DNA of 10,948 bases from UHGV virus genome UHGV-0238331; one strand, given 5' to 3'. Origin of the DNA: a virus. The translations under genes and the position numbers were made by a program. Positions within the stretch are counted from its first letter, which is position 1. The number at the start of each line of letters is the position of its first letter. This document shows, piece by piece, positions 1 through 10,948 of the stretch. A model generated the notes under the pieces. The model searched no databases, was not told where the DNA came from, and worked only from the letters and a program-made list of their open reading frames with translations.

Positions 1-284
1 TCGGCCTGCGCACGCGTAAGTCGATGGCGTTCGTACTCAATAGTCCCTGGCTGGAGATCTGTCTCGCTGGCCTGCCGCAGTTCTTCAACTTCCCGGCGCA
101 GCTTTTCGTTCTCAATTTCAGCATCCCTTTCGGCATACCATTTTATGGCGGCGGCAGAGTCATAAAGCACTTCATTACCCTTGCCACCACCCCGCAGAAC
201 GGGCATTCCCTGCTCCTGCCAGTTCTGAATGGTACGGATACTCGCGCCGAAAATGTCAGCCAGCTGCTTTTTGTTGACTTCCAT
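1..284 (-). CDS. nu1: Terminase small subunit, lambda Nu1-type; 3' end lies beyond the window start
   Basis: Minus-strand translation from ATG (complement of 282-284) reads [74 protein letters not shown]..., near-identical to the lambda Nu1 N-terminus as I recall it. Frame stays open to position 1. Absent from the ORF track because no stop codon lies in the window. Confidence 0.93.
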
Positions 285-285
285 T

Positions 286-480
286 GTTCATTCCACGGAC
301 AAAAACAGAGAAAGGAAACGACAGAGGCCAAAAAGCTCGCTTTCAGCACCTGTCGCTTCCTTTCTTTTCAGAGGGTATTTTAAATAAAAACATTAAGTTA
401 TGACGAAGAAGAACGGAAACGCCTTAAACCGGAAAATTTTCATAAATAGCGAAAACCCGCGCGCCTTCCGCCCCGTAGCC
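286..480. other. cos region: cosB-like terminase/IHF binding region (about 286-455) and cosN-equivalent (about 455-480)
   Basis: Reverse complement of 286-461 is almost base-for-base the start of the lambda genome as I recall it (CGCGGGTTTTCGCTATTTATGAAAATTTTCCGGTTTAAGGCGTTTCCGTTCTTCTTCGTCATAACTTAATG...), directly upstream of nu1. The 12-nt cohesive-end equivalent (complement of 462-473) reads GGGCGGAAGGCG versus lambda GGGCGGCGACCT. Confidence 0.7.
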
Positions 481-555
481 TGCCGGATCGCCGGAAAGGA
501 CCCGCAGGCGTTCTGGTTTATTCGCAATGAATTCAATGTCTGACAGACCTGCGTC

Positions 556-573
556 GTGCGACCATGGTCGCAC
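556..573. repeat. Perfect 18-bp palindrome GTGCGACCATGGTCGCAC (copy 1)
   Basis: Read directly from the sequence; the site is its own reverse complement. It lies in non-coding DNA between the DUF4406-like gene and cos. Confidence 0.8.
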
Positions 574-676
574 AGCAATGAATCAACATCCTGCATGCTC
601 GCGCAGAGGAGTTCCCCGTCGGGCTACGGTCATGGTTAATGCGGAAATACGGCGACGATGCAGCGCGGTATTTAAT

Positions 677-694
677 GTGCGACCACGGTCGCAC
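677..694. repeat. Near-perfect 18-bp palindrome GTGCGACCACGGTCGCAC (copy 2)
   Basis: Same 8-bp arms as copy 1, with only the central dinucleotide differing. Centres are about 121 bp apart. Confidence 0.8.
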
Positions 695-713
695 ACGAGA
701 AACAAAGAGATTT

Positions 714-1025
714 TTATGCTACAGAGGAACAAGCTGGCGGGTAATTCAGCGTAGTGAATACCGGCATCTCCATCTTGTATGCGTAATGATACTCAGCAGT
801 TGCTCCAGCAGACGCTTTCCAGCCAGGAAGCATCAAAATAGCATCAGCACAACGAAGCATTGCAAAGCAAATATCCATGTATTCACGTTGTGTCAGACCA
901 TTAGGCAAAGTGGCTGGATTCAAGACAGAGTGACCATGTCGTGACAAACGATCTGCCTCTTTATTAAAGGCGTCACGATTAAAGTTCTCATATCCCGTCA
1001 TTGGCCCGGCAATATAAATTTTCAT
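714..1025 (-). CDS. DUF4406-like (nucleoside 2-deoxyribosyltransferase-like fold) protein, 103 aa
   Basis: ORF begins MKIYIAGPMTGYENFN...VLNPA...ADAILMLPGWKASAGATAEY, the pattern I associate with DUF4406 proteins. Co-oriented and 41 bp downstream of Rz. Family assignment is from memory. Confidence 0.55.
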   Translation of the reverse strand: MKIYIAGPMTGYENFNRDAFNKEADRLSRHGHSVLNPATLPNGLTQREYMDICFAMLRCADAILMLPGWKASAGATAEYHYAYKMEMPVFTTLNYPPACSSVA

Positions 1026-1066
1026 TCACTATCCAATAAATTGAGCTCGTTTTTGATACAGAGGGA

Positions 1067-1504
1067 TTAATTCAGGCATTGCGTCTTGATGTATTCCTGC
1101 AAGTAGTTAACCTGCGCAGTTATCCTGTCGATCCCACTTCGGAGACGGTAATAATTGAGTTCAGCATCTGCTGTAAGTCTTGGGCTTTCTCCATTGCCCA
1201 TGCCGCTGGCTCCGGTCGTTGACTTTGCACAGGTGGCGGCGACTTGCAGGCGCTTACGCCCAGCAGAAACATCAGCACGGAGGCTTTCGATAGTCGCGTT
1301 AGCATCAGCAAGCTCCTTTGTATATCTGGCATCGAGTTCTGCTACGTCACGTTGACGCTTCTCCATATCAGCGATTGTGGATGTGGCTTTATCGCGCTGC
1401 TCTTTGTAGGCGATGGCGTTATCACGGTAATGATTAACAGCCCACGACAGGCAGACGATGATGCAGATAACCAGAGCGGAGATAATCGCGGTTACCCTGC
1501 TCAT
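1067..1504 (-). CDS. Rz: Spanin inner-membrane subunit Rz (i-spanin)
   Basis: [31 protein letters not shown]... matches the lambda Rz N-terminus. Start chosen at the ATG at 1504, which forms an ATGA overlap with the R stop; the track's upstream start at 1516 would add 4 residues. Confidence 0.9.
1120..1305 (-). CDS. Rz1: Spanin outer-membrane lipoprotein Rz1 (o-spanin), embedded in the +1 frame of Rz
   Basis: Embedded ORF with a signal peptide and lipobox ([20 protein letters not shown]), then a proline-rich segment ([18 protein letters not shown]) and an NSIITVSE motif resembling lambda Rz1. Start is taken at the internal Met preceding the signal peptide. Confidence 0.7.
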
Positions 1505-1998
1505 TGTTGACCCCACAAACAGACTTCACGCTCAATCTCACGACGAGTCATCAGGCCTTTCCATTGCTTACCGCCAGCATATATCCAGCGACGTAGCTGA
1601 TCACACGCACCTTTGATATCGCCCTGGTTTATTTTGCGAAGAAGCGTCGATGTTCTGAAATTACCAGCGCCCACGTTGTAAACGAACGAGTAAAGAGCGC
1701 CGCGCGTTGTTTCCGGTATATCGACTTTGATGTACGGGTTAATTTGTCTGGCGACCGTGGCAAGGTCTTTATTCAGGAGGGCTTTGCATTCTGCTTCGGT
1801 ATACGTTTTACCGGGAATGATGTCTTTTCCGGTGTGTCCGTGACATACAGTCCATACGCCAACGATATCTTTGTATGGTATGTAGCTGACACCTTCCAGA
1901 CCATCGTCACCACTCGGACCAGTGATGAGCACAGACGCTATGGCAACAGCCCCACCACCAATAGCAGCAGCAACAGCCTTGCGTAATGATGGCGACAT
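1501..1998 (-). CDS. R: SAR endolysin (T4-lysozyme-like muramidase with N-terminal signal-anchor-release domain), phage-21 R type
   Basis: N-terminal Gly/Ala-rich weakly hydrophobic SAR segment ([20 protein letters not shown]) followed by a lysozyme core ([24 protein letters not shown]...). Near-identical to phage 21 R as I recall it. Start overlaps the S stop (TAATG). Confidence 0.92.
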
Positions 1999-2213
1999 TA
2001 TTCACCTCTCGCAGCCTTACGCTTATCTTCTTTAATCTTGAAATAAAGGTTTGTCAGATACGTCAGCAGGCCAAACACCAGACTACCCAGCACACCTATT
2101 GCCGCCCACTGTGAGGGCGTGACTTTATCGAGCAGCTGTAAAAACCAGTAACCGGCACTACCTGCTGAGGTGCCATAGGCGACACCCGTTGTTAACTTAT
2201 CCATGGATTTCAT
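1998..2213 (-). CDS. S: Pinholin, phage-21 S type, with dual-start motif
   Basis: 71 aa, MKSMDK... gives two starts (Met1 and Met4) as in the S21 71/68 antiholin/holin pair. Two transmembrane segments ([18 protein letters not shown] and [23 protein letters not shown]) and a basic C-terminus ([13 protein letters not shown]). Confidence 0.9.
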
Positions 2214-2246
2214 AACCCCACCTCGCAGATGCGGGTGCTGTGTAAT

Positions 2247-2273
2247 GGAAATAAAAAGGCCACCTGCGTGGCC
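2247..2273 (-). terminator. Rho-independent terminator immediately after the methyltransferase gene
   Basis: Minus-strand RNA has a GGCCAC-GCAG-GUGGCC hairpin (2258-2273) followed by UUUUUAUUUCC. Sits between the methyltransferase stop (2280) and the S start (2213). Confidence 0.5.
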
Positions 2274-2279
2274 ACCAGA

Positions 2280-3332
2280 TTATTTCCCCACCAGCTCGTT
2301 TATCTCTTTCACTGTCTGGTTAAACCGCTCTGACTCAAGCTCAACACCTAAGGCCCGACGCCCCAGCGCCATTGCTGCTTTTATTGTGGAACCGGATCCC
2401 ATAAAGAAATCAGCAACCAGATCACCAGGTCGACTACTGGCATTGATTATTTGCCGGAGCATATCCGCCGGTTTCTCGCACGGATGTTTACCCGGGTAGA
2501 ACTGAACGGGCTTATGCGTCCAGACATCGGTATAAGGCACGGAGACTGATACGGAGAAATAGCGCCGGAGAGATTTAAACTCATCCAGCAATTCAGAATA
2601 TTTGCGATTCAGTGAATCATAAGATGCCACCAGCTGGTGGTGTGGTTGTTCCAGTTGTTGTTCCTGAAACTTCTCTGCCGCTATACGGGAAAACAGTGCC
2701 TGTAACTTCCGATAGTCAGCCTCATTCGGCAACTGCCACTGACTGGCACCAAACCAGTGGGAAACCATATTTTTCTTACCTGTAGCTTCGGCAATTTGTT
2801 TTGCCGTTATACCCAGTTCGGCACGAGCATCCCTGAAATACGATATCAGCGGTGCCATTATGTGCTGTTTGAGTTCCCTTTCTTTTGCCGCATAGCCGTC
2901 ATTTTTGGGCTGGTATGGCCCCTGATAATGTTCGGCAAACAGAATGCGCTCTGTTGCCGGGAAATACGCCCGCAGGCTTTCCTTGTTGCACCTGTTCCAG
3001 CGTCCTGACGGCTTCGCCCAGATAATGTGATTCAGCACATTAAAGCGTTCACGCATCATAATTTCGGTGTCAGATGCCAGGCGATGACCACAGAACAGGT
3101 AAAGACTTCCGGCGGGCTTCAGTACCCGCCAGAACTGCGCCAGACACTGGTCCAGCCATTTCAGGTAATCATCGTCCCCCTTCCACTGGTTATCCCAGCT
3201 CTCGGGCTTCACTTTAAAGTATGGCGGGTCTGTGACTATCAGATCGACAGAGTTTTCCGGTAAGGTCTGGATAAATTCCAGGCAATCAGCGTTGATTAAC
3301 TCACAACTGGATATTTTTACAGTATTAGCCAT
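2280..3332 (-). CDS. DNA methyltransferase, beta-class order (DPPY before the SAM motif); N6-adenine or N4-cytosine
   Basis: 350 aa. Motif IV DPPY near the N-terminus (DLIVTDPPYF) and motif I near the C-terminus (DLVADFFMGSGST), with a roughly 200-aa central region presumed to recognise the target. Located between Q/pR' and the lysis cassette. Confidence 0.85.
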   Translation of the reverse strand: MANTVKISSCELINADCLEFIQTLPENSVDLIVTDPPYFKVKPESWDNQWKGDDDYLKWLDQCLAQFWRVLKPAGSLYLFCGHRLASDTEIMMRERFNVLNHIIWAKPSGRWNRCNKESLRAYFPATERILFAEHYQGPYQPKNDGYAAKERELKQHIMAPLISYFRDARAELGITAKQIAEATGKKNMVSHWFGASQWQLPNEADYRKLQALFSRIAAEKFQEQQLEQPHHQLVASYDSLNRKYSELLDEFKSLRRYFSVSVSVPYTDVWTHKPVQFYPGKHPCEKPADMLRQIINASSRPGDLVADFFMGSGSTIKAAMALGRRALGVELESERFNQTVKEINELVGK

Positions 3333-3468
3333 AGATCAATAAGCGCTTCTCTGATAGGCTCATACCGCTTTTGCGCAAAGCAGATGGGCCTGAGGTTTGC
3401 TTGTGACCCCAACGCATGAGCAGATGGCTGGCAGGTGCCGCTAACACCCACCAGCCGCCCATTACCAC

Positions 3469-3496
3469 AAATTAAAAAGCCTTCACTGCGGAAGGC
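3469..3496 (-). terminator. Rho-independent terminator overlapping the 3' end of the small ORF
   Basis: Minus-strand RNA has a GCCUUC-CGCAGU-GAAGGC hairpin (3479-3496) followed by UUUUUAAUUU. Confidence 0.45.
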
Positions 3497-3680
3497 GTCT
3501 GTAACAACCGAACTGATAATCTGCCAGACCCGCCATAACAAGCTGGGTCAGTATTAACTGGCAGCGTTCACGTGAAAGGTAAGTATTCTGCGCAATTTCC
3601 CCGACGGTCGCTGGTTCGGTGACACTTAATTCATTAAATACCACTCTGGCGGTTTCGGTCATATCCTGCTGTTTTAGCAT
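3483..3680 (-). CDS. Hypothetical small protein (65 aa), possible winged-helix DNA-binding fold
   Basis: MLKQQDMTETARVVFNELSVTEPATVGEIAQNTYLSRERCQLILTQLVMAGLADYQFGCYRRLPQ. A purine-rich AAGGGAAAAAGAC stretch precedes the ATG at 3680. The track's longer 123-aa version would start inside the tR'-like terminator, so the shorter start is preferred. Confidence 0.35.
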   Translation of the reverse strand: MLKQQDMTETARVVFNELSVTEPATVGEIAQNTYLSRERCQLILTQLVMAGLADYQFGCYRRLPQ

Positions 3681-3803
3681 GTCTTTTTCCCTTTTCTGGT
3701 TAACGTGACATACCAATAACTCTTGTCGAAAAAGCCAGCAAGCTGAAAGACCTGTATTCGCAACCACCAGCGCGTTTAACGTTCTGTGCTGTTTTTCGGA
3801 CAC

Positions 3804-3826
3804 AAAAAAACCCGCCTGGTGACGGG
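3804..3826 (-). terminator. tR'-like intrinsic terminator downstream of the late promoter
   Basis: Minus-strand RNA has a CCCGUC-ACCA-GGCGGG hairpin (6 bp including one G-U pair) followed by seven U. It lies about 60 nt downstream of the pR'-like promoter. Confidence 0.55.
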
Positions 3827-3868
3827 CTGTAAAAATTCTTCTAACGTCAGGCATAAAACGCCCATCGT

Positions 3869-3904
3869 TAGTGCGAATTTACCACGGATTCGGGAAAAAT
3901 CAAC
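3869..3904 (-). promoter_or_regulatory. Late promoter pR'-like, with the Q-utilisation region expected just downstream
   Basis: On the minus strand: TTGATT (-35, complement of 3898-3903), 16-bp spacer, TAAATT (-10, complement of 3876-3881), then CGCACTAACGATGGGCG, resembling lambda pR' (TAAATT followed by TGACTCAACGATGGG). Begins 5 bp after the Q stop. Confidence 0.55.
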
Positions 3905-3908
3905 AACA

Positions 3909-4730
3909 CTATCGCGTTACCCTCTTTAACTGCCGCTCCGCCCATGCCTCCTCAATGTCAAACCGAACCACCAACGTATCGTAAAAACGCTTCACTGATT
4001 TTTTCCACGTATCAAGAGTGATAGCGCTCGTCACTTTGCATATGGCATTAAACGCCTCTGTTGACGGCAATCTTTCATAGCCACGACCACCACAACGCTG
4101 GCAGTCTCTGATAACAGGCATACCACGTTTTACCGACTCTTCACGATGAATGGCGACACCACGCCCACGGCAATCCTTACAGGCGGTGGAGACCTCACCC
4201 TTTCCCCCGCATTCAGGACAGGCAACTTTTACCACTTCCCGGACTTTTTTCCATTCTTCCCAGTAAGACGGATACACACCCTTTGTACACTTTGCCCATA
4301 CCGGCGGTTTACCATCCGGATACTGGACCTTGTTTGTAAAAACTACGCTTTCAATAAATTTTTCCCCATGGCAACAAGGGCACTGCTTTTTACTCGCTGC
4401 GCTGCGGGCATAATCCTCAAAAGCATACGAAGCCATAATGCGCATCACTGCCGGTTTTATTTCTGCCGGAAGTTTTCTTAACGCCGCCACGCGATCGCAC
4501 TGACTTAATGCATAATCTGCCAGTAATTCTGTTGCCCGCGCCCTGTCATTCATACTAATGCCCATTTTCCCCAGGAACGCAGAAAATCCCATCTCAGCAC
4601 GGTTTTGTGTCATACCCTGCGCAGCCATCACATCAGTGATACTCAGCGTATCTTTTGACGTCGAGACGGATGCATCAGTCAGGCCAGGCGATTTTGGGGA
4701 GTAGTATTTCGGTAAATCTTCCAGCTTCAT
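3909..4730 (-). CDS. Q: Late-gene antiterminator Q (lambda Q family) with an expanded zinc-finger region
   Basis: 273 aa. Clear blocks of similarity to lambda Q (207 aa) from memory: YSPKSP, TDVMAAQGM, ASYAFEDYARSAA, CQRCGGRGYERLPSTEAF, FYDTLVV. Start forms an ATGA overlap with the rusA stop. Confidence 0.85.
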   Translation of the reverse strand: MKLEDLPKYYSPKSPGLTDASVSTSKDTLSITDVMAAQGMTQNRAEMGFSAFLGKMGISMNDRARATELLADYALSQCDRVAALRKLPAEIKPAVMRIMASYAFEDYARSAASKKQCPCCHGEKFIESVVFTNKVQYPDGKPPVWAKCTKGVYPSYWEEWKKVREVVKVACPECGGKGEVSTACKDCRGRGVAIHREESVKRGMPVIRDCQRCGGRGYERLPSTEAFNAICKVTSAITLDTWKKSVKRFYDTLVVRFDIEEAWAERQLKRVTR

Positions 4731-5107
4731 TTATTGACCTGCCCGTCATGCATTATTTCGTAAATTTTCACGCCCAGTCGACCACCAGGAACGAGCTGAC
4801 CGCGCACTATATTGATTTCGTCAAACTGCTCATCGTCGATAAGCAGTCCTGCATGTGTCAGTGCATCCAGTGGTGCCTTCAGGATATTGTCCAGGTCGCG
4901 GCGGCGCTTATCCGGTGGCTCTGCAATAATCCTGATTGCCAATCTACCGGACAGATTTAATTTCAGTCGCTGCTGGCGAACAATAAGCGCCACATCCCGG
5001 CGATAACGCTCACCGACTTTTGATACAAAATATACGCCACCACGACGGCGCCAGTAGGTGTTCACCGACGGCGGGTAAGGCAAAACAAATTCCATGCGCT
5101 CAGTCAT
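4727..5107 (-). CDS. rusA: RusA-family Holliday junction resolvase
   Basis: 126 aa; LPYPPSVNTYWRRRGG...PDKRRRDLDNILKAPLDALTHAGLLIDDEQ... matches the RusA signature including the conserved RRRDLDN motif. Confidence 0.9.
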   Translation of the reverse strand: MTERMEFVLPYPPSVNTYWRRRGGVYFVSKVGERYRRDVALIVRQQRLKLNLSGRLAIRIIAEPPDKRRRDLDNILKAPLDALTHAGLLIDDEQFDEINIVRGQLVPGGRLGVKIYEIMHDGQVNK

Positions 5108-6166
5108 TTATGCTTTCCACTTCAGGACACCCGAATTTCTCGCGTGCATTAAAAAACGAATCAGCAACAACAGCTGGCTGCCGTGTTTTTCTTCAAAATC
5201 TTTTACCCCGGCGTGCAGTTCGTTATGACATTTACGGCACAGCGGAATAACAAACAAATCGTCAGCCTTTGTTCCCATTCCTCCCAGTCCATGACCAATG
5301 ATGTGATGCGGATCATCTGCCTGATTGCCACAAGTCATGCATTTCTGCGTTTTTACCCAGCGCGTGTATACGGGCATCTCTTCCCGCTGTGGTTTCTGAC
5401 GCTGGAGATACTGAGCCGGAGAATCCGGATCAACGGCAATGCTGACCACCGTCTTTTCCTGTTGTGGGTTCTGTTGCTGGTGGACGTGAGGTGGTAGCGC
5501 AATATTTTTTGTGCGCTGCTTCAGTATGCTGGTAGCTGTCTGCTCTCCCGGAATGATGTCGCTTTCGCGGTATACGGAGAGGATTTTTTCACCCGGACGT
5601 TTCAGGATTCGACGCGCCATATTTTCGGTCATGGCATCCACCACATCATTGACAGCAGCCCAGCAGTACAATTCAGCCAGTGATAACTCCCGCTCCTGCG
5701 CGCCATTTATTGCGTGACGGATGGCGTCAATTATCCAGGTTGCCAGATTTTGTTGAGCAAGCTGCCCGAGTGATTCCGATGTCTGGTCACGCAGTTGGTT
5801 GTCGCAGTGCCAGCACAACACCATCGCGCCTGTACCGTAACGATGTATGACGGTTTCGCTGTGATGGTAGTCACCATGAGGCCACTGGCAGAATTTAACA
5901 TGACGCAGGAGCCAGTCAGACAGTGCACCAGCGCCGCCAGCAGCACGAATCACCCGTTCGTCGCTGAAAAATGGCAGCAATGATTTATCTTCCGCCAGCG
6001 GCTGGCGAACGGCAGGAACAACTCCGGACGGCAGACCGCGCATGCTTTTCGGTTCCGGCTCCACCAGCACTCGAGGGTTATGAAATACCTGCATGGATTC
6101 ACGACCAGGCTTAAAGACCACCAGCCCGAGTTCCGGTACCGGAACAGGTCGAAGTAATACCCGCAC
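5108..6166 (-). CDS. DUF968-like prophage protein with HNH-type Cys/His motifs (YdfU-like)
   Basis: 352 aa. C-terminal CMTCGNQADDPHHIIGHGLGG...CRKCHNELH and a second, similar central segment HHSETVIHRYGTGAMVLCWHCDN. The position just upstream of rusA/Q is typical for such nin-region genes. Family name is from memory, and the true start may be an internal Met. Confidence 0.5.
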   Translation of the reverse strand: MRVLLRPVPVPELGLVVFKPGRESMQVFHNPRVLVEPEPKSMRGLPSGVVPAVRQPLAEDKSLLPFFSDERVIRAAGGAGALSDWLLRHVKFCQWPHGDYHHSETVIHRYGTGAMVLCWHCDNQLRDQTSESLGQLAQQNLATWIIDAIRHAINGAQERELSLAELYCWAAVNDVVDAMTENMARRILKRPGEKILSVYRESDIIPGEQTATSILKQRTKNIALPPHVHQQQNPQQEKTVVSIAVDPDSPAQYLQRQKPQREEMPVYTRWVKTQKCMTCGNQADDPHHIIGHGLGGMGTKADDLFVIPLCRKCHNELHAGVKDFEEKHGSQLLLLIRFLMHARNSGVLKWKA

Positions 6167-6167
6167 G

Positions 6168-6446
6168 TTACCTCCAGATGCGTTGCTGGAATGTACGGGA
6201 CGGACGCGGTTGGCGTTCGGAGTAAGGCAATCTGACTGAGATTATCCAATGTCGGAAGTCAAGACTGAGGTCTTTCTGAAACTCGTACCCACGCCTGCGG
6301 TAGTTCTGAATCAGCCATTCGGCCTGTTCTTCAGTGCATGGGGCGTGCTGGAACCAGTCAGATTTGAATGCATGAGAACGCCGCCCGTGCCTGCTGGCAA
6401 AGACGGCTGAATTATCAGAATTGTGTAGTCTGGAATTTTGCGCCAT
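6168..6446 (-). CDS. Hypothetical basic protein, 92 aa
   Basis: ORF with a GGAGAAA Shine-Dalgarno before the ATG; its stop lies 1 nt before the start of the downstream gene. Arg-rich; no family recognised. Confidence 0.4.
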   Translation of the reverse strand: MAQNSRLHNSDNSAVFASRHGRRSHAFKSDWFQHAPCTEEQAEWLIQNYRRRGYEFQKDLSLDFRHWIISVRLPYSERQPRPSRTFQQRIWR

Positions 6447-6512
6447 CGGCTTTCTCCGGTGGCACAGTGTTACTCAACAGGGGTTCAGCCCTGCGCTGAA
6501 TTGTAGATGAAT

Positions 6513-6776
6513 TCACTCATCTTCAAAAGCAGAAAAACCAGCCTTAATCCCAGCTTCTTTCAGAGACGGCAACGATGTGACAAATTCATTTGCACGCAAA
6601 ATAAAACCATCCGTCACAAGCCCATCCACCAAATGAATTAACGCAGCTCCACTCTTCCTTTGTTGAGACTGTAAACATTTAATACGGCAGTGGCTGACAA
6701 TAGCGCCATTCTCAACGCGCACAGTATAGAGGCCATCTTCACTAAAAATTTCACGTAATTCTTCGATTTTCATCAA
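6513..6776 (-). CDS. Hypothetical protein, 87 aa
   Basis: ORF preceded by a GGAAGGA Shine-Dalgarno; first gene after the promoter-like element at 6850-6886. No family recognised. Confidence 0.45.
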   Translation of the reverse strand: MMKIEELREIFSEDGLYTVRVENGAIVSHCRIKCLQSQQRKSGAALIHLVDGLVTDGFILRANEFVTSLPSLKEAGIKAGFSAFEDE

Positions 6777-6849
6777 CAGAATCCTTCCAGATAAATAGCA
6801 CTCCCCTGTTCGGGGTCCATCCCTCTTCTCCCTGCGCGCTACTTAAGTA

Positions 6850-6886
6850 TTTTTGATTCTATTCCGGCACCATCCAAAACTTCAAA
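6850..6886 (-). promoter_or_regulatory. Candidate sigma70 promoter for the 87-aa ORF and downstream genes
   Basis: On the minus strand: TTGAAG (complement of 6880-6885), 18-bp spacer, TAGAAT (complement of 6856-6861). Lies immediately after the strong terminator and about 75 bp upstream of the ORF. Confidence 0.3.
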
Positions 6887-6896
6887 CGCGTTGAAA

Positions 6897-6923
6897 ATAA
6901 AAACAAAAACCCGCCGAAGCGGG
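6897..6923 (-). terminator. Strong rho-independent terminator ending the AT-rich moron transcript
   Basis: Minus-strand RNA has a CCCGC-UUCG-GCGGG hairpin (UUCG tetraloop, 6910-6923) followed by UUUUUGUUUUUAUUUU. Confidence 0.75.
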
Positions 6924-7138
6924 TTAAGTGTGGGTGCGTTGAGGATGCCTGACACATGAGAGGTGGCGAGGGATTTCTCCCCCGCCTGGTCTCTTACTCC
7001 TCAGATTCGTAAGCTGTGAAGACAGCGACCTCCGTCTGGCCGGTTCGGATTCGTACCTCGCAGAGGTCTTTCCTCGTTACCAGTGCCGTCACTATAATAG
7101 TGATGCATATGATGATTAGGGTTTAAACCTCTCCGAAA

Positions 7139-8164
7139 CTATAAAGAAGTATCGTTCAATTCAAGTTCAAATGTGCCTCCCTTACGAGGCATTACTTGAT
7201 CTACCATTTTTATAAAACGATTCCATCCATAACCGTTAGCAATTGCCAAACGTTGCATCATAACTAAAGAATGTAGATGTTGCGCTAACATTGGATTACC
7301 AACATCATCAGTAAGCCATTGATGCAATTTGTTCTTTCTTTGCCCATTAGATTGTTTCGGTGTTTTCTTTTCTAACTCCTGAAGTATTGAGTCACCTAAT
7401 CGCTCGTAAACAAGATCCCTCGTATAATGCGCTACTACACTAAAACGATTCTTACTCATGCCCGTCCAGGGCCAATTTCTTAACTTATAAATATTCTCAT
7501 AAAATTCATCAGGGAATTTCTTGGCCCAAGCAGCAAGCTCCTTGCTTATTATTTTATCAAGATATGCTTGCAATGCATCTTTTGGCCTAACTTCCTGATA
7601 TCCTGTTGCTTCATCCACTAAAGCGATGATGCCAACTTTAGCCAATGAACGTACCAAAATTTCAGCCTTTTTAGCAATTTCTATCTGATTGGTTTTTAAC
7701 GCACCATCCTCTCTAGCTTTTAAATATGCATCACAGACTAATGGGAGAATGGACGCATCATACCCTTCAAGTTCAACTCCAGAATTGCTCAAATACCGCT
7801 CTCGTTTGATCACCCCCATAAGATCTTGATTTATATATGGAACAAGATTGGCTGCATCCATAAAAGCAGGAAGTATGATCTCACCATCCAAGGTAGCTCT
7901 TACACCCCGACTTGGTCTACCCAAGGCTTTAAAAACCGATGATTGGGATATAATTCTTTTCCCGTTAGTAAGTACAGCAACATCCAGTTCAGTATCATTA
8001 ATCCTTAAAACCCCTTCAAACTGCGCTGATGGAAGACCACTTTTGATCCGTTGCCAACGCTGTTTCGCGGCATTTTTCGCGACTGCCACCCTTTCATCAG
8101 ATGACATCTTCTCTGCTCTAGCCCTGCCGCCTTTTGCCTGTGGTGAATTATTTTGATTTGACAT
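7139..8164 (-). CDS. AT-rich moron gene: 341-aa protein of unknown function, possibly P63C-domain-like
   Basis: Long ORF in a visibly AT-rich block (GC not computed). Start chosen at MSNQNN (ATG at 8164) because GAGG lies about 7 nt upstream; the track's upstream start adds 12 residues. Basic N-terminus (KGGRARAEKMSSDERVAVAKNAAKQRWQRIK), then IALVDEATGYQ and KFPDEFYENIYKLRNWPW motifs that I associate from memory with P63C-domain phage proteins. Confidence 0.6.
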   Translation of the reverse strand: MSNQNNSPQAKGGRARAEKMSSDERVAVAKNAAKQRWQRIKSGLPSAQFEGVLRINDTELDVAVLTNGKRIISQSSVFKALGRPSRGVRATLDGEIILPAFMDAANLVPYINQDLMGVIKRERYLSNSGVELEGYDASILPLVCDAYLKAREDGALKTNQIEIAKKAEILVRSLAKVGIIALVDEATGYQEVRPKDALQAYLDKIISKELAAWAKKFPDEFYENIYKLRNWPWTGMSKNRFSVVAHYTRDLVYERLGDSILQELEKKTPKQSNGQRKNKLHQWLTDDVGNPMLAQHLHSLVMMQRLAIANGYGWNRFIKMVDQVMPRKGGTFELELNDTSL

Positions 8165-8316
8165 AAAGACCTCATTTATTGGCATGTATTTCCATATCAT
8201 GTATCATTTAGCAAGCATAAACAACCCCAATACTTGCTAAACTTAAACCATTAACATTGTTAATCAGTATCCTATCTAGCAAATATTCTGTCCGTTAATT
8301 AGTTACGTAGGACACT
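8165..8316 (-). promoter_or_regulatory. AT-rich upstream region of the moron gene, with dyad symmetries
   Basis: Inverted repeat TTAGCAAG...CTTGCTAA (8208-8215 and 8233-8240) and palindrome TTAACATTGTTAA (8251-8263) in the 150 bp upstream of the moron start. Candidate promoter and operator; no confident -35/-10 assignment. Confidence 0.3.
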
Positions 8317-8715
8317 TCACCGCATGATATCCTCCGCGCTTATCAGCCCATTCTGATTCAGATACTCCATCGCCTTATCAGGCAAGCTGCTTAAGCTATT
8401 GGCGTACTTTAAGCAGTGAGCCAGTCGTTTAACCCACATTGTTAATTCGCCAACCTGATTACTGGATGCTAGTGGATTGTCAGCTTTACCCAGTCCTTCT
8501 GATATCACCGGGACTGGCGGGGCAGTGAATAAGGCCTGAATTTCATAGTTCGGCCTGTCGTTACAATCCTCTTTTGTCGGTACATATTTCCAGTCACCAA
8601 CCCACATCTTCTCCTGAAAGTCCGTAACGCCCTTTTTCACATAGCGATATCGCCATGCAACTGGTTTTTCCTGCCCTACCGTTTCATGTACTTCCTGATA
8701 ATTAATCTCGCTCAT
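8317..8715 (-). CDS. Hypothetical protein, 132 aa
   Basis: ORF whose ATG overlaps the stop of the upstream 58-aa ORF (ATGA at 8712-8715). No family recognised. Confidence 0.5.
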   Translation of the reverse strand: MSEINYQEVHETVGQEKPVAWRYRYVKKGVTDFQEKMWVGDWKYVPTKEDCNDRPNYEIQALFTAPPVPVISEGLGKADNPLASSNQVGELTMWVKRLAHCLKYANSLSSLPDKAMEYLNQNGLISAEDIMR

Positions 8716-8888
8716 TCATCGCCCCACTCATCACAATATGCTTCGACAGGTGTTTTTCCTGCTTCGTAGTCATCACGCCAGGCTTCAGCCTCAGCAGCAC
8801 TTCCACCACGTAACTCTGCATAATCCATTAACAGTTCATGCCATTCTTCAAAACTGACGTTGTATTTAGTTGAACCAAAATCAGCCAT
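8712..8888 (-). CDS. Small highly acidic protein, 58 aa (not in the ORF track)
   Basis: My translation: MADFGSTKYNVSFEEWHELLMDYAELRGGSAAEAEAWRDDYEAGKTPVEAYCDEWGDE, with 16 Asp/Glu against 4 Lys/Arg. Its start overlaps the stop of the 60-aa ORF (ATGGCTGA) and its stop overlaps the start of the 132-aa ORF. Confidence 0.45.
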   Translation of the reverse strand: MADFGSTKYNVSFEEWHELLMDYAELRGGSAAEAEAWRDDYEAGKTPVEAYCDEWGDE

Positions 8889-9063
8889 TTTGTTCTTCCT
8901 CCTCGTCTTTTATTTCGTGATATGAGTAATTGCAGTAGTTAAAGAAAATTTCTTTTGCTTCGTCATGAATTTCATCTGGTGTTGCGTCATCGTCCACTTC
9001 GAATACATCCTCAAAATCTCCACCAGCTATTCCTGTTTCAATAATTATTTTGAACTTTCGCAT
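8881..9063 (-). CDS. Small highly acidic protein, 60 aa
   Basis: MRKFKIIIETGIAGGDFEDVFEVDDDATPDEIHDEAKEIFFNYCNYSYHEIKDEEEEQNG, with 19 Asp/Glu against 5 Lys/Arg. Preceded by a stable hairpin. Confidence 0.45.
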   Translation of the reverse strand: MRKFKIIIETGIAGGDFEDVFEVDDDATPDEIHDEAKEIFFNYCNYSYHEIKDEEEEQNG

Positions 9064-9207
9064 TTCACTACCGCCCTTTCGGGCGGCCTCCTGATGATTT
9101 GAGGGTACAGAAATCCCTCCGGTTAAGGATTAAATTTTATTTACAGAACTGAATTTAATTATTCAGATATACGTATCTGTAACCTTACGAACCAACTCAC
9201 TGGATGC
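9064..9207 (-). promoter_or_regulatory. Structured intergenic region: GAAA-tetraloop hairpin next to the start codon plus AT-rich dyad symmetries
   Basis: Hairpin CCGCCC-TTTC-GGGCGG (9071-9086) lies 7 nt upstream of the 60-aa ORF start. Second inverted repeat GAGGG...CCCTC (9101-9118). AT-rich segment 9121-9185 contains CTGAAT-TTAATT-ATTCAG and TTACAGA...TCTGTAA inverted repeats. Confidence 0.3.
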
Positions 9208-9681
9208 CTATTTCATAAAAATAATCCAGTGGGTTTTATCGTTTTTTCCTGTTCGTTGACCGATAACAGGTTTTCTGTCGGTCAGTACCAATATCTGGCG
9301 AACAGGTATTTGCGTTTCATTCCATTTAAAAATCAGAACGCCGGATGGACGCAACACACGAAAGGCTTCTTTAAATCCCTGCCGCAAATCATCACGCTAG
9401 GTATCTTTATTCAGCCGTCCATATTTCTTTCCCATCCAGGCGTTATCACCAACACGCTCAAGATGCGGAGGGTCGAATATAACCATCGAAAAAGATGCGT
9501 CTGCAAATGGTAGTGCACGAAAATCAGCTATCAGATCAGGACTGATAATCAGACATCGTCCATCACACAATGTGTGCTCTTCCTTTCTGATATCGCTAAA
9601 TATCGCCAGGTCGTCATTCTTATTGAACCAGAACATGCGACTGCCACAGCACATATCAAGAATGGTTGCCGGTGCACTCAC
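9208..9681 (-). pseudogene. Small phage Dam-like SAM-dependent DNA methyltransferase interrupted by an in-frame amber (TAG) codon
   Basis: The 94-codon ORF (GTG start at 9681) carries motif I (ILDMCCGSR) and motif IV (DPPH) and stops at TAG (complement of 9397-9399). The same frame then runs 58 more sense codons (RDDLRQGFKEAFRVLRPSGVLIFKWNETQ...) to a stop at 9208-9210, giving about 153 codons in total. Confidence 0.6.
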
Positions 9682-10100
9682 TGCGCTACCTCCTGAAAAT
9701 TACCCTGATAGAAAGCCAGTACACGCTGCATAGCTTCGCTCTTCCGGCACTCGCGACAGATTATATTCAGGCGCCTGTCGTAGCGGCGTATTTCTCCGTC
9801 TGGTAATGACCAGATAAGGTCCGGATCAACCGCAGATGGTTTCTTCGGCTTTGCCCTTGAGAGCTTTTTACGGGCATTTTGCCAGTCCTTACGCGCCTGT
9901 TCAGACGGGAATAACCCGTAATCAGAGTTGTATACATCGCCACTGGCAACCAGCTCTCTGGCCAGAACGCTCATCAGATATCTTGTTGCCCCAGTTTTAG
10001 TTTCCAGTTGTCGTAACGTCTCGCGCCCACTCTGGCGTACGAGTTCAACAACCTGCCCTTTAATTTTTTCTCGCTCTTCTTGTGTAAAAACTTTTGCCAC
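9678..10100 (-). CDS. ren: Ren-like protein (homolog of lambda Ren), 140 aa
   Basis: GTG start 4 nt after AGGAGG. C-terminus NIICRECRKSEAMQRVLAFY resembles lambda Ren NLVFKECRQSAAMKRVLAVY, and a central TGAT-containing helix region is also similar. Comparison is from memory. Confidence 0.6.
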   Translation of the reverse strand: MAKVFTQEEREKIKGQVVELVRQSGRETLRQLETKTGATRYLMSVLARELVASGDVYNSDYGLFPSEQARKDWQNARKKLSRAKPKKPSAVDPDLIWSLPDGEIRRYDRRLNIICRECRKSEAMQRVLAFYQGNFQEVAQ

Positions 10101-10140
10101 AAGTCCTCCTGAAAATTACCTCATGATCTGAAATAAACAC

Positions 10141-10948
10141 TTACCCCCTGAAGCCCGGCGGAATTTCGGTGTCCGGCTCGGAAATATGATTTACACATCG
10201 CTGTACAGGCGAACGCCCCAGGCGGATGACCAGTTCGTCCCATTTTTCGCGAAGCTTTAACGGGCTCATGATGTTTTTTACCCAGAATGGATCCCGCTGT
10301 ACCCGACCAAACATTTCACAAATTTGTCTGTGGCTTCTGCCATCCAGCATCCGCATTGTGCGCACGTCATTGGCCCAGGCAGTCCAGTTAGGCTCTTTTG
10401 GTCGCATGATCTCGCCATCATCACTGGCTGCCTGTTCGTAGAGACCCACGATCCGCCCCCAGATCCACTGCGCACACGCCAAATCCTCCCTGCTACCCCA
10501 CTGGCGTTTTTTCGCACTAAACACAACCGCGTCGGAGTTCCGGGTTAAAAAATCCTGTTCAGTCGTCTGCGGGTCCGGTTGCGAAGCTTCCGGACGAAAA
10601 GTGTTTTTATTCTCTGTAGTAATCTCTGTTGTATTCTCTGTAAGATCATCAGGCCATTTTGACCCGATGACATTGGGTCGTTTTGAACCAATGGAGCGTT
10701 TCATTTTGACCTCTTCCATCGTGTCATTTTGACCTGATGGAGCGGCGCATTTTGAACCGATGGATTCGCTCAATTTGCCACCATCTAAAAGCTCGCTCCC
10801 ATAGTTGATCGTGTAGAAATTGGTCATATCGCGCTTTGATTTATTGAGCTTTTCACAACGCAAAAGCCCCAGCGTTTTCAGACTTGCAAACGCGCGCTTT
10901 AACGTTGACTCTGACCAGAATGGGAACTGTTCCAGCCATTGTTCCGTT
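10141..10948 (-). CDS. O: Replication initiator, lambda O-like; N-terminus lies beyond the window end
   Basis: Frame is open to position 10948 (TEQWLEQFPFWSESTLKRAFASLKTLGLLRCEKL...). C-terminal block PNWTAWANDVRTMRMLDGRSHRQICEMFGRVQRDPFWVKNIMSPLKLREKWDELVI resembles the lambda O C-terminal domain. Iterons lie inside the gene, as for ori-lambda. Confidence 0.8.
   Translation of the reverse strand, partial: TEQWLEQFPFWSESTLKRAFASLKTLGLLRCEKLNKSKRDMTNFYTINYGSELLDGGKLSESIGSKCAAPSGQNDTMEEVKMKRSIGSKRPNVIGSKWPDDLTENTTEITTENKNTFRPEASQPDPQTTEQDFLTRNSDAVVFSAKKRQWGSREDLACAQWIWGRIVGLYEQAASDDGEIMRPKEPNWTAWANDVRTMRMLDGRSHRQICEMFGRVQRDPFWVKNIMSPLKLREKWDELVIRLGRSPVQRCVNHISEPDTEIPPGFRG
10600..10790. repeat. 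Replication origin inside O: about six iterons (consensus TTTTGAcC-n-GATGG, 23-25 bp period) plus an adjacent AT-rich TCTCTGT-repeat segment
   Basis: Iteron copies start near 10657, 10681, 10704, 10728, 10750 and 10771. AT-rich segment 10600-10650 carries three TCTCTGT repeats. The iterons encode a repeated IGSK peptide in O. Confidence 0.6.

What the first reader, a model, noticed from the sequence alone, without database searches (positions are those of the whole stretch)
556..694. Two copies of an 18-bp palindrome (GTGCGACC-AT/AC-GGTCGCAC) about 121 bp apart next to cos
A perfect 18-bp palindrome and a near-identical second copy sit in non-coding DNA between the last late gene and cos. Neither is followed by a U-tract on either strand, so they are unlikely to be intrinsic terminators. 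The length, symmetry and roughly 11.5-helical-turn spacing are typical of paired binding sites for a dimeric DNA-binding protein, here of unknown identity. I do not recognise the motif as a LexA, Fur, IHF or other common E. coli site.
Basis: seen in the sequence. Interest (0 to 1): 0.45.

Follow-up and report, generated by a model that had tools for sequence, protein, structure and literature searches.

The report
N15-type SopB centromere sites beside cos
The two 18-bp palindromes are exact copies of the known binding sites (centromeres) for the partition protein SopB of the linear phage-plasmid N15, carried here, probably as orphans picked up by recombination, in an ordinary lambda-like phage next to its DNA-packaging site.

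Summary
GTGCGACCATGGTCGCAC (556-573) and GTGCGACCACGGTCGCAC (677-694) are the only copies in the window and are far beyond chance. They are not of unknown identity. They match letter for letter the 18-bp cores of the centromere sites IR3 and IR1/IR4 of phage-plasmid N15, which bind the ParB-family protein SopB.

The right copy lies 19 nt after the DUF4406 gene. That is the position of the fourth centromere in N15-like E. coli phage-plasmids that carry sopA, sopB, telN and repA.

The window itself is a lambdoid phage (O-type iterons, Q, RusA) and has no sopB. An integrated chromosomal prophage with the same cos-proximal site has an integrase and no sopAB. The sites are therefore most likely orphan centromeres acquired by module exchange with N15-like phages.

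The 121-bp spacing has no structural meaning. It results from a deletion between two copies of a conserved repeat; relatives have 220 bp, or about 1.9 kb.

Two side observations. The DNA between the palindromes is the truncated remnant of a widespread, unannotated ~172-nt element that looks like a structured RNA of the late transcript. The palindromes also often sit exactly at mosaic breakpoints.

The parts
556..573 (.). Left palindrome GTGCGACCATGGTCGCAC: an N15-type SopB centromere site with a core identical to N15 IR3
   Evidence: Searches give sequence and coordinates. One search gives the IR3 oligo GTGCGACCATGGTCGCAC. One search places it at N15 41124-41141. The same cos-proximal block, with an AC centre, is in the integrated prophage of E. 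coli 19KM1778.
677..694 (.). Right palindrome GTGCGACCACGGTCGCAC: an N15-type SopB centromere site with a core identical to N15 IR1/IR4, at the position of IR4
   Evidence: It lies 19 nt after the DUF4406 stop, exactly as in phage-plasmid pZ1323HEC0355-3. Window 650-770 is 100% identical to ten E. coli records, seven of them ~46-75 kb plasmids and three chromosomes.
574..597 (.). 24-nt junction AGCAATGAATCAACATCCTGCATG: what is left of the left end of the conserved element after an internal ~100-nt deletion ('copy A' type)
   Evidence: Alignments. Compare GCTCCTGAATACATGCCCTG + 99 nt in full copies.
598..668 (-). Truncated remnant (about 70 of ~172 nt) of a conserved non-coding element found widely in lambdoid phages. 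On the - strand it is the 5' half of a conserved hairpin whose 3' half is missing here
   Evidence: distribution; alignment with lambda-like HK630, phage 21, Stx phage 1717 and an N15-like phage; structure and strand.
497..503 (-). cosQ-like heptamer GGGTCCT
   Evidence: (window - strand) compared with the N15 right end and with the phage 21 record, which annotates cosQ. Assigned by analogy, not tested.
455..466 (-). Predicted 12-nt cohesive end GGGCGGAAGGCG (cosN)
   Evidence: One search compared with the N15 record, whose first 12 bases GGGCGGCGTCCG are annotated as the sticky end. Assigned by analogy.
1..284 (-). 5' part of the Nu1-type terminase small subunit gene (runs off the window)
   Evidence: ATG at 284-282, MEVNKKQLA.... 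Homologous loci are annotated as terminase small subunit/Nu1.
714..1025 (-). DUF4406 gene, homologue of N15 gene 57, the last gene before the right palindrome
   Evidence: PF14359, E=3.7e-34; 82.7% aa identity to N15 gp57.

Best explanation
Each palindrome is a centromere (parS-type) site of the N15 class: an 18-bp inverted repeat bound by one dimer of N15-type SopB, an HTH ParB-family protein, with one helix-turn-helix per GTGCGACC half-site.

On an N15-like linear phage-plasmid, four such sites are dispersed through the genome. They nucleate the SopB partition complex that SopA then positions, and they can silence nearby promoters.

In this window the sites sit in a lambdoid phage (lambda-type O iterons, Q, RusA) that shows no sopB. 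They came in with the lysis-to-cos end module, which lambdoid and N15-like phages exchange freely. The right site is the IR4 homologue. The left site is a second, cos-proximal site also present in N15-like relatives.

Their 121-bp distance was created when two copies of a ~70-nt repeat recombined and deleted about 1.7 kb.

Shown: sequence identity to the experimentally used N15 sites, synteny, the recombination history, and the absence of sopB in the window and in one complete integrated relative.

Inferred: that the sites are orphans with no function for this phage on its own, and that they would bind SopB and nucleate a complex only if an N15-like phage-plasmid is in the same cell.
For: Identity to the known sites. 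(PMC7205306, Table 4) gives the natural N15 sites: IR1/IR4 = GTGCGACCACGGTCGCAC and IR3 = GTGCGACCATGGTCGCAC, identical to window 677-694 and 556-573. One search finds the four sites in the N15 genome: in repA, after Q, before the late promoter, and after gene 58 near cos.

Specificity. Searches show that F SopB binds TGGGACCACGGTCCCA, that SopB contacts 18 bp, and that N15 sites differ from F sites only at position 4/4', which is exactly the difference seen here.

Synteny; the 45.9-kb phage-plasmid pZ1323HEC0355-3 has sopA, sopB (73% aa identity to N15 SopB), protelomerase, repA and four sites at the N15-syntenic places. The fourth lies 19 nt after DUF4406, as in the window; window 598-1030 is 99.8-100% identical to N15-like (Ravinvirus) records.

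Recombination history; relatives L012 and L105 have cos, a site, a truncated repeat, ~1.6 kb, a site, the full element, a site, then DUF4406. The window equals the left part of the first repeat joined to the right part of the second; four SNP-bearing positions in the shared stretch all match the second copy.

Sequence variation; among 221 instances, variants are uncompensated single-arm changes, mostly at the outermost positions. That is the pattern expected of a protein site, not of a hairpin.

Background; across 185,579 species genomes there are only 47 exact hits. Most are single copies in unrelated, mainly soil and metagenome-derived genomes and look like chance matches; multi-copy or prophage-type hits occur only in enterobacteria.
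Against: No sopA or sopB is present in the window. A complete integrated relative with the same left site has an integrase and no partition genes. A defining partner of the system is therefore missing, and function in this phage is unproven.

The left-site block occurs in 175 chromosomal places and only 1 plasmid place among complete E. coli genomes. That is odd for a plasmid centromere and leaves room for a SopB-independent role.

F-type SopB, present in 2511 of 5426 E. coli genomes, is reported not to use N15 sites.

No binding experiment can be run here.
Confidence: 0.8

Rival explanations
1. RNA-level role. In the late transcript (- strand) the palindromes form hairpins. Alternatively, the two copies pair with each other into a ~19-25-bp duplex that closes a loop around the conserved element, creating an RNase III-type processing site or protective ends for a stable RNA.
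For:: the - strand RNA of 540-710 folds with the two palindromes paired to each other (MFE -64.9 kcal/mol, z = -2.7, 1 of 200 shuffles as good). In N15-like phages two sites flank the full element at 220 bp. The element itself looks like a structured - strand RNA. The N15 record annotates IR4 as a putative terminator stem-loop.
Against: The same 18-mer occurs singly at unrelated places, including inside the repA coding sequence. Arms never show compensatory changes, and single-arm variants are uncompensated. There is no U-tract. Pairing of two identical palindromes is automatic and needs no selection. Most lambdoid phages have the element with no palindromes at all.
Confidence: 0.08
2. The sites are operators for some other dimeric regulator, phage- or host-encoded and unrelated to SopB, that controls packaging or late expression in lambdoid phages.
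For: The left-site block is almost exclusively chromosomal (175 versus 1 places). It lies only 53 bp from cosQ. No sopB is visible in the window or in L174.
Against: The sequence is identical to a site with a known, experimentally established ligand. Classical lambdoid phages with the same cos region lack the site: it is a clean 29-bp indel, so it is not needed for packaging. Only one or two copies occur per lambdoid prophage, and none near regulatory genes. No candidate protein was found.
Confidence: 0.05
3. The palindromes are ends or footprints of a small mobile or recombinogenic DNA element (MITE/PATE-like), or they act mainly as recombination joints between phage modules.
For: Homology between genomes often stops exactly at a palindrome. 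About 150 chromosomal hits end at window 573, and three hits start at 677; of 39 flank clusters, ten are joined through the palindrome to more than one partner cluster (one to five partners). The left site is a 29-bp insertion relative to IR-less phages.
Against: There is no target-site duplication, no transposase, and no terminal inverted repeats beyond the palindrome itself. The DNA between the two copies is an old phage element that exists without palindromes. Breakpoints at short islands kept identical by selection are expected from ordinary homologous exchange, so this is compatible with, and does not replace, the centromere explanation.
Confidence: 0.05

Closest known systems
Centromere sites IR1-IR4 of linear phage-plasmid N15 (SopB/SopA partition system; Ravin & Lane 1999; Grigoriev & Lobocka 2001, the latter recalled from memory)
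   Same: The 18-bp sequences are identical (IR3 and IR1/IR4 cores). The right copy is in the same neighbourhood as IR4, after the DUF4406 gene and before cos. The flanking DNA is 99.8-100% identical to N15-like E. coli phage-plasmids.
   Different: The host genome here is lambdoid, with O-type replication, and no sopAB, telN or repA is visible. There are two copies 121 bp apart rather than four dispersed over ~12 kb. One copy lies 53 bp from cosQ.
sopC of plasmid F (tandem 43-bp repeats, 10 or 12 depending on the source, each with the 16-bp SopB site TGGGACCACGGTCCCA)
   Same: Same ParB-family protein class. 14 of 16 core positions are identical and the centre is the same, GACCACGGTC.
   Different: Position 4/4' is C/G instead of G/C, the base pair that separates N15 from F specificity. 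There is no 43-bp tandem array. F SopB is reported not to function with N15 sites.
Chromosomal/plasmid parS sites of ParABS systems in general
   Same: A short palindromic site bound by a ParB dimer. Several sites per replicon, and a single site can nucleate a complex.
   Different: Here the sites appear on a replicon (an integrated lambdoid prophage or phage) that does not need partition and shows no ParB gene. They are orphan sites.
Boundary ('linker') sequences at module junctions of lambdoid phages (Clark et al. 2001, HK620; recalled from memory, not checked here)
   Same: A short conserved island at which homology between mosaic genomes begins or ends.
   Different: Those sequences have no known ligand. 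These are bona fide protein-binding sites kept constant in N15-like genomes.

Membership tests
N15-type SopB centromere site (IR) | 18-bp inverted repeat GTGCGACC-NN-GGTCGCAC identical to a natural N15 IR | tested here: met
   556-573 = IR3 core and 677-694 = IR1/IR4 core, 18/18.
N15-type SopB centromere site (IR) | N15-specific base pair at position 4/4' of the half-site (C, not the G of F sopC) | tested here: met
   Searches compared: GTGCGACC here versus (c)TGGGACC in F.
N15-type SopB centromere site (IR) | Position syntenic with a centromere of N15-like phage-plasmids | tested here: met
   The right copy lies 19 nt after the DUF4406 stop, as in pZ1323HEC0355-3. N15 IR4 lies after genes 57/58 and before cos. 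The left copy corresponds to the cos-proximal copy of L012, L105 and L176.
N15-type SopB centromere site (IR) | Cognate sopA/sopB on the same replicon | tested here: not met
   No ParB or ParA is in the window (Pfam; tblastn with N15 SopA/SopB). The complete integrated relative L174 has none. The rest of the source genome is not visible, so this holds only for the 10.9 kb given.
N15-type SopB centromere site (IR) | Bound by SopB; confers SopAB-dependent stabilisation or incompatibility | not testable with these tools
   Needs EMSA, ChIP or plasmid-stability assays. The identical 18-mers were used as functional N15 centromere units in PMC7205306.
N15-type SopB centromere site (IR) | Several copies dispersed through the genome | tested here: inconclusive
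   There are two copies, both within 140 bp near cos, and none elsewhere in the window even with 3 mismatches. The integrated relative L174 has a single copy in 40 kb.
F-plasmid sopC | Tandem 43-bp repeats each carrying TGGGACCACGGTCCCA | tested here: not met
   a different base at position 4/4' and no 43-bp tandem array.
Intrinsic (rho-independent) terminator | GC-rich stem-loop followed by a U-tract | tested here: not met
   The scan does not call either palindrome, and the flanks lack T-runs on both strands.
MITE / IS-derived element | Terminal inverted repeats with target-site duplication, and insertion polymorphism of the whole unit | tested here: not met
   the polymorphism is a 29-bp indel of a single palindrome with no duplication; the intervening DNA exists without palindromes.
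Any Rfam RNA family (for the DNA between the palindromes) | Covariance-model match | tested here: not met
   there was no hit at gathering score. The only hit at E<=10 is Twister-P5 at 12.4 bits against a cut-off of 37.6, which is chance.

The most novel reading that the evidence does not exclude
Orphan N15-type centromere sites in integrated lambdoid prophages may not be passive hitch-hikers. They could mediate cross-talk with N15-like phage-plasmids in the same cell. By recruiting SopB they could (a) destabilise or exclude an incoming phage-plasmid through centromere-based incompatibility or titration, (b) let the plasmid's SopB silence the prophage's cos and late region, or (c) bring the two genomes together so that module exchange happens at the sites. 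The last would explain why mosaic breakpoints fall exactly at the 18-mers.

Separately, the unit of site plus ~172-nt element could mark a conserved, undescribed structured RNA of the late operon.
Probability: 0.12. Interest if true: 0.6.

Novelty: new member of a known kind. Interest (0 to 1): 0.3.

Why it matters
In itself it matters little. The motif is a textbook ParB-type centromere whose ligand, specificity determinant and function are known, so the 'unknown regulator' disappears.

The modest added value is in the context. N15-type centromere sites turn up in about 170 of 5,426 complete E. coli chromosomes, inside ordinary integrated lambdoid prophages that have no partition genes, and often exactly at mosaic junctions. 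This documents a route of exchange between phage-plasmids and integrating phages. It also raises a testable question: do chromosomal orphan centromeres interfere with phage-plasmid inheritance?

The conserved ~172-nt element is present in lambda itself and in about half of the E. coli genomes searched. It is not in Rfam and no annotation for it was found, so it may be worth a separate look.

Tried and rejected
Rfam, on the window and on three related loci at gathering and permissive thresholds: nothing, so the inter-palindrome DNA is not AgvB, AsxR, Esr41, STnc100 or any other curated prophage sRNA. The Pas sRNAs map next to holin/lysozyme genes, not here.

PHROGs on the four short ORFs overlapping 393-754: no family, so coding was rejected.

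Promoter and terminator scan: no terminator at the palindromes. The bor promoter annotated inside the homologous HK630 element (TGGACA-15-TACAAT) is not conserved in the window (CGGTCA/TACGGC). A promoter-operator reading was therefore dropped.

IS200/IS605-PATE and REP ideas were considered early and dropped once the N15 match was found; there is no target duplication.

Genome-wide pattern scan: most of the 47 hits are single copies in unrelated, mainly soil and metagenome-derived genomes and look like chance matches. This is useful only as background.

Source of the window: no complete E. coli genome or phage record covers >=80% of it, so whether the source phage is integrated could not be settled.

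The YDC107_1 record is a mis-assembled linear plasmid, with an inverted duplication through the telomere and no sop region, so pZ1323HEC0355-3 was used instead.

N15 sopAB DNA against E. coli genomes recovered only <=77% identical sequences, mostly F-type. DNA-level search is too insensitive to count N15-type SopB carriers, so co-occurrence of chromosomal sites with N15-like plasmids could not be quantified. Only strain Z1323HEC0355 was seen to carry both.

PMC94163 (Ravin & Lane 1999) is not held. The primary description of the N15 sites is therefore cited through later papers.

Full report
1. THE OBSERVATION

The window read on its - strand is the right end of a lambdoid late region running into cos and the packaging genes. 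In that order it contains an S21-type holin gene (2213-1998), an endolysin gene (1998-1501), Rz (1516-1067), a DUF4406 gene (1025-714), 430 bp of non-coding DNA, then Nu1 starting at 284.

GTGCGACCATGGTCGCAC at 556-573 is a perfect palindrome. GTGCGACCACGGTCGCAC at 677-694 differs from it, and from perfect symmetry, only at one of the two central bases. With up to three mismatches allowed, these are the only copies in the window, and none of 200 shuffles reaches this count.

By comparison with the N15 and phage 21 records, cosQ (GGGTCCT) is at 497-503 and the predicted cohesive end GGGCGGAAGGCG is at 455-466. The left palindrome is therefore 53 bp from cosQ.

Neither palindrome has a T-run, and the terminator scan ignores both.

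2. WHAT THE PALINDROMES ARE

An exact-pattern scan of IMG/VR returned more than 120 loci, often with two to four copies per contig. One of them was phage N15 itself.

Table 4 of PMC7205306 lists the four natural centromere sites of N15 with their flanks. IR1 and IR4 are GTGCGACCACGGTCGCAC, IR2 is GTGCGACCTCGGTCGCAC and IR3 is GTGCGACCATGGTCGCAC. The window's two palindromes are therefore letter-perfect IR3-type and IR1/IR4-type cores.

In the N15 genome the sites lie at four places:
- inside repA (33479);
- after Q (35930);
- just upstream of the late promoter (41124);
- after genes 57/58, before gene 59 and cos (45561).

The F plasmid SopB site is TGGGACCACGGTCCCA. SopB contacts 18 bp, and N15 and F sites differ only at position 4/4' of the half-site. 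That is exactly the difference seen here.

Across one genome for each of 185,579 species the 18-mer occurs only 47 times. Most are single copies in unrelated, mainly soil and metagenome-derived genomes and look like chance matches (not calculated). Multi-copy or prophage-type hits are seen only in enterobacteria, for example three copies in a 46-kb Pseudocitrobacter contig.

Among 221 instances collected with up to two mismatches, the variants are uncompensated single-arm changes, mostly at the outermost base pair. This is the behaviour of a protein-recognition sequence, not of a selected hairpin.

3. CONTEXT AND HISTORY

Window 598-1030 is 99.8-100% identical to ~46-kb N15-like (Ravinvirus) records and plasmids.

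One of these, pZ1323HEC0355-3, encodes SopA (93% identical to N15 SopA), SopB (73% identical to N15 SopB), protelomerase and RepA. It carries four sites at the N15-syntenic positions, the last one 19 nt after the DUF4406 stop, exactly as in the window. The right palindrome is thus the IR4 homologue.

The window itself is not N15-like:
- It has 23-bp-spaced iterons at its far end, in a stretch whose best phage matches are annotated as replication protein O.
- It has a Q antiterminator, RusA, DUF968 and a methylase.
- Its best matches are integrating lambdoid phages and prophages.
- No ParA or ParB is present.

The left palindrome together with its cos-side flank occurs in 175 chromosomal places and only one plasmid place among complete E. 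coli genomes. One such prophage, in strain 19KM1778, was inspected over 40 kb. It is a normal integrated lambdoid prophage with an integrase, no partition genes, and a single site.

Classical lambdoid phages with the same cos region lack the site: SE15 prophage, 4A7, IdasGreatGrand, lambda-like HK630, phage 21 and Stx phages. Relative to them the site is a clean 29-bp indel between CTGACAGACC and TGAATACA.

4. WHY 121 BP

In five loci of N15-like type the two palindromes are 220 bp apart and flank a full copy of a conserved element.

Loci L012 and L105 show the fuller arrangement: Nu1, cos, a site, a truncated element ('copy A'), ~1.6 kb, a site, the full element ('copy B'), a site, then DUF4406.

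A three-way alignment shows that the window equals copy A up to ...TCCTGCATG, and copy B from CTCGCGCAG onward. All four SNP-bearing positions of the shared 70-nt stretch match copy B.

The window is therefore a deletion product of recombination between the two repeats.

5. MECHANISM

Established for N15 (and general ParABS knowledge): a SopB dimer binds each 18-bp site through its HTH. Further SopB is then loaded and spreads, forming the partition complex that SopA positions. Arrays of these sites at att-lambda form SopB foci and silence a nearby promoter.

For this window I infer the following:
- The sites are competent SopB sites, because their sequence is identical to the known ones.
- The phage has no use for them on its own.
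- They act only if an N15-type SopB is supplied in trans.

F-type SopB is common: sopAB-like DNA occurs in 2511 of 5426 genomes. It is reported not to function with N15 sites. Only one strain, Z1323HEC0355, was seen to combine a chromosomal site with an N15-like plasmid.

6. RIVALS

RNA-level role. The - strand RNA of 540-710 folds with the two palindromes paired to each other, and N15's IR4 is annotated as a putative terminator. Against this, the 18-mer also occurs singly inside repA, shows no compensatory variation, has no U-tract, and is absent from most phages that carry the intervening element.

An unknown regulator. This is disfavoured because a known ligand exists and the site is dispensable in phages with the same cos.

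A mobile or recombinogenic element. There is no target duplication and no transposase. Breakpoints at the sites are real, however. About 150 hits end at window 573, three hits start at 677, and ten of 39 flank clusters are joined through the palindrome to more than one partner cluster. Exchange at short islands kept identical by selection would explain this.

7. THE DNA BETWEEN THE PALINDROMES (side finding)

Window 598-668 is the remnant of a ~172-nt non-coding element. The element is present in lambda-like HK630 (between p78 and bor), phage 21, many Stx phages, N15-like phages and about half of the complete E. coli genomes.

In late-transcript sense it lies shortly upstream of the terminase small-subunit gene in every locus inspected, although those genes carry different annotations: Nu1-type, HNH plus small subunit in phage 1717, and small subunit/DNA-packaging protein in the Stx phages of subfamily Sepvirinae.

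It has no Rfam match and shows 1-nt indels, so it is not coding.

RNAalifold strongly prefers the - strand: -53.6 versus -27.2 kcal/mol. A 25-bp hairpin is 98.6% paired in 31 distinct copies. Two of its pairs show compensatory changes, and 93 cells are G.U pairs that would be A.C mismatches on the other strand.

This is suggestive rather than conclusive, because the sequences are closely related. In the window the 3' half of the hairpin is deleted.

8. VERDICT

This is a known kind of site in an unexpected genome. It is most likely a pair of orphan N15-type centromeres carried along by module exchange.

Novelty: new member of a known kind. Interest: 0.3.

Noticed in passing
window 598-668 (remnant); full copies at L002 1396-1569, L172 (HK630) 1146-1306, L173 (phage 21), L003 (Stx2 phage 1717) 1395-1565: A ~172-nt conserved non-coding element (TTCTTCCACC...GATGCAGCGC on the window + strand) is present in lambda-like phages, phage 21, Stx phages, N15-like phages and about half of complete E. 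coli genomes. In late-transcript sense it lies shortly upstream of the terminase small-subunit gene in every locus inspected, although those genes carry different annotations. It has no Rfam family. The - strand folds into a 25-bp hairpin that is 98.6% paired, with many strand-specific G.U pairs and 2 compensatory pairs. It may be an undescribed structured RNA of the late operon.
   Followed up: partly
window 573/574 and 676/677; L175, L176, L177; IMG/VR loci L004-L123: Homology between phage genomes often starts or stops exactly at the edge of an 18-bp palindrome. About 150 chromosomal hits end at 573, three hits begin at 677, and ten of 39 flank clusters are joined through the palindrome to more than one partner cluster. 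Relative to IR-less lambdoid phages, the cos-proximal site is a clean 29-bp indel (AGCGTC-IR-GCTCC) between CTGACAGACC and TGAATACA.
   Followed up: partly
window 455-466 (- strand): The predicted 12-nt cohesive end GGGCGGAAGGCG differs from lambda's GGGCGGCGACCT and from N15's GGGCGGCGTCCG. The same variant is in L001, L174, L175 and L176, whereas L177, 4A7 and IdasGreatGrand have the lambda sequence.
   Followed up: no
window 10655-10778: Four to five iterons with 23-bp spacing (CATTTTGA(A/C)C..ATGGAGCG) lie in the stretch covered by the 240-aa ORF 10141-10863 (- strand), in the manner of a lambda-O-type origin. The ORF has no Pfam hit, but related phages annotate replication protein O here.
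   Followed up: no
L178 (CP025712.1, phage YDC107_1), about 28000-46300: The public record looks mis-assembled. The protelomerase, repA and neighbouring genes appear twice in inverted orientation, as if reads ran through the hairpin telomere, and the sopAB and tail-fibre end is missing.
   Followed up: no
L172 (HK630) 1267-1293 versus window 630-656: The promoter annotated upstream of bor in HK630 (TGGACA-15 nt-TACAAT) lies inside the conserved element, on the strand opposite to the predicted RNA hairpin. In the window, which has DUF4406 instead of bor, the hexamers have decayed to CGGTCA and TACGGC.
   Followed up: partly
E. coli Z1323HEC0355: NZ_CP148363.1 2707031-2707104 and plasmid NZ_CP148365.1: One sequenced strain carries both a chromosomal prophage with the cos-proximal N15-type site and an N15-like phage-plasmid encoding SopAB. 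It is a natural system for testing whether chromosomal orphan centromeres recruit SopB.
   Followed up: no

Follow-up and report, generated by a model that had tools for sequence, protein, structure and literature searches.

How does a lambdoid prophage come to carry, between its late promoter and its lysis genes, an adenine methyltransferase of a kind that its host tolerates poorly, and what would the phage gain from it? The question is raised by a 10,948 nt stretch of the virus genome UHGV-0238331 (here termed the window), in which all genes lie on the minus strand and the Pfam content is that of a lambdoid late region. In the direction of transcription, the order is Q, PR′, tR′, a small winged-helix ORF, a hairpin, a structured leader, the methyltransferase gene (2280-3332), a second hairpin, and the genes for holin, lysozyme and Rz. 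The late antiterminator Q (3909-4730) has 273 aa (PF03589 Antiterm, E 2.3e-52), and the lysis cassette (1067-2213; PF04971, PF00959 and PF03245) comprises an S21 (P21)-type holin (1998-2213), a lysozyme (1501-1998) and Rz (1067-1516). An earlier description made from the letters of the window alone (the sequence-only reading) had placed a 350 aa methyltransferase of the beta class in this Q-to-S interval, and the PF01555 match, the motif order and the positions of Q and the holin all agree with it.

The PF01555 profile (N6_N4_Mtase) spans the full protein, with profile positions 1-220 of 221 matched at E 4.8e-43 and 148.1 bits, the curated cut-off being 26.7 bits. Methylase motif IV (DPPY, residues 35-38, codons 3230-3219) comes first, followed by a central target-recognition domain (TRD) and then by motif I (FFMGSGS, residues 309-315, codons 2408-2388), and this order of DPPY, TRD and FxGxG is the layout of the beta class. 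RsrI and other beta-class chains align in two blocks on either side of the TRD. The nearest PDB relatives are generic beta-class enzymes (RsrI, MboIIA and CcrM), and no solved structure of M.EcoGII was among the PDB matches. Within the class, the protein belongs to the M.EcoGI/M.EcoGII family. It is collinear with M.EcoGII over 350 aa at 84% identity (for the comparison, the Table S1 protein of PMC11551740 was used after three OCR errors had been mended from the DNA in that paper), is 71% identical to the ancestral variant SUPREM, and is closest, at 88%, to Anc291 among the M.EcoGII-type sequences compared. Judged by these identities, we have before us a further copy of a characterised family and not a novel enzyme.

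M.EcoGI and M.EcoGII of E. coli O104:H4 C227-11 are prophage-borne, non-specific N6-adenine methyltransferases that are unexpressed and without methylation in the native strain, are deleterious if expressed constitutively, and were proposed to serve in overcoming host restriction (Murray et al., 2018, PMC5778455), a proposal with which a 2025 review agrees. [quoted passage not shown] The window enzyme and M.EcoGII are alike in length (349-350 aa), in their identity from end to end, in motif order and in prophage setting, and we would expect the window enzyme to resemble M.EcoGII also in non-specific N6-adenine methylation, in being silent in the lysogen and in being toxic when constitutive. 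They differ in about 16% of residues, mostly in the linker, the TRD and the C-terminal half. From the similarity to M.EcoGII, Anc291 and SUPREM we infer that the window enzyme methylates adenine independently of sequence context; given the residue differences and a TRD that is only about 77% identical to that of M.EcoGII, an altered specificity of this copy is possible. A methylation motif, which the sequence-only reading had expected, is probably the wrong thing to look for in a gene of a non-specific family, and recognition of the family shifts the expectation to genome-wide m6A upon induction.

Expression of such a gene would be governed in the first place by Q. When the end of lambda Q with PR′ was aligned with Stx2_EH1910, SfV and the window, the shared elements were TTGAYT, GGTAAATT and an invariant AACGATGGG. 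The PR′-like late promoter of the window (3864-3903) accordingly has a −35 element TTGATT (3903-3898), a −10 element TAAATT (3881-3876) and the element AACGAT (3869-3864), which we take to correspond to the element of lambda PR′ that serves for sigma-70 pausing and Q loading. Beyond it lies a tR′-like intrinsic terminator (3799-3828) with an 8 bp stem (3828-3809) and the tract UUUUUUU. This hairpin is the best-ranked terminator-like site, folds at −12.1 kcal/mol (z −1.89) and is kept in Stx2_EH1910 and SfV.

Hairpins resembling terminators on both sides of the methyltransferase had been noted before, and our scan recovered each of them. The downstream hairpin (2247-2273), GGCCAC-GCAG-GUGGCC with UUUUUAUUU, has its stem at 2273-2258, then TTTTTATTTC, and folds at −12.3 kcal/mol (z −2.05). 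The upstream hairpin (3469-3496; stem 3496-3479, then TTTTTAATTT) overlaps the end of the small ORF, whose UGA stop falls at the junction of loop and 3′ arm; at −8.9 to −9.2 kcal/mol (z −1.16) it is no better than many shuffles, and taken alone it is weak. In nearly all related loci the leader is likewise preceded by a hairpin, whose stem sequence differs and which may or may not have a U-tract, and SfV has annotated terminators at two matching spots, 3′ of Q (the equivalent of the 3828 hairpin) and after the methyltransferase gene. The window as a whole has 22 terminator-like sites, compared with 10.9 ± 3.3 in shuffles. All three hairpins of the locus are putative terminators, and PR′ RNA terminated at tR′ would be about 65-70 nt long. 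The sequence-only reading had overlooked tR′, and also that a conserved, structured leader separates the upstream hairpin from the start codon.

This arrangement follows the lambdoid plan of Q, a −35/−10/AACGATGGG promoter-pause module, an intrinsic terminator, and cargo between tR′ and S, and differs from it in that the cargo is a methyltransferase cassette that is flanked by hairpins of its own and includes a structured leader. For another cargo, stx, late Q-dependent expression is established (StxS sRNA paper). StxS of Stx phages is 258 nt, as against the 65-70 nt expected for the terminated PR′ RNA here. A relationship to StxS was considered and rejected: the Q/PR′ type is another one, and the StxS paper makes no mention of methylases.

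The approximately 130 nt of untranslated RNA before the methyltransferase AUG (about 3333-3462) are conserved across Enterobacterales, at least as well as the gene that follows. The leader has 77% nucleotide identity, compared with 73% for the coding sequence, and begins at a constant distance of 130-134 nt from the AUG. A covariance model of the leader matches the window at 3315-3476 with 141 bits and gives one match per locus, in every case immediately 5′ of the methyltransferase gene. In metagenomes, a methyltransferase gene follows the leader core at 52-53 nt in 114 of the 118 assessable cases, the other four being chance matches. The leader is linked exclusively to this gene. It is also apparently undescribed: a search of the window against the 4227 families of Rfam 15 (E-value mode, E ≤ 1) gave no match at 3333-3476, a literature search with leader sequence strings returned zero papers, and the publication on M.EcoGI and M.EcoGII (PMC5778455) describes neither a leader RNA nor a winged-helix partner and does not contain the word 'upstream'. 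The sole Rfam match in the window is a weak one to isrK at 6904-6985. A conserved upstream reading frame in the leader (a 47 aa ORF at 3325-3468 that ends 4 nt past the methyltransferase AUG) was set aside, as 1 nt indels break the frame in places where the nucleotides are still conserved.

Two alternative structures can be drawn for the leader. Fold A is a three-way junction formed by P0 (3461-3457/3389-3385), P1 (3456-3426) and P2 (3424-3396), followed by P3 (3383-3365). In an alignment that was fitted by the covariance model itself, and among sequences that are phylogenetically related, 16 of its 33 pairs show changes on both sides, the observed values being reached by none of 500 shuffles, and 89.5% of cells are paired, compared with 29-40% in slid controls. 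P0, P1 and P2 were recovered independently by RNAalifold on a plain MAFFT alignment. Fold B consists of two helices, AUGGGC (3462-3457) with GCUCAU (3421-3416) and GGUCA-C-AAGC (3408-3399) with GCUU-AU-UGAUC (3344-3334), which are 99.4% and 93.8% paired. The support for fold B is mainly conserved complementarity with one-sided changes; two-sided changes occur in one pair only, in 3 sequences. An all-against-all scan of alignment columns was too noisy, and with a filter for stacked helices it returned just P0-P3 and the two fold B helices. Several other pairings (an AUCAG/CUGAU hairpin before the AUG, UGAGC with GCUCA, and GAGCC with the 5′ strand of P1) were rejected, as the variants do not show compensatory changes for them in a consistent way. 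Pairing of GGUCA with UGAUC as a pseudoknot upon fold A was also rejected, since it overlaps the top of P2, and this clash leads to the model of two folds. Fold B is the minimum free energy structure in 38 of 57 sequences, and the two folds differ by a mean of 3.5 kcal/mol.

The second helix of fold B would sequester the start region. A canonical Shine-Dalgarno sequence is absent from the leader, and UGAUC, presumably complementary to the 3′ end of 16S rRNA, is conserved immediately before the methyltransferase AUG. We propose, while giving the idea slightly less than even weight, that the leader represents an undescribed class of cis-regulatory RNA that acts as a two-state switch, off by default through pairing of the start region with GGUCACAAGC and on through a stabilized three-way junction. 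As in translational riboswitches and RNA thermometers, there is a covarying multi-helix leader with an alternative fold that pairs the ribosome binding site at a similar energy; unlike them, it falls outside all Rfam families and its Shine-Dalgarno sequence is non-canonical.

The pairing with the start region could instead be incidental, and the leader could be an element for processing or stability, a stable sRNA derived from the late transcript, or some other binding platform. P1 is long and GC-rich and might be a site for RNase III or a protein, and in Xenorhabdus and Photorhabdus, whose copies have a shorter leader to which the covariance model is blind, a P1-like hairpin alone is kept. 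Moreover, fold B lacks strong two-sided covariation, and sRNAs are known from prophage late leaders, such as StxS from PR′-tR′. This explanation accounts poorly, however, for the fixed spacing to the AUG, the exclusive tie to one gene, the missing canonical Shine-Dalgarno sequence, the near invariance of both strands of the anti-RBS helix, and the closeness of the two folds in energy over 57 sequences. We regard it as unlikely, although it retains appreciable weight.

If the leader is a switch, the adjacent small gene (3483-3680, 65 aa; phrog_331, E 1.4e-37) might encode its trigger. This frame reads best, and a mechanical ORF of 123 aa was set aside. Searches by sequence against the PDB, NCBIfam and Pfam produced no significant match, and every sub-threshold Pfam match is to a family of winged-helix proteins, TrmB (0.0026) being one of them, in keeping with the NCBI name 'TrmB family transcriptional regulator'. 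The AF2 model (pLDDT 92.8) has the winged-helix topology H1-H2-H3-beta hairpin, and Foldseek aligned it with winged-helix domains of OhrR, MarR, IclR and SelB at a probability of 1.00 and TMq 0.7-0.81. The predicted structure settles the fold as winged-helix (MarR/TrmB-like), which had earlier been proposed for this ORF as a possibility. Of 80 species-level loci, about 56 have a homologue directly 5′ of the methyltransferase gene, as do SfV, Stx2, cdtI and mEp460. The remaining loci, about 30%, have the leader without the winged-helix gene beside it, which excludes the protein as an obligatory partner in cis.

The closest parallel is the com-mom operon of phage Mu, studied by Hattman and colleagues. 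Mom is a late, toxic, adenine-modifying anti-restriction enzyme, though not a SAM methyltransferase; com, which precedes mom, encodes a small nucleic acid-binding zinc-finger protein of about 60 aa; the mom mRNA leader has a secondary structure that hides the start site; and control is exerted by the activator C together with Dam/OxyR. Both loci have a gene for a small protein and a start-occluding leader (a predicted one in the window) before an adenine-modifying enzyme. They differ in that Com is a zinc finger and the protein here a winged helix, in that Q antitermination takes the place of C and Dam/OxyR, and in that binding of the winged-helix protein to the leader is only a candidate interaction in a set of loci some of which do without the gene. 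By analogy with com-mom, the leader may be a post-transcriptional gate on a toxic enzyme. Candidates for the trigger could be the 65 aa protein as an RNA binder (compare SelB-SECIS and Com-mom), SAM or SAH.

Taken together, the data place this prophage gene in the M.EcoGI/M.EcoGII family; probably it is expressed late under Q and not autonomously, serves to methylate progeny DNA against restriction, and has in its leader a second level of control. In a lysogen, transcripts from PR′ would halt at tR′ and no methyltransferase would be made, which agrees with the reported silence of the family and the harm of constitutive expression. Upon induction, Q-modified RNA polymerase would pass all three hairpins, and the enzyme would be co-produced with the lysis and morphogenesis proteins. 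In the usual ground state of the leader, GGUCA-C-AAGC would pair with GCUU-AY-UGAUC right before the AUG and block initiation; formation of the three-way junction (P0/P1/P2) would free the start region. Some cue would tip the balance towards translation; it might be a metabolite, the winged-helix protein, or the kinetics of co-transcriptional folding. Replicated phage DNA could then be methylated ahead of packaging, giving the progeny a generic shield from restriction enzymes that are blocked by m6A, of which there are many among types I, II and III. The sequence-only reading had suggested anti-restriction protection during late transcription, and the evidence fits that role, which we likewise infer. 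On anti-restriction by the M.EcoGII family in vivo, a literature search yielded the review statement only. Protection may have its price: for plasmid DNA with 80% m6dA, the efficiency of transformation of E. coli is lower by a factor of 10^4 to 10^5 (PMC5778455), so heavy methylation may be costly to the phage.

Duplex phage DNA might not be the substrate that matters in vivo. The enzyme could act instead on RNA or on single-stranded replication or packaging intermediates, for instance by placing m6A on host or phage transcripts in lytic growth. For M.EcoGII, ssDNA is nearly as good a substrate as dsDNA, and RNA and RNA:DNA hybrids are methylated too (PMC5778455); both reconstructed ancestors methylate DNA and RNA, and Anc291, to which the window copy is nearest, has an RNA activity about 10-fold above that of M.EcoGII (PMC11551740). 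The RNA rate of M.EcoGII is, however, about 100-fold below its DNA rate (PMC11551740, Table S3), the original authors and the later review both prefer protection of DNA from restriction, and no feature of the locus suggests an RNA target. We consider such a substrate improbable.

A different proposal makes the gene a sequence-specific orphan methyltransferase that is expressed from the prophage and regulates host or phage genes epigenetically in the lysogen. In the strict sense of Juhala and Hendrix, a moron is an extra gene with its own promoter and its own terminator that is expressed from a repressed prophage. The name, as used in the sequence-only reading, suits the locus in part, as the gene is missing from lambda at the equivalent position (between PR′ and S lambda has only orf-64) and is followed by its own hairpin and U-tract; the bracketing of the cassette by hairpins and the less conserved TRD might also be cited for a lysogen regulator. 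The promoter is the part that does not hold: a consensus scan found no sigma-70-like site on the minus strand from 3909 to 2213, a search by consensus match only that overlooked PR′ as well, of which just 8 of 12 positions match. The characterised relatives are non-specific and leave no methylation in the native lysogen, constitutive expression is deleterious, three hairpins follow PR′, and the predicted ground state of the leader sequesters the start region. Epigenetic regulation in the lysogen, once offered as an alternative to anti-restriction, is on these grounds very doubtful. That the gene is the modification half, or a remnant, of a restriction-modification system is hardly credible, even though the solved relatives RsrI, MboIIA and PvuII are typical components of such systems and a distant locus has a big type-IIG-like ORF upstream, for Pfam and phrog searches found no restriction endonuclease among the other ORFs of the window (as the sequence-only reading had also concluded), the neighbours in phage records and in the 80 species-level loci are Q or small ORFs on the 5′ side and lysis genes on the 3′ side, and a cognate endonuclease would be meaningless for a non-specific methylase.

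The methyltransferase itself is routine. Its family is in commercial use, and roughly one in two complete E. coli genomes has a member: leader and gene occur together in 2692 of 5426. New biology may lie in the leader RNA, which is conserved, covarying, bistable by prediction, exclusive to the methyltransferase gene and not in Rfam. Were it to gate translation, it would explain how prophages safely carry a dangerous enzyme, and would constitute a compact and portable element, off by default, and a new RNA family for the annotation of Enterobacterales. A true two-state switch at this frequency in E. coli would be a very common unrecognized riboregulator, and could account for the silence of the enzyme family in its native hosts. 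A Q-gated enzyme that methylates everything would likewise work in a generic way against m6A-sensitive restriction; the cassette also has stx as its neighbour in many Shiga toxin phages. The identical slot in Stx2a phages, after Q and the small ORF and before tRNAs and stx2, contains a copy with 94.8% identity to M.EcoGII, and in Stx2_EH1910 the Q before the cassette, annotated quuQ, is of the type found in the window. The arrangement in SfV, cdtI and mEp460 matches that of the window, and the prophage location of the gene fits the M.EcoGI/M.EcoGII clade. In more than 40 of the 80 species-level loci, homologues of the lysis genes, searched for with the window proteins only, follow the methyltransferase gene. 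The boundaries of mosaicism coincide with the flanking hairpins, and the sequence that megablast matches in cdtI, mEp460 and Ayreon begins exactly at the 3496 hairpin (query position 532).

The methylase of this region is ordinary; a conserved structured RNA leader, apparently unannotated, and a conserved winged-helix partner gene merit experimental attention. The methylase ORF (2280-3332, minus strand, 350 aa) matches Pfam PF01555 (N6_N4_Mtase) across the whole profile (E 4.8e-43), carries DPPY at residues 35-38 and FFMGSGS at 309-315, in beta-class order, and is flanked by the Q and holin genes, as the sequence-only reading of a beta-class enzyme in the Q-to-S interval had proposed. Its product is 84% identical over its full length to M.EcoGII, the non-specific adenine methyltransferase encoded by a prophage of E. 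coli O104:H4 (PMC5778455), and 88% and 71% identical to the reconstructed ancestor Anc291 and to SUPREM, respectively. The M.EcoGII sequence was taken from the supplement of PMC11551740, with three OCR errors corrected against the DNA in the same paper. Identity to M.EcoGII reaches 94% in the N-terminal catalytic half and 72-78% in the linker, TRD and C-terminal parts; the Stx2_EH1910 phage methylase, in the equivalent genomic slot, is 94.8% identical to it. [quoted passage not shown] By homology, the window methylase is probably also without sequence specificity. The leader and methylase gene occur in 2692 of 5426 complete E. coli genomes, in up to seven copies per genome. The methylase is therefore known and common: a new copy, at the usual site, of an enzyme family that is extremely widespread.

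All genes of the window lie on the minus strand. The late antiterminator gene Q (3909-4730; PF03589) precedes the small ORF and methylase, and Pfam profile searches place a P21-type holin (1998-2213), lysozyme (1501-1998) and Rz (1067-1516) downstream. Directly 3' of Rz is a further accessory gene of the late region, encoding a nucleoside 2-deoxyribosyltransferase-like DUF4406 protein (714-1025; Pfam E 3.7e-34). Phage SfV has the same gene order, with terminators annotated downstream of Q and after the methylase, and cdtI and mEp460 carry the same Q/small-ORF/methylase block. In Stx2a phages the equivalent block is followed by tRNAs and stx2AB, whereas lambda has only orf-64 in the Q-to-S interval. 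With the window proteins as the only queries, lysis-gene homologues were found downstream of the methylase in more than half of 80 species-level Enterobacterales loci.

Alignment of the sequence 3' of the Q stop codon with the lambda Q-end/PR' region and two phages bearing the same cassette identified a PR'-like promoter on the minus strand (-35 TTGATT, 3903-3898; -10 TAAATT, 3881-3876), followed by AACGATGGG, which is invariant in this alignment. In lambda this element is the sigma-70 pause site at which Q is loaded. Because this promoter and pause element lie upstream, the hairpin at 3828-3801 (3828-3809 in the pattern scan) is tR', and the small ORF, methylase and lysis genes form one transcription unit, all downstream of it. 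An RNA initiated at the PR'-like promoter and terminated at tR' (3799-3870, minus strand) would span only about 65-70 nt; StxS, the short constitutive PR' RNA of Stx phages, is an Hfq-binding sRNA.

The anatomy described in the sequence-only reading is correct as written, including terminator-like hairpins on both sides of the methylase (stems 3496-3479 and 2273-2258, minus strand, each with a U-tract). The pattern scan also finds a hairpin at 3828 that is stronger than both. In folding, those at 2273 and 3828 are clearly more stable than their shuffles (z about -2), whereas the upstream one at 3496 is not (z -1.16) and is weak as a terminator. The whole window has 22 such sites by pattern scan, twice as many as shuffles (10.9 +/- 3.3). 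The small-ORF stop codon lies inside the upstream hairpin (loop or 3' arm; 3483-3496), and a stop codon is found within the following hairpin in all variants inspected (loci L001-L004 and L085 onwards) despite different stem sequences. A terminating ribosome would therefore cover the hairpin, and small-ORF translation could thus modulate termination there.

Two functional suggestions for the methylase fared less well. [quoted passage not shown] Epigenetic regulation in the lysogen is likewise unsupported by a family that is non-specific, silent in its native strain and, in constitutive clones, associated with slow growth and instability (PMC5778455).

The small ORF (ATG at 3680; 65 aa; phrog_331) had been described as possibly winged-helix. 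Its sequence-profile matches to winged-helix families are all sub-threshold. The AlphaFold2 model (25 homologues; pLDDT 92.8) has an H-H-H-beta hairpin topology, and Foldseek matches it to OhrR, MarR and IclR domains and to the RNA-hairpin-binding winged-helix domains of SelB, in agreement with that description. Homologues lie directly 5' of the methylase in SfV, Stx2, cdtI and mEp460, in two variant forms that share 52% identity and whose N-terminal and helix-3 segments are invariant, and upstream of it in about 56 of the 80 loci; unrelated genes occupy this position in about 30%. In Rosenbergiella collisarenosi (L131:207-2678) an 823-aa ORF, possibly encoding a type IIG enzyme and bearing the methyltransferase-like motif GQFMTP near its N terminus, replaces the small ORF immediately upstream of the leader and methylase.

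The untranslated leader (about 3333-3462, minus strand) lies between the small ORF and the methylase. The megablast match to cdtI-type phages begins exactly after the upstream hairpin, and the 150 nt from there to the methylase AUG are strikingly conserved. In the 80 loci, which encode methylases with 64-93% protein identity, the AUG almost always lies 130-134 nt from the anchor GAAATGGGCG, and the stems co-vary visibly between genera; the leader is no less conserved in nucleotide sequence (77% identity) than the coding sequence (73%). A conserved upstream ORF was ruled out by one-nucleotide indels. Rfam 15 gave no match at the leader at E <= 1, and no paper in the searched literature contains its core sequence strings.

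RNAalifold, applied to 53 distinct leaders in a plain MAFFT alignment, returned three elements, namely P0 (a closing helix, UGGGC/GCCCA), P1 (a long hairpin) and the helix P2, with compensatory changes in 11 of 20 pairs. A four-helix covariance model matched 58 of 85 sources and all 76 metagenomic loci tested, with exactly one hit per locus that in every case directly precedes the methylase on its own strand. In this three-way junction (P0, P1 and P2, with P3), 89.5% of alignment cells are paired vs 29-40% with slid partners, 16 of 33 pairs show two-sided changes and none of 500 shuffles reaches any of five observed measures, all leader pairing counts being for related sequences in an alignment fitted by the covariance model. 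The stems contain G-U pairs, which indicate a sense-strand RNA and not a DNA palindrome. A metagenome search with an 18-base leader core found 120 stretches (118 assessable); the methylase follows at 52-53 nt in 114, and in the other four the remainder of the motif is missing.

A mosaic junction lies near the methylase start: for the window leader (3315-3476) the nearest match is the Stx2_EH1910 type (93-95% identity), whereas for the coding sequence it is the cdtI/mEp460 type (92%), with Stx2_EH1910 at only 80%. In Xenorhabdus and Photorhabdus (L133-L164) a shorter leader, about 80 nt upstream of the methylase start and not detected by the covariance model, keeps GAAAUGG and a P1-like hairpin without P0, P2 or P3, and the gap between the end of the small winged-helix ORF and the methylase gene is shorter.

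The single-sequence minimum free energy (MFE) fold of the window leader differs from the covarying structure. AUGGGC pairs with GCUCAU, the 5' strand of P2, extending P1, and the freed GGUCA-C-AAGC pairs with GCUU-AU-UGAUC in a helix ending one base before the AUG. On the alignment these helices are 99.4% and 93.8% paired, respectively, with many one-sided pair-preserving changes and a two-sided change in one pair, in three sequences. When each fold was enforced in turn on 57 distinct sequences, the fold sequestering the ribosome binding site was lower in energy in 44 and was the unconstrained MFE in 38, compared with 10 for the junction fold (mean difference 3.5 +/- 5.2 kcal/mol). The methylase start region has no GGAGG-like Shine-Dalgarno sequence; the conserved UGAUC before the AUG is, by our own reasoning, complementary at sensible spacing to GAUCA near the 16S rRNA 3' end. 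From the two folds and this start region we therefore infer a bistable leader whose default state would block initiation, a reading based on conservation and energetics, the sequestering fold being without strong two-sided covariation.

In a lysogen, PR' transcripts would stop at tR' and no methylase would be made. Upon induction, Q-modified polymerase would pass tR' and the two further hairpins, and translation of the methylase would additionally need the leader to exit its sequestered state. The enzyme might then methylate adenines of replicating or packaging phage DNA with no sequence preference, and progeny would be protected against m6A-sensitive restriction in the next host; overcoming host restriction is the probable role proposed for M.EcoGI and M.EcoGII (PMC5778455). 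The closest functional analogy may be Mu com-mom, in which a gene for a small binding protein and a leader that occludes the start site accompany a toxic anti-restriction enzyme that is made late and modifies adenine, although its proteins are unrelated to those here. In E. coli, transformation efficiency drops 10^4- to 10^5-fold for plasmid DNA with 80% m6dA (PMC5778455), and the methylation level in vivo may therefore be a trade-off, which, if true, would itself justify tight dosage control.

Profile searches of the other window ORFs identified an O-like replication protein, a Ren-like protein, a small second methylase, a P63C protein, a DUF968/HNH protein, RusA, DUF4406 and several small phage ORFs without assigned function; no restriction partner was found among them, consistent with the earlier view that no endonuclease lies adjacent. 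The second methyltransferase gene, in the early region (9208-9681, minus strand; phrog_954/11564; DMCCGS and FDPPH motifs), is split by an in-frame TAG (9399-9397) into ORFs of 94 and 59 aa, and is either a nonsense pseudogene or dependent on amber suppression or readthrough. A weak Rfam match to the Hfq-binding sRNA isrK (6904-6985, minus strand; 25.9 bits vs a gathering score of 50, E 0.027) lies within an inter-ORF gap of ~360 nt in the nin-like region and ends at a strong terminator-like hairpin (6925-6908).

Follow-up and report, generated by a model that had tools for sequence, protein, structure and literature searches.

An acquired segment of about 1.2 kb (~8329..7137, minus strand) interrupts the stretch of UHGV virus genome UHGV-0238331 that we analyzed (10,948 nucleotides; hereafter, the window). 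This segment of an E. coli prophage is a horizontally acquired cassette that comprises a conserved operator-type dyad, a promoter that is now probably weak, and the gene for a 341-aa protein of the P63C family. The cassette entered a nin-region slot that normally holds hok/sok; the 5′ half of hok/sok was lost, and what remains is a stump with no start. The cassette gene is probably an accessory, BstA-like single-gene defense. As an overall explanation, we favor an acquired cassette in the hok/sok slot that encodes a candidate self-regulating BstA-like anti-phage factor, and we give this reading about an even chance of being correct. The gene, dyad, promoter, junction, and hok features located below lie on the minus strand.

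A P63C-family gene of low GC content

The P63C-family gene (7139..8164) was identified as an ORF with Pfam matches. Reading from the first ATG gives 8200..7139 (353 aa); the true start is M13 (8164), 5 nt downstream of a GAGG, for a product of 341 aa; PGAP calls the same start (WP_050439438), and homology to a Cronobacter ORF begins at the same point. The GAGG, read from the sequence as a Shine-Dalgarno element, occupies 8170..8173, ahead of the ATG at 8164-8162. This product is the one large ORF of 341 aa reported in the first-pass annotation, which had also described a basic N-terminal region and a possible P63C-like C-terminal region. Both descriptions were borne out: residues 1 to 45 carry a net charge of +7, and PF10546 (Pfam P63C) matches aa 202 to 293 with 110.8 bits (E = 5e-32), against a curated cut-off of 26.1 bits. 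Over its full length, the protein matches phrog_2384 (PHROG 2384; E = 6.3e-138). Its layout consists of a basic helical N terminus (aa 1 to 45), an alpha/beta domain (~aa 41 to 190) that resembles the N-terminal KilA-N-like domain of BstA and ends in ALVDEATGYQ..R, and the all-helical P63C domain (aa 202 to 293 in Pfam). The AlphaFold2 model has a pLDDT of 88.7, and no effector, catalytic, or toxin fold was recognizable in the protein. A scan of 95 family members found P63C, and no other domain, in every one. Two candidate sets of functional residues, a HEPN-like R-x4-H motif (R276..H281) and the QHLHS histidines, were dropped, as neither is conserved in the broader alignment.

The interval 6897-8316 had been described as AT-rich throughout. 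This holds for the ORF (GC, 0.401; GC3, 0.316), compared with 0.48 to 0.53 in the flanking phage genes and 0.478 in the window, and for the upstream spacer at 8165-8316 (0.322), but not for 6897-7138 (0.512). Neighboring small ORFs are likewise AT-rich (8881-9063, GC of 0.361; 6513-6776, GC of 0.417). The suggestion of a foreign origin is nevertheless supported: a survey of 5,426 E. coli genomes found the exact gene in 6, and in every host examined, homologous ORFs lie 5 to 19 GC points under their flanks.

Cassette junctions and a hok remnant

The left (upstream) junction of the cassette was placed at 8317..8329, where the preceding phage gene (8715..8317) loses its homology to E. coli prophages. 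Prophage matches stop at window position 8329, and in ATCC 25922 the same slot continues directly into an intact hokD. At the right (downstream) junction (7121..7138), the Cronobacter ORF can be aligned as far as 7137, and homology to hok starts at ~7121. The sequence that follows is a hok remnant of 42 codons (TLIIICITIIVTALVTRKDLCEVRIRTGQTEVAVFTAYESEE*; 6994..7122), as defined by alignment to an intact hok locus. An in-frame TAA (7125-7123) precedes the remnant, there is no ATG, GTG, or TTG before its transmembrane segment, and its homology to intact hok begins at about codon 10. The hok promoter, the 5′ leader, the mok start, sok, and the hok start codon are all missing. The Rfam sok model (RF01794) has no match in the window at an E value of ≤1 and scores 103.9 and 106.7 bits in two intact control loci. 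A functional Hok was considered and set aside because the start codon, mok, and sok are missing; PGAP predicts a 40-aa protein at this position from an ATC codon, a call that we find unconvincing. The insertion has destroyed hok, the maintenance toxin, in the window prophage.

The strong UUCG-tetraloop terminator noted earlier downstream of the gene does exist, but it belongs to the hok locus. A terminator scan located the stem-loop at 6925-6908, followed by a T-run, within what aligns as the 3′ untranslated region of hok mRNA (6897..6993). Because 4,705 of the 5,426 E. coli genomes have hok/mok loci that match 7095..6780 at 92 to 98% identity, the hairpin is the hok mRNA terminator, which now stands downstream of the P63C gene. 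The picture of a clean promoter-gene-terminator unit therefore does not survive, since the terminator and the 240 bases preceding it constitute a truncated hok locus. A match to the isrK small RNA (RF01394) at 6985-6904 reached 25.9 bits, below the gathering threshold of 50 bits, and is attributed to the 3′-end hairpins of hok, since intact hok loci give an equally weak match. Beyond the hok terminator lies the promoter-like element TTGAAG-18-TAGAAT (6856..6885; 9 of 12 positions matched), a putative promoter that had been noted as restarting the neighboring phage genes. The same element is found in PPompW and belongs to conserved phage sequence downstream of hok.

A conserved dyad and a probably weakened promoter

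An operator-type dyad, AGCAAGTA-N13-TGCTTGCT (8210..8238), is located 45 nt upstream of the ATG and was recognized as an inverted repeat and by its conservation. The larger inverted repeat has arms of 12 nt each (8207-8218 and 8230-8241) that are complementary at 11 of 12 positions, and the right arm of the dyad holds a −35-like TTGCTA (8214-8209). Taken as a single sequence, the large dyad is marginal, its score being reached in 27 of 1,000 dinucleotide shuffles. Despite this, conservation upstream of homologs shows it to be genuine. The consensus (A/T)GCAAGCA-N12-14-TGCTTGC(A/T) occurs at 59 of 113 P63C loci, equivalent to 54 of 100 distinct upstream regions, and these extend across phyla. 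It is present upstream of all seven enteric-clade copies, whose upstream DNA is otherwise unrelated; in the enteric relatives, it overlaps a −35 hexamer with a good −10 beyond it. The dyad is also retained at copies that have no transposase gene. Two upstream dyads had been put forward in the first-pass annotation, and both exist, but only the large one is conserved. The small palindrome, ATTAACA-N-TGTTAAT (8250..8264; arms 8250-8256 and 8258-8264, 7 of 7 complementary), is not kept by relatives and was dropped as a regulatory site. An internal TGCAAGCA site within the ORF (7565-7572) is coincidental: among 67 distinct homologous ORFs, only 4 have it at the corresponding codons.

The −10 position of the promoter (8186..8192) reads GATAAT, TACAAT, or GATACT in relatives, 16 to 17 nt after TTGCTN. 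Because the window reads GAAATA or AAATAC at this position, its promoter for the P63C gene has probably been weakened. A simple scan of the gene's strand for a sigma-70 consensus promoter upstream of the gene returned none. The proposal that the gene has its own regulatory signals is thus upheld for the conserved dyad and its −35 element but not for the −10, which is degenerate. In the window prophage, the gene points the same way as the early rightward operon, which probably supplies most of its transcription. Given this co-orientation and the degenerate −10, autonomous expression of the gene in the lysogen is putative.

Family distribution and the question of phage regulation

The P63C-family protein has 6,622 homologs, which form 4,755 clusters at 50% identity. 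A search of the literature on P63C/PF10546 in phages or prophages, ISMhu11, and insertion sequence (IS) passenger or defense genes found nothing relevant. In comparisons with enteric homologs, dN was 0.06 to 0.20 with dS saturated, which points to strong purifying selection on the gene. Homolog neighborhoods were examined for variable cargo, as had been suggested, and they do vary: some homologs stand alone among housekeeping genes, others fill cargo slots of prophages, and others lie within insertion sequences. Prophages of Salmonella and Enterobacter, together with SEN34, carry the gene in a moron-like arrangement, antisense to phage operons, and the prophage neighbors of these antisense copies include HigBA, HicAB, a DNA methylase, BstA, and DinI. 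One further homolog lies in a P2-like cargo slot adjoining HicAB. Clustering of 574 neighboring ORFs from 79 loci revealed no conserved partner gene indicative of a two-gene system, the only recurrent neighbors being transposases and small antisense ORFs. Taken together, the genomic comparisons indicate that the gene is horizontally acquired accessory cargo rather than a core lambdoid gene.

The annotation of the P63C domain raises the question of whether the protein is instead a phage regulator of the anti-repressor/Bro/KilA type, that is, an early protein that binds DNA or a repressor and sways the lysis-lysogeny decision of its own or competing prophages, with no part in host defense. The domain takes its name from Mx8 p63, a protein with the annotation anti-repressor Ant, and the P63C part of the window protein also matches PHROG 2899 (“anti-repressor Ant”; E = 3.9e-8). 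In Foldseek comparisons, Mx8 p63 is the first viral structural match (E = 2.9e-10), followed by weak matches to Bro, KilA, and antirepressor proteins; the 341-aa protein has no Bro-N, KilA-N, or ANT match in Pfam. The conserved operator is also what such a regulator might be expected to have, and the early-operon orientation is shared with phage 933W, where roi adjoins the paralog. However, intact copies under purifying selection are found in many phyla with no phage nearby, either between housekeeping genes or in insertion sequences of 2.3 kb, so a tie to a cognate phage repressor is unlikely, and the antisense placement in the Salmonella, Enterobacter, and SEN34 prophages likewise argues against an early regulatory gene. 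We therefore regard phage regulation as an unlikely account of the family.

Insertion sequences carrying relatives

In 17 of 20 IS1-like loci, terminal repeats (GGTAGTGTCTCAGTTTGAA) and 8-bp target duplications bound a segment that holds both a transposase gene and the P63C gene; an IS1595-type example likewise has a P63C gene, terminal repeats, and a target duplication. The best NCBIfam model for the transposases of P63C-bearing elements was either IS1 (48 to 64 bits) or IS1595 (207 bits); the IS1-like transposase does not reach the 100 bits that the curated IS1 model requires and is thus a distant relative. IS1-like and IS1595 elements carry the P63C gene as cargo from one phylum to another. 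Around the window gene, there were no IS remnants, with no transposase and no 19-mer resembling the terminal repeat at ≤3 or ≤4 mismatches.

All 45 complete elements of the IS1-like transposase clade carry cargo, with validated defense genes and toxin-antitoxin genes among it. This cargo includes RmrA of RosmerTA (E = 3e-139), SoFic (6e-47), a dGTPase (1.5e-119), and PD-Lambda-2_B (6e-42), as well as HigB, MazF, HicB, an nSTAND NTPase, and a methylase-Mrr fusion. BstA was not found as cargo of IS1-like elements in the loci examined. IS1-like elements of 2 to 5 kb with 8-bp target duplications thus appear to bear RosmerTA, SoFic, dGTPase, toxin-antitoxin, or P63C genes, which suggests that insertion sequences serve as vehicles by which single-gene immunity is carried. 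We found no description of IS1-like elements as defense-gene carriers in the literature. Such a vehicle would help account for isolated low-GC defense genes among housekeeping genes.

The P63C gene lies immediately beside the transposase gene in ~40% of 80 species-representative loci, with the operator sites in the divergent spacer of 90 to 150 bp between the two, and this holds for two related transposase families, IS1-like and IS1595. Such an arrangement might suggest that the protein serves transposition, binding the divergent spacer and controlling transposase expression or target choice; on this view, the copy in the prophage is a relic that became stranded there. We consider this very improbable. 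Only 5 of 56 elements (9%) of the IS1-like transposase clade carry P63C, the rest holding unrelated defense or toxin-antitoxin cargo, and P63C as an obligatory partner of the transposase was dropped for this reason. Transposase-less copies, including that of the window, are intact, with dN far below dS, and the dyad persists where there is no transposase gene.

The cargo slot is shared with plain toxin-antitoxin genes and so does not separate defense from addiction. A selfish role for the gene, as an addiction or toxin-like factor that stabilizes its carrier element and takes over maintenance from hok/sok, would fit its position in the hok/sok slot, the IS cargo slot common to HigB, MazF, Fic, and RosmerTA, and its toxin-antitoxin neighbors in prophages, but with no conserved partner gene other than transposases among the 574 neighboring ORFs, no recognizable toxin fold, and no sign of an unstable antitoxin, we think there is little chance that this view is correct.

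Proposed function

Defense is the preferred reading of the cassette gene. A defense or accessory module had been proposed in the first-pass annotation; the accessory part is well founded, and the defense part has circumstantial support from the comparison of IS cargo, the prophage neighbors, and the similarity of the N-terminal domain to that of BstA. The earlier remark that no characterized defense family fits the protein also stands: there was no match between the window protein and the defense models of PADLOC-DB v2.0.0, and the 95 family members yielded a single match, at chance level (E = 0.0064).

The similarity to BstA was assessed by profile comparison. In hhalign, the P63C family aligned with the BstA family over 138 columns at a probability of 63.5% (E = 6.8e-5) in the N-terminal domain only, compared with E values of 0.07 to 0.21 over 17 to 34 columns for unrelated control pairs. 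Bro-N (933W Roi) and a KilA-N protein gave no signal against the family profile. Two motifs are common to BstA and the P63C family, VL-nG-..-LtQ-G and LA..G....(D/Y)EA.(G/K)YQ.

Based on these comparisons, we propose that the P63C protein binds its own TGCAAGCA-type dyad and represses its own promoter, the binding being suggested by co-conservation of the two. The protein may act as a single-protein anti-phage or exclusion factor. By analogy with BstA, it would act on foreign DNA during replication and so stop the infection. It is possible that the dyad doubles as a cognate site that restrains the protein on its own element. Several observations weigh against a defense function. The similarity to BstA is moderate and lies in the N-terminal domain alone, and the protein has no PADLOC match and no recognizable effector or catalytic fold. 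A defense gene also needs to be expressed in the lysogen, and in both the window and 933W the gene shares the orientation of the early operon, with a degenerate −10 in the window.

A broader proposal is that full-length P63C proteins constitute a new and very widespread single-gene anti-phage system that is related to BstA via the N-terminal DNA-binding domain, controlled or restrained by a cognate TGCAAGCA dyad, and spread across phyla by undescribed IS1-like “transporter” elements that usually bear defense or toxin-antitoxin genes. We put this forward tentatively, as somewhat short of an even bet. If the inference is true, what is now an uncharacterized “P63C domain-containing protein” would become a testable defense family with thousands of members, Stx-type and Salmonella prophages being among the known carriers. 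As a candidate site for regulation or self-immunity, TGCAAGCA-N13-TGCTTGCA is specific and directly testable, and the link to BstA provides a mechanistic starting point.

Comparison with known systems

One phage counterpart is NP_049495 of the Stx phage 933W, a full-length paralog with 49.7% identity that likewise lies in the nin region and in early-operon orientation. It differs in its position, between a DNA methylase gene and roi, and is not among the dyad-bearing upstream regions. A conserved core lambdoid gene of known function at this position had been named as the finding that would speak against cargo, and this paralog does lie in the nin region, but it is not core and, like the window gene, has no known function. 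Mx8 p63 and the Bro-N/KilA-N “anti-repressor-like” proteins, which reportedly belong to the domain-shuffled family of phage proteins of Iyer, Koonin, and Aravind (2002), resemble the window protein in the P63C domain and in the general order of modules, DNA-binding at the N terminus and helical at the C terminus. In contrast to Mx8 p63-type proteins, the window protein has a full-length architecture of its own that is tightly conserved (PHROG 2384) and also occurs outside phages.

In the window, 7121..6780 corresponds to the 3′ two-thirds of a hok/mok/sok locus such as hokD or hokW of lambdoid prophages, sharing the C-terminal coding part of Hok, the 3′ fold-back region, and the UUCG terminator. 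Unlike those loci, the window copy is a remnant rather than a working toxin-antitoxin locus. Transporter insertion sequences, a concept attributed to ISfinder and Siguier et al. (2009), are IS1/IS1595-family elements with passenger genes. Relatives of the window gene are such passengers in IS1-like and IS1595 elements, with GGnnnTG ends and 8-bp target duplications, whereas the window copy has neither a transposase gene nor a terminal repeat.

A further comparison is with BstA, an abortive-infection protein that prophages encode (Owen et al. 2021, PMC8585504). Its aba element is 63 bp long, contains direct CCCGCC repeats, and overlaps the bstA start codon (PMC8585504). The two systems differ in their C-terminal halves, which is P63C here and BstA_C (PF26567) in all listed full-length BstA homologs (it is absent from one 187-aa fragment), and in the DNA element, which in aba consists of direct repeats overlapping the start and here is an inverted repeat 45 nt upstream. 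They are alike in several respects. Each is a single gene for ~300 to 340 aa that is accessory cargo in lambdoid or P22-like prophages, and each has a short DNA element at its 5′ end, aba in BstA and, as a putative cognate site, the dyad here. The N-terminal KilA-N-like domain of BstA aligns with residues 41 to 189 of the P63C family, and in an Enterobacter prophage the BstA and P63C genes are divergent neighbors.

Setting of the P63C gene in the prophage

The P63C gene (minus strand, 8164 to 7139, 341 amino acids) is, on sequence comparison, a candidate single-gene defense determinant of the BstA type, borne by prophages or transposons. All genes in the window lie on the minus strand, arranged as in a lambdoid early-right/nin region with late genes after it: a DUF977 gene (10100 to 9678), several small ORFs, the ORF preceding the P63C gene (8715 to 8317), the P63C gene, a DUF968/HNH gene (6166 to 5108), the RusA gene (5107 to 4727), the antiterminator Q gene (4730 to 3909), an N6/N4 DNA methylase gene (3332 to 2280; PF01555, E = 5e-43), the holin, lysozyme, and Rz genes, and, after this lysis cassette, a DUF4406 (nucleoside 2-deoxyribosyltransferase-like) gene (714 to 1025). 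Six complete Escherichia coli genomes, including STEC005 and 00_3230, have prophages 99 to 100% identical to this exact region. The methylase gene (2280 to 3332) occupies the slot between Q and holin, which in Stx phages carries stx. A similar methylase gene adjoins the P63C gene in one Salmonella prophage (L021), and DUF4406 genes are its immediate neighbors in three (L020 to L022).

The first in-frame ATG, at 8200, would give 353 amino acids, but the true start is the 8164 ATG, since it has GAGG 5 nt upstream, PGAP uses it, and DNA homology with the Cronobacter homologue sets in exactly there. The first-pass annotation of one large 341-amino-acid ORF is thus confirmed, and its basic N-terminal region (net charge of +7 over residues 1 to 45) and P63C-like C-terminal region (Pfam P63C at residues 202 to 293, 110.8 bits) were also found. 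Its low-GC block held for the ORF (GC, 0.401; GC3, 0.316; window, 0.478) but not for 6897 to 7138 (0.512); the 152-nt spacer upstream of the ORF has a GC of 0.322. Two small ORFs near the cassette (8881 to 9063 and 6513 to 6776, both minus strand) are also AT-rich (0.361 and 0.417), so low GC alone does not set the P63C gene apart in this region.

A cassette inserted into hok/sok

Other E. coli prophages are homologous to the upstream phage gene up to ~8329 and no further, and in the same slot of ATCC 25922 that gene is followed by an intact hokD, which together delimit an inserted cassette of ~1.2 kb (~8329 to 7137). Beyond it, 7095 to 6780 is 92 to 98% identical to hok/mok loci (hokD and hokW) in 4,705 of 5,426 E. 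coli genomes, a match that extends to many Stx and lambdoid phages. Alignment with the intact PPompW-prophage locus placed the start of homology at about hok codon 10, near 7121; upstream of this point, the end of the P63C gene replaces the hok promoter, leader, mok start, and sok of the intact locus. The hok frame contains a TAA at 7125 to 7123 and offers no canonical start codon ahead of the transmembrane segment, and the Rfam sok model had no match in the window, while two intact loci used as positive controls scored 103.9 and 106.7 bits. Judged from the hok match, the truncation, and the absence of sok, the strong UUCG terminator is that of the hok mRNA, and hok/sok is a dead remnant, with the hok gene (6994 to 7122, minus strand) cut at about codon 10 and its start, mok, and sok lost. 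The promoter-gene-terminator insert proposed earlier therefore survives as a foreign cassette with a terminator where it had been placed, but that terminator is borrowed from hok and the block is a composite, its 6897 to 7138 side being hok remnant.

Despite this, PGAP annotates the identical prophage of NZ_CP074967 with a 40-amino-acid "Hok/Gef family protein" that starts at an ATC codon. A candidate isrK small RNA at 6985 to 6904 (minus strand) was rejected, as it scored 25.9 bits against a threshold of 50 and recurs in intact hok loci. Such subthreshold Rfam matches (19 to 26 bits; window 6904 to 6985, minus strand, and retrieved loci L002:3111-3192 and L019:4283-4363) fall in the hok 3' untranslated region and may reflect only its two hairpins and terminator.

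A conserved upstream dyad

Both dyads claimed upstream of the gene (8208 to 8240 and 8251 to 8263) are present where they had been placed. Taken alone, the first, with 12-nt arms, is marginal (27 of 1,000 shuffles reach its score). The inverted repeat AGCAAG(C/T)A-(13 to 14 nt)-TGCTTGCT occurs in the upstream regions of all seven enteric-clade copies (the window, Cronobacter, phage SEN34, Enterobacter, two Salmonella, and Serratia), which are otherwise without mutual DNA similarity when aligned. When one mismatch was tolerated in each arm, (A/T)GCAAGCA-N(6-22)-TGCTTGC(A/T) was found upstream of the gene in 59 of 113 loci, or 54 of 100 distinct upstream regions, including those of Actinomycetota and Cyanobacteria; by our estimate, chance would give ~0.1 loci. 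The spacer is usually 12 to 14 nt and the dyad usually ends 40 to 67 nt from the ATG; many nonenteric copies have an extra TGCAAGCA ~23 nt downstream of the dyad, near the -10/+1 position. Conserved arms with a free spacer have the appearance of a protein operator, and by this sequence criterion the dyad (8210 to 8238) is a conserved, operator-type element, for which the P63C gene product is the obvious candidate ligand. The smaller palindrome (8250 to 8264) was discarded, as relatives do not share it; an internal TGCAAGCA in the P63C ORF was considered coincidental.

In each of the seven enteric copies, the right arm provides a -35 element, TTGCT(G/T/A), and in the enteric relatives GATAAT, TACAAT, or GATACT follows 16 to 17 nt further on. 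The window has GAAATA or AAATAC at the -10 position, and a consensus promoter scan of the window found none on the P63C strand. Of the regulatory signals of its own once credited to the gene, the conserved dyad stands, and transcription of the window copy probably comes chiefly from the early operon.

A widespread family under purifying selection

A word-indexed search returned 6,622 homologues (E ≤ 1e-5), and an exhaustive search returned 4,755 clusters at 50% identity (E ≤ 1e-3), 1,092 of them at E ≤ 1e-30. Full-length architecture is kept at 54 to 60% identity from Acidobacteriota to Burkholderiales, and homologues that are 38 to 58% identical are found in Actinomycetota, Cyanobacteria, Chloroflexota, Planctomycetota, and candidate phyla. 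The sole name in any source is "P63C domain-containing protein"; the protein matches PHROG 2384 (function unknown), has no meaningful NCBIfam match, and we found no paper on the family in the searchable literature. As anticipated, it could not be assigned to a characterized defense family: neither the window protein nor 95 diverse members matched PADLOC v2. Against enteric homologues, dN is low (0.06 to 0.20) with synonymous sites saturated, so by this comparison the stand-alone copies are functional genes under purifying selection.

A broad alignment revealed a near-invariant motif, G-I-x-A-L-x-D-E-x-T-G-x-Q-x-x-R (residues 178 to 193), just before the Pfam P63C region. The structure model rose from a pLDDT of 68 with a shallow alignment to 88.7 with 95 diverse sequences; it predicts a helical hairpin (residues 8 to 42), an alpha/beta domain (approximately residues 45 to 155), and a long helical region spanning the motif and the P63C domain.

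Genomic contexts of homologues

Neighborhoods of homologues, examined for variable cargo as had been suggested, were of three kinds: solitary genes, prophage cargo slots, and insertion sequences. Solitary low-GC genes lie between housekeeping genes in Cronobacter (whose homology to the window covers the ORF alone) and Serratia, between lexA and ubiB in Pseudoxanthomonas, and next to dnaB in an uncultured bacterium. Salmonella lambdoid prophages carry the gene between Q and the lysis genes, in the orientation opposite to the phage operon and with HigBA or HicAB and a DNA methylase as neighbors; in Enterobacter and phage SEN34, it has an antisense position within the nin region, with BstA and/or DinI next to it; and in a Burkholderia P2-like prophage, it is in a cargo slot beside HicAB. 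Stx2 phage 933W has a full-length, 49.7% identical paralogue in its nin region (L025:4459-5508; NC_000924, 17532 to 18581), between a DNA methylase gene and roi, co-oriented with the early operon and without the conserved dyad; the E. coli genomes searched include ~49 with this type. An opposite-strand ORF of ~80 amino acids overlaps the P63C 3' end in 12 loci (e.g., L009:8013-8255, minus strand), has no Pfam or NCBIfam match, and may be an artifact of conserved coding sequence on the other strand.

Among 80 species-representative loci, ~26 have a divergent ~295-amino-acid transposase (HTH_38 plus DDE domain) immediately upstream, which scores best in NCBIfam against the IS1 family (48 to 64 bits, below the cutoff of 100), and in ~7 more the upstream transposase is of the IS1595 family. 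Terminal inverted repeats (consensus GGTAGTGTCTCAGTTTGAA) enclose transposase and P63C gene together, with perfect 8-bp target-site duplications in 17 of 20 loci and element lengths of 2.3 to 5.2 kb; the GGnnnTG ends fit the IS1 family (ISfinder). One clean IS1595-type element also encloses the gene (2,169 bp, 23-bp repeats, duplication TTTTATTT). Some transposase-less copies, as in Pseudoxanthomonas, retain the right-end repeat; a search of the window copy and its enteric relatives found no such terminal repeats. On these boundaries, the P63C gene is a passenger of insertion sequences.

Defense cargo and functional interpretation

A reciprocal search of metagenomes with the transposase gave 80 loci with 45 complete elements (2,083 to 4,846 bp), 39 of which have perfect 8-bp duplications and none of which is transposase only. 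The cargo included HTH plus M78-peptidase proteins matching RmrA of RosmerTA (PADLOC E = 3e-139; 11 to 13 elements) with a ~160-amino-acid partner, Fic proteins matching SoFic (E = 6e-47; 5 elements), HigB toxins (4 elements), dGTPase (E = 1.5e-119), PD-Lambda-2_B (E = 6e-42), nSTAND NTPases, a methylase-Mrr fusion, MazF, HicB, ClpP-like proteases, and GIY-YIG proteins. Across the IS1-like group (a subset of L027 to L106, plus L107 to L186; e.g., L009:5960-8322, L052:8995-11318, and L125:123-2438), elements of 2.1 to 5.2 kb share GGTAGTGTCTCAGTTTGAA ends and 8-bp duplications, every complete copy has cargo, and that cargo is mostly validated defense or toxin-antitoxin genes. We found no paper describing such elements.

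By location, then, the P63C gene keeps defense and toxin-antitoxin company, and a cargo slot common to validated genes of these kinds is the strongest argument that it belongs to the same functional class. We regard the odds of a defense or exclusion role as even. Among predicted viral structures, the significant named match was Mx8 p63, after which the domain is named; weak matches to proteins of the Bro, KilA, and antirepressor types came next. These similarities would suit a phage regulator or anti-repressor, a role that we consider unlikely. A toxin or addiction module would fit the HigB and MazF cargo but seems improbable. An accessory of transposition, equally improbable, would explain enclosure with the transposase, but of the 56 loci with sufficient sequence upstream, no more than 5 have the gene, which marks it as an optional passenger rather than a component of the transposition machinery. 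The protein would autoregulate through the dyad and, if the defense reading is correct, would act as a BstA-like single-protein anti-phage or exclusion factor, although we consider that specific mechanism less likely than the defense or exclusion role itself.

Comparison with BstA

In an Enterobacter prophage, a homologue 88% identical to the window protein has as its divergent neighbor a gene with a BstA_C domain. This bstA homologue (L023:5709-6635, minus strand) and the P63C gene (L023:7001-8029, plus strand) lie by dinI in the nin region of a lambdoid prophage. The P63C profile aligned over 125 columns with the single Enterobacter BstA sequence and over 138 columns with a 40-sequence BstA profile (E = 6.8e-5, probability of 63.5%), compared with E values of 0.07 to 0.21 over 17 to 34 columns for unrelated profile pairs. 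The aligned stretch pairs P63C-family residues 41 to 189 with the BstA N-terminal domain, assigned as KilA-N-like by Owen et al. (PMC8585504), and both share VL-(D/E)NG-x-x-(V/Y)L-(S/T)Q-x-G and LA-x-x-G-...-(D/Y)EA-x-(G/K)-YQ. The two N-terminal domains are probably homologous. To our knowledge, the combination of a BstA-like N terminus, a P63C C terminus, a conserved dyad, and carriage by IS1-like elements with defense cargo is not described in the searchable literature, and the family has so far been annotated by domain name only and is absent from PADLOC v2. In BstA, the C-terminal half is a different domain from that of the P63C protein, which is therefore not a member of the BstA family.

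Follow-up and report, generated by a model that had tools for sequence, protein, structure and literature searches.

A coupled pair of small, highly acidic protein genes from the early region of E. coli lambdoid prophages

Two short genes of an E. coli lambdoid prophage, here called orfA and orfB, overlap stop to start and encode the two most acidic products of their region. Both are genuine genes under strong purifying selection, and their features exceed chance expectation. They are also already catalogued, as two evolutionarily unrelated hypothetical families, whose distant homologues occur apart from each other, on phages and, for orfB above all, on plasmids. Within each family Asp and Glu are retained at particular positions, which argues that the charge is a selected feature rather than a quirk of local composition; the acidity of both proteins is therefore probably functional, as judged from the sequences of homologues. 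We tentatively propose that the two proteins act on host nucleic-acid-binding proteins.

The acidic pair and its prophage setting

The window, by which we mean the whole stretch of DNA analyzed (10,948 nt), is a Rac/Qin-type lambdoid prophage of E. coli read on the minus strand. From upstream to downstream, it carries:

10141-10863, minus strand: O-like replisome organizer
9678-10100, minus strand: DUF977 protein
next after DUF977: small SAM methyltransferase gene, inactivated by a TGG to TAG change
between the methyltransferase gene and orfA: 144-nt leader
8881-9063, minus strand: orfA, 60-aa acidic protein of DUF7167 / PHROG 1997 (from translation, profiles and pN/pS)
8712-8888, minus strand: orfB, 58-aa acidic protein of PHROG 519 (from translation, profile and pN/pS)
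8317-8715, minus strand: orfC, 132-aa gene downstream of orfB (from translation and PHROG matches)
after orfA, orfB and orfC: P63C/Ant-like protein, then DUF968 and RusA
3909-4730, after RusA: Q
downstream of Q: DNA methylase, holin, lysozyme and Rz

Lying between the replication genes and Q, orfA and orfB occupy the nin-like part of the delayed-early rightward operon. A first-pass annotation of this DNA had described them as adjacent, overlapping ORFs of 60 and 58 aa in a phage early region, and both the ORFs and the location are as described. The remark that the second ORF was missing from the ORF track is explained by the 60-aa cut-off of that track. Indeed, RefSeq annotates both genes, orfA as WP_001224672.1 (DUF7167) and orfB as WP_000753060.1 (hypothetical).

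The orfA product, MRKFKIIIETGIAGGDFEDVFEVDDDATPDEIHDEAKEIFFNYCNYSYHEIKDEEEEQNG, contains 19 acidic (Asp plus Glu) and 5 basic (Lys plus Arg) residues, for an acidic fraction of 0.32 and a pI of 4.06. The orfB product, MADFGSTKYNVSFEEWHELLMDYAELRGGSAAEAEAWRDDYEAGKTPVEAYCDEWGDE, has 16 and 4, with values of 0.28 and 4.05; the residue counts given earlier are thus reproduced. Ranked by acidity among the 85 ORFs of 40 aa or more that a six-frame translation of the window contains, these two stand at the top. The next most acidic ORF has a fraction of 0.15, and the mean is 0.067.

Both ORFs bear the marks of protein-coding selection. In the annotated frames pN/pS is 0.073 for orfA (37 distinct alleles) and 0.092 for orfB (33 alleles); in the shifted frames it is 0.8-5.5. 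Most segregating sites are at the third position of a codon (4, 9 and 28 at positions 1, 2 and 3 of orfA; 8, 10 and 25 in orfB). The exact orfA and orfB sequences each occur on at least 1000 contigs, always annotated as "hypothetical", "prophage protein" or "DUF7167". In a search with 501 nt from across the cassette, 2555 of 5426 complete E. coli genomes gave a match, with at least 80% of the query length covered in 1739 of those 2555. In Stx2a phages the two genes are found again in the int-proximal early region (gp15 and gp14 of ArgO145), overlapping by the same 8 nt and flanked by Ead/Ea22-like genes. The presence of the same pair at that second location identifies it as a mobile two-gene module.

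Junctions, leader and translational coupling

The elements that bear on expression of the pair are, from upstream to downstream:

9101-9119, minus strand: second, weaker leader hairpin, GAGGG...CCCTC (from folding)
9087-9092, minus strand: AGGAGG, a hexamer resembling a strong Shine-Dalgarno sequence and directly adjoining the GAAA hairpin on its 5' side (from sequence)
9070-9087, minus strand: GAAA-tetraloop hairpin GCCGCCC-GAAA-GGGCGGU, 7 pairs, the outermost G.U (from folding)
8898-8902, minus strand: GGAGG Shine-Dalgarno of orfB, 9 nt before its ATG (read from sequence)
8881-8888, minus strand: orfA/orfB start/stop overlap ATGGCTGA, 8 nt (from sequence; conserved in relatives)

Within ATGGCTGA the ATG of orfB overlaps the TGA of orfA, and orfB begins 5 nt ahead of the orfA stop codon. 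This 8-nt junction is conserved at 78 of 79 related IMG/VR loci. The GGAGG upstream of it is embedded in the codons GAG GAG GAA GAA, which encode the poly-Glu tail of orfA, so that part of the acidity of orfA also serves as the ribosome-binding site of orfB. The pair therefore has what is expected of coupled genes, namely a start/stop overlap, an internal Shine-Dalgarno sequence and conservation of the junction among relatives, and the translational coupling suggested in the first-pass annotation is well supported at the sequence level. With its own Shine-Dalgarno in the orfA tail and its start ahead of the orfA stop, orfB would be translated together with orfA.

An identical ATGGCTGA is found in an IncI2 plasmid, where it couples orfB to an unrelated upstream gene (DUF1187). 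Since the sequence is kept beside an unrelated partner, the out-of-frame TGA in codons 2-3 of orfB appears to be a portable coupling junction for whichever gene precedes it. A search for natural orfA-orfB fusion proteins found none; apparent long fusions to proteins such as Ead/Ea22 and DUF1187 seem to be ORF calls that read through the junction or the leader. At its 3' end orfB is joined to orfC in the same manner, its TGA overlapping the orfC ATG as ATGA. The orfC product is a mosaic, with an N-terminal part from PHROG 660 and a C-terminal part from PHROG 924, and it matches only these families, both of unknown function.

The stable GAAA-tetraloop hairpin reported near the first gene is also present as claimed. 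At -14.8 kcal/mol it is the most stable short hairpin of the minus strand (in each of ten 10.9-kb shuffles of the window, at most one hairpin reached -13 kcal/mol or lower), and it ends 6 nt before the orfA ATG if the terminal G.U pair is counted and 7 nt otherwise. Across 30 distinct related leaders 92% of cells are paired, and in the stem a small number of pairs differ, with A-U in place of G-C or G.U. Covariation in these leaders did not rise above the shuffle control, so selection for the structure is not demonstrated. The hairpin lacks a U-tract, being followed by AGUGAAAUG, and the terminator scan made no call, so it is not an intrinsic terminator. The weaker hairpin upstream is paired in 98% of cells and likewise gave no covariation above the shuffle control among related leaders; a GAGTG/CACTC variant considered as a compensatory change was rejected because it creates a U-U mismatch. 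No Rfam family matched the leader.

The AGGAGG hexamer, which is AGGAGG or AGGAGA in most leaders, lies 23 nt from the orfA ATG, or about 7 nt with the hairpin looped out. Split ribosome-binding sites are known from T4 genes 38 and 25, and by analogy the AGGAGG-hairpin-AUG arrangement could be a split site of the gene 38 type. Alternatively, the 3' arm of the hairpin (GGCGGU) could act as a weak, sequestered Shine-Dalgarno. Mosaic breakpoints also cluster at the leader: with Stx phage ArgO145 the homology sets in near CAGGAGG, and in further leader variants the break falls inside the GAAA stem.

Two acidic families with separate distributions

The orfA protein is a full-length member of DUF7167, its only Pfam match (PF23768; 53.6 bits where the cut-off is 24.4, with residues 2-53 aligned to positions 1-60 of 60), and of PHROG 1997 (2e-30), from which it does not differ; the family has no assigned function. 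Its conserved motif is MRK.K..IET..GG...FEV.DDAT.EEI..EAK..F.N.CNY. Homologues of about 56 aa and 40-68% identity occur without orfB in several phage groups:

Klebsiella lambdoid phage (nin region)
Klebsiella Guernseyvirinae
Enterococcus Kochikohdavirus
Pseudomonas jumbo-like phage

In the Klebsiella phage VLCpiS11a the homologue overlaps the start of a DUF2800/PD-(D/E)XK nuclease gene, beside an SSB/annealing protein. That nuclease adjoins orfA in one lineage only, the Klebsiella Guernseyvirinae. An idea that orfA inhibits RecBCD, drawn from adjacency to exonucleases, was weakened on finding that the Enterococcus "exonuclease" is a DUF3850/ASCH protein.

Pfam has no family for orfB. Its match is to PHROG 519 (E = 3.4e-22, positions 76-137 of 143), and it spans only the conserved C-terminal domain of that 143-column profile, with the motif F.EW...L...A..GGSAADA.AWR.DYE.GKTP..A..DEWG. 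Without orfA, this domain is encoded by Ackermannviridae (Cba120 orf183 and Menlow), including Kuttervirus and Taipeivirus, by a T7-like Enterobacter phage and by the P22-like phage UPF_BP1, there directly after an Ead/Ea22-like gene. An exhaustive HMMER scan of 1.84 billion cluster representatives returned only 80 clusters at E <=1e-3. The majority consist of the domain alone, in proteins of 48-80 aa, and in one it is fused to a Mu GemA domain. The profile used, of 188 positions, took in the C-terminal extension of one long member; the top two matches hit that extension rather than the orfB domain and were disregarded.

Plasmids carry orfB far more widely than orfA, which occurs in just 15 plasmid records. 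Homologues of orfB are present in 554 records, 516 of them conjugative, and the plasmid types that carry its three-helix domain are IncI2, IncT and MOBH-type. In 415 of the 554 the identity is 80-90%; the examples listed measure about 57-67 kb, and the single example inspected is an IncI2 plasmid carrying mcr-1. The gene there lies about 1.8 kb from repA and about 15 kb from mobC and the relaxase gene, in the array CaiF/GrlA - DUF1187 - orfB - SPFH - NfeD. Other homologues, on the IncT plasmid Rts1 and on large Klebsiella MOBH plasmids, sit within runs of small same-strand ORFs.

Acidity is conserved along with the domains. With 32% and 28% Asp plus Glu and a low pI, orfA and orfB have the composition of DNA mimics, and distant homologues stay acidic, at pI 4.05-4.6. 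Comparison of 14 diverse orfA homologues shows 19 positions at which acidic residues make up at least 60%, with E9, E22 and D25 near-invariant. In the orfB family, 49 of 55 cluster representatives have a pI below 5, and ten positions are at least 60% Asp or Glu (14, 15, 33, 35, 39, 42, 49, 53, 54 and 57); in addition, one Arg, R38, is conserved.

A search of the literature on both families by accession, Pfam or PHROG identifier and peptide string returned nothing beyond one listing, in which PHROG 519 members of Kuttervirus appear as marginal machine-learning anti-CRISPR candidates in a genome-mining paper (PMC9409062).

Predicted folds and candidate functions

AlphaFold2 predicts orfA as a small beta-beta-alpha-beta fold (pLDDT 79, 12 sequences), with strands at 2-9 and 16-23, a helix at 29-39, a strand at 45-51 and an acidic C-terminal helix. 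For orfB it predicts a three-helix bundle (pLDDT 89.8, 28 sequences) with helices at 13-26, 34-42 and 47-55; in this model the conserved F13, W16, L20, A24, W37, Y41, A50, W/F51 and W55 presumably form the core. The structural neighbors of orfB are generic helical subdomains. Those of orfA are generic alpha/beta sandwiches, among them several small phage inhibitor proteins (T7 Gp2, score 4.8; T4 Dmd, 4.5; AcrIIC3, 4.3; AcrIC9, 4.1; AcrIE2, 3.9). No DNA-mimic structure appeared among the structural matches of either protein. Single-sequence and profile searches of PDB sequences (E up to 10) gave no relevant match, the hits being at chance level. BFVD yielded only uncharacterized small phage proteins, none at E <=1e-3, and the PADLOC and NCBIfam defense and anti-defense libraries yielded nothing for orfA or orfB.

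The nearest of these neighbors, T7 Gp2 (PDB 2LMC/2WNM), is an inhibitor of host RNA polymerase, and its likeness to orfA is topological only. An hhalign comparison gave a probability of 0.6% (E = 0.089), so homology is not demonstrable. By inspection, the arginines of Gp2 strand 3 (FEVTRVRP) have no counterpart in orfA (NYSYHEIKD). Moreover, a lambdoid phage depends on host RNA polymerase, which makes a Gp2-type shut-off by orfA unlikely. DUF7167 could plug some other host enzyme in a Gp2/Dmd-like way.

Our preferred reading, held at somewhat less than an even chance, is that orfA and orfB are accessory genes whose proteins stoichiometrically bind and inhibit host nucleic-acid-binding proteins. 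The two would be unrelated accessory genes of mobile elements, brought together as one coupled cassette in E. coli lambdoid prophages and transcribed as part of the delayed-early operon in lytic growth or upon induction. Each product would be a tiny compact domain, a beta-beta-alpha-beta fold with an acidic tail for orfA and a three-helix bundle with an aromatic core for orfB, its surface studded with the conserved Asp and Glu residues. The target would be a positively charged nucleic-acid-binding surface, for example on a host nuclease of defense or repair or on a comparable enzyme that handles DNA or RNA, for which the acidic protein would serve as an electrostatic decoy or inhibitor. Host-protein binding, the identity of the target and its inhibition are what we infer in this proposal. 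A host-directed function is indicated by the distribution of orfB, which is carried by elements that have no life cycle in common (temperate phages, virulent phages and conjugative plasmids). The orfB domain could also, with lower probability, be a broad-host "establishment" factor that neutralizes a DNA-targeting host enzyme by charge mimicry.

A functional model for the pair is TifA (Orf65 of Enterococcus phage phi47), an inhibitor of type IV restriction. TifA, a small phage protein whose surface is electronegative, binds defense nucleases and inhibits them without strict DNA mimicry (PMC11322646). It differs from orfA and orfB in its fold, which is unrelated and predicted to be SH3-like, and in its content of acidic residues, 21%. 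The first-pass annotation had read the pair as DNA mimics or anti-defense factors. The conserved extreme acidity and the spread over phages and plasmids make the two reasonable candidates for inhibitors of host DNA-binding or defense proteins, and sequence matches to Ocr, ArdA or any anti-CRISPR protein are absent. That one or both proteins found new families of anti-defense or host-nuclease inhibitors is, in our estimate, rather unlikely.

Several observations stand against the inhibitor proposal. The predicted folds, a three-helix bundle and a small alpha/beta sandwich, are both generic, and small acidic proteins also include chaperones, antitoxins and regulators. Neither homology nor any significant fold match points to a particular target. 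The gene neighborhoods of distant homologues are inconsistent, and the IncI2 operon that holds orfB, with its CaiF/GrlA-type regulator and SPFH/NfeD membrane proteins, is not an obvious anti-defense island. The EEEE tail of orfA, finally, has its second role in ribosome binding.

An alternative that we consider improbable is that the proteins modulate the phage's own developmental program (lysis-lysogeny, induction efficiency), in the manner of the exo-xis proteins. Its named kin are the exo-xis ORFs of lambda and Stx phages (Orf60a, Orf61, Orf63, Ea8.5 and Ea22). Those of lambda encode about 60 aa and lie among Ea22-like genes in a lambdoid early operon. The pair holds the corresponding region in Stx2a phages, int-proximal and between two Ead/Ea22-like genes, and the Ead/Ea22-like neighbor of orfB in UPF_BP1 fits the same pattern; in the window, by contrast, the pair is in the rightward, nin-like region. 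The effect of exo-xis genes on lysogenization that is described in two papers (PMC3824215, PMC7093339) also speaks for such a role. However, homologues occur in strictly virulent Ackermannviridae, Herelleviridae and Autographiviridae and on conjugative plasmids, which have no lysogeny decision to make, and no solved structure in the PDB gave a significant sequence match.

Service to the element's own DNA replication or recombination, in which the acidic proteins might, for example, chaperone or regulate a basic DNA-binding protein or nuclease, likewise has a low probability. The cassette does lie directly downstream of a replication module (O-like organizer, DUF977, methyltransferase), and the overlap with the nuclease gene next to the SSB/annealing protein in VLCpiS11a, the GemA fusion and the proximity of IncI2 orfB to repA all point the same way. 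Against these, no partner gene is consistently adjacent across lineages, and neither family is tied to the other or to any single replication system.

Less probable still are strict B-DNA mimics of the Ocr/ArdA kind, whose side chains would copy the phosphate pattern of the duplex and block type I restriction or similar systems. T7 Ocr and plasmid ArdA share with orfA and orfB a very acidic character, carriage on mobile elements and early expression, and the acidic content of 28-32%, the pI of about 4, the small size, the phage early operon and the conservation of the acidic positions would all suit a mimic. Pfam and PDB sequence searches and the structural comparisons, however, found no similarity of sequence or fold between the two sets of proteins. 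Ocr and ArdA are larger, elongated dimers, and Ocr, as a strict mimic, binds the basic nucleic-acid-binding surface of host defense enzymes. As for the ORFs being spurious or decaying and their acidity an accident of GA-rich sequence, their very short length and the adjoining methyltransferase pseudogene would allow it, but the low pN/pS (0.07-0.09) and third-position bias exclude it for practical purposes, and homologues across phyla of phages and on plasmids and the confident predicted folds speak against it as well.

The preferred reading, inhibition of host nucleic-acid-binding proteins, bears on elements of wide reach: about half of complete E. coli genomes carry the orfA/orfB cassette, and the orfB family rides the IncI2 plasmids that spread mcr-1. 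If the proteins neutralize restriction, RecBCD or other DNA-targeting defenses, two compact inhibitor families of about 60 residues would be added to those known, and they would help explain how lambdoid phages and IncI2 plasmids become established in new hosts. If they are not inhibitors, they are ordinary "hypothetical" cargo of mosaic early regions, in keeping with the fact that both genes are already catalogued as hypothetical families. The value of the pair is that it offers well-defined and very widespread candidates for anti-defense screening.

Leader upstream of the acidic cassette

A gene upstream of the cassette formed by orfA (the 60-aa DUF7167 protein) and orfB (the 58-aa PHROG 519 protein) encodes a small SAM-dependent methyltransferase. 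In the window, a TGG-to-TAG change leaves only 94 aa of it, whereas E. coli O177:H21 has an otherwise nearly identical, intact gene of 157 aa. The window copy is a pseudogene. Most of the apparent 333-nt "intergenic" gap is therefore former coding sequence, which leaves a true leader of 144 nt. The features of this region are as follows.

9208-9681, minus strand: methyltransferase pseudogene, with its premature stop codon at 9397-9399
9149-9166, minus strand: perfect inverted repeat CTGAAT-AATTAA-ATTCAG
9087-9092, minus strand: strong AGGAGG, directly 5' of the hairpin
9070-9087, minus strand: GAAA hairpin

Some 90 nt separate the inverted repeat from orfA downstream of it, and most related loci keep the repeat; no promoter-like site was found near it. 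Mosaic recombination breakpoints are clustered at or within the GAAA hairpin (window 9064-9135, minus strand, compared with loci L003, L065, L075 and L078). Some genomes have a leader without stops in the orfA frame, and as a result gene callers give N-terminally extended or "fused" DUF7167 proteins of 87-166 aa, such as Ead/Ea22+DUF7167.

The AGGAGG is not at normal spacing from the orfA ATG. In phage T4 gene 38, a split ribosome-binding site is brought into range by a hairpin. By analogy, the AGGAGG and the GAAA hairpin may form a split site of this kind. Another possibility is that GGCGGU, a weak Shine-Dalgarno sequence, is sequestered by the hairpin.

Host labels of relatives and other features of the window

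L004 (PP818812.1), labelled "Actinobacillus phage", shares 94% DNA identity with the E. coli prophage region of the window. On L096, a MAG contig labelled "Collinsella", there is a DUF7167 protein with 95% identity to orfA. The two labels likely reflect host misassignment or mis-binning.

Elsewhere in the window, Rfam returned a weak, sub-threshold match to the prophage sRNA isrK at 6904-6985 (minus strand; 25.9 bits where the gathering score is 50, E = 0.027). The short hairpin that ranks second in stability on the minus strand (~6987, -14.0 kcal/mol) coincides with this match. Between the genes for the Q antiterminator and the holin is a 350-aa N6/N4 DNA methylase gene (2280-3332, minus strand); Stx phages carry their toxin genes at this late-operon position.

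Junctions around orfB and its plasmid relatives

Downstream of orfB, the coupled gene orfC (8317-8715, minus strand) is a chimera, matching PHROG 660 in its N-terminal part and PHROG 924 in its C-terminal part; it begins with MSEINYQ, as does the Ead/Ea22-domain protein P0150.

Of the plasmid records, 554 contain a member of the orfB family; 516 of these plasmids are conjugative, and mcr-1 IncI2 plasmids are included. In the latter the array order is CaiF/GrlA - DUF1187 - orfB - SPFH - NfeD, with mobC and the relaxase about 15 kb away; the array may lie on the leading side of oriT. The junction at the orfB start and its plasmid counterparts are as follows.

8881-8888, minus strand, window: ATGGCTGA at the orfB start
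8998-9008, L100 (plasmid locus): junction at the start of the orfB family gene
6001-6008, L102 (plasmid locus): junction at the start of the orfB family gene
29335-29511, NZ_MH271383.1 (among plasmid loci L100-L103): example of an orfB family gene

The upstream partner of orfB is DUF7167 in prophages and DUF1187 in IncI2 plasmids, yet the 8-nt overlap that joins them is the same. A Klebsiella plasmid annotation also shows an 8-nt overlap between an orfB family gene and another, unrelated upstream gene. This pattern suggests that ATGGCTGA at the start of orfB serves as a portable junction for coupling.

Follow-up and report, generated by a model that had tools for sequence, protein, structure and literature searches.

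A known precedent for the lesion reported here is the lacI gene, in which Coulondre, Miller, Farabaugh and Gilbert (1978, as summarized in a review, PMC12606429) mapped amber hotspots to the second C of CCAGG. The locus analysed here, a small methyltransferase gene of a lambdoid prophage, is like those hotspots in that a G:C to A:T change at the second C of CCAGG creates the amber codon. In lacI the change turns CAG (Gln) into TAG on the coding strand and was scored in the laboratory, whereas here it is found in natural prophage populations and the methylated C lies on the non-coding strand of the gene, so that TGG (Trp) becomes TAG.

In E. coli O157:H7 an equivalent of our allele has already been recorded as a pseudogene: TAG at codon 95 (TAG95) is fixed there in a prophage remnant, and RefSeq gives the gene as 'pseudo, internal stop'. 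This O157:H7 pseudogene (e.g. EEL45_RS29330, NZ_CP033605.1) is the same gene as the one in the window, by which we mean the whole stretch of DNA analysed (10,948 nt, UHGV virus genome UHGV-0238331); the two have the same length, the same TAG at codon 95 and a protein that is identical from codon 44 on. They differ in the first six codons (MTGHAA in O157:H7 compared to MSAPAT in the window) and at three further residues, D20, R25 and R43 in O157:H7 being N20, L25 and C43 in the window. Their surroundings differ as well: the O157:H7 copy adjoins a yfdR-like gene in a decayed prophage and has an Eae-like gene and a yfdR remnant as its upstream neighbours, whereas the window has DUF977 and replication genes upstream and an apparently complete early-to-late region. 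Among intact members of the family (157-162 aa, phrog_954), WP_021575571.1 of E. coli O177:H21 is 98.7% identical to our gene at the nucleotide level, has the same length as the window frame and shares its neighbourhood of replisome organiser, DUF977, methyltransferase and DUF7167; it differs from the window in having TGG at codon 95 together with D20, R25, R43 and I132.

The features that define the frame and its expression signals are these:

9208..9681, minus strand: frame of a small class I SAM-dependent methyltransferase, very probably a pseudogene now; 157 codons with the terminal stop TAG at 9208-9210 (translation, phrog_954, homologues)
9397..9399, minus strand: in-frame amber TAG at codon 95, reading CTA on the plus strand; ancestral TGG (Trp) by alignment with the intact allele
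9397..9681, minus strand: truncated 94-aa product that keeps motif I (DMCCGS) and motif IV (DPPH) (ORF list, model secondary structure)
9689..9694, minus strand: Shine-Dalgarno sequence AGGAGG, 7 nt 5' of the GTG start, read from the sequence

The reverse complement of 9208-9681 consists of 157 sense codons and a terminal TAG, and its single internal stop is the TAG at codon 95; none of the 16 other main ORFs in the window has an internal stop. A preliminary description of this DNA had the coordinates and the codon number of the amber right, as translation confirms, and it correctly placed the SAM-binding motif (LDMCCGS, residues 8-14) and DPPH (70-73) before the stop and RVLRPSGVLIF (108-118) after it. 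Its picture of a frame that is open except for a single TAG also holds, and its counts of 'about 153' codons in all and '58' downstream of the amber have to be replaced by 157 and 62. The GTG start at 9679-9681 shares bases with the TGA that ends the upstream DUF977 gene, the two together reading GTGA. Translation from this start would end after residue 94, giving a product that retains the loop for SAM binding and the catalytic loop with DPPH; gene calls on 8 public contigs give exactly this 94-aa protein. We also considered a separate C-terminal fragment made by restart; the first in-frame start past the amber is the TTG of codon 99 (9385-9387), at which initiation is unlikely as the preceding sequence, AAAGATACCTAGCGTGATGAT, holds no Shine-Dalgarno sequence.

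Our data indicate that the small methyltransferase gene is very probably a nonsense pseudogene of an ordinary kind, which arose at a mutation hotspot that is well understood, since several versions of the gene that are unrelated to one another carry the same knock-out. The stop stands where homologues have a sense codon. In intact alleles such as WP_021575571.1, codon 95 aligns as TGG, and in two alignments the encoded Trp is invariant (35 of 35 and 40 of 40 homologues), which settles the question raised in the preliminary description of whether Gln, Trp or Tyr is the normal residue. About 25 residues downstream of codon 95 are likewise invariant, including G102, E105, F107-L110, G114, F118-W120, Q142 and K149, and this conservation, together with that of Trp95, rules out that the protein naturally ends at codon 94, an outcome that the same description had allowed for. 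Across 31 unique intact alleles we obtained a pN/pS of 0.16 for the whole gene and of 0.17 for codons 96-157, indicating that the segment lost in the window is under purifying selection where the gene is intact. The stop is also real: the gene and 60 nt on each side are 100% identical on contigs L005-L010, each of which comes from a different one of six samples; outside this region, L005 and the window have 48 differences. A structural model places a helix (95-109) and three strands of the Rossmann sheet (110-118, 138-141 and 153-156) beyond the amber, and the truncated product, deprived of these elements and of some 25 invariant residues, should be inactive.

With Trp put back at codon 95, the protein has matches to phrog_954 (E = 1.3e-84), whose label 'DNA methyltransferase' is an annotation name only, and to 4475 database proteins at E <= 1e-5, which shows that the frame is not a chance one. 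These homologues are mostly 'class I SAM-dependent methyltransferase' entries of 157-170 aa from Escherichia, Salmonella, Klebsiella, Serratia, Dickeya and other Enterobacterales. Pfam gave a single, marginal match, to Methyltransf_11 (22.5 bits against a cut-off of 21.2); NCBIfam gave no specific family (best 18 bits against a cut-off of 242), and a sequence search of the PDB returned no significant relative (best E = 0.076). An AlphaFold model made from a 40-sequence alignment (pLDDT 77, pTM 0.78) is a minimal Rossmann-fold methyltransferase, and its Foldseek neighbours are Bud23, Trm11, an archaeal m4(2)C rRNA synthase, nucleomethylin and M.TaqI (TM 0.42-0.56). The DMCCGS loop and a Foldseek probability of 1.0 to many class I methyltransferases place the protein in class I (Rossmann fold). 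Motif IV, DPPH at residues 70-73, has the (D/N/S)PP(Y/F/W/H) form associated with methyltransferases of exocyclic amino groups (N6-A, N4-C or N2-G), with D70, P72 and H73 invariant and P71 nearly so. This motif, its spacing of about 55 residues from motif I and the absence of a target-recognition domain point to a putative amino-group methyltransferase.

The label 'Dam-like' in the preliminary description is not borne out by these searches. Dam, the alpha-class GATC adenine methyltransferase (PF02086), and the window protein are both SAM-binding and have a motif IV of the (D/N)PP(Y/H) type, but the window protein has 157 residues compared to about 270 in Dam and carries no target-recognition domain between or after motifs I and IV. 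It has no match to PF02086 at E <= 1 and none to PF01555, and its nearest folds are generic class I methyltransferases and not Dam. YfdM of K-12, a 'putative methyltransferase' of prophage CPS-53 that lies near yfdR as the O157 copy does, was considered as a homologue and rejected, as it shows no similarity (BLASTP E = 8.8). In a study of STEC methylomes (PMC6602927) the protein is absent from the putative methyltransferases of strain 95JB1, a carrier of the TGG allele, and thus no activity is assigned to it there. A subset of the family (P0016, P0058, P0063, P0087 and P0096, from Leclercia, Citrobacter, Enterobacter and Klebsiella) reaches about 248 aa through a conserved C-terminal extension of about 90 aa (containing WPAEV and, further on, LPAHHQRRLKHHINRMWLEKMP), which may be a partner or targeting domain.

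All genes in the window lie on the minus strand; together they are the part of a lambdoid prophage that runs from the early-right genes to the lysis genes. Their order, and the two genes that bear most closely on the pseudogene, are as follows:

Gene order, first part: replication protein O (cut by the window end), DUF977/Ren-like 'LygF', small methyltransferase, DUF7167, two small ORFs
Gene order, second part: P63C-domain protein, Rem, DUF968/YdfU, RusA, antiterminator Q, phrog_331 protein
Gene order, last part: 350-aa PF01555 DNA methyltransferase, holin, lysozyme, Rz
9678..10100, minus strand: DUF977/Ren-like ('LygF') gene (PF06163, E = 6.9e-29; phrog_142), its TGA overlapping the methyltransferase start
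2280..3332, minus strand: second methyltransferase, an intact 350-aa beta-class N6/N4 DNA methyltransferase (PF01555, E = 4.8e-43), between antiterminator Q and holin

Complete E. coli genomes and phage records contain at most 59% of the window at a single place. L005, a metagenome contig of 11.7 kb, matches the window with 99.3% identity over 7.5 kb. The pair of DUF977 and methyltransferase genes is also present in L003, L005, L011 and L093-L098, and a DUF977/Ren-like gene lies directly upstream of the methyltransferase gene in all examined related loci with such an arrangement. Given the GTGA overlap, the two genes are probably translationally coupled. Since the methyltransferase lacks a recognition domain, one may speculate that the DUF977 protein is its partner. 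A literature search for 'LygF' returned goose-type lysozyme papers and Salmonella genome notes, and nothing on the gene pair.

The preliminary description had also recognized a second methyltransferase in the same element, and this is the PF01555 protein encoded at 2280-3332. The position between Q and holin is the site of the stx genes in Stx phages. The PDB relatives of this protein are M.RsrI, M.MboIIA and CcrM, and in size, class and prophage setting it is, compared by description only, like M.EcoGI and M.EcoGII, prophage-borne, non-specific adenine methyltransferases of the beta class with 349 aa (PMC5778455). Elsewhere in the window, a 103-aa ORF at 714-1025 (minus strand) matches only positions 75-179 of the 249-position profile phrog_355 ('nucleoside 2-deoxyribosyltransferase') and may be a truncated gene. 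At 6994-7122 (minus strand) there is a remnant of a HokD/RelF-like toxin gene, in which the frame TLIIICITIIVTALVTRKDLCEVRIRTGQTEVAVFTAYESEE is bounded by stops on both sides and a stop and unrelated sequence replace the N-terminus; it resembles HokD, and no Sok or Hok RNA was found in the window at the Rfam gathering score. The 144-nt spacer that follows the methyltransferase gene contains a G+C-rich inverted repeat, accgccctttcgggcggc, at 9068-9090, just 5' of the point where DUF7167 starts on the minus strand; no T run follows the repeat on the transcribed strand. In L097-L100 a 158-aa ORF and a ParE/ParD toxin-antitoxin pair stand in place of DUF7167 and the ORFs that follow it, an example of mosaic exchange immediately 3' of the pseudogene.

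The base change that made the amber lies in one of two Dcm sites of the gene that could yield a stop codon:

9397..9401, plus strand: former Dcm site, now CTAGG where intact alleles read CCAGG; the change is at 9398, the inner C that Dcm methylates
9436..9440, plus strand: another Dcm site, which overlaps Trp82 and is unchanged in the window; it is the gene's only other Dcm-type nonsense target

Fifty single-base changes could create a nonsense codon in this gene; 16 are transitions, and only 2, at Trp82 and Trp95, are of the Dcm type, the Trp codons 18, 120 and 152 lying outside Dcm sites. The change seen in the window is one of these two, an inner C to T transition in a CCWGG ancestor at base 9398 on the plus strand. 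The ancestral ACC-TGG at codons 94-95 forms CCTGG on the coding strand and CCAGG on the plus strand, in which Dcm methylates the inner C. Codon 94 is ACC, so that the Dcm site is present, in 53 of 79 loci, and other alleles have ACA, ACG or ACT there. Deamination of the resulting 5-methylcytosine would give T and, should Vsr repair miss the mismatch, CCAGG would become CTAGG, that is, TGG would become TAG on the coding strand. We infer that 5-methylcytosine deamination was the cause of TAG95. The host of the window presumably has an active Dcm, given that its close relatives all come from E. coli; PMC6602927 lists Dcm for strains of STEC.

The gene in the window differs from its nearest intact allele by 6 nt, and every differing codon changes the amino acid (D20N, R25L, R43C through two bases, W95 to stop, and I132V), a pattern indicative of relaxed constraint. 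R25, replaced by Leu in the window allele, is invariant in the 40-sequence alignment. The haplotype with L25 and C43 is known only in disrupted form, carrying either TAG95 or, in L011, a 1-bp deletion, and the window protein with W95 restored (N20 or D20, with L25/C43) is absent among about 15 billion proteins searched by exact look-up. Both R25L and this exclusively disrupted haplotype suggest that the pseudogene is young and not brand new. The preliminary description of a recent inactivation is therefore right as to youth, the nearest intact allele being 6 nt away, and 'fresh' goes too far for a gene that also bears R25L at an invariant residue. Independent lesions occur elsewhere in the family: a TGA at codon 82 in L103, 1-bp deletions in L101 and L011, a deletion in L107, a TAA at codon 119 with an indel in phage PhiR42_1 and a truncated copy in phage HannyBb.

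A 55-mer probe in which any 28-base seed is forced across the variable base was applied to 5426 complete E. coli genomes. The TAG version was found in 202 of these genomes, with one copy each; 60 evenly sampled rows of the 202 were all O157:H7, O157, or unlabelled with a similar genome size. The TGG version was found in 201 complete E. coli genomes from many lineages, and strain F6321, which appears in both genome lists, carries both. As a rule the gene is retained: among the 80 best IMG/VR loci, 77 have an intact copy, and the two most frequent intact proteins occur on at least 1000 contigs and on 476 contigs.

Exact look-ups and DNA retrieval place TAG95 on five protein haplotypes, which correspond to four DNA haplotype groups: the window type (with the near-identical L095 and L096), L093, L097-L100, and the O157 type. 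For each group the nearest neighbour is a TGG allele, when 627 nt are compared with the amber site excluded. On this measure L093 is at distance 0 from L003 and L004 at distance 0 from both L039 and L042, the window is at distance 3 from L011, and L097 is at distance 7 from L057. For residues 25 and 95, and for residues 95 and 132, all four combinations are present among the compared alleles, which requires either repeated mutation or recombination. As codon 95 lies in a hotspot, the same knock-out has arisen in, or been copied to, several versions of the gene, among them the O157:H7 copy. Furthermore, L102, an O157-type sequence found in 11 similar places besides, carries TAG in place of both Trp82 and Trp95, the two Trp codons in Dcm sites, indicating that the hotspot has acted twice within one gene. 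The truncated alleles were collected by searching for codon-95 stops, so that their apparent excess at Dcm sites is biased; in a less biased set, the best 80 IMG/VR loci, TAG95 is represented by one haplotype only (3 loci). Products of prefix length (81, 100, 119 and 128 aa) were considered as a control for other nonsense sites and abandoned, their counts being confounded by genes cut at contig ends, and thus only DNA-verified cases were used.

The sharing of TAG95 between haplotypes could also be due to a single mutation that then reached the other haplotypes because mosaic lambdoid prophages exchanged it by homologous recombination or by gene conversion over short patches, in which case the Dcm context would be coincidental or would lie behind the first event only, and the window copy would still be a pseudogene. 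Lambdoid prophages are indeed highly mosaic, as the failure of any single genome to match more than 59% of the window length illustrates, and some genomes hold both TAG and TGG copies between which such a transfer could take place. The 260 nt around the amber are, moreover, almost invariant among close alleles, so that a short conversion tract would leave no trace and no flanking markers separate the two routes. Nevertheless, a single origin needs at least three conversions with both breakpoints inside the gene, compared to one hotspot transition for each haplotype group. Two TAG alleles are identical to TGG alleles across the 627 nt, and the TAG at the second Dcm-site Trp codon in some O157-type copies argues that the hotspot mechanism is active in this same gene. 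We therefore favour repeated deamination over short conversion tracts between co-resident prophages, and regard a single origin as unlikely, if the most serious of the alternatives.

A different reading of the same recurrence is that loss of the methyltransferase has been positively selected in some E. coli lineages, such as O157:H7 and the lineage of the window's phage, with the Dcm-site codons Trp82 and Trp95 serving as a repeatedly used off-switch for which the hotspot is the fastest route. We think this doubtful. If it were true, the methylation might be harmful to the host or a target of methylation-dependent restriction.

The preliminary description had also raised the possibilities that the amber is read through or that expression is confined to amber-suppressor backgrounds. 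In this form of conditional expression, suppressor tRNAs (of supE-like hosts or phage-borne) or near-cognate decoding would provide a low dose of full-length protein in some hosts. The 62 codons past the TAG are still open, the TAG allele persists across the O157:H7 clone, and the base 3' of the stop is C. Poole et al. are said to have placed UAG-C, in 1995, among the weaker termination contexts. However, the open downstream frame is expected of any young pseudogene, and recoding would be marked by a conserved stop together with a suppressor tRNA or a stimulatory element, whereas this stop is present in 3 of the 80 best IMG/VR loci and is a minority allele at a codon where Trp is invariant in homologues. 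ARAGORN detected no tRNA gene in the window, no Rfam family was found there at gathering thresholds, and 3 of the 17 window genes, the methyltransferase gene itself and two others, use TAG as their normal stop. R25L at an invariant residue and the second amber in some O157-type copies fit a dead gene better than a regulated one. Low-level natural read-through of UAG may be compatible with the sequence, yet read-through that restores function at TAG95 would not be expected, and conditional expression appears to us very improbable.

Equally, the 94-aa protein might itself be useful and selected, for example as a SAM- or partner-binding fragment or as a dominant-negative form acting against intact co-resident copies. 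Truncation does recur at codon 95 on several haplotypes, a separate PHROGs family, phrog_11564, covers residues 5-93 only, and the expression signals are intact (AGGAGG-N7-GTG and coupling to DUF977). The recurrence is explained by the hotspot, however, and a fragment that is missing three strands of the Rossmann sheet is unlikely to fold. The TAG alleles also carry further damaging changes 5' of the stop (R25L, R89W, W82R and W82 to stop), and we give a selected fragment hardly any credence. That TAG95 is a sequencing or assembly artefact, as the preliminary description had asked, has nothing in its favour beyond the fact that it is a single-base difference, and this reading carries a negligible probability, independent assemblies of six samples by two pipelines having given the identical sequence and codon 95 being TAG in 202 complete genomes as well.

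The explanation through Dcm and the evidence of a recurring knock-out are of modest added value beyond the preliminary description. For annotation, the small ORFs at 9397-9681 and 9208-9387 are to be treated as one pseudogene, and neither as two genes nor as a recoding event; amber suppression or stop-codon reassignment in this element is unsupported by the case. The gene is a clean natural example of the textbook laboratory result that Dcm-methylated CCWGG sites yield amber codons. Of more interest than the stop codon, arguably, is the question of the substrate of the widespread 157-aa DPPH methyltransferase.

Follow-up and report, generated by a model that had tools for sequence, protein, structure and literature searches.

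The DNA considered here is a stretch of 10,948 nucleotides from UHGV virus genome UHGV-0238331, referred to as the window at its full length. Its end contains the 3' part of an O-like replication initiator gene, a short conserved spacer and lygF, a remote homologue of lambda ren, all on the minus strand. Downstream of lygF lies a DNA methyltransferase gene.

The initiator gene, its origin and its C-terminal tail

The O-like reading frame (10141..10948, 268 codons and the stop) is open from the window end and runs from 10947 down to the stop codon at 10141-10143. The first ~53 codons and everything upstream of them fall beyond the window end. The translation matches PHROG 391, "replication initiation O-like" (E=1.3e-85), and is 99-100% identical to proteins of 321-339 aa from phage HannyBb and IMG/VR contigs. 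A homologue search with proteins returned mostly partial sequences (at most 243 aa) and added little diversity.

Residues 94-241 of the fragment align to residues 135-270 of lambda O (34% identity over 148 aa, E=2e-26), which bears out an earlier note on this DNA that had called the C-terminal domain lambda-O-like. This domain, a predicted helical bundle, is encoded by 10225..10668 on the minus strand. The alignment ends 27 residues short of the C-terminus, as the note had also observed in saying that the last 30 or so residues diverge. The DNA-binding domain at the N-terminus is largely outside the window, and Phage_rep_O (PF04492) was tested on the full-length HannyBb homologue, which has no match at E<=0.1; lambda O matches at 5.7e-36.

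An origin was found within the O gene, at the same location as ori-lambda within lambda O. A repeat search identified five to six iterons at 10647..10778, copies of a ~23-bp partly dyad-symmetric unit CATCnGGnCATTTTGACCnGATG spaced by 23-24 bp (direct-repeat families D1/D2, inverted pairs I1/I2). They adjoin an AT-rich tract at 10600..10645, seen in the composition profile (GC 0.30-0.35) and in repeat families D3/D4, with three tandem 12-bp units TATTCTCTGTAG. This tract is the probable unwinding region. On sequence grounds the origin within O looks intact.

The gene terminates in ...SEPDTEIPPGFRG, and its last 20 codons (10144..10203, minus strand) encode a DnaT-like tail, QRCVNHISEPDTEIPPGFRG-COOH. 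Compared with residues 160-179 of E. coli K-12 DnaT, 14 of 20 positions are identical (70%) and 18 similar, and O and DnaT have the consensus ...VNxISxPDxxIPxGFRG-COOH in common. The broader pattern of DnaT-tailed initiators, ...[IV]SxPDxxIPxGF[RK]G, is present as well. The divergent end of O, judged by its residues, is not random: it resembles the tail at the C-terminus of DnaT, a primosomal protein of the host. The likeness is confined to the tail: the NCBIfam DnaT model NF002770 matches only there (16.6 bits against a cut-off of 201), PDB entries of DnaT match only there, and PF17948 has no match in the window's O. In the AF2 model the tail is unstructured. Identity with DnaT as a whole was rejected, as O has neither the N-terminal domain of DnaT nor its acidic linker nor the PF17948 three-helix bundle; on this domain content, the label "Primosomal protein I" in phage records is an over-annotation.

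The tail was found on at least four unrelated initiator bodies: that of the window, the Tritos/75-02 type, the Gifsy type and the SPN1S/DnaT type. The SPN1S initiator contains the whole DnaT C-terminal domain, with 63% identity to DnaT 86-179 and a PF17948 match. In phages H4-H7 homology to the window starts at the last ~20 codons of O, and tail, spacer and lygF move as a single block. In 48 loci without a loader gene, the last 20 codons of O occur in 11 nucleotide versions that encode merely three amino-acid versions, and hence the tail in this form is, by codon comparison, under purifying selection. The tail sequence was considered as a marker of the loader-less state and rejected. The end IPPGFRG occurs in all 46 loader-less loci found via lygF and also in E. 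coli loci bearing DnaC, so that the two forms are not separated in E. coli phages; variation at that position of the tail is confined to Salmonella Gifsy-type loci.

The Ren-like gene and the absence of a helicase loader

The O stop and the lygF start codon, GTG, are separated by a spacer of 40 bp (10101..10140, minus strand), which contains the ribosome-binding site AGGAGG and is conserved in IMG/VR and E. coli sequences. An identical spacer stands behind two different O bodies among the IMG/VR loci. The next gene, lygF (9678..10100, minus strand), encodes a 140-aa protein of the DUF977 or "LygF" family (PF06163, E=7e-29). It belongs to PHROG 142, "Ren-like exclusion protein" (E=1.8e-47), and so does lambda Ren (E=1.6e-41), which has no match to Pfam DUF977. 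The protein consists of a winged-helix-like N-terminal part and a C-terminal motif ECRxSxxMxRVL. Pairwise BLAST with lambda Ren aligns this motif only (12/20 identical); in the MAFFT alignment the proteins are 26% identical, and LygF is extended by 10 aa at its N-terminus and has two insertions, ~10 and ~19 aa long, in its central part. The description of this gene as Ren-like is thus upheld by the common PHROG and the C-terminal motif, for a remote homologue, and the extra central segment that had been described corresponds to the two insertions. In the literature "LygF" was met only as an annotation label, and no data on resistance to RexAB exclusion were found for DUF977/LygF proteins.

An exact-match search revealed two copies of the 16-mer GGTAATTTTCAGGAGG at 9689-9704 and 10105-10120 on the minus strand (0.01 exact matches expected by chance). 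They flank lygF, and each lies immediately upstream of a GTG start. The methyltransferase gene (9208..9681, minus strand) is split by a TAG codon at 9397-9399 into two in-frame pieces, both of which match PHROG 954/11564; this nonsense codon points to some decay in that gene. The gene is a neighbour of the module and is no part of replication. Scans of the window for tRNAs and Rfam families gave nothing.

No P-like gene follows O, as had been stated earlier: the gene behind the spacer is lygF, and tblastn of the whole window with lambda P, DnaC, DnaB and P22 gp12 yielded no homologue, with working positive controls. Pfam found no loader or helicase among the remaining ORFs of the window. With the same queries and controls, tblastn of the complete HannyBb and PhiR42_1 genomes gave no loader either. 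None was found anywhere in the genome of mEp460, lambda P by tblastn included, or within the ~5.8 kb examined around the tail-bearing initiator of Salmonella phage SPN1S. mEp460 is a sequenced and annotated, plaque-forming model phage, and both lytic and lysogenic cycles were confirmed for the 26 phages on which the paper describing it focuses (PMC9836094).

Deletion breakpoints relative to lambda O-P-ren were looked for and rejected, as homology to lambda O simply ends at its residue 270 and no remnant of P is present. A simple deletion of dnaC and DUF1627 was rejected too. Compared with loci L054 and L101, both the ribosome-binding site and the start codon before lygF differ (GTG with its own ribosome-binding site in the loader-less form, ATG in the DnaC form), and there is no clean scar.

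Distribution of the tail and of the downstream gene

The junction of O, spacer and lygF was found in 1,914 of 5,426 complete E. coli genomes (~35%), and at every loader-less E. coli locus the start of lygF lies at exactly +41 nt from O. Coverage of the window reaches 80% in none of the complete E. coli genomes; the best matches are mosaic, with 88-93% identity. In IMG/VR, all 120 loci with IPPGFRG followed by a stop are C-termini of initiator-like ORFs, 260-408 aa long where complete. The next gene was considered at the 98 loci with at least 1.5 kb downstream. A DnaC-like gene follows directly at 51 of them, beginning 3-12 nt past the stop; lygF at +41 nt without any loader follows at 39, and neither at eight, so that 47/98 tail-bearing initiators are loader-less. 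P or DnaB follows at none of the 98. O proteins 92-100% identical to that of the window occur in both states, with DnaC (L101, L129) and without it (L021, L026, L074 and others). In L101 and L129 dnaC-like and DUF1627 genes are inserted between O and lygF, and in the module family generally lygF is the regular downstream neighbour, phage DnaC gene present or absent.

The reverse test gave the same picture. Among relatives of the DnaC-like gene of 75/02, 73 of 74 have the tail or a near-variant in front of them, as do 75 of 76 Gifsy-2-type DnaC-like genes (148/150 combined), but 0 of 78 relatives of lambda P do. All 78 P-linked O proteins terminate in ...DLTNTDWIYGV[DE]L, and the window's O does not. 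Closely related enterobacterial prophages make up the bulk of the IMG/VR and E. coli samples, and so the association of tail and DnaC does not consist of independent events and may reflect common descent of a dnaT-dnaC-like cassette.

Interpretation and comparison with known systems

We consider it probable that the region is an intact, loader-less lambdoid module of the DnaC type, which uses the host DnaB-DnaC complex, possibly via the tail, and that it holds no remnant of O-P-ren. By the census the module is ordinary and very common, and its initiator class never had a lambda-P partner. This particular copy is not certifiable as intact, because the first ~53 codons of O, and likewise the immunity region, fall outside the window. 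O would belong to the DnaC-dependent initiator class and, having no phage DnaC, would bring the DnaB-DnaC complex of the host to the origin once this is opened. Contact with the complex would most likely be made by the DnaT-like tail, and the Ren-like gene would take no part in helicase loading.

The earlier note had suggested two explanations, of which one fits the evidence, namely that this O works with a different loader. The other was that P had been lost, leaving a replication-defective or helper-dependent prophage. If loss of a DnaC-type loader is included, this would account for the absence of a loader gene within the window; closely related O genes followed by dnaC-like and DUF1627 genes before lygF (L101, L129) make a past loss conceivable, and the adjacent methylase gene carries an in-frame stop. 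However, the junction is not private to this DNA: the spacer occurs behind two O bodies, and 39 IMG/VR contigs have the junction, as do about 35% of complete E. coli genomes. The spacer, with its GTG and own ribosome-binding site, is no simple deletion scar of the DnaC form. Complete phages with the junction, and mEp460 with its related O, encode no loader. The origin appears intact, the tail is under purifying selection in the loader-less form, and P was never linked to this O class in either direction of the census. A degraded module is thus very unlikely, and as a whole the interpretation in the note is partly supported. Lambda O-P-ren was the wrong comparator for it; the right one is O(tail)-dnaC-like-DUF1627-lygF, as in Rac ydaU/ydaV, Gifsy-2 and Stx phage 75/02. 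It is still harder to credit that the Ren-like DUF977 protein replaces P as adaptor or loader for the host helicase. The constant distance of lygF from O in loader-less E. coli loci and the tail-spacer-lygF block would suit such a role. On the other hand, lygF is equally present in modules bearing DnaC and is absent beside the loader-less initiators of SPN1S and mEp460; neither an ATPase nor a known loader domain is present in the protein, only the winged-helix-like N-terminus, and lambda ren is dispensable for lambda replication.

One possibility, which we put forward tentatively, is that ...[IV]SxPDxxIPxGFRG-COOH serves as a portable motif for docking to a DnaC-type loader or to DnaB-DnaC, common to DnaT and many enterobacterial phage initiators, and that P-linked O proteins carry another partner-specific peptide (...DLTNTDWIYGVDL). 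In published work the last 18-26 residues of DnaT serve in trimerisation (Szymanski 2013, according to the summary in PMC5314882) and in the cooperative binding of ssDNA (PMC4132743), which counts against a loader contact by the tail. A 2026 paper on the preprimosome considers the N-terminal domain of DnaT, not the tail, as the candidate recruiter of DnaB/DnaC (PMC13377028). In the same paper the C-terminal domain, modelled only from 4OU7 (residues 84-153), docks on PriA, the tail is outside the models, and the way in which the preprimosome recruits DnaB/DnaC is called unknown. If the docking motif is real, the phage modules would show which element serves the PriA-PriB-DnaT preprimosome for recruiting DnaB/DnaC, and loader-less phages of the window's type would be DnaT mimics that hijack host DnaC directly.

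The tail might instead mimic DnaT so as to plug the initiator into the restart primosome, via hetero-oligomerisation with host DnaT or via PriA or PriB, with DnaB-DnaC arriving indirectly. We regard this as rather unlikely. It would agree with self-association and cooperative ssDNA binding as the sole experimental roles of the DnaT tail in the two accounts cited, with the docking of the DnaT C-terminal domain on PriA, and with the whole DnaT C-terminal domain in some phage initiators such as that of SPN1S. The window's O, however, has a lambda-type C-terminal domain rather than the DnaT bundle; any contact between tail and bundle would have to involve the host protein. Moreover, DnaC-type genes nearly always have the tail directly in front of them, and it is absent from P-linked O, a pattern that suggests the loader as the co-varying partner. 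Neither observation is decisive. It is also fairly improbable that the tail is a mere self-assembly or ssDNA-holding element, with the helicase recruited via the helical C-terminal domain or host DnaA, and with the link between tail and DnaC reduced to inherited gene order. In lambda the C-terminal part of O engages the loader-helicase complex, and the window's O has this domain in common with lambda O. The biochemistry of the DnaT tail and the phylogenetic non-independence of the samples are consistent with such a role. But the tail is joined to several unrelated bodies, its companion in H4-H7 is the gene downstream and not the initiator body, and P-linked O proteins have a different, equally conserved terminal peptide. 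Together this is the pattern expected of a partner-specific docking peptide.

For the locus, the result is mainly a correction. "O without P" is no sign of a crippled prophage. The O-lygF module is a standard one, present in roughly one third of E. coli genomes, and the completeness of such prophages should not be judged by lambda, which is the wrong template. Beyond the locus, the tail is a concrete candidate for the way in which DnaC-dependent initiators, and possibly DnaT, contact the helicase-loader complex. No paper was found that joins DnaT, lambdoid phages and a helicase loader, nor was the term "initiator-solo"; neither DnaT nor DnaC is mentioned in the Eru classification of replication regions in Stx phages.

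Like lambda O-P-ren, the module has an initiator gene that holds its own origin of iterons and an AT-rich tract, a homologous O C-terminal domain (34% identity) and, downstream of its replication genes, a gene of the Ren family. Unlike lambda, it has no P gene. The DNA-binding domain at the N-terminus of O is of another family (PHROG 391 versus 277), the DnaT-like tail stands where lambda-type O ends in ...DLTNTDWIYGVDL, and the Ren homologue is 44 aa longer. With the DnaC-type modules, namely Rac ydaU-ydaV(-ydaW), the Gifsy-2 O/DnaC-like genes and "primosomal protein I"-DnaC-DUF1627-LygF of Stx phage 75/02, it has in common the initiator with the DnaT-like tail and LygF/DUF977 at the distal end, and the O of some members is 92% identical to that of the window (L101, L129). 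It differs in lacking the dnaC-like and DUF1627 genes and in that lygF follows a 40-bp spacer with a GTG start.

The closest relatives are HannyBb (PP925841), PhiR42_1 (PV340562) and Qin-like E. coli prophages, in which O-spacer-lygF is 93-94% identical at the nucleotide level. They have a cI/DicC-type immunity region upstream, and mosaic differences from the window occur only downstream, in methylase and nin-region genes. In mEp460_ev081 (LR597641) a related PHROG-391 O ends in ...IPAGFRG, and lygF is absent next to the initiator.

The C-terminal 20 residues of host DnaT are almost identical to those of the window's O, which is an origin-binding initiator and not a restart factor. The order of a tail-bearing protein followed by DnaC in the host dnaT-dnaC operon, where dnaC begins 2 nt after dnaT, is mirrored in the phage modules, and host DnaC is 49-51% identical to phage DnaC-like proteins. 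A further parallel is provided by DopC/DopE of Cellvibrionales and Oceanospirillales, in which an O-like N-terminus is fused to the DnaT C-terminal motif (Brezellec et al. 2017, PMC5509034). As in the window, an O-like protein carries this motif. However, DopC is chromosomal and domesticated, lacks iterons and has a P-like protein as its partner (PMC5509034), and the lambda-type C-terminal domain, absent from DopC, is kept in the window's O.

Gene order in the window

From its gene content, the window appears to cover the early-right, nin and lysis parts of a lambdoid prophage, all on the minus strand. The O-like initiator gene (stop at 10141) is truncated by the window end. It is followed by the DUF977 gene lygF (140 aa, 10100 to 9678), a DNA methylase gene in two pieces (9208-9681), small nin-type ORFs, genes for a P63C-domain protein, a DUF968/HNH protein, RusA and antiterminator Q, a second methylase gene, and genes for holin, lysozyme, Rz and a DUF4406 protein. 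The first methylase gene is probably a pseudogene: a single in-frame TAG (9397-9399) interrupts it, its pieces match positions 51-141 and 146-201 of the PHROG 954 profile, and the N-terminal ~50 positions of the profile are also missing. Beyond the lysis genes, a 19-bp near-perfect palindrome, GTGCGACCATGGTCGCACA, is present in two copies (556-574 and 677-695), 121 bp apart. Scans of the window for tRNA and Rfam RNAs found none.

Initiator, origin and the Ren-like gene

The visible part of O, 268 codons, matches PHROG 391 'replication initiation O-like' (E=1.3e-85). The earlier note had described a lambda-O-like C-terminal domain with a diverged end, and both hold: the domain aligns with residues 135-270 of lambda O (34% identity, E=2e-26), and the alignment stops 27 residues short of the C-terminus. 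Inside the gene there are 5-6 partly dyad-symmetric iterons of ~23 bp with 23-24 bp spacing (10647-10778), adjoined by an AT-rich stretch with GC 0.30-0.35 and three 12-bp repeats (10600-10645). This is the same layout within O as in ori-lambda, and the origin looks intact.

The lygF gene starts 40 bp downstream of O. Its product matches Pfam DUF977 (E=7e-29) and PHROG 142 'Ren-like exclusion protein' (E=1.8e-47). Lambda Ren also belongs to PHROG 142 (E=1.6e-41) and has no match to Pfam DUF977. In the multiple alignment the two proteins are 26% identical and have in common an N-terminal winged-helix-like part and a C-terminal motif N-x4-ECR-x-S-x2-M-x-R-x-L, whereas the lygF product has an additional 10-aa N-terminal extension and two central insertions. 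Thus the gene next to O is indeed Ren-like with an extra central segment, as had been noted.

Other Ren-related sequences were observed in the relatives. A 256-aa DUF1627 protein with two winged-helix-like parts is encoded between the dnaC-like gene and lygF in Stx phage 75/02 (L005, 3833-4600) and in another DnaC-bearing locus, L054. It weakly matches PHROG 142 (E=4e-8), and thus the DnaC-bearing module may carry two Ren-related genes. Phage HannyBb has a second fragment resembling lambda Ren (L010, 37447-37615; 41% identity over 53 aa). It lies downstream of Q, where only very short hypothetical ORFs are annotated, and is probably what remains of a decayed gene.

A 16-nt direct repeat, GGTAATTTTCAGGAGG, is present in two exact copies that bracket lygF on the minus strand (10105-10120 and 9689-9704), each copy forming the ribosome-binding region of a GTG-started gene. 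The repeat has two matches in the window, against 0.01 expected, and may be a module-junction or recombination sequence.

Loader-less modules and the DnaT-like tail

That no P-like gene follows O was confirmed: tblastn searches of the whole window found no lambda P, E. coli DnaC or DnaB, P22 gp12, or either of two phage DnaC-like proteins, while the same queries recovered their targets in lambda, P22, Stx phage 75/02 and Gifsy-2. A 1.6-kb region is 93-94% identical in phages PhiR42_1, HannyBb and mEp460_ev081, in all of which O is directly followed by 'LygF'. Neither annotation nor tblastn reveals a loader or helicase in the complete HannyBb and PhiR42_1 genomes. PhiR42_1, which carries a DicC-type cro, RelBE, Rem and YdfU, shows the element as an apparently intact relative of the cryptic Qin prophage. 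In mEp460, O belongs to the same family, PHROG 391; downstream of it come a transcriptional-activator-like ORF and a Dam methylase gene, and a search of the whole genome found no loader. mEp460 is a sequenced and annotated model phage from a study in which the 26 focus phages were confirmed to grow both lytically and as lysogens (PMC9836094). Of 5,426 complete E. coli genomes, 1,914 contain a match covering at least 80% of a 221-nt probe that comprises the end of O, the spacer and the start of lygF.

Phage records name the O of this type 'Primosomal protein I', the old name of DnaT. The label is explained by the last 20 residues, QRCVNHISEPDTEIPPGFRG, which match residues 160-179 of E. coli K-12 DnaT (14/20 identical, 18/20 similar). 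The NCBIfam DnaT model gives 16.6 bits against a cut-off of 201, PF17948 has no hit in O, and DnaT entries of PDB align with O in the tail alone; by these comparisons, the DnaT likeness is confined to the tail. A second allele of the same O C-terminal domain (P0026, P0030, P0039, P0045 and P0067 of the O alignment A2, and mEp460, L453) ends in ...REDPYFKxSYDNVDYSQIP[AT]GFRG. Of the tail, the two alleles share just the seven terminal residues, IPxGFRG, which suggests that these form its functional core.

The DnaC-bearing modules consist of O, 7 nt, the dnaC-like gene, the DUF1627 ORF, 15 nt, and lygF with an ATG start, whereas in the loader-less ones O is followed by a conserved spacer of 40 nt, which has an AGGAGG of its own, and then by lygF with a GTG start. 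An identical spacer stands behind two different O bodies. In several phages homology to the window begins at the last ~20 codons of O, and thus the tail, spacer and lygF travel as a unit. Across 48 loader-less loci, the final 20 codons of O occur in 11 nucleotide versions encoding only three amino acid versions; the last seven codons were fixed by the search pattern, and the 13 unconstrained ones show synonymous variation, with I/V and N/T as the only replacements. When sampling started from lygF, all 46 loader-less loci carried the tail 41 nt upstream. On this evidence the loader-less form is old and under selection.

Association of the tail with loader type and relation to host DnaT-DnaC

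As shown by tblastn of phage genomes, the tail is the C-terminus of diverse initiators, among them the window O type, the Tritos/75-02 type, Gifsy-1/2, SPN3UB, the SPN1S group, Klebsiella phages and Rac YdaU. Scanning IMG/VR for DNA encoding IPPGFRG followed by a stop gave at least 120 loci; all those listed are C-termini of initiator-like ORFs with the extended motif (260-408 aa where complete). Among the matches listed, 98 loci had at least 1.5 kb downstream. The tailed initiator is followed by a DnaC-like gene starting 3-12 nt past the stop in 51 of them, by lygF at +41 nt without a loader in 39, by neither in eight, and by a P-like or DnaB-like gene in none. O proteins 92-100% identical to that of the window were seen, among the matches listed, both with a DnaC-like gene and without a loader. 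Conversely, a tail-bearing ORF precedes 73 of 74 relatives of the 75/02 DnaC-like gene, 75 of 76 Gifsy-2-type DnaC-like genes (69 strict, six near-variants) and none of 78 lambda P relatives. The O proteins upstream of the latter (L214-L293, IMG/VR) all end in ...[PS]K[LF]DLTNTDWIYGV[DE]L (78/78), possibly the P-specific equivalent of the DnaT-like tail. Comparative evidence thus points to a strict association of the tail with DnaC-type loaders or no loader, among the closely related enterobacterial elements on which it rests.

One suggestion had been that P was deleted, leaving a defective prophage. This finds no support, as the origin looks intact, the HannyBb, PhiR42_1 and mEp460 genomes lack a loader, and none of the 98 tailed-initiator loci has P. 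The other, that O works with a different loader, gains support, since in relatives the same initiator occurs beside a DnaC-type loader or without one, and never with P. lygF is unlikely to be the missing loader: it is a regular distal member of tailed-initiator modules with or without DnaC, and is absent beside the loader-less initiators of SPN1S and mEp460.

We infer that the origin-containing initiator would open its own origin and load host DnaB via host DnaC, with the DnaT-like tail as the contact element. The literature is compatible with this mechanism and is not proof of it. The main rival explanations are that the tail mimics DnaT in order to address the restart primosome, or that it is purely a self-assembly element. 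Both draw on published roles of the DnaT tail, namely trimerisation (Szymanski 2013, as cited in PMC5314882) and cooperative binding of single-stranded DNA (PMC4132743).

Judged from sequence, the locus belongs to a kind of module that is known and very common, and its wider interest lies in the DnaT-like tail and the link of the latter to DnaC-type loaders or none. An O-like protein with the DnaT C-terminal motif is already known from the domesticated DopC/DopE pair (PMC5509034). The SPN1S initiator (L008, 2248-3063) contains the DnaT C-terminal domain in full, at 63% identity to DnaT 86-179. In the host operon of E. coli (L004), dnaT is followed after 2 nt by dnaC, the same order and tight spacing as in the phage initiator-dnaC modules, and host DnaC and the phage DnaC-like proteins share 49-51% identity. 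The SPN1S domain and the matching layout would fit a common ancestry of the host operon and the phage modules.
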